The notes beneath the pieces were generated by a model. The model was not told where the DNA came from. It worked only from the letters and a program-made list of their open reading frames with translations, and did not search any database. A stretch of DNA of 30,111 bases. Source: a virus (taxonomy: Duplodnaviria; Caudoviricetes). Each line of letters starts with the position of its first letter. Position 1 is the stretch's first letter. The stretch spans positions 1-30,111 of the IMG/VR virus record IMGVR_UViG_3300026270_000019. One strand, written 5' to 3'. Position numbers and translations under genes: made by a program. Of this stretch, positions 1 through 30,111 are shown in pieces.

Positions 1-84
1 AACGACGGACAACCACGTAACAAGTATTCTTACGCTGATAGAAGACGCTACAGGCACGGTAATAGATAACTTATACACATTCGT

Positions 85-1818
85 ATGGATGATACTTTAA
101 CAGCCCTTCAGGGCGATTTTAAGCTGTTTCTACAGGCATTGTGGGACCAGCTTGATTTACCTTCTCCAACTAGAGCACAATATGCCATCGCAGACTACCT
201 ACAAAACGGACCCAAGAGACTCCAGATTCAAGCCTTTCGAGGTGTTGGTAAATCTTGGATTACTGGTGCTTTTGTGCTATGGACCCTTTTTAAAGATCCG
301 GAGAAAAAAATAATGATAATTTCTGCTTCTAAGGAAAGAGCAGACAACATGAGCATCTTTCTACAGAAGCTAATTATCGAAACACCATGGCTAAAGCATC
401 TAAGACCTAAGTCAGATGATGCTAGATGGTCACGTATATCCTTTGATGTTTTATGTTCACCCCACCAAGCACCTTCAGTCAAATCCGTTGGTATAACTGG
501 ACAAATGACTGGAAGTCGTGCAGACCTAATGATTCTCGACGACATAGAAGTTCCCGGGAACAGTATGACGGAGTTGATGCGTGAAAAACTTCTTCAACTC
601 TGTACAGAAGCCGAGTCAATCCTTACGCCGAAAGACGATAGCCGTATTATGTATCTCGGGACTCCTCAGACTACTTTTACTGTTTATCGTAAGTTGGCAG
701 AGCGGTCTTATAGACCATTTGTTTGGCCGGCAAGATATCCCAAAAACCTTACACCATACGAAGGATTAATAGCACCTCAATTACAAGAAGACATAGACAA
801 TGGAGCACAAACTGGAGAATCAACTGACCCTGACAGATTTGATGATGAGGATCTCCTACAAAGAGAGTCATCTATGGGACGAAGTAATTTTATGCTTCAG
901 TTCATGTTGGATACAAGTCTTTCAGACGCTGAAAAGTTCCCTCTTAAAATGGCTGACCTTGTTGTTACCAGTGTTAATCCTACTGAAGGACCCGACAACG
1001 TTATATGGTGCTCCGATCCAAGAAATATCCTTAAAGATCTACCAACAGTCGGCTTGCCCGGGGACTACTTCTACTCACCTATGCAATTACAAGGAGAGTG
1101 GACTCCATATTCGGAAACCATCTGCTCGGTTGACCCCAGTGGAAGAGGATCTGATGAAACAGCAGCATGCTACATATCCCAGAAAAACGGCTTTCTCTAT
1201 CTTCACGAAGTGCGAGCCTATAAGGATGGGTACTCAGACAATACCTTGCTTGACATACTAAAAGGATGTAAAAAATACAACGCTACAACCTTAGTAGTAG
1301 AAACAAACTTTGGAGATGGAATCGTAAGTGAACTATTTAAAAAACATATTCAAAATACCAAACAAGCAATCTACATTGATGAAGTACGGGCAAATGTTAG
1401 GAAAGAAGACAGAATCATTGACGCGCTTGAACCTATTCTTAACCAGCATCGTCTTGTTGTTGACCGTGGGGTTATTGAGTGGGATTACAGCTCGAACAAA
1501 GACAGTCCACCTGAAAGTAGGCTCCTCTATATGCTCTTTTACCAGATGAGCAGGATGTGCCGGGAGAAGTACGCTGTAAAACACGACGACAGATTAGACT
1601 GTCTAGCTCAAGGAGTTAAGTACTTTACAGATTCTTTATCTATCTCTGCACAGTCACAAATAGACCTAAAGAAACAAGAAGACTGGAATGATATGCTTAC
1701 AGCTTTTATAGATGACCCACAATCTATGACTAATCATTTAGTACTTGGAATGGACGTTAACCAAAGACAACAAGCTAGAGGTAAGTCTGGTGGAAAGTCT
1801 ACTCCTACTTGGTTTTAG
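85..1818 (+). CDS. terL: Terminase large subunit (T7 gp19-like DNA maturase B)
   Basis: Walker A-like QAFRGVGKS, Walker B ILDDIE, coupling motif LGTPQ, nuclease motifs VDPSGRGSDET and HDDRLD. Confidence 0.97.
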   Translation: MDDTLTALQGDFKLFLQALWDQLDLPSPTRAQYAIADYLQNGPKRLQIQAFRGVGKSWITGAFVLWTLFKDPEKKIMIISASKERADNMSIFLQKLIIETPWLKHLRPKSDDARWSRISFDVLCSPHQAPSVKSVGITGQMTGSRADLMILDDIEVPGNSMTELMREKLLQLCTEAESILTPKDDSRIMYLGTPQTTFTVYRKLAERSYRPFVWPARYPKNLTPYEGLIAPQLQEDIDNGAQTGESTDPDRFDDEDLLQRESSMGRSNFMLQFMLDTSLSDAEKFPLKMADLVVTSVNPTEGPDNVIWCSDPRNILKDLPTVGLPGDYFYSPMQLQGEWTPYSETICSVDPSGRGSDETAACYISQKNGFLYLHEVRAYKDGYSDNTLLDILKGCKKYNATTLVVETNFGDGIVSELFKKHIQNTKQAIYIDEVRANVRKEDRIIDALEPILNQHRLVVDRGVIEWDYSSNKDSPPESRLLYMLFYQMSRMCREKYAVKHDDRLDCLAQGVKYFTDSLSISAQSQIDLKKQEDWNDMLTAFIDDPQSMTNHLVLGMDVNQRQQARGKSGGKSTPTWF

Positions 1819-1844
1819 GGGGTAGTGTCACGTATACAGGGGAA
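1819..1844 (+). promoter_or_regulatory. Candidate phage RNAP promoter, copy 1 (phiOR-like position)
   Basis: GGGGTAGTGTCACGTATACAGGGGAA matches 9123-9148 at 25/26 nt and lies directly after the terminase stop. Confidence 0.6.
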
Positions 1845-1860
1845 GGGTGGACCCTTGTAG

Positions 1861-1880
1861 GGGAGCTTCGGCTCCCTTTT
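1861..1880 (+). terminator. Intrinsic terminator or pause hairpin
   Basis: GGGAGC-TTCG-GCTCCC followed by TTTT. Confidence 0.75.
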
Positions 1881-1962
1881 AATAAATATCCGTGAATGAT
1901 ATTCCTTTAAAACCACTCCTCCAAAGGGTTCGGAGTAGAGAGTTCTATTAATAACACTATAT

Positions 1963-2223
1963 ATGCCTAAACTTAAACTACAAACTTTTAGAAAGTTATA
2001 CAAGAGTCTTAAAACTCCTTGGAAACCACTCAACTGGCTAATACTTGGTTATTTGATTGGCATAGAAGACAGATACATACAACTTAAATCAGCTCATGCT
2101 GTTGATGTGGCTGTAAGAAAATTTAAAGCTGAACATCAGTATGATACAAACCCACCTGAAGTAAAAATGAAAAAGACTCCAACTGGTTGGGAGATGTCGA
2201 TTGGAGATATAAAAGATGACTAA
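1963..2223 (+). CDS. Hypothetical phage protein
   Basis: 86-aa ATG ORF in the gene-dense + strand block. Confidence 0.7.
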   Translation: MPKLKLQTFRKLYKSLKTPWKPLNWLILGYLIGIEDRYIQLKSAHAVDVAVRKFKAEHQYDTNPPEVKMKKTPTGWEMSIGDIKDD

Positions 2224-2296
2224 TGTTGGTCTAGAAATCGTATTCTGGACTGTTTTAACCCTATATTTATTCACCCGAATAGGACTTTTTAAATGA
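2216..2296 (+). CDS. Small single-TM peptide (26 aa, MTNVGLEIVFWTVLTLYLFTRIGLFK)
   Basis: Read manually; GGAG upstream; overlaps the previous ORF, and its stop overlaps the talC start (ATGA). Confidence 0.55.
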   Translation: MTNVGLEIVFWTVLTLYLFTRIGLFK

Positions 2297-2937
2297 AGAT
2301 ATTTCTTGATTCTGCTATTACTACAGATATCCAAGATAGATTAGCAACCGAGATAATAGATGGTGTAACAACCAACCCCACTCTTATAAAAAAGAGTAAT
2401 GAAGACCCTGATGTGGTCTATAAAGAACTGTATGACATGCGTGTTAAAGATCTTTCTATAGAAGTAAAAGGAGAGACTGCACAAGAGTTATCAGCTAATG
2501 GCATACTGTATGGTCGTAAGTACGGAGAAGTAGCAACTATTAAACTACCTTGTACTGTTGAAGGTATAAAAGCTTGTAAGAAACTGTCAATACTGGGTTA
2601 TAAAACTAATATGACTTTAGTATTTAGTGTTAGCCAAGCAATACTGTGTGCAAAGGCTGGTGCTACTTATGTTTCTCCTTTTGTGGGGAGATTGGACCAG
2701 ATTGGAGAGGATGGGATACAACTTATTCAAGATATTGCCAGAGTTTTCTGTGTGCATGATATTAAGACACAGATCTTGGCTGCTTCAATCCGTTCTCCTA
2801 AGCAAGCAGAGGATGCTTACCTAGCTGGAGCACATATATGTACTTTGCCAGTCAAAGTCTTCGATAAAATGTTCCGTCATACACTTACAGATGATGGTCT
2901 TAAGCAATTTGCCATAGATTTTGGCATAAATTTCTGA
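2293..2937 (+). CDS. talC: Transaldolase (TalC/MipB family), auxiliary metabolic gene
   Basis: MKIFLDSA, GVTTNPTL, IKLPCT (Schiff-base Lys), YVSPFVGRLD, ILAASIR. Confidence 0.96.
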   Translation: MKIFLDSAITTDIQDRLATEIIDGVTTNPTLIKKSNEDPDVVYKELYDMRVKDLSIEVKGETAQELSANGILYGRKYGEVATIKLPCTVEGIKACKKLSILGYKTNMTLVFSVSQAILCAKAGATYVSPFVGRLDQIGEDGIQLIQDIARVFCVHDIKTQILAASIRSPKQAEDAYLAGAHICTLPVKVFDKMFRHTLTDDGLKQFAIDFGINF

Positions 2938-3054
2938 GATGGAATAGCGCATCGGCACGGGCGAAAATTACCCCCAAGGGGGGTAGCAAAATCGTCCGGC
3001 GGATCTATGATCCGGTGAACTCCCAGTCATAGCAAGGGATTTGCTGGGCAATAC

Positions 3055-3145
3055 ACGCGCGATCAATTAACGCGCCCGCCCGCGGGAACAATTAACGCGC
3101 ACAGGCACGCGATCAATCAACGCACGCAGCCGTACGCCCGCGCGG
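3055..3145. repeat. CG-rich short direct repeats in the putative genome-end region
   Basis: CGCGATCAATTAACGCGC (3058-3075), CAATTAACGCGC (3089-3100), CGCGATCAATCAACGCAC (3108-3125). Confidence 0.7.
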
Positions 3146-3278
3146 TTTACTTGTCTCTCGATCTCTCGCGATCTGTTGCCGACCAGATTGACCAAACGAA
3201 TTTATCCAGTGATACCAACCGATCTGATGGGGCTTGTGACAGTTTGTTGACTGGTTTGGCTGACTAACCGATACACCG

Positions 3279-3287
3279 TGGTATAAT
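3279..3287 (+). promoter_or_regulatory. Host sigma70 extended -10 early promoter
   Basis: TG-G-TATAAT, a perfect extended -10, upstream of the early region; predicted start ~3294. Confidence 0.7.
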
Positions 3288-3293
3288 GACAAC

Positions 3294-3716
3294 AGAGAGT
3301 GTTGTTTAACGTTATGTTATTTATCTCTCCCTTTAGGGTGAGAGAGATAACTAACTTAACTACAACACCTCTCCCTCGACGAATCGACGAAATTTCATAA
3401 CAAACAACAATCCAGAGCAGCCACACAACCGTAAAGGTTGTTGAGTCCAGTGCCCCTTCAGGACAAGAAGTTGACCGGCCTTGATAAGCGGAGCGTAGAG
3501 CTCCAAGTCCGCAGAGAAAGCGGTGACGGCGACCACGAAAGTGGGATTTGGGTAAAGACACCGGCGAGAACTTCCGCCACGTCGTTTATACAAGTGCTAA
3601 CTTATACACCTTGGTATCTTTGATACCAGATAGCGAGTTAGTCCTTGCGAGGTGGTGTCCCTACAGCCACGCAAGAACGGTGCAACTCCGTTGCTATCAC
3701 TTGGCTTTCGAGCCAA
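3294..3716 (+). ncRNA. Candidate structured non-coding RNA or long early leader
   Basis: No credible ORF; 79-nt hairpin (3295-3373), many GC-rich stems, tRNA-like module (3629-3699), TTCG hairpin (3701-3716). Confidence 0.5.
3629..3699 (+). ncRNA. tRNA-like element 1 (acceptor stem + T-arm)
   Basis: GATAGC/GCTATC stem stacked on AACGG-TGCAACT-CCGTT; internal CTTGCG/CGCAAG stem. Confidence 0.55.
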
Positions 3717-3742
3717 ATTGTTAATTTATTCGGAGAATTATT

Positions 3743-4066
3743 ATGTTTGGTTACACAATTGTAAACCGTAGGTTTAGCGATGCCATCGAGTTCGCTGCTG
3801 TCAACGTCCTTCAAGGACGCTGCATTGTCAGATTCAAAGAATCTGGTGCTGAGTATCTTTACAAGAACGTCAGCCGTCGCAGACTTTTAAGTCTGTTACT
3901 TGATAACAACAAAAGCCTTGGCTTTTGGATTCAGTACTTGGCTAAGAATGCTATTCAAGAGAATAGATATCGTCCAGCTACTGGAGCTATGACTTATAAC
4001 CGTATAGGTTATAGCTACTTCAATGAGATACCACAGTATCTCGCTGTTCAAAACGTGGCTGGCTAG
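3743..4066 (+). CDS. Hypothetical early protein
   Basis: 107 aa, GGAG SD at ~3732, first ORF after the structured leader. Confidence 0.8.
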   Translation: MFGYTIVNRRFSDAIEFAAVNVLQGRCIVRFKESGAEYLYKNVSRRRLLSLLLDNNKSLGFWIQYLAKNAIQENRYRPATGAMTYNRIGYSYFNEIPQYLAVQNVAG

Positions 4067-4068
4067 TC

Positions 4069-4755
4069 ATGACTAGAGTTCACATTACTAGGCGATCTTC
4101 CAACTCTAAAGTTGGCAAGATCCCAGTCACAACCAGCGAAGCTGGCACATGTCCAACAACTTGCGGCATGTATGACACTTGCTACGCAAAGACTGGACCC
4201 CAGTCATGGCACTGGAACAAGGTCACCAAAGGTGAACGCGGCGGTAGTTGGGATGACTTAGCCAAGTTTGTTTCACAATTAAATGCTGGTCAATTATGGC
4301 GGCACAATGTTTCCGGGGACATCCCGTATGTCACCGCACCAGATGGGCAAGAGCTCATCAACTTAGCATTACTTAAACAATTAGTTGATGCTAATAAATC
4401 CAGTGGTGCCAAGGGATATACATATTCCCATCATAAACTTAATACCCATAATCTGGAAGCTTTAAGGTATGCTAACAAGAACGGATTTACAATCAATGCT
4501 TCATGCGAATCACTCGCGCAAGCTGATGATGCAATACGGCAGGGACTACCAGCAGTATGTGTTGTTAATTCCGACAAGGTCACACCAACACACACGCCCG
4601 ACGGTCACAAAGTAACAATATGTCCGGCACAATTACATGAACATGTACAATGTGCAAACTGCAAACTATGTAGTCATAGCAACCGATCTAACGTGGTCGC
4701 TTTCTTATCACATGGCAACAGATCACGTAAGGCAAATGAGTTTTTAACTGATTAA
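4069..4755 (+). CDS. Cys-rich putative Fe-S or metal-binding phage protein (Gp88/radical-SAM-like fold suspected)
   Basis: CPTTCGMYDTC (Cx3Cx5C), WRHNVSGD, C-terminal CPAQ...CANCKLC. Confidence 0.7.
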   Translation: MTRVHITRRSSNSKVGKIPVTTSEAGTCPTTCGMYDTCYAKTGPQSWHWNKVTKGERGGSWDDLAKFVSQLNAGQLWRHNVSGDIPYVTAPDGQELINLALLKQLVDANKSSGAKGYTYSHHKLNTHNLEALRYANKNGFTINASCESLAQADDAIRQGLPAVCVVNSDKVTPTHTPDGHKVTICPAQLHEHVQCANCKLCSHSNRSNVVAFLSHGNRSRKANEFLTD

Positions 4756-4813
4756 CTTATGCACTTTAGTATAACATTAGGGGTATAATATATATCCCTA
4801 ATTTATATTTTTC

Positions 4814-4851
4814 CACACTCATAGTCGCACACTCATGTGTCTCCACACTCA
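4814..4851. repeat. Three CACACTCA direct repeats
   Basis: Copies at 4814, 4828 and 4844; a further copy at 5953. Confidence 0.65.
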
Positions 4852-4900
4852 CACGCCAATCGTGTGTCTATACATGGAAGTATATATTTTTTTTATTTAT

Positions 4901-4975
4901 CAAGGACGCAGATCATGGACGCAGGGACGCAAGGTCTCAAGGCTCAGGGTCTCAAGGTCTCATGGACACAGGGCT
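4901..4975. repeat. Degenerate tandem 8-mer array CA(A/G/T)GG(A/T)C(G/T/A)
   Basis: caaggacg, catggacg, cagggacg, caaggtct, caaggct, cagggtct, caaggtct, catggaca. Confidence 0.75.
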
Positions 4976-5022
4976 GCTGCTGACTCCGAACAGCAGGGAC
5001 GGTTCAACTCCGTCTATGTCCA
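4964..5022 (+). ncRNA. tRNA-like element 2 (acceptor stem + T-arm, no D-arm)
   Basis: GGACACA/TATGTCC (one mismatch), CTGCTG/CAGCAG stem, GACGG-TTCAACT-CCGTC. Confidence 0.55.
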
Positions 5023-5055
5023 CTTGCCCACGCAATGAGCGGGGCTTACTGACTA

Positions 5056-5253
5056 ATGACCGACACGACACTAATCAACAAGGTCTATGACATAGCTAAT
5101 GGTTATGACCCAGACATAGATGACACTACTTCCTTTCAAGATATCGTTAAGACTCTTGAAGTAATGAAGGATAAAGCACTTAAGTTTGAACTTATTGAAG
5201 CATCATTCAGACCTGAGCCACAGCTACCGGAGATCCACAAATGCGACATATAA
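5056..5253 (+). CDS. Hypothetical early protein
   Basis: 65-aa ORF heading a chain of small ORFs. Confidence 0.7.
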   Translation: MTDTTLINKVYDIANGYDPDIDDTTSFQDIVKTLEVMKDKALKFELIEASFRPEPQLPEIHKCDI

Positions 5254-5261
5254 ATGCACTA

Positions 5262-5390
5262 ATGAATAGTTCTCAATACGAGAATCTCAATACCTTGCTC
5301 ATGGAAGCAAGAGACAGAGCCAAGGACAGTATCCTTACATGTCAATTAACTGTTGAAGAAATTGATGAACTTGAGGAGGTATTGCTGTGA
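5262..5390 (+). CDS. Small acidic hypothetical protein (42 aa)
   Basis: Manual translation MNSSQYENLNTLLMEARDR...EEVLL; TGATG overlap with the next ORF. Confidence 0.6.
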   Translation: MNSSQYENLNTLLMEARDRAKDSILTCQLTVEEIDELEEVLL

Positions 5391-5554
5391 TGCAAACCAA
5401 AACTATTAACGTGGCTGACCTACTTAATTATTCAGACAGGGCAGTTATATCCAAGATTGTAAGCGAAAGAGTTTTCGCTGAATATGGTGACTTGCATGAG
5501 TTCAAATGGCAAATGAGCGTAACAGGACACTTTGAAATACCGGAGACATTATGA
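5390..5554 (+). CDS. Small hypothetical protein (54 aa)
   Basis: MQTKTINVADLL...IPETL; GAGGAGG SD; ATGA overlap with the next ORF. Confidence 0.7.
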   Translation: MQTKTINVADLLNYSDRAVISKIVSERVFAEYGDLHEFKWQMSVTGHFEIPETL

Positions 5555-5715
5555 CTACTTATGAAGTAAGGACAAGTAAAACTGTATTTAATTACTACAG
5601 ATTTGATGCCAAGGATGCAGCTCATGCTGAACAAATGGCTTTAACCTTCGGAAAGATAGGAAGGATAGACACAATACACGACAAAAAGAAAGTTGATTAC
5701 TCAAAAGAACTATGA
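5551..5715 (+). CDS. Small hypothetical protein (54 aa)
   Basis: MTTYEVRTSKTVFNYYRFDAKDAAHAEQMA...; GGAG SD; ATGA overlaps at both ends. Confidence 0.7.
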   Translation: MTTYEVRTSKTVFNYYRFDAKDAAHAEQMALTFGKIGRIDTIHDKKKVDYSKEL

Positions 5716-5897
5716 CTATAGACGTTAAACAAACATTGAATTACTCAGCAGCTATACGCAAGGCTGAACCAGACTGGGACGACGATCAAGTACGCAGAGC
5801 CGCAGAGCATTGTGTTCTGTATATGGACGTACGGATTAAACCAGCAAAGTTAAAGAAACATCTTGAAGACTTTAAAGATAGTAGTAACTATTTCTAA
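5712..5897 (+). CDS. Hypothetical early protein
   Basis: 61-aa ORF coupled to the previous stop. Confidence 0.7.
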   Translation: MTIDVKQTLNYSAAIRKAEPDWDDDQVRRAAEHCVLYMDVRIKPAKLKKHLEDFKDSSNYF

Positions 5898-5971
5898 CTA
5901 CAAGACTACGCCTGACAGTCAGTAAACCCCCAGAAATGGACAGGTAAATATACACACTCATCAGGCTCGCC

Positions 5972-6124
5972 ATGATTACCTATCAAGTTATCTATCGTCT
6001 ACCCGACGAGGAGAAGCATTGGTTTTTGATTAAAGCCGATTGCGATGAAGAAGCTGCTTATTCAGCACTGAACTGGACTAAAACCCACCGTTACAACCTC
6101 ATTGATGTAAGGAGAATCACATGA
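5972..6124 (+). CDS. Small hypothetical protein (50 aa)
   Basis: MITYQVIYRLPDEEKHWFLIKADCDEEAAY...; ATGA overlap with the 6121 ORF. Confidence 0.65.
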   Translation: MITYQVIYRLPDEEKHWFLIKADCDEEAAYSALNWTKTHRYNLIDVRRIT

Positions 6125-6453
6125 AAAAGAAATACTTTCCCAACAACTGGCGAGCTATTAAGGACACACCTGACAAACACTTTGTGTCAATGCCGTATGA
6201 ACAGTTTACGGACTGGAAAATACATGGCTATGACATCCCTGACTCTGTGTATTCGATCATAAGAACCATGGACACTCAAGGAAAAGTAGAAGAGTTTTAT
6301 TACAACACTCCACGTCATACACATAACCGTATACGTAAATCAATTAATGAAAACAAAGAGATTTACTTATGCACTATGGAAGGAATGTACCACCTTAAAC
6401 CCTCAGATTTACCTCTCGATTTCAATAACAATGAACACAAGAACATTCAATAG
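6121..6453 (+). CDS. Cyanopodovirus early protein (MKKKYFPNNW...)
   Basis: AAGGAG SD; 110 aa; position typical of the early region. Confidence 0.8.
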   Translation: MKKKYFPNNWRAIKDTPDKHFVSMPYEQFTDWKIHGYDIPDSVYSIIRTMDTQGKVEEFYYNTPRHTHNRIRKSINENKEIYLCTMEGMYHLKPSDLPLDFNNNEHKNIQ

Positions 6454-6583
6454 AAGATTACAAACATTAAGTAGCGAAATACACAGACATCCAAATGTTG
6501 ATGAACTGCTTAACATAATGTCACAACAATTAGAAGACGACACTCCAGTAGCAGAACAAGAACTGCTACCACTATGTTCATAG
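6431..6583 (+). CDS. Small hypothetical protein (MNTRTFNRRL...)
   Basis: Internal ATG of ORF 6347-6583, overlapping the previous gene end. Confidence 0.6.
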   Translation: MNTRTFNRRLQTLSSEIHRHPNVDELLNIMSQQLEDDTPVAEQELLPLCS

Positions 6584-6661
6584 TGAACATATTGATTTAC
6601 TCATGTACGTAGCCCGTGCTTGTATCTCATGTTACTTTAGTCCCAACAGAATTTATACCCG

Positions 6662-6841
6662 ATGGAACTTTTCTCAAAAGGCGATTTCTATTTAGGCATG
6701 GATGAAGAAAAGTTTTGCGACTTTGATATACATGTTGGTAGATTCGTGATACAATACACTTGTCCCAAAGGACAAATAAAACCACCACCCAAGGATGATG
6801 GAGCGAGCAACCGACCCATGGAAGGATCAGCTGACAGATAG
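6662..6841 (+). CDS. Small hypothetical protein (59 aa, MELFSKGDFYLGMDEEKF...)
   Basis: Manual translation; fills the gap and overlaps the regulator gene start. Confidence 0.55.
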   Translation: MELFSKGDFYLGMDEEKFCDFDIHVGRFVIQYTCPKGQIKPPPKDDGASNRPMEGSADR

Positions 6842-7166
6842 TCAGATGGAGAAGCTCTTTAAATGTTTAAAGACATTTATGATCTTCGATCCTGAAATGC
6901 CATTGCAACTACAATTGACTTTTTTATACATCGCATCACATGACGGATGTCATAAGCAAGCGATGGAAGCTGCATTGGGTTACTCTAACGCTGCTGGTAG
7001 CAGGAACACTGACTACTTAGCAGAGATTCATCGTTACAAAAACAAACCGGGGCTGAAACTGATTAGCAAGGAACGAGATCCTTCTAATCTGAGGAGGTAT
7101 CAACTCGTCCTTACTAAATCTGGTAAGCAACTGGTAGATACTCTCAAGGAACAACTCTATGGCTAA
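6795..7166 (+). CDS. MarR-like winged-helix transcriptional regulator
   Basis: TFLYIA...AAGSRNTDYL...GLKLISKERDPSNLRRYQLVLTKSGKQL wing motif; adjacent to the integrase. Confidence 0.8.
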   Translation: MMERATDPWKDQLTDSQMEKLFKCLKTFMIFDPEMPLQLQLTFLYIASHDGCHKQAMEAALGYSNAAGSRNTDYLAEIHRYKNKPGLKLISKERDPSNLRRYQLVLTKSGKQLVDTLKEQLYG

Positions 7167-8040
7167 AGCTATTACTTGGGGAGAGTGCTTAGATTACACG
7201 CTCCGCAATCTCGAAACGTGGCGTAATGGAGGAGGACGTGATTCCGCAATCCTATATTCTGGATACTTTACTAAATATCAAGGAAAAACATTCCCAGCTC
7301 ATCGGATCTCGAAAGCTCTAATGACTGATATATGTACATCACTTGAAGAGTCTGGTAAAAAGAATGCCACTATCAATAGGTTTATATCGGCAGTCTCGAC
7401 AGTACTTAAATTCTGTAAAGAGAATGAAGTTATTACCTTTGATCTTCCAACTCCTTTTAAACGTAGAAAGGAACGTGACAAAACTGTTCGCAAGTACTAC
7501 ACCAAAGAACAAGTTAAGGAAATGCTACGCATATCCAAAGACTACATGTTCAGGAACGACTTGCATGACTTAATCCTCGCAGCATCCTTAACAGGTATGC
7601 GATTAAGTGAGTTACTTAAGTTACCAGCATGGGCAGTGGACTTTAATCTTGGCGTTATCAATGTTGAAATGACTAAGAATGAAGAAGCTAGATGTGTACC
7701 TATACATCCCAAGCTACGTTCCACACTCATCAAGCGGTGCGAAGATGCTCCACCAAAGGGCTACCCCGGTGTGAAAGTATTTGGTAATGACTGGAAAAAT
7801 GCTGATGCTGTGCGTTGGCAATTCGGTCAACTAATACATAAACACATGGACTTCCCAGATGATGGAACATACGTATTCCATTGCTTAAGACATAGTTTTG
7901 CTACTTGGCAACTTGCTGGTGGATGCCCACCCATTGATCTAATGAGCATATTAGGTCACCGTCATCTTCAGACAACAATGGTATATGCCAAGCCAACTGA
8001 TGATGGCAAACGAAACTCTATGAATAAGCTGGAATTTTAA
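7159..8040 (+). CDS. int: Tyrosine recombinase / integrase
   Basis: TGMRLSEL (R), K, HCLRH (HxxR), LGH, catalytic Y in TMVYA. Confidence 0.95.
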   Translation: MAKAITWGECLDYTLRNLETWRNGGGRDSAILYSGYFTKYQGKTFPAHRISKALMTDICTSLEESGKKNATINRFISAVSTVLKFCKENEVITFDLPTPFKRRKERDKTVRKYYTKEQVKEMLRISKDYMFRNDLHDLILAASLTGMRLSELLKLPAWAVDFNLGVINVEMTKNEEARCVPIHPKLRSTLIKRCEDAPPKGYPGVKVFGNDWKNADAVRWQFGQLIHKHMDFPDDGTYVFHCLRHSFATWQLAGGCPPIDLMSILGHRHLQTTMVYAKPTDDGKRNSMNKLEF

Positions 8041-8111
8041 TAGTTCCATCGGATCCGTAGATACTACAATGTTTCCATTTACTGGATTTTATGAGATATG
8101 TTAAGCGCGTC

Positions 8112-8120
8112 TGTTATACT
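8112..8120 (+). promoter_or_regulatory. Extended -10 sigma70 promoter upstream of attP and the RNAP gene
   Basis: TG-T-TATACT about 20 nt upstream of the tRNA fragment. Confidence 0.6.
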
Positions 8121-8139
8121 AAATTCGCTGAAAAGCCTT

Positions 8140-8178
8140 GGGAGTGTGGCGGAATTGGTAGACGCGCCGGACTTAAAA
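8140..8178 (+). mobile_element. attP: attP core: 5' half of tRNA-Leu(TAA)
   Basis: GGGAGTGTGGCGGAATTGGTAGACGCGCCGGACTTAAAA = 5' acceptor strand, D-arm, 5' anticodon stem and TAA loop; tRNA similarity ends after the loop; directly downstream of int. Confidence 0.88.
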
Positions 8179-8306
8179 ACCGCATAACTTAAAATTCATA
8201 ATGGTATTCGATCTTGGCAGAAATGCTGAGATCTTTTTATTTGCAACGGTGTTTAATCTATACACCTTCGCATAAATCCGTACAAAATATCCATAGAACA
8301 AAATAC

Positions 8307-10664
8307 ATGCCTTTACGTGCTGAAATTGAGCAGCAGGAGACATTAGAACGTAACCAAATCAAGGGCGGATTAGAAAAAATAAGGAAGGATACCCTTCACT
8401 TAGAAAAAAAAGAATACGCATCCGCTACTGTTTATGGTTCTGCTTCCATTGCTACATTGTTGCCAACATTTGTTGAATATTTAAATAAGAGAAAAGAAGA
8501 AAGAAAATTAACAGCTGTTAAGGGAGCTGGTCATCTTATTGGCTTGTTACCTTATTTATTTGCACTTGATACAGAGTCGCAAGCTGTTATTGCAGCCAAA
8601 CTTACATTTGATAAAGTATTTTCTCCAAGAAGAAAAAATCAATTAGTTGTAAGTGTTACGGATTCAATAGGAAGTGCGATTGAAGCTGAGTGCCAAATGC
8701 AATACTACGAAAAAATAGCACCTCCATTATTTGAAGCATTAAAAGAAACATACTGGCATCAAGCTAAAGGTACAGAATATAAGCGCAAGTCTATGCAAAC
8801 TATCATGAATAAGCATGATATTGTGCCTTGGAAACCTTGGAGTAGAGAATGGAAAGTAAAGTTAGGAGGTTTTTTACTTAATTGTTTAGCAGAATCATCG
8901 GGTTGGTTTGAAAGTGTAGAGAAAAGAAAAGGTAACAAGTCAGATGCATATGTAATAACAACAGATGAATTTAATAAACATAAGGAAGAAATAGTAAGGA
9001 TTACAGAATTGTTTAGTCCACTAACTAAACCAATGCTTATTGAACCTCGTGATTGGACAAACTTATACGATGGTGGCTACTACTTAAATCAGTTAACTAA
9101 TTGCCATGAAATGGTAAGAAGAGGGGTAGTGTTACGTATACAGGGGAAAACAACTTATCAATTTTTAAACCAAATACAAAAGGTTAAATACCGACTTAGT
9201 GACTTCATAGTTGGAGTAGCTAAAGAGTTGGAAGAGAAAGAAATTGAAGTAGGAAAGTTTCGTCCTGTTATTAATCATCCAATACCTCCAAAACCAGCTG
9301 ACTTTGATACTAATAAAAATAGTAAAAAGCAATGGAAAAAAGATGCTGCGATAGCACACAACAAGAATGCTAACGAATGGAGAATATCTTGTAGAACTAG
9401 AATGACAATGAATTGTGTCAGGGAGTTTGAAGATAAAGATTTCTACATACCTTGGTCGTTTGATTATCGCGGACGAGCTTACCCTATACCTAGTTTTTTA
9501 ACTCCACAAGACACAGACTTTGGTAAAAGTTTACTGAGGTTTAGTGAGGAGTCAGAGATTACTGAGGATGGGATGAAGTGGTTAGCTTTTCAAGTAGCTA
9601 CTACTTATGGTCTTGATAAAGCGACTATGGAGGAGCGGTTATCTTGGGTTATACAAGATGAAAATACAAAGTTAATTGAACGAGTAGCTACAGATCCAAT
9701 CAATAACATAGGAGATTGGGAAGTAGCTGATGAACCTTGGCAATTTCTAGCTGCATGTCACGAGTATTACTGCGTGGTCATGGGAGGATTGTCAGGCAAA
9801 ACTACTACTGGTTTACCCGTGGCAACTGATGCAACATGCTCAGGTCTACAGATACTGGCTGGTCTAGCTAGGGATAAGTCCACAGCACGTTTGGTCAATG
9901 TAATACCAAGCGATAAACCTCAAGATGCATATCAAGTTATAGCTGATAAAAGTCGTCCTCATATACCTGAAAGGTTACGTCCTTATTGGGATAGAAAGAA
10001 GACTAAAAGATGCGTTATGACAATACCCTACAATGCTAAACCTTTTAGCAATAGGCAGTACATAAGAGATGCATTCAAAGATATAGATATTGAGGTAGAA
10101 AAAGAAGAACTAACACAAATAGTTCAAGCGGTCAGGAGTGCTATGGAAGTAGTAGTCCCGGGACCGATGAAAGTAATGCGCTGGATAGAGAAAGAAGTAA
10201 GTAAAGCTATTAAGAATGGAGCTAAAGAATTAACTTGGGTCACACCATCTGGCTTTAGGGTCACACAAAAGTTAATGAAACAAGATTGGAAACGTATAAA
10301 GATGCAATTATTTGGAACTACAAACTTACGAGTAAGTATTCCAGATCAAGAATTAGGAGTAGATCTATTACATCACAAGAACGCAACTGCACCAAACCTA
10401 ATACATTCATTAGATGCAAGTTTGCTACATTTATCTGCGACAAGATTTGATGCACCAATAAGTTTGATACACGATAGTGTCTTGTGTAGAGCTACAGATA
10501 TGACATTTCTTTCTACATTAGTGCGCGATACCTACATGCACCTCTTTGCAGAGCATGACTTTTTAAAAGACTTTGCCCAAGCTATTGGAGCAGAGACTGA
10601 ACCACCGATTATCGGAGACTTACAACCGTCCGAGGTAATTGAATCCACTTATTTTTTCTGTTGA
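8307..10664 (+). CDS. T7-like single-subunit RNA polymerase (gp1)
   Basis: DYRGRAYP, DATCSGLQ (motif A), RKKTKRCVMTIPY (motif B), PNLIHSLDA, IHDS (motif C); ATG 8307 preferred over TTG 8214. Confidence 0.97.
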   Translation: MPLRAEIEQQETLERNQIKGGLEKIRKDTLHLEKKEYASATVYGSASIATLLPTFVEYLNKRKEERKLTAVKGAGHLIGLLPYLFALDTESQAVIAAKLTFDKVFSPRRKNQLVVSVTDSIGSAIEAECQMQYYEKIAPPLFEALKETYWHQAKGTEYKRKSMQTIMNKHDIVPWKPWSREWKVKLGGFLLNCLAESSGWFESVEKRKGNKSDAYVITTDEFNKHKEEIVRITELFSPLTKPMLIEPRDWTNLYDGGYYLNQLTNCHEMVRRGVVLRIQGKTTYQFLNQIQKVKYRLSDFIVGVAKELEEKEIEVGKFRPVINHPIPPKPADFDTNKNSKKQWKKDAAIAHNKNANEWRISCRTRMTMNCVREFEDKDFYIPWSFDYRGRAYPIPSFLTPQDTDFGKSLLRFSEESEITEDGMKWLAFQVATTYGLDKATMEERLSWVIQDENTKLIERVATDPINNIGDWEVADEPWQFLAACHEYYCVVMGGLSGKTTTGLPVATDATCSGLQILAGLARDKSTARLVNVIPSDKPQDAYQVIADKSRPHIPERLRPYWDRKKTKRCVMTIPYNAKPFSNRQYIRDAFKDIDIEVEKEELTQIVQAVRSAMEVVVPGPMKVMRWIEKEVSKAIKNGAKELTWVTPSGFRVTQKLMKQDWKRIKMQLFGTTNLRVSIPDQELGVDLLHHKNATAPNLIHSLDASLLHLSATRFDAPISLIHDSVLCRATDMTFLSTLVRDTYMHLFAEHDFLKDFAQAIGAETEPPIIGDLQPSEVIESTYFFC
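9123..9148 (+). promoter_or_regulatory. Candidate phage RNAP promoter, copy 2 (inside the RNAP gene)
   Basis: GGGGTAGTGTTACGTATACAGGGGAA, 25/26 identical to 1819-1844. Confidence 0.6.
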
Positions 10665-11230
10665 TGAAAAACATACACGTAACTAAAGATCCTGTAACCC
10701 TTGAAGGTTATCAGGCGATATTAAAACCAAGTAAATTTGGCTACTCACTGAAGGCTGTTGTCGGTCAGGATATAGTTAATGCACTTGAGACTGAAAGAGC
10801 TGACTGTCTTAAATGGGCAGAGTCAAAGTTAAAGAATCCAAAGAGGTCAACACTTAGACCTGAACCTTGGGAAGAAGTAGCTGATGGGAAATATATTATT
10901 AAGTTCTCATGGGCTGATGATAAGAAACCACCTGTTGTTGATACAGAAGGTACTCCAATAACTAATGAAGACACTCCAGTTTATGAAGGATCCAAAGTTA
11001 AACTTGGATTCCATCAGAAACCATACATACTTAGAGATGGTGTTACTTATGGAACATCATTAAAATTGTCTGGTGTACAGATTGTCTCTATACAATCCGG
11101 AGCTGGTGTAGATACTGGTGATTTAGATGAAGATGGAGTAGCAGATTTATTTGGTAAGACACAAGGCTTTAAGGCTGATGATCCAAACGTCACACCTTCA
11201 GAAGAAGTTGCTATTGATGATGACTTCTAA
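10664..11230 (+). CDS. ssb: Single-stranded DNA-binding protein (gp2.5-like)
   Basis: Synteny; acidic C-terminus ending DDDF. Confidence 0.9.
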   Translation: MKNIHVTKDPVTLEGYQAILKPSKFGYSLKAVVGQDIVNALETERADCLKWAESKLKNPKRSTLRPEPWEEVADGKYIIKFSWADDKKPPVVDTEGTPITNEDTPVYEGSKVKLGFHQKPYILRDGVTYGTSLKLSGVQIVSIQSGAGVDTGDLDEDGVADLFGKTQGFKADDPNVTPSEEVAIDDDF

Positions 11231-11577
11231 TGTTCAAATCAGGATTAGAGGAGAAAGTCTCTGATCTTTTATGTGAGTTAGGTGTTGATTATGAGTATGA
11301 AGGTACAAGTTTTTCTTATACTATCGCTCATAAATACACACCTGACTTTGTTTTACCTAATGGCGTATGCCTTGAAACAAAAGGATTTTGGCGACCTGAA
11401 GATCGCCGTAAGGTTAGACAAGTAATAGCAGAGAATGAGATTGATTTAAGGATGGTATTTCAAGATCCTTATAAAAAAATTAGTAAAAAATCTAAAACAA
11501 CTTATGCACAATGGTGCAAAAGATATGGAATTAAATGGTGTGCTTTTCACGCTATACCAATTGATTGGTTGACATGA
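11230..11577 (+). CDS. Endonuclease I (T7 gp3-like Holliday junction resolvase)
   Basis: FKSGLE, YTPDF, ETKG motifs. Confidence 0.95.
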   Translation: MFKSGLEEKVSDLLCELGVDYEYEGTSFSYTIAHKYTPDFVLPNGVCLETKGFWRPEDRRKVRQVIAENEIDLRMVFQDPYKKISKKSKTTYAQWCKRYGIKWCAFHAIPIDWLT

Positions 11578-13136
11578 CCGACAGCGAATTTATAAGACAC
11601 GAACCATGTCCAAACTGCGGCTCATCTGATGCACGTGCTGTATATACAGATGGGCACACTTATTGTTTTAGCTGTCAAGCTAGGACTACTGGAGATGGGC
11701 AACAACACACTCATCACATGCAAACAAATGTCACTTTTAAAGGATCAGCCCAAAGGCTGCAAAAACGAAACATCAGTGAAAAAACCTGCGAAAAATATAA
11801 AATCTACCGAGATGCAACACACCTACGCTTCCCTTATTTCGATGGCTCTGGACGCATTCAAGGATTCAAAACCAAAGACAAACTAAAAAACTTTAAGTAT
11901 GAAGGAGTTTCCACTGACACCTTATTTGGTCAGCATTTATTCCCTACTTCTGGTAAACGTATTGTTATTACTGAAGGTGAATTAGATGCTGCGAGCTGTT
12001 ATGAAGCAATGGAGAACTGGCCGATGGTTTCGCTACCACATGGGGCACAGGGAGCCAAAAAGGATCTTCAAAAACAAATACCTTTATTACAAGGATATGA
12101 GGAAATCGTCTTATTCTTCGACAATGACGAAGCAGGACGTAATGCAACAGAACAGGCAGCATCCATCCTCCCGCTCGGCAAAGTTAAGATTGCCCGATTG
12201 GATAAATATAAAGATGCTTCAGATGCCTTACAAGCTAATGATGCAAATGCTATTCGCCGTGCAATATATGATGCGAAGCCTTATCAACCTGATGGCATCG
12301 TTGATGGAAAAACATTACTTGAACAAGTAACAACTCCTAACCCACCATGTAATCACTCATATCCCTTCCCGGGACTGCAAGCTATGACCCATGGGATACG
12401 CTTTGGTGAGCTGACTACGATTACAGCAGGAACTGGACAAGGTAAATCAACCTTTTGTCGTCAATTAGCGACGGAGTTGTTAAACACAGGAGAAAAGGTT
12501 GGCTACATCGCATTGGAGGAATCCAACAGGCGAACAGCTTTAGGACTTATGTCTGTAGCTGTGGGAAAAGCCCTGCACCTTGGAGAACACGAATATACCA
12601 CCCTAAAAGATGCCTACGATTCCACTATCTTGGGTTGGAACCTTTATTTATACGACCATTTTGGTAGTTTATCTGCGGATACTATCTACAGTCGCATTGA
12701 ATACATGGCTCTGGGCTTAGATACTAAAGTAATTTTTCTTGACCACTTATCCATATTACTTAGTGGATTAGATGGAGATGAGAGAAGAATGATAGATAAA
12801 ACTATGACTGATTTAAGAAGTCTAGTTGCAAGAACAGGAATTAAATTATTTTTAGTTTCTCACTTAAGAAGAGCGCAAGGAGATAAAGCAATAGAAGACG
12901 GACAAAAAGTATCAATTGGAATGCTTCGCGGATCTGCATCTATTAGTCAGCTATCCGACACCGTACTCGCCTTGGAACGCGACCAGCAAAACCCAGATGA
13001 TGTCTCGACATTACGAGTTTTAAAGAATAGGTATTCAGGCGAAACAGGTGTGGCTGCTCAACTGAAATATGACAAAACCACCTGTAAATTCAATGAAACT
13101 ACGGACCCAATTTTCAATCCCAACACAGACTTCTGA
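11574..13136 (+). CDS. DNA primase/helicase (gp4)
   Basis: Zn finger CPNC...CFSC, TOPRIM EGELD/FDND, Walker A GTGQGKST, DHL, LKNRYSGETG. Confidence 0.97.
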   Translation: MTDSEFIRHEPCPNCGSSDARAVYTDGHTYCFSCQARTTGDGQQHTHHMQTNVTFKGSAQRLQKRNISEKTCEKYKIYRDATHLRFPYFDGSGRIQGFKTKDKLKNFKYEGVSTDTLFGQHLFPTSGKRIVITEGELDAASCYEAMENWPMVSLPHGAQGAKKDLQKQIPLLQGYEEIVLFFDNDEAGRNATEQAASILPLGKVKIARLDKYKDASDALQANDANAIRRAIYDAKPYQPDGIVDGKTLLEQVTTPNPPCNHSYPFPGLQAMTHGIRFGELTTITAGTGQGKSTFCRQLATELLNTGEKVGYIALEESNRRTALGLMSVAVGKALHLGEHEYTTLKDAYDSTILGWNLYLYDHFGSLSADTIYSRIEYMALGLDTKVIFLDHLSILLSGLDGDERRMIDKTMTDLRSLVARTGIKLFLVSHLRRAQGDKAIEDGQKVSIGMLRGSASISQLSDTVLALERDQQNPDDVSTLRVLKNRYSGETGVAAQLKYDKTTCKFNETTDPIFNPNTDF

Positions 13137-13239
13137 GTTGGATGAATTAAAAAAACCAAACCCACCTACAAAAGAAGCAAAAAAGAAAGCAAAGTTTAAA
13201 GATAAAACATATGTCAGACAAACAAATGCTGGTATTTGA
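13093..13239 (+). CDS. Small basic hypothetical protein (48 aa)
   Basis: MKLRTQFSIPTQTSELDELKKPNPPTKEAKKKAKFKDKTYVRQTNAGI bridges helicase and polymerase genes. Confidence 0.45.
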   Translation: MKLRTQFSIPTQTSELDELKKPNPPTKEAKKKAKFKDKTYVRQTNAGI

Positions 13240-13744
13240 TTGCGAAACTAACGGATTATTACATGACGTTTCTGAGATACATTGCATCGCCATCTACGAC
13301 TCCCAGAAAGAGGAGACGTTCATATTTAACAATCAAGGTAACGACTGCTACCCGATCACGGAAGCTTTGCATTGGCTCACCCATGCTGATGTCATCGTTG
13401 GTCATAATATTGTTGGCTACGATATACCTGTTCTTCGGAAAACTTATTCTTGGTTTGAGCCTTGTAATAATGTTGTCGATACTCTTGTCTTATCTAGGTT
13501 ATATCATCCAAACTTGATGGAGATAGATAAAAAAAGAAACATAGAAAGGATGCCTTTACAACTGTATGGCAGACATTCTTTAGAAGCATATGGATATCGC
13601 CTTGGTGAATATAAAGGTGAGTTTGGCAAAACAAGTGACTGGAAAGAATGGTCACAAGAAATGCAAGATTATTGCGTACAAGATGTACAAGTAACAACTA
13701 AATTATGCGAACACTTCCGCCCCTTGATGACTCGTGTAAATTAG
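13211..13744 (+). CDS. DNA polymerase A 3'-5' exonuclease domain (N-terminal part of a split gp5)
   Basis: ExoI FDCET, ExoII GHNIVGYD, ExoIII YCVQDV. Confidence 0.92.
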   Translation: MSDKQMLVFDCETNGLLHDVSEIHCIAIYDSQKEETFIFNNQGNDCYPITEALHWLTHADVIVGHNIVGYDIPVLRKTYSWFEPCNNVVDTLVLSRLYHPNLMEIDKKRNIERMPLQLYGRHSLEAYGYRLGEYKGEFGKTSDWKEWSQEMQDYCVQDVQVTTKLCEHFRPLMTRVN

Positions 13745-14976
13745 AGCATCAAGTCGCCCAGATATTAACTGAACAAGAAATACATGGATGGCAATTTAAT
13801 GAACAAAAAGCTCTCGAACTTGAGTCATCTCTCAGAAGCGAGATGGAAGAAACTCAAGCAATACTTCGAGGACAATTCCCTTACGTTGCAGGATCGTTGT
13901 TCACTCCTAAACGAGATAACGCAACACAAGGATACAGAGAAGGATGTGAAATACAACGAATAAAGGAGTTTAACCCAACATCACGAGACCACATAGCATG
14001 GATTCTGACGACTCATTTCAAAGTCAAATTGAGCAAGACCACCACGACTGGGAAACCAATTATAGACGAGATTACATTGATGGAGATAGATATTCCCTTC
14101 TCCAAACTATGTGCGAAATGTTTGACGATAAAGAAGAAGCTTGGAATGATATCCGAAGGCGTGAACGCATGGAACAGGCTTGTTACGAGTGAAGGTCGAA
14201 TACACCATCACTGCTCGGTTAGTACGAACACATTTAGATGTGCTCATCGTAAACCAAACCTAGCGCAAGTTCCTGCGGATAAAGAATTTAGAGAACTATT
14301 TACTGCTAGTCCGGGAAAAATAATGGTAGGTGCTGACTTATCTGGAATAGAGCTACGAATGTTAGCTCATTATTTAGGACGGTATGACGGAGGTCGATAC
14401 GCAGACATACTACTGAACGATGATATACATCAAGTTAATGCAGACAAAATAGGAATCACCCGCAGACAAGTTAAGACTGTCACTTATGCATTTCTCTATG
14501 GCGCGGGTAACGAAAAATTAGGACTAAGTTATGATAACTCTTTACAACCCACGAAAGCCCGTAAAAAGGGACAAGAGATTAGAGAAGCTTACGTCGCTGC
14601 TATCGAAGGACTCTCCGACTTACTTGGAGCGGTTGCAGATAAGGCTACTAAGGGTTACCTCGTGGCATGTGACGGACGACGAGTGCTGGTCGATAGCAAA
14701 CACAAAGCATTAAATTATCTTCTCCAATGTAGTGCAGGAATAATAGCTAAAAGATGGATGGTTATTGCCAACGAATTAATAACAAAAAAATATACCCACA
14801 CTCATCAACTAGCGTTTGTTCATGACGAATTGCAGTACGAGTGTTTAGAAAAAAATATAGATGAAATCAAGTTCGCCCTTGAATACTCAGCAATTAGAGC
14901 TGGAGAATATTATAAATTACGTATCCCCATCGCAGCAGAATCAAAATCAGGAAATAACTGGTCAGAAGTGCACTAG
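13705..14976 (+). CDS. DNA polymerase A polymerase domain (C-terminal part of a split gp5)
   Basis: DLSGIELR (motif A), RRQVKTVTYAFLYG (motif B), FVHDE (motif C). Confidence 0.95.
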   Translation: MRTLPPLDDSCKLEHQVAQILTEQEIHGWQFNEQKALELESSLRSEMEETQAILRGQFPYVAGSLFTPKRDNATQGYREGCEIQRIKEFNPTSRDHIAWILTTHFKVKLSKTTTTGKPIIDEITLMEIDIPFSKLCAKCLTIKKKLGMISEGVNAWNRLVTSEGRIHHHCSVSTNTFRCAHRKPNLAQVPADKEFRELFTASPGKIMVGADLSGIELRMLAHYLGRYDGGRYADILLNDDIHQVNADKIGITRRQVKTVTYAFLYGAGNEKLGLSYDNSLQPTKARKKGQEIREAYVAAIEGLSDLLGAVADKATKGYLVACDGRRVLVDSKHKALNYLLQCSAGIIAKRWMVIANELITKKYTHTHQLAFVHDELQYECLEKNIDEIKFALEYSAIRAGEYYKLRIPIAAESKSGNNWSEVH

Positions 14977-15358
14977 ATGTGGAGTTACAAAACCATTAGA
15001 TGGATTTTCTGAAAATAGCTATGGCTCTCAAAAATTTCACCGTAAAATTTGCATTACATGCAGAGATACTCAACAAGAATCTAAATTAGATGCTGTTGAA
15101 AATAAATGGGGTATAAGAGATGCTTCATTAGTGCAAAAACATAGACCTCCTGAAAATACTCCTTGTGAATGTTGTAAAACTCCTATGACATATGGACAAG
15201 AAATGAACAGTATGTGCTTCGATCACGATCCAGTAAACAAAAAATTTAGAGGATGGATTTGTAAAAGATGCAACGTAGGTCTTGGCAATGCTGGAGATAA
15301 TGACGAAGGCGTTATGAACTTCGTAAGATATTTAACACTTTATGAAATTACTAATTGA
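14861..15358 (+). CDS. Endonuclease VII-like (His-Me finger) putative homing endonuclease; start uncertain
   Basis: CTRC..CITC Zn ribbon, CECC, DHDP...RGWICKRCNVGLG. Confidence 0.82.
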   Translation: MKSSSPLNTQQLELENIINYVSPSQQNQNQEITGQKCTRCGVTKPLDGFSENSYGSQKFHRKICITCRDTQQESKLDAVENKWGIRDASLVQKHRPPENTPCECCKTPMTYGQEMNSMCFDHDPVNKKFRGWICKRCNVGLGNAGDNDEGVMNFVRYLTLYEITN

Positions 15359-16106
15359 TGCCGATTACATAGTATATAAATGCTGTGCATCGACAGAAAC
15401 GGAAATTGATTTCGGTGAAGATTTAATAGTAGTAACTTCTAATTTTACTGAAGCATACAAATGTGTAAAACGTGAATTAGACAAAATTGCAAAAGAATTA
15501 GGTGAGTTTGATGAGATGATTCTCTTCTTTACAAGCCCTAATAATTTTAGGAAAAAAATCTTACCGGAATACAAAGGTCATCGACAGAGAAAAAAGCCCT
15601 GTGGATTTAAAAGGGTCATCAATAATTTAAAAATTGAATACAAAGTTATTATTAAAGATACTTTAGAAGCAGACGATACTTTAGGTATATATGCAACTAA
15701 GTATCCGGGAAACATTATTGTCTCACCTGATAAAGATATGAGACAGATACCGGGTAAATTATATGACTTTAAAGAGACAGTTGAGATTACACCTGAAGAT
15801 GGTGCTAAATGGCATCTTATACAGACACTTGCTGGTGACAACACAGATGGCTACTCAGGTGTGCCGGGAATTGGTATAAAACGTGCCGAACAGATCTTCA
15901 AACTCAAAGGCTACACATGGAAAGCAGTAGTAGAAACTTTTGAAGAGAAAGACATGACTGAAAAAGATGCATTAATAAATGCACAACTTGCTCGCATACT
16001 TACTACTGAAGATTACGATCATGACAAAAAAGAACCAATACTCTGGACCCCCAAAGCCGATTACAAAATTGACTATGGAGCAAGATTTGAAGCTACGCCA
16101 GCTTGA
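15342..16106 (+). CDS. 5'-3' exonuclease (T7 gp6-like)
   Basis: LLIDAD, YKGHR, EADD, DKDMRQIPG, GDNTDGYSGVPGIG. Confidence 0.95.
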   Translation: MKLLIDADYIVYKCCASTETEIDFGEDLIVVTSNFTEAYKCVKRELDKIAKELGEFDEMILFFTSPNNFRKKILPEYKGHRQRKKPCGFKRVINNLKIEYKVIIKDTLEADDTLGIYATKYPGNIIVSPDKDMRQIPGKLYDFKETVEITPEDGAKWHLIQTLAGDNTDGYSGVPGIGIKRAEQIFKLKGYTWKAVVETFEEKDMTEKDALINAQLARILTTEDYDHDKKEPILWTPKADYKIDYGARFEATPA

Positions 16107-16326
16107 AATCCAGCTTAGTAAACCAGAAACAAGAAAGGAAGACATTGCCACAGTAATGATTGCGTTACAAGAGCAAACTTTTGTCTTGTCAAATTGTATT
16201 AAAAACCTTATAGAAAAATGGCCGAAACCACCAACGACCACGGACCCTCGTACTACAAACGAGGTTCCATTAATGTTTGGGATTTTATTAGAGACCAACG
16301 ACTCGGATTCCACCTTGGAAACGTAA
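16021..16326 (+). CDS. Hypothetical protein, overlapping both neighbours
   Basis: MTKKNQYSGPPKPITKLTMEQDLKLRQLE...; helical character; internal ATG of ORF 15979. Confidence 0.6.
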   Translation: MTKKNQYSGPPKPITKLTMEQDLKLRQLEIQLSKPETRKEDIATVMIALQEQTFVLSNCIKNLIEKWPKPPTTTDPRTTNEVPLMFGILLETNDSDSTLET

Positions 16327-16463
16327 TCAAATACACATGCAGAGCGGGTCATAAAGACAACGACATACAAGATTTACAAAAAGCTATCCACTACCTACAA
16401 AATGAGATCGAATTTAGAACAAGCCAAAGAGTTCAGGAAGAAATATCAAATACAAAATTCTGA
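16218..16463 (+). CDS. DUF3310 / T7 gp1.7-like protein
   Basis: PSYY...GNVIKYTCRAGHK...DLQKAIHYL signature. Confidence 0.85.
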   Translation: MAETTNDHGPSYYKRGSINVWDFIRDQRLGFHLGNVIKYTCRAGHKDNDIQDLQKAIHYLQNEIEFRTSQRVQEEISNTKF

Positions 16464-16776
16464 TAATAAAGCAACGAGAGATTATCAAGTCAGCTTAATT
16501 ACTGAAGAGTATATGGAATTTATTGAAGCTGAAATGATGCTGTTTAGAAATACCGATAAGTACAAAGAGGAAGCTCTTAAAGAGTTAGCTGATCTTGTTT
16601 ATGTCTGTTATCAGTATGCAGCAAACATGGGTTGGGATTTAGACAGAGCATTAAAGCTAGTACATAAAAGTAATCTATCGAAACTAGATGAAGATGGAAA
16701 ACCAATTAGAAGAGAAGACGGAAAGATATTAAAAGGACCAAATTACAAAAAACCCAACTTACATTCACTCATATAA
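16402..16776 (+). CDS. MazG-like / PRA-PH-like NTP pyrophosphohydrolase
   Basis: EEYMEF...KELADLVYV...VHKSNLSKL...REDGKILKGPNY. Confidence 0.88.
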   Translation: MRSNLEQAKEFRKKYQIQNSDNKATRDYQVSLITEEYMEFIEAEMMLFRNTDKYKEEALKELADLVYVCYQYAANMGWDLDRALKLVHKSNLSKLDEDGKPIRREDGKILKGPNYKKPNLHSLI

Positions 16777-18168
16777 ATGGCTAACAAAATTGCTAGGACT
16801 GGTCGAGTCCAGTCATGGATTGATAATCCAACATCACGTCTACCCGTATCATGCACTGTCTTCGTAGTTGAAGACTCAATGGAGGGACCAAATGGAATCG
16901 AAAGCAGCTGGAAATTTGTATCACACGCTCTCAGATATGGAGCGGGTGTCGCAGTCCACTTGTCAAAACTACGACCAGCAGGAACGAAAACTAATAAAGG
17001 AACTGACACGCTTGTTGCAAGCGGTCCAGTGTCCTTCGCAAAAATTTACTCAACATTAAATGAAATACTTAGAAGAGGTGGTACGTACAGAAACGGCGCG
17101 TGTGTTATTCACCTTGACATTACTTCCCCCGATATTCTTGACTTCGTGCAGTGTTCCAGAGAAGAACTCCCATGGGTTAAACGATGTGTTGACCTTACCG
17201 AAAAACAATGGGCTAATACAGAAGATAGAACAAAGAAATCTATACTTGAAGGAATTGCAAAAGGAGACATTTGGCTCAACAAAATAAAATATGATGACAA
17301 TGGAAACAGAATCTACAGCAACGTCTGTCTTGAGGTTTACTTGCCCTCACGCGGAACGTGCTTGTTACAGCACCTTAATATGTCAGCCTGTCGTATCGGC
17401 GACATACGACAAGGTATGCGTGAAGGTATGTCAGATTTGTGCCAGCTCCATAGTCGGACAGGGGTTGACAAGTCTGGAGAATATCTTGCGCCAGATCTCG
17501 ACAGGCAAGTTGGATTCGGACTCTTAGGTCTAGCCAACTTCTTAGCAAACAACAACATCACATATGCCGAGTTTGGTAAGGCACTTAGAGCAACAAATAA
17601 TGCTCAACCTTACGAAGGTAACGCAGGGTTAGCTGCGCGTGAACTTTACCTCGGCATACAAGAAGCAGCTAACATCGCAAGGGAGAACAACATGGTTAGA
17701 GCATTTGCTATAGCTCCAACGGCTAGTTGTTCTTATAGAAGTAGAGATCTCAATGGCTATACAGCAACTCCTGAGATCGCACCTCCTATAGCTCGAACAG
17801 TTGACAGGGATTCAGGTGAATTTGGGGTAGAACAAGTACAATATGGCAACGTAGAAATCGCATCCGAAGTGGGATGGGAGACTTATAAAGAAGTAGCAGA
17901 TCAGATAATGATTATGCTTGATAGAACTGGATTGCTTCATGGCTATAGCTTCAACAGTTGGAGCGACATGGTGACTTACGATGAAGCTTTTATCGAAGAG
18001 TGGCTTAAAAGCCCACAGACTTCGCTCTACTACTCATTACAAGTGATGGGCGATACTCAAGATAAGTCTGATGCTTATGCAGCATTAGATCAATCCGAAG
18101 TTGATAATTACTTGGCAGAGTTAATGAGCAACAAACCTGATGAAATAGCTTGTGACTGTCAACAATGA
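16777..18168 (+). CDS. nrdA: Minimal ribonucleotide reductase catalytic (alpha) subunit
   Basis: PVSC, NVCLE, TCLL, IAPTASCS, SLYY dyad, C-terminal CDC; no ATP cone. Confidence 0.9.
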   Translation: MANKIARTGRVQSWIDNPTSRLPVSCTVFVVEDSMEGPNGIESSWKFVSHALRYGAGVAVHLSKLRPAGTKTNKGTDTLVASGPVSFAKIYSTLNEILRRGGTYRNGACVIHLDITSPDILDFVQCSREELPWVKRCVDLTEKQWANTEDRTKKSILEGIAKGDIWLNKIKYDDNGNRIYSNVCLEVYLPSRGTCLLQHLNMSACRIGDIRQGMREGMSDLCQLHSRTGVDKSGEYLAPDLDRQVGFGLLGLANFLANNNITYAEFGKALRATNNAQPYEGNAGLAARELYLGIQEAANIARENNMVRAFAIAPTASCSYRSRDLNGYTATPEIAPPIARTVDRDSGEFGVEQVQYGNVEIASEVGWETYKEVADQIMIMLDRTGLLHGYSFNSWSDMVTYDEAFIEEWLKSPQTSLYYSLQVMGDTQDKSDAYAALDQSEVDNYLAELMSNKPDEIACDCQQ

Positions 18169-18878
18169 ACCCCTACGAAAAATTATTAAACAGAAAACGA
18201 AAATGGACTCCGGTCCAGACCACCAAAGGAAAACTTAAATATGGCGCAGAAGAAACGGTGTACCGTGCTCTCGCTGTACGCAACATGGAATGTCCGGTTG
18301 GCGCGTTTGTATCTGATTCACTCTCTGAGATTCCTGAGAAAAGTAGAAAACTTTTGGAATCAAACATAAAAGATGAAGACAACCATGATTTAGCTCTTGG
18401 ATATATTGCTAACGCTATAGGCGTAGACGACAAAGCCGAAGCAGAAGCATTACGCCTTAAAGAAGCATGGATTGCCCACCCAGATCACACCATTCTTAAA
18501 GCATTGGTAATTGAACGAGCGATATTTTTCGTTCTTTTACCCTTCTTTAGATTTAATGGTGATGCTGGATTAAGAACAGTTAGCGCAGATATCTCTAGAG
18601 ATGAACAAATACATGTAGCTACAAATAGTCTTGTTTGTGCAGAGCTTGGCTTAAAACCTAGTCAAAGCTTAGACAAATTAAGAAAAGCTACGATCAATTG
18701 GATCATGCAACCTCTTAAGAACGATCATCCCGATAGATATTTGAGCAAAAAATTTTGGCTCGATGCGAGTGATCGACTTATGTACGAAGGTAAAGCTCCA
18801 GAATTTAATGCCACCAAAGCTGCACGTATGCCAGCTTTCTTTGAACATGCAAACACAAATCTCCCTCAATACTCTTAA
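18165..18878 (+). CDS. nrdB: Ferritin-like RNR small (beta) subunit
   Basis: E...EDNH...E...DEQIH dimetal ligand pattern; ATGA-coupled to alpha; C-terminal Tyr. Confidence 0.8.
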   Translation: MNPYEKLLNRKRKWTPVQTTKGKLKYGAEETVYRALAVRNMECPVGAFVSDSLSEIPEKSRKLLESNIKDEDNHDLALGYIANAIGVDDKAEAEALRLKEAWIAHPDHTILKALVIERAIFFVLLPFFRFNGDAGLRTVSADISRDEQIHVATNSLVCAELGLKPSQSLDKLRKATINWIMQPLKNDHPDRYLSKKFWLDASDRLMYEGKAPEFNATKAARMPAFFEHANTNLPQYS

Positions 18879-19038
18879 GCTTCACAACGAAAGATTAGAT
18901 GAGCTTTTAAAAAGACTTGAGGAAAACTTTGGATGGAAACCTATTCATCCTAAAGAAGACGTACAGACAATTATGTACAGAGCTGGTCAAGCCAGCGTTA
19001 TTGAATATATAAAATCCATTATGGATGAGGAAATTTAA
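18847..19038 (+). CDS. Small T7-like phage protein (MYRAGQASV)
   Basis: Internal ATG of ORF 18763; TAATG coupling to the next gene. Confidence 0.7.
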   Translation: MQTQISLNTLKLHNERLDELLKRLEENFGWKPIHPKEDVQTIMYRAGQASVIEYIKSIMDEEI

Positions 19039-19289
19039 TGTGCTTATTTAGACAATCATCTCCACCACCTCCACCACCACTAGCTCCATCTCCACCACCA
19101 CCTCCTGCACCTCCTGCACCTACTAAACCACCAACACCTATAGGTACTGAGATGGATCCACAGGTACGGAGACAAAAGAGTAAAAAAGATAAGAACCCTT
19201 ATTCAAAAGGAACTAGATCTTTAAGAATTAATTTAGATCAAAACGTTAATACTGGATCTGATACTCCATCAGGAGGAATTAATCAGTGA
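19038..19289 (+). CDS. Proline-rich small virion protein (gp6.7/7.3-like position)
   Basis: MC start, poly-Pro tract, GTRSLRI motif; immediately upstream of the portal gene. Confidence 0.75.
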   Translation: MCLFRQSSPPPPPPLAPSPPPPPAPPAPTKPPTPIGTEMDPQVRRQKSKKDKNPYSKGTRSLRINLDQNVNTGSDTPSGGINQ

Positions 19290-20872
19290 AATCAGCACGT
19301 GAAAGATATGAGAAACTTAGCAGCGACAGGCATCAATTTTTAGATACTGCTGTTAATTGCTCAGAACTCACGTTACCTTATTTAATTGATGATGATCTAT
19401 CTACAAGACAAACTCATAAAAAATTAACCACACCGTGGCAATCGGTGGGTGCAAAGTGTGTAGTCAGTTTAGCTTCAAAGCTAATGCTTGCCTTGCTTCC
19501 ACCGCAAACCACCTTCTTCAAACTACAAGTTAGAGATGACAAAATAGGAGAAGAATTACCACCAGAAATTAGAAGTGAACTAGACCTTTCATTTTCCAAA
19601 ATGGAAAGAATGATAATGGATATCATTGCTGCATCTAGTGATCGGGTTGTAGTGCATCAAGCACTTAAACATTTAATTGTTGGTGGTAATGCTCTCTTGT
19701 TTATGGGTAAAGATGGTTTAAAAAACTATCCTCTTAATAGATATGTTGTCAACAGAGATGGTAACGGAAATGTATTAGAAATAGTTACAAAAGAATTAAT
19801 TAATAGAAAGGTATTAGGTATTGATTTACCTGAACCTGATCCACAAACAGTAGTAGATAATAACAAAAGCTCAGGATCTAACGATGTAGAGGTGTATACC
19901 CATGTCCGATTAGATAGTCAAAGTGGACGCTGGATCTGGCATCAAGAAGTAGACAATCAAATACTTCCTAATAGTCGTAGCACAGCACCAAAGAATGCTA
20001 GTCCGTGGTTGGTCCTACGTTTTAATACGGTAGATGGCGAAGATTATGGAAGAGGTAGAGTTGAAGAATTTCTTGGCGATCTTAAATCTTTAGAAGGTTT
20101 ATCACAAGCTCTTGTTGAAGGAGCGAGTGCTGCTGCCAAAGTTATATTTCTTGTATCACCCTCTTCAACAACTAAACCAGCAACCATTGCACAAGCTGGT
20201 AATGGTGCAATTGTACAGGGAAGAGCAGAAGACGTACAGGTAGTACAAGTTGGAAAGACTGCTGATTTCTCAACAGCTGCAAACATGGCACAAGCCATAG
20301 AAAAAAGATTACTTGAAGCTTTCCTTGTTATGAACATAAGGAATGCTGAAAGAGTAACAGCTGAGGAGGTACGCCTTACTCAGTTAGAACTAGAACAACA
20401 GTTAGGTGGTCAATTTTCATTGCTCAGTGTTGAGTTCTTAGTACCTTATCTTAATAGAACTTTATTAGTTACACAGAGAAATAAAGAAATACCAAACATA
20501 CCTAAAGATTTAGTTAGACCACAAATAGTAGCCGGAGTAAATGCTCTTGGTCGTGGTCAGGATAGAGAAAGCTTGACTGCATTTATAGGAACTATTGCAC
20601 AGACATTAGGACCTGAAGCATTGATGCAATACATTAATCCAACTGAAGCTATCAAGAGATTGGCAGCTGCTCAGGGTATTGATGTTCTGAACTTAGTAAA
20701 AACTGAGCAACAGATACAAGAAGAAATGCAAGCAGCGCAAGCGCAACAAACACAACAATCGTTAGTTGACCAAGCTGGTCAGCTTGCAGGAACTCCACTT
20801 ATGGACCCTGAAAAAAATCCTTCAGTAGCTGAAACAGTAACTGGAGAACCACCTGAACAACCTATGGAATAA
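19286..20872 (+). CDS. Portal / head-tail connector (gp8)
   Basis: WQSVGAKCVVSLASKLMLALLP, GEDYGRG, ERVTAEEVR. Confidence 0.96.
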   Translation: MKSARERYEKLSSDRHQFLDTAVNCSELTLPYLIDDDLSTRQTHKKLTTPWQSVGAKCVVSLASKLMLALLPPQTTFFKLQVRDDKIGEELPPEIRSELDLSFSKMERMIMDIIAASSDRVVVHQALKHLIVGGNALLFMGKDGLKNYPLNRYVVNRDGNGNVLEIVTKELINRKVLGIDLPEPDPQTVVDNNKSSGSNDVEVYTHVRLDSQSGRWIWHQEVDNQILPNSRSTAPKNASPWLVLRFNTVDGEDYGRGRVEEFLGDLKSLEGLSQALVEGASAAAKVIFLVSPSSTTKPATIAQAGNGAIVQGRAEDVQVVQVGKTADFSTAANMAQAIEKRLLEAFLVMNIRNAERVTAEEVRLTQLELEQQLGGQFSLLSVEFLVPYLNRTLLVTQRNKEIPNIPKDLVRPQIVAGVNALGRGQDRESLTAFIGTIAQTLGPEALMQYINPTEAIKRLAAAQGIDVLNLVKTEQQIQEEMQAAQAQQTQQSLVDQAGQLAGTPLMDPEKNPSVAETVTGEPPEQPME

Positions 20873-20873
20873 C

Positions 20874-21644
20874 ATGGCTGAAACATTAACAGTGAATGAT
20901 GCACCTGAAAATACTGGTGAACTTACGGCAGATGAAAAAGAATCTTTGCAAGTAGGAGAACAGTTAGCAAAAGAACAAGGTGAACTCTTAGCTGGTAAAT
21001 ATAAAAATGCTGAAGATTTAGAAAAAGCATATATAGAATTACAAAAAAAACTCGGTGAAGAATCAACAGAAGAAATTTCTGAAGAACCTAAAGAAGAACC
21101 TAAAGAAATTAGTGCATCAGCTGCTTTAATTACTGAAGCATCTAAGGAGTTTTACGAAAATAACAATTCATTATCTCCAGAAACTATAGAAAAGTTTTCC
21201 CAACTTGATAGTAAAGAATTAATTAATGCTTATTTAGAAGCTTATAAAAACCAACCACCAACAGAACAACAAAGTGAAAGAGAACTAGCAGCAAATGAGA
21301 TAGATCAAATTCATAAGAGTGTAGGTGGTGCAGATGAATATCAAAAGTTAACAGAATGGGGATCTAAGAATTTAACTGAACAAGAAATACAAGGCTTTGA
21401 CCAAGTGGTCTCCACTGGAGATCCCACTGTCATTAAACTAGCAGTCGCTGGTTTGAAAGCTAAGTATGACAACTCCAATGGATACGAGGGTCGAATGCTC
21501 ACGGGCAAAAGCACATCTACTGCTGACGTATATAGAAGTCAAGCACAATTAGTTGCAGCCATGAGTGATCCTCGCTACGACTCGGACCCAGCTTATAGAG
21601 CTGATGTTGTAGCAAAACTTGAACGATCAGATTTAAATTTTTAA
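20874..21644 (+). CDS. Capsid assembly scaffolding protein (gp9)
   Basis: Acidic; LEKAYIELQKKLG; AMSDPRYDSDPAYRADV. Confidence 0.92.
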   Translation: MAETLTVNDAPENTGELTADEKESLQVGEQLAKEQGELLAGKYKNAEDLEKAYIELQKKLGEESTEEISEEPKEEPKEISASAALITEASKEFYENNNSLSPETIEKFSQLDSKELINAYLEAYKNQPPTEQQSERELAANEIDQIHKSVGGADEYQKLTEWGSKNLTEQEIQGFDQVVSTGDPTVIKLAVAGLKAKYDNSNGYEGRMLTGKSTSTADVYRSQAQLVAAMSDPRYDSDPAYRADVVAKLERSDLNF

Positions 21645-21646
21645 TT

Positions 21647-21703
21647 ATGCCTAAAGGTAAAGGTACATACGGAACCAAAAAAGGCAGACCGCCTAAAAAA
21701 TGA
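21647..21703 (+). CDS. 18-aa basic micropeptide [18 protein letters not shown] (AT-hook-like)
   Basis: Starts 2 nt after the scaffold stop; stop overlaps the hli ORF start (ATGA). Confidence 0.6.
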   Translation: MPKGKGTYGTKKGRPPKK

Positions 21704-21891
21704 AAACTAAAGATTTAGATACGCTACTTGAAAATGAGTATGCGTATGAACCACCCATACAATTATTACCAAAACAAAAACTTATGACACCCGAAGCAGA
21801 AAGATTTAATGGCTGGGCAGCAATGCTTGGCTTCGTAGCAGCACTTGGTGCCTACGTAACAACAGGACAAATTATCCCCGGTGTATTTTAA
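21700..21891 (+). CDS. hli: High-light inducible protein (alternative start 21784)
   Basis: [13 protein letters not shown]...TGQIIPGVF. Confidence 0.95.
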
Positions 21892-22970
21892 TGGCTGCAA
21901 TCTCACTACAAAGAGAAAGCACATCTAATTGGCAGAGGTTTTGCGAGTGGGTTACTAGCACAGAGAACCGCCTATACGTAGGTTGGTTTGGTGTGTTAAT
22001 GATCCCTTGCTTACTTGCTGCAACTACTTGCTTTATACTCGCCTTCATCGCTGCCCCACCAGTAGACATCGACGGCATACGTGAACCAGTATCAGGTTCG
22101 TTGTTGTACGGAAACAACATTATTTCAGGAGCAGTCGTCCCCTCCTCTAACGCAATCGGACTACATTTTTATCCCATCTGGGAAGCCGGAACCTTGGACG
22201 AATGGTTATATAACGGCGGACCATATCAGCTCATTATCTTCCACTTCTTAATAGGAGTATTGGCTTATGCAGGAAGACAGTGGGAACTCTCTTACCGTTT
22301 AGGTATGAGACCTTGGATATTTGTTGCTTACACAGCACCAGTATCAGCAGCACTAGCAGTGTTTCTTGTCTACCCTTTTGGGCAGGGGAGTTTCAGTGAT
22401 GGTATGCCTTTGGGTATCTCTGGTACTTTTAACTTTATGTTCGTATTCCAAGCCGAGCATAATATCCTCATGCACCCATTCCATATGGCTGGTGTTGCTG
22501 GGGTTTTCGGTGGAGCTCTTTTCGCTGCTATGCATGGAAGTCTGGTTACTTCCTCACTTATTAAGGAAACGACAGACGAGGTATCGCAGAACTATGGCTA
22601 TAAATTTGGGCAAGATGAAGAGACATATAATATTGTCGCTGCACACGGGTACTTTGGGAGATTGATATTTCAATATGCTTCTTTCAATAATTCTCGTGCT
22701 CTACATTTCTTTCTTGGTACTTTCCCCGTGGTTGGCATATGGCTTACCTCCATGGGAATCTGCACTATGGCTTTCAACCTTAATGGTTTCAACTTTAACC
22801 AGTCAGTAGTTGATGTCAACGGAAAGGTAATCCCAACATGGGCTGATGTATTAAACAGAGCTAACCTCGGATTTGAAGTTATGCATGAGCGTAATGCTCA
22901 CAACTTTCCTCTTGACTTAGCTGCAACTGAGTCACAACATATTGCACTATCAGCACCACAAATTGGTTGA
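21891..22970 (+). CDS. psbA: Photosystem II D1 protein
   Basis: [51 protein letters not shown] plus C-terminal extension. Confidence 0.99.
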
Positions 22971-23164
22971 AAAATTTTTGTTTATATTTAACTTTAATCA
23001 CTAACTTATTTATATGCTCTGGCGTTATCCGCCATTGGAACAGTATGAAAACACAAGATCCAGAAATTCTAAAACTACAGAAACAGGTAGATAAATTACT
23101 AGAGGAATATAGACGAGAAGAAGTTCCTAAATACAAGGAACCAGAGGGAGAACCCTCATACTAG
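22967..23164 (+). CDS. Hypothetical small protein with hydrophobic N-terminus (start uncertain)
   Basis: TTG start overlapping the psbA stop; alternative ATG at 23045. Confidence 0.5.
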
Positions 23165-23170
23165 CCACGT

Positions 23171-23222
23171 CCGTTCATCCCTTCGGGGACGCATGACTCC
23201 TAAGCATGGAACGGGGCTTAGG
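23171..23222 (+). promoter_or_regulatory. Downstream-peptide (glutamine-II) riboswitch
   Basis: CCGTTC/GAACGG stem, TCCC-TTCG-GGGA, CATG/CATG stem, pseudoknot CCTAAG/CTTAGG; followed by a YRG peptide. Confidence 0.82.
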
Positions 23223-23238
23223 TATATGGAGATGACAC

Positions 23239-23292
23239 ATGAAAGTTACTTTCGTATATCGTGGCGTTGCTTACACAAGAGTAGTCAAGTAG
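23239..23292 (+). CDS. DUF4278-like YRG peptide MKVTFVYRGVAYTRVVK
   Basis: GGAG SD at 23228-23231; YRGVAY motif typical of peptides after downstream-peptide RNAs. Confidence 0.78.
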   Translation: MKVTFVYRGVAYTRVVK

Positions 23293-23324
23293 ACCTTTGG
23301 GGAGGTGCGAATCCTCCCTACTCA
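23279..23324 (+). ncRNA. tRNA-like element 3 (acceptor stem + T-arm)
   Basis: GAGTAG/CTACTC stacked on GGAGG-TGCGAAT-CCTCC. Confidence 0.55.
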
Positions 23325-23466
23325 ATTTGGCTTTTTGCCCGTACGCGGATACCAATTAGCCGTCTAGACGGTGGGACAGACCACAAATCTCAATGAGTCT
23401 AAGTAAGACTCGCAACTTTTTACGTACGTAGAGGAACGAATATACCCTTAATTTTTAATAGATATA

Positions 23467-24813
23467 ATGGCTAATGCTAATCAGGTCGGTATAGGTAGAA
23501 TTAATCTATCAACCGGTTTAGGTTATGACGGAGTTGGCGATAAGTATGCAACCTACCTGAAATTATTCTCAGGTGAGATGTTTCGTGGCTTCCAACATAA
23601 CACAATCGCTCGTGACTTAGTTACGAAGCGTACATTAAAGAACGGCAAATCATTGCAGTTCATTTATACAGGTCGCATGACCAGTTCTTATCACCAACCC
23701 GGAACACCTATTTTAGGTAATGCTGACAAGGCACCTCCAGTTGCTGAAAAGTCTATTGTTATGGACGACCTACTCATCAGTTCTGCATTCGTGTATGACC
23801 TAGATGAGACTCTTGCTCACTACGAATTGAGAGGAGAAATCTCTAAGAAGATCGGTTACGCTCTTGCTGAAAGTTATGACCGTAAGATCTTTAGAGCTCT
23901 AGCTAAAGGTGCTCGTCAAGCATCTCCAATCTCTGCTACTGGTTTCGTTGAACCCGGTGGAACTCAGGTTCAAGTTAGTGCTACAAATAGCCTTGCTCAA
24001 GCTACAGACGCTGGAAACTTAGTAGATGCTTTCTATGAAGCTGCTGCTGTTCTAGATGAAAAAGGTGTTAGTTCACAAGGTAGAGTAGCTGTTCTTAACC
24101 CAAGACAGTATTACAACTTAATCAATACTGTAAGTTCTGGAGTAATTACATCTGGTCTAATTAACAGAGATGTACAAGGTACAGCTTTACAATCTGGTTC
24201 AGGTGTTGTTGAGATAGCTGGTATCAAGATTTACAAATCTATGAACATACCTTTCTTAGGTAAGTTTGGTACTTCTGCAACTCCAACAAATGCTGGAGAC
24301 TTCGTTGGACCAACTATTGGTTCTGAAGATATGTATGGTGTAACTGGTACTCAAGCTAACTATGCACAAAGTACAAATACTATTACTGTTACAAGTAATG
24401 CTCATGGACTTTCTGCTGGTTCTAAAGTAGACATCACATTCACTGGTGGATCTGCTGCTTCTTCAGGTACATACACAGTTGCAACAGCAGCAACAAACTC
24501 ATTTACAGTTACTGCTGCCGTAAGTAGAACAACATCTACTGTATCTAATGGTGCTACATGGAGACGTTCTGGCATTAACAACAACTACGGTACATCTGAA
24601 ATGTTCTCTGGAACATGCGGATTAATCTTCCAAAAAGAAGGAGCCGGTGTTGTTGAAGCAATAGGACCTCAAGTACAGACAACTAATGGAGACATCTCAG
24701 TGGTATACCAAGGGGACGTAATCTTAGGACGTCTAGCTATGGGAGCGGATTACTTAAATCCTGCTGCCTGTGTAGAATTGTATGTCGGCTCATCTGCGCC
24801 AGCTGCATTCTAA
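23467..24813 (+). CDS. Major capsid protein (gp10) with internal insertion
   Basis: LKLFSGE, GKSLQF, DDLLISS...DLDE, MGADYLNPAAC; T7 synteny. Confidence 0.95.
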   Translation: MANANQVGIGRINLSTGLGYDGVGDKYATYLKLFSGEMFRGFQHNTIARDLVTKRTLKNGKSLQFIYTGRMTSSYHQPGTPILGNADKAPPVAEKSIVMDDLLISSAFVYDLDETLAHYELRGEISKKIGYALAESYDRKIFRALAKGARQASPISATGFVEPGGTQVQVSATNSLAQATDAGNLVDAFYEAAAVLDEKGVSSQGRVAVLNPRQYYNLINTVSSGVITSGLINRDVQGTALQSGSGVVEIAGIKIYKSMNIPFLGKFGTSATPTNAGDFVGPTIGSEDMYGVTGTQANYAQSTNTITVTSNAHGLSAGSKVDITFTGGSAASSGTYTVATAATNSFTVTAAVSRTTSTVSNGATWRRSGINNNYGTSEMFSGTCGLIFQKEGAGVVEAIGPQVQTTNGDISVVYQGDVILGRLAMGADYLNPAACVELYVGSSAPAAF

Positions 24814-24829
24814 ATTTATACATTTATAC

Positions 24830-24854
24830 GGGACCTTCGGGTCCCTTTTTTTTT
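24830..24854 (+). terminator. T-phi-like terminator after the capsid gene
   Basis: GGGACC-TTCG-GGTCCC followed by T9. Confidence 0.92.
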
Positions 24855-25484
24855 ATGACAACTCCCACAACAATTGACACCGATACCGAACTATCCGCAG
24901 TGAACTCAATACTGGGAGCTATCGGTCAAAGTCCAATCACAGAATTAAATTTTACTAATCCAGAAATATCATTTATATACAACATACTGACTGAAGTTAA
25001 CAAAGATGTGCAAAACGAGGGATGGATTTTTAACACTGAAAAACATTATCCAGTAGCACCAGATTCTGTAACTAGGCGTATAACTATTGCAGCTAATATT
25101 CTTAGCTATGATTTATCAGAAGGACAAATATATAGAACACAAGATTTAGTTAGAAGAGTACAAAACAACGTTACATATTTATATGACACTGTTAACCATA
25201 CATATGAATTTGAAAACGCACTTGAATTAGATGTAATTTATCTTTTCCCATATACTGATTTACCTTCAGCTTTTAGAAGATACATAGTATCAAGAGCATC
25301 AGTAAGAGCTGCTACACAGCTAGTTAACAATCCTCAATTAGTTCAATTACTGCAACAACAAGAAGCTATGAATAGAGCTAGTTGTATGGAATATGAATGT
25401 AATCAGGGAGATCATTCATACTTTGGTTTTAGTCATAATCAAACCTATAAATCTTATCAACCTTTTAAAGCACTTCAACGCTGA
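24855..25484 (+). CDS. Tail tubular protein A (gp11)
   Basis: TELSAVNSILGAIGQSP, EGWIFN, DLPSAFRRYI. Confidence 0.93.
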   Translation: MTTPTTIDTDTELSAVNSILGAIGQSPITELNFTNPEISFIYNILTEVNKDVQNEGWIFNTEKHYPVAPDSVTRRITIAANILSYDLSEGQIYRTQDLVRRVQNNVTYLYDTVNHTYEFENALELDVIYLFPYTDLPSAFRRYIVSRASVRAATQLVNNPQLVQLLQQQEAMNRASCMEYECNQGDHSYFGFSHNQTYKSYQPFKALQR

Positions 25485-28400
25485 TGGCAAGTATCACACA
25501 AAAAATAAATACAGTTAATGGTGGTATATCCCAACAACCTGATGAATTAAAAGTTCCCGGTCAAGTTGTTAAAGCTACAAATGTATTGCCTGATGTAACT
25601 CATGGTTTACAAAAACGTCCGGGAAGTAAACTTATATCGTCCTTAAGTAATGGGACAAACAATTCTTATACAACTGGCAAATGGTTTAGTTATTACAGAG
25701 ATGAAAATGAACAATATATAGGACAAGTAATTAGACGTAATGGTCATGCTGATGACGGCAAGATCAGAATGTGGAGATGTTCAACATTTCAAGCTAAAGA
25801 TTCTAATGGTGTTCTCCAAACTTATCCAGCTGGAGGGGAGATAAATGTTGTTGGTGACACAACTGCAATCACTTCATATCTACAACACAGTGATGACGAT
25901 GACATACAGACACTAACTCTTAATGACTTTACCTTTATAAACAACAGAACTAAGCCAACTGCAATGGCTTCAACTATTGAACCAATACAACAGAAACAAG
26001 CATTTGTAGAATTAAAACAAGTTAAATATGCTAGTCAATATCAATTAGACATTTTTAACAGTACAGCAACTAATAGTCTTATTGAAACAAGTACAGCAAC
26101 TAAATTAAATGTAACCTATAACCTTGGAACAGCAGCCACACATGTTCAAACAGCTGGTACTTGCGACAGTGTAGGTACTGAGTTATTTACTTTTAACAAC
26201 GATGGCACTGTTGGTCAAACTGGTAATCAATTCAAATCACATGTAGATGCATCTGGTAATGCAGTAAATGGTAGAGGTAAAAATTTATATTTTAGAATAA
26301 CTAGTACTGGACAACCAACGACAACTGGAGGAGCAACACCAACATATGTTTGTCGCTACCAAGTAAAAATAGATCTTTTATATGGAGGTGAAGGGTTTAA
26401 AACAGGCGATAAGATAGTTGTCGAAATGAGAAATGCAGCACATACTACTTCTCAATACACAGTAGAAATTGAAGAAGCAAGTAGTAGTTTTGTAGCAGCT
26501 AACTTATCTTTAGTTAGACCTTCTCCTACACCATTTGATGGTGAAACTGCTATCACAGCTGATGGTATTTTAGCAGCCTTAAGATCTGAAATATTAGATC
26601 CAACAAATTCTGCTGTAGACCCTGCAACTACAACAGCAAATTATAGTCAATCAGAAAATACAGCAACCATTACCATGAATACAACTCATGGTTTCCAAAC
26701 TGGTGACACAGTAAATTTAACTTTTACTCCAACTAAAAGTGATGCTTTTAATAAAATGTTTAATGGAACTTATACAGTTACAGTACCAACAGGAAATGTA
26801 AATCAATTTACAGTAGATAGAACTGAAAACACAAATAATGGAATTGCTAATGGATATACTGATACTGGTACAGTTACAATTCCAACGACTGGGACAGGTT
26901 TTGTTGTTGAACAAATAGGTAATGGTTTATGGATAAAAAGATTTGACGGTGCTTTTAATGTAAATACTGGAGTGTCTGAGTTATTAAATGTACTAACAAA
27001 TGAAGTGCAAGATGTAGCTGACCTACCTAAACAATGTAAGAATGGTTATATAGTAAAGATTAGAAATAGTGCTAATGATGAAGATGATTATTATGTAAAA
27101 TTCATTGCTAATAATGGTTTGAGTGGAGAAGGTGTTTGGGAAGAATGTGCAAAACCCGGCAGAAAGATTGAAATTGATAAATCTACTATGCCTATCCAAC
27201 TTGTACGGACAAGTCCAACACAATTTACATTGTCTCAAGTTGATTATGATAATTGTCAAGTAGGTGATGAAAATACTGCACCTGAACCAAGTTTTATATC
27301 ATCAACTGGTAATACCAGATATATCAATAAAATGGTTTTCTTTAGGAATCGTTTGGTATTTCTAAGTGATGAAAACGTAATCATGTCAAGACCGGGCGAC
27401 TTTTTTAATTTCTTTCCTAAGTCTGCAATAGCTGCGTCTGCTGAAGATCCTATTGATTTATCTTGTAGTTCTGAATATCCAGCTATTGTTTACGATGGTA
27501 TTCAAGTTAATACAGGTTTAGTTTTATTTACTAAAAATCAACAGTTTATGTTGACTACAGATAGTGATGTTTTAAGTCCTTTAACAGCAAAAATAAATTC
27601 TTTATCTACTTATAATTTTAATGAAAAAACTAACCCAGTTTCTCTTGGGACTACTATTGCATTTTTAGATAACGCTGGTAAATTTACTAGAATGTTTGAA
27701 ATGGCTAGTGTTCTTAGAGAAGGTGAGCCAGTAATACTTGAACAAAGTAAAGTTATTTCAAAACTATTTCCAAAAGATATAAATTTAATAGCTAATAGTC
27801 GAGAAAATTCCTTTATAGCATTTGCTGCAAAAGGTGGTACTACTCTATATGGCTATAAATATTTTACTTCTGGTGAACAAAGGTTATTACAATCTTGGAT
27901 TACATGGGAACTATCAGGGGAGATTCAATATCTATGTATGTTAGATGATTCAATCTATGCAGTTGTACGAAATGGTACTACTGATGTAATGCAAAGATTT
28001 AATTTGAAACTGACTGATGATTCAACTGAAAGTATTACACATACTGATAAAACTTATAAAGTTTATTTAGATAACATATCTGAAATTGCAATATCTACAG
28101 GTACTTATAATGCTTCAACAAATATCACATCTTTTCCTAAGCCAAATGGTTATACAGGCAGTAAACAATTAGCTGTTTATGACATAGATCAAGATGATGA
28201 TCTTGGTGTTTATGTATCTAAACGATCTGATGGGACAAGTGCAGTTAGTATTCTTCCCGATAATAAATTACATGTTGACGGCGATTGGTCTGGTCATATA
28301 AAAACTATTAATATAACTAATCAAGGTACTGGATATACTATAGCTCCAGTAATAAATTTTACTGGCGGAAATGGTAGTGGTGCTATAGCTACTGCTAACA

Positions 28401-29068
28401 TTGCAGATGGAAAAGTAACAAGCATTACTATTAATAATGATGGTTATAATTACACAGCTGTTCCAACAATATCTATAGGGACTCCGTGGCAAGCCAATCA
28501 AGCATATCTAGTAGGTCAACAAGTAACTAATAATGGTCAAGTATATACATGTAGCACAGCTGGAACTTCTGCTTCCTCTGGTGGACCAAATGGATCAGGT
28601 ACTAACATTGCAGATAATACAGTTAGATGGAATCATGCTGGAGTTCAAGCTACTGCTACAGCAACTCTTGATGATACTAAATTCCTACTTGGTTATCTTT
28701 ATGATATGGAAGTAGAATTTCCTAAGTTTTTCTACACCAAACAATCTGGTACTAAATATGTAACTGACGTACAAAGTAATTTAATCATACATAGAATTAA
28801 ACTTAATTTTGGACCATTAGGACTATATGAAACCACGTTAAAACGTATCGGTAAGAATGATTATGTTGAGACATTTGAATCACGTTATGCTGACCAATAT
28901 GCTGCTAATACTTTAGTTATAGATCCTGAGCAAGAAGTTACCTTACCTATATACGAGAGAAATACAAATTACACATTAACACTTAAATCAAGTCACCCCT
29001 CACCAGCCACACTTTATTCATTGGCATGGGAAGGAGACTATTCATCCAAACTATATAAACGTGTCTAA
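25484..29068 (+). CDS. Tail tubular protein B (gp12) with inserted accessory domains
   Basis: GGISQQPD, GLQKRPG, FFRNRLVFL, C-terminal WEG; 1194 aa. Confidence 0.93.
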   Translation: MASITQKINTVNGGISQQPDELKVPGQVVKATNVLPDVTHGLQKRPGSKLISSLSNGTNNSYTTGKWFSYYRDENEQYIGQVIRRNGHADDGKIRMWRCSTFQAKDSNGVLQTYPAGGEINVVGDTTAITSYLQHSDDDDIQTLTLNDFTFINNRTKPTAMASTIEPIQQKQAFVELKQVKYASQYQLDIFNSTATNSLIETSTATKLNVTYNLGTAATHVQTAGTCDSVGTELFTFNNDGTVGQTGNQFKSHVDASGNAVNGRGKNLYFRITSTGQPTTTGGATPTYVCRYQVKIDLLYGGEGFKTGDKIVVEMRNAAHTTSQYTVEIEEASSSFVAANLSLVRPSPTPFDGETAITADGILAALRSEILDPTNSAVDPATTTANYSQSENTATITMNTTHGFQTGDTVNLTFTPTKSDAFNKMFNGTYTVTVPTGNVNQFTVDRTENTNNGIANGYTDTGTVTIPTTGTGFVVEQIGNGLWIKRFDGAFNVNTGVSELLNVLTNEVQDVADLPKQCKNGYIVKIRNSANDEDDYYVKFIANNGLSGEGVWEECAKPGRKIEIDKSTMPIQLVRTSPTQFTLSQVDYDNCQVGDENTAPEPSFISSTGNTRYINKMVFFRNRLVFLSDENVIMSRPGDFFNFFPKSAIAASAEDPIDLSCSSEYPAIVYDGIQVNTGLVLFTKNQQFMLTTDSDVLSPLTAKINSLSTYNFNEKTNPVSLGTTIAFLDNAGKFTRMFEMASVLREGEPVILEQSKVISKLFPKDINLIANSRENSFIAFAAKGGTTLYGYKYFTSGEQRLLQSWITWELSGEIQYLCMLDDSIYAVVRNGTTDVMQRFNLKLTDDSTESITHTDKTYKVYLDNISEIAISTGTYNASTNITSFPKPNGYTGSKQLAVYDIDQDDDLGVYVSKRSDGTSAVSILPDNKLHVDGDWSGHIKTINITNQGTGYTIAPVINFTGGNGSGAIATANIADGKVTSITINNDGYNYTAVPTISIGTPWQANQAYLVGQQVTNNGQVYTCSTAGTSASSGGPNGSGTNIADNTVRWNHAGVQATATATLDDTKFLLGYLYDMEVEFPKFFYTKQSGTKYVTDVQSNLIIHRIKLNFGPLGLYETTLKRIGKNDYVETFESRYADQYAANTLVIDPEQEVTLPIYERNTNYTLTLKSSHPSPATLYSLAWEGDYSSKLYKRV

Positions 29069-29519
29069 ATATATTCACCCTGCAACCTTAGAAGCTGCAA
29101 TTGCTGTAGCTTCTAACTTGCTACCAGAAGACCGTATGGAAGTCGTAGAGGGTCATGGACATGATCCTGAAACTGCATTAATCATTGGAGCAAATTCCTG
29201 TGATTCAGTGTACTTTAAAGTTCCAAATGGTGACATAGCAGGTATGGCTGGAGTACATAATAATGGACAGATCTGGATGCTCTGTACACCCGCCATCCTT
29301 AAGTATCCTCATACGTTTGCTAGAGAAGCAAAACGTTATGTAGAAAGTAGACAAGAAGAGTTGCTGTGGAACATTGTTGATAAAAGAAACAGAGTCCATT
29401 TAAAGCTACTTAAATTCCTAGGGTTCAAATTTTTAAGGGAATTAAAACACGGACCTAATAATTTATCCTTTATAGAATTTTGCCGTGTGCGAACCAACAG
29501 CTATTGTAGCGGGCGTTAG
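29061..29519 (+). CDS. gp13-like protein (internal virion protein A, GNAT-like fold)
   Basis: LLWNIVDKRNRVHLKLLKFLGFKF; synteny. Confidence 0.82.
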   Translation: MSKYIHPATLEAAIAVASNLLPEDRMEVVEGHGHDPETALIIGANSCDSVYFKVPNGDIAGMAGVHNNGQIWMLCTPAILKYPHTFAREAKRYVESRQEELLWNIVDKRNRVHLKLLKFLGFKFLRELKHGPNNLSFIEFCRVRTNSYCSGR

Positions 29520-30111
29520 CGGTGGACTTAATGCAATTGGACAAGCCCAAGGTATATCTGCACAAAATGCAGCTAATCGTAGAAATTGGGAATATCAAAT
29601 GGAAACCAGAAAAAGAAACTGGTATCAAACATTATCCATTTGGGGAGCCAAAAAAAATAAGTACTACCAAGACTTAAATGAGAATGATTTAGCTGCACAG
29701 CGTGGTTATAGCCAAGCTCAGGTAGGTCTAAACAAAGCTTTCGCAAAAGCTATACAAGACAATGAAACATCACTAAAAAAATATTTACAATCAAGTGGTA
29801 AATTATCTGCTGCGGGCAGAACTGGTAGATCAATTGATCGTATAAATATTTTAGATATTGGTGAATTAGAGAGACAGGCTGGTAGAAGACAGTATGCTTT
29901 AACCCAGTCAAAAGAAGCATATAAAGCAAATATAGAAAACATACAGAGACAGCAGAAGAGTGCAAGAAATCAACTATTTAGTAATGTTGCTTTTGCACCT
30001 GTTCCTGATGTAGCACCGCCACCTCCAGTACAAAGAAGTGCAGGAGCTGCATTATTTATGGGATTAGCTGGAGCTGGATTAGATGCATTTGGTGCATATA
30101 AAGCTGCTCAA
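29485..30111 (+). CDS. Internal virion protein (gp14-like), 3' partial
   Basis: GTG start, MCEPTAIVAGVSGGL...; open to the window end; MCEP start as in T7-like gp14. Confidence 0.8.
   Translation, partial: MCEPTAIVAGVSGGLNAIGQAQGISAQNAANRRNWEYQMETRKRNWYQTLSIWGAKKNKYYQDLNENDLAAQRGYSQAQVGLNKAFAKAIQDNETSLKKYLQSSGKLSAAGRTGRSIDRINILDIGELERQAGRRQYALTQSKEAYKANIENIQRQQKSARNQLFSNVAFAPVPDVAPPPPVQRSAGAALFMGLAGAGLDAFGAYKAAQ

Follow-up and report, generated by a model that had tools for sequence, protein, structure and literature searches.

Immediately behind the first early promoter of a cyanopodovirus genome, positions 3412-3590 almost certainly form a real structured RNA, composed of a four-way junction domain and a 3′ domain (Table 1). 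The window (the whole stretch of DNA analysed, 30,111 bases) belongs to a P-SSP2-like, T7-like cyanopodovirus, with P-SSP2 and P-SSP3 as its nearest cultured relatives, and its gene order runs from terminase and transaldolase (ending at 2937) through the genome end to small early genes, the integrase and the RNA polymerase. In T7-like phages the left genome end enters the cell first, so an earlier sequence-only reading had correctly placed this RNA in the first-injected DNA. Elsewhere in the window, the DNA polymerase (13211-14976) consists of two overlapping ORFs, a split also reported in P-SSP7 (PMC3350473), and the 5′ portion of a tRNA-Leu-like sequence, judged by eye to be a likely attP, is found 3′ of the integrase (8138-8185).

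Table 1. Features of the early region of the window, in order of position.
Feature	Position	Strand	Basis
First early promoter, host sigma-70 type, extended -10 (TATAAT 3282-3287)	3264-3287	+	consensus scan, 10/12 with TG
Long 5′ hairpin	3294-3373	+	z -6.5, 0/200 shuffles
A/C-rich linker, differing between phages	3374-3411	+	alignment
Conserved structured RNA: four-way junction domain and 3′ domain	3412-3590	+	comparative analysis; covariance model R1
Domain A, closed by P1 (3412-3416/3547-3551)	3412-3551	+	P1 99% paired, 3/5 pairs double-changed
P2 arm: P2a 3425-3441 (GUAAA loop) and P2b 3445-3464	3418-3473	+	pairs 3426-3440, 3429-3437, 3446-3463
Hairpin ACAACC-GTAAA-GGTTGT	3425-3441		sequence check
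P3 (3475-3479 with 3488-3489 and 3527-3529), loop L3 3480-3487	3475-3529	+	alignment, parse
Hairpin GGAGC-GTAGA-GCTCC	3490-3504		sequence check
Hairpin CCGC-AGAGAAA-GCGG	3509-3523		sequence check
P4 hairpin, CC...GG base, variable tip	3533-3544	+	alignment, parse
Hairpin CCAC-GAAA-GTGG	3533-3544		sequence check
Domain B: YRAA, P5 3557-3559/3581-3583, P6 3563-3566/3575-3578, L6, tail	3552-3590	+	tree null
Second early promoter copy 3597-3620 (-10 TATCTT) and hairpin 3612-3628	3597-3628	+	19/24 identical to first copy
Hairpin TGGTATC-TTT-GATACCA	3612-3628		sequence check
tRNA-like minihelix: acceptor-like stem and T-arm, 11 bp in total, loop UGCAACU	3629-3699	+	z -2.8, 0/200 shuffles
Short hairpin immediately 3′ of the minihelix; may shield the following mRNA at its 5′ end	3701-3716	+	fold
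First gene, KTSC-like	3743-4066	+	Pfam of homologues, Foldseek
Second tRNA-like minihelix, 3′ of gene 2	4963-5022	+	finder, folding

Comparative evidence for a structured RNA

The sequence-only reading had described a GC-rich, multi-stem ncRNA at 3410-3628, with no convincing ORF and no known Rfam family, bracketed by a long hairpin upstream and a tRNA-like element downstream. Its five hairpins are present in their places, the flanks are as it described them, and the GC content of the noted stretch is 52% against 39% for the whole window. Folded alone, the sequence barely beats its shuffles (z -1.85; 13/200 equally good), and the support for the RNA is therefore comparative. Homologues gathered via gene 1, and by DNA-pattern searches of viral and metagenome contigs, were parsed into 35 distinct RNAs. 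As this parse demanded P1 and P5 pairing (2 distinct sequences, L015-type and L137, being lost), the pairing test was repeated unfiltered: 34 of the 40 distinct pattern matches lay in a phage leader, with P5, part of which is fixed by the search pattern (its first pair is free and occurs in four forms), fully paired in 34/34 and P1 in 32/34; matches outside the leader context showed the pairing in 0/6. When 21 homologues (20 parsed plus L015; large-insertion forms and class III excluded) were aligned with plain MAFFT, 96.9% of 802 cells were paired; none of 500 shuffles reached the observed pairing, and slid partners gave 25-44%. The multi-stem ncRNA, which was to be checked by covariation among homologues, is accordingly supported in both sets (21 and 35 homologues), with double-sided compensatory changes at 25 of 46 pairs in the former and, in the 35-row alignment, which was fitted to the model and hence is biased towards it, six pairs passing a tree-shuffled null of our own (E<0.05), all of them in the model (3426-3440, 3429-3437, 3446-3463, 3557-3583, 3565-3576 and 3566-3575). 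The frequent G-U pairs assign the RNA to the + strand. Across homologues its length ranges from 116 to 207 nt, the peripheral helices being variable and the core invariant, whose ~35 unchanging residues cluster in junctions and loops.

Other elements of the sequence-only reading had to be revised. The junction said to be closed by GACG (3525-3528) and CGTC (3580-3583) is paired in 68% of cells in the 21 homologues, shows no compensatory change and is equalled by 475/500 shuffles; 3581-3583 instead pairs with GAC 3557-3559, and 3527-3529 is part of P3. As for extent, the RNA does lie within 3410-3628, the conserved unit being 3412-3590 and the last hairpin falling outside it; likewise, the two hairpins at 3490-3523 exist but constitute an optional insertion, not part of the core. 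The invariant core is the junction together with L3 and L6, as opposed to the GNRA-like tips, and the reading had contained neither the closing helix P1 nor the conserved loops 3480-3487 and 3567-3574.

A protein-coding gene was considered for this stretch and rejected, in agreement with the earlier impression: the overlapping ORFs tested had no PHROG match, homologue lengths are spread over all three frames (17/6/12 of 35), and no open frame is conserved, that of ORF 3438-3623 being interrupted by stops in 28/35 homologues. In the P-SSP2 record (L001 2711-2968), a predicted protein, probably spurious, is annotated across the RNA. The absence of a known family also held, since Rfam 15 at the gathering threshold yielded for the whole window only a glutamine-II riboswitch at 23169, and at E<=10, for window positions 2900-4100 and 14 loci, only weak unrelated matches, with no ribozyme or riboswitch. 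Likenesses to hammerhead, twister-sister, cobalamin and SRP RNAs were dropped, as they are not conserved and have no Rfam support. Among metatranscriptome contigs from 8 of 24 runs, X4 (202 nt) spans 3408 to about 3609; because X3 (803 nt) reads through the RNA and X8 and X13 cover the presumably untranscribed genome end, X4 shows neither expression nor the ends of the RNA.

Architecture and distribution of the RNA

Domain A is ordered P1-G-P2-A-P3-CGA-P4-GA, with the junction G/A residues invariant in 35/35 homologues. Among them, G3531, A3532, G3545 and A3546 place tandem G-A/A-G pairs beside a CC/GG helix, the sequence hallmark of a k-junction, so the domain is predicted to adopt a kinked, k-junction-like fold. 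Within the variable P2 arm, which is replaced by a single hairpin in the 116-nt form, P2b is a stem-RG-UG-loop-CA-stem module. P3 accommodates the optional two-hairpin insertion (3490-3526; 8/35 parsed homologues), and its loop L3 has the consensus YYUDAUAA, in which U, A, U, A and A are invariant in 35/35. In domain B, an internal loop separates P5 from P6, which carries L6 (3567-3574). Positions 2 and 5 of L6 swap between G-C and C-G in 27/8 homologues, through five changes on the tree and with no other partner, and this covariation falls short of significance under the tree null (E 1.8).

L3 resembles the tRNA-Ile anticodon loop plus one base, its fourth base varying among G, A and U over 45 distinct loops, none of which has C there. 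Exact pieces of E. coli tRNA-Ile(GAU) were found in related leaders, with 17 nt in the hairpin apex of L169/L173 and 14-15 nt in the T-arm of L152/L082 (0/100 shuffles); in the window the likeness is limited to 8 nt, which 22/100 shuffles equal, and the tRNA-Ile compared is that of E. coli, not of the host.

Covariance model R1 matches 25 (E<0.01) of the best 80 of 250 gene-1 loci, a selection biased to close relatives. The RNA is missing from 32 of 72 distinct gene-1 loci, in which the long hairpin abuts gene 1. Cultured P-SSP7, P-SSP2 and P-SSP3 carry it, P-SSP7 and P-SSP3 as a class II variant, and P-GSP1 lacks it, so that its expression, processing and function can now be tested in the laboratory. 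Class II retains P1, P3/L3 and the GA-CC..GG-GA junction and has lost domain B, a kinship based on motif parsing, as model R1 gives no useful score (P-SSP7 has no match); P3/L3 was parsed in 12/15 class II leaders, P-SSP7 included, with P3 expanded in P-SSP3. In class III (6/41), P1 and domain B are retained and L3 is gone. Given class III and the expanded P3 of P-SSP3, L3 is not universal. The loci L169/L170 hold a near-identical copy of the window RNA, whose hairpin, minihelix and following gene differ from those of the window. Wherever it was seen, the RNA stands immediately after the first promoter. In prokaryote genome contigs, the exact domain-B pattern gave 0 matches and the exact class II pattern 3, none with P3, and diverged copies could escape both patterns. 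Other, different folded leaders occupy the same slot in L204 (1085-1245) and, 5′ of gene 1, in L189 and L193, on all of which R1 is silent.

Promoters, hairpins and tRNA-like elements of the early region

The first early promoter is conserved among homologues and, judging from its consensus match, would be active, with a predicted start at ~3294, exactly where the long hairpin begins. The apex of this hairpin recurs in 76 viral loci, those of Roseobacter-type podoviruses among them, and is also found in RNA-less phages; the hairpin is a candidate RNase III site, where cleavage would occur, or a 5′ stabiliser. In the Roseobacter-type loci (L032-L100), the same apex heads the early region with a gene directly after it. 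A second promoter copy, likewise of putative activity, separates the RNA from the gene after it in 26/39 loci and would thereby uncouple the two. The hairpin at 3612-3628 overlaps this copy in the window, ends one base 5′ of the tRNA-like element and could cap the 3′ end of the RNA.

A T-loop element is located within 260 nt 3′ of the RNA in 39/39 loci with enough sequence. In the window, this is the minihelix at 3629-3699, in which ARAGORN found 0 tRNA genes; the D-arm is lacking and only the acceptor and T-arm are present. Its helix of 11 bp compares with the ~12 usual in RNase P substrates and with 11-14 in relatives, and its extra arm holds a second RG-UG-loop-CA module. Its shape makes it a candidate RNase P/RNase Z signal. 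The minihelix finder returned 3 elements in the window, where shuffles gave 0.1 each, and both of those in the early region have a small hairpin directly after them. A terminator-like T-run hairpin (4776-4812) follows gene 2, and the third minihelix (23279-23323) belongs to a stretch immediately 5′ of the major capsid gene (23169-23323), in which the glutamine-II riboswitch (47 bits), a very short ORF and the minihelix succeed one another. Minihelices are found between the early genes of the window, P-SSP2, P-SSP3, P-GSP1, P-SSP7 and S-SBP1. Those noted in L152 (603-647, ~970-1045 and 2550-2605), L151 (~570-635, 930-980 and 1313-1371) and L003 (2921-2965) mostly have a small hairpin after them, and early-region minihelices were present in all cyanopodoviruses examined, whether the RNA is present or not. 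Cyanobacteria possess RNases III, P and Z (PMC10989914), and the minihelices may serve as RNase P/RNase Z punctuation.

The product of gene 1 is probably a KTSC-like protein. Four of its homologues match Pfam KTSC (PF13619) at 15-21.5 bits, under the cut-off of 25, and the window protein has no match; KTSC proteins take the first three places in a Foldseek search with the gene 1 product (prob 0.92-0.97, E 0.08-0.15). The gene occurs also in RNA-less phages, and its P-SSP7 homologue (L152 709-966) is unannotated in the record.

In 24 distinct S-SBP1-type leaders, the long hairpin is immediately followed by the host rRNA boxA of Synechococcus and Prochlorococcus, known from a primer (PMC9769826), and boxA in turn by other folded RNAs. 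The same CGA-CC..GG-GA junction is found in 7/24 of these leaders, L3 in 0/24, and model R1 matched 0/81 sources of boxA-type leaders. By analogy, the RNA would take the place of the cargo in an rRNA-like unit. S-SBP1-type leaders (L151 421-640; L264, L272, L310, L317, L331 and others) consist of hairpin, boxA, folded RNA and T-loop element, and their folded RNAs are of at least two kinds, one with a conserved GGCCGGCC palindrome and one with a CGA-CCGG..CCGG-GA junction. A boxA-type motif was also seen in ~270 viral stretches (L254-L333), often right behind promoter-like sequence.

Possible functions and relation to known systems

The reading we favour, with a probability of about 0.4, is that the early operon is punctuated and the RNA is its first gene, an optional one, whose product is set free as a stable molecule and acts on a host protein in trans via L3. 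Host RNA polymerase would transcribe it from the first early promoter, host RNase III would cut the upstream long hairpin and host RNase P the downstream minihelix; the release of a discrete RNA in this manner is, taken by itself, somewhat probable. The freed RNA would be a compact decoy or scaffold that engages its host protein through L3 at an early stage of infection, and the early region as a whole would be an operon with a minihelix and a protective hairpin between its units. The optional presence of the RNA and its copy in different surroundings in L169/L170 are gene-like behaviour and favour this reading; the anti-defence or host-takeover role proposed earlier, drawn from position, may apply. 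As a counterpoint, the minihelix may serve the 5′ end of gene 1 and not the 3′ end of the RNA, and a transcript begun by the second promoter at ~3628 would need no RNase P cut to form its 5′ end. The location solely behind the first promoter, furthermore, fits a cis element.

Such an element, unlikely but the main rival, would be a nut/put-like elongation or antitermination signal, whose co-transcriptional fold loads Nus factors or a phage protein while transcription helps to draw the left genome end into the cell; on this view, L3 would be a boxA relic and the RG-UG-loop-CA module a boxB analogue. A boxA-like site does occupy the same slot in S-SBP1-type leaders and in T7, where it is found at record position 813, between promoter A3 and gene 0.3; the motif applied to T7 occurs in the rrnA leader of E. 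coli as well. Of the 12 bases of the boxA core, P3/L3 shares 7-10 (10/12 in 10/35), a weak, post hoc likeness, and L3 is enclosed by a covarying stem, its invariant U departing from boxA, whereas a free boxA (<=1 mismatch) is absent from the class I, II, III and RNA-less gene-1 leaders examined. The RG-UG..CA hairpin stands just 5′ of boxA in 4/24 S-SBP1-type leaders and recurs in the minihelix arm of 21/26 loci with the second promoter and 0/13 without it; these last two counts are not independent, as the parts concerned travel as a block. The GUAAA and GUAGA tips resemble boxB pentaloops, but the fold far exceeds a nut site in size, and downstream terminator-like sites are no commoner with the RNA (10/19 loci) than without it (15/23). 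A 5′ stabiliser or nuclease block that shields the early polycistronic mRNA is very improbable: the RNA is compact and would be 5′-terminal after cleavage of the long hairpin, yet the minihelix (39/39) and the second promoter (26/39) intervene before gene 1, and mere blocking does not require invariant loop residues.

It is improbable that the RNA assembles with itself through intermolecular loop docking into dimers or cages, as manA, ROOL and GOLLD do. Its GNRA-like tips are optional and its CC/GG helices invariant, the swap in L6 resembles a self-complementary kissing loop, and there is a precedent in cyanophage manA, described in 10.64898/2026.07.01.735769 as assembling into decamers and a 60-mer. 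Against assembly, the L6 pair fails the tree null, Watson-Crick pairing is mostly missing at the centre of L6, class II has no L6 at all, and long-range loop-loop pairing is absent from the top 45 covarying pairs. Quite improbable, too, is a ribozyme, whether self-cleaving or cutting the adjacent minihelix, or a ligand-binding riboswitch. The invariant residues in junctions and loops, the constant neighbourhood of the tRNA-like element and the occurrence of k-junctions in riboswitches (PMC12306022) would suit it, but the Rfam searches at E<=10 contained no such RNA, no terminator or ribosome-binding site overlaps, and the next gene varies between loci.

A broader, rather doubtful proposal joins several of these ideas: the first transcript would mimic a host stable-RNA operon made of rRNA-spacer parts (boxA, tRNA-Ile pieces, an RNase III stem and RNase P minihelices), thereby delivering an interchangeable RNA-only effector before any protein, and the RNA would be a mimic of the tRNA-Ile anticodon or of boxA, displayed by a kinked scaffold that perhaps dimerises via L6, and would disarm or redirect a host RNA-binding machine.

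No description of the RNA was found in the literature on cyanophage, P-SSP7, phage structured RNAs, k-junctions, KTSC or boxA, whose supplements were partly covered. Four supplementary files of a phage RNA catalogue (PMC10690425) contain none of the terms sought, an anonymous listing in the alignments of that catalogue being possible, and a term search of PMC7885011 and PMC12695635 gave nothing relevant. In 5/5 records, the manA model (RF01745, 55.2 bits) had no candidate at E<=10; when compared by eye with the first 10 rows of the published manA alignment, which have other conserved motifs, and with the figure text, the RNA showed short word overlaps only and not the manA core motifs or 3′ hairpin. 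Like manA and wcaG, as described in PMC2864571, the RNA is nevertheless a multi-helix cyanophage orphan of ~200 nt with variable peripheral helices; manA has been reported from T4-like phages, whereas the present RNA comes from the left end of T7-like phages.

With rRNA boxB-boxA, lambda nut and HK022 put, the RNA shares a position just behind the first host promoter, but it has no free boxA, its boxA-like bases are closed in a hairpin, its fold is much larger and it shows no association with terminators. P1 C4 and P4 CI are small phage RNAs freed from a precursor by RNase P; here, in contrast, the tRNA-like part is separate and downstream, and no antisense target was seen. The tandem GA/GA beside a CC/GG helix in a junction is shared with k-junctions of the TPP riboswitch type, except that here the junction is four-way, the kink is predicted from sequence and Rfam gives no TPP match. 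GOLLD and ROOL, as well as T4 species I and II, are associated with tRNAs, and the present RNA resembles them as a function-orphan, stable phage RNA near tRNA-type processing signals; it is far shorter than GOLLD and ROOL, matches no Rfam family and is followed by a minihelix, not a tRNA. It is well supported as a new fold among the orphan structured RNAs of phages, with a minimal form of 116 nt, and its surroundings suggest tRNA-like punctuation in a phage early operon.
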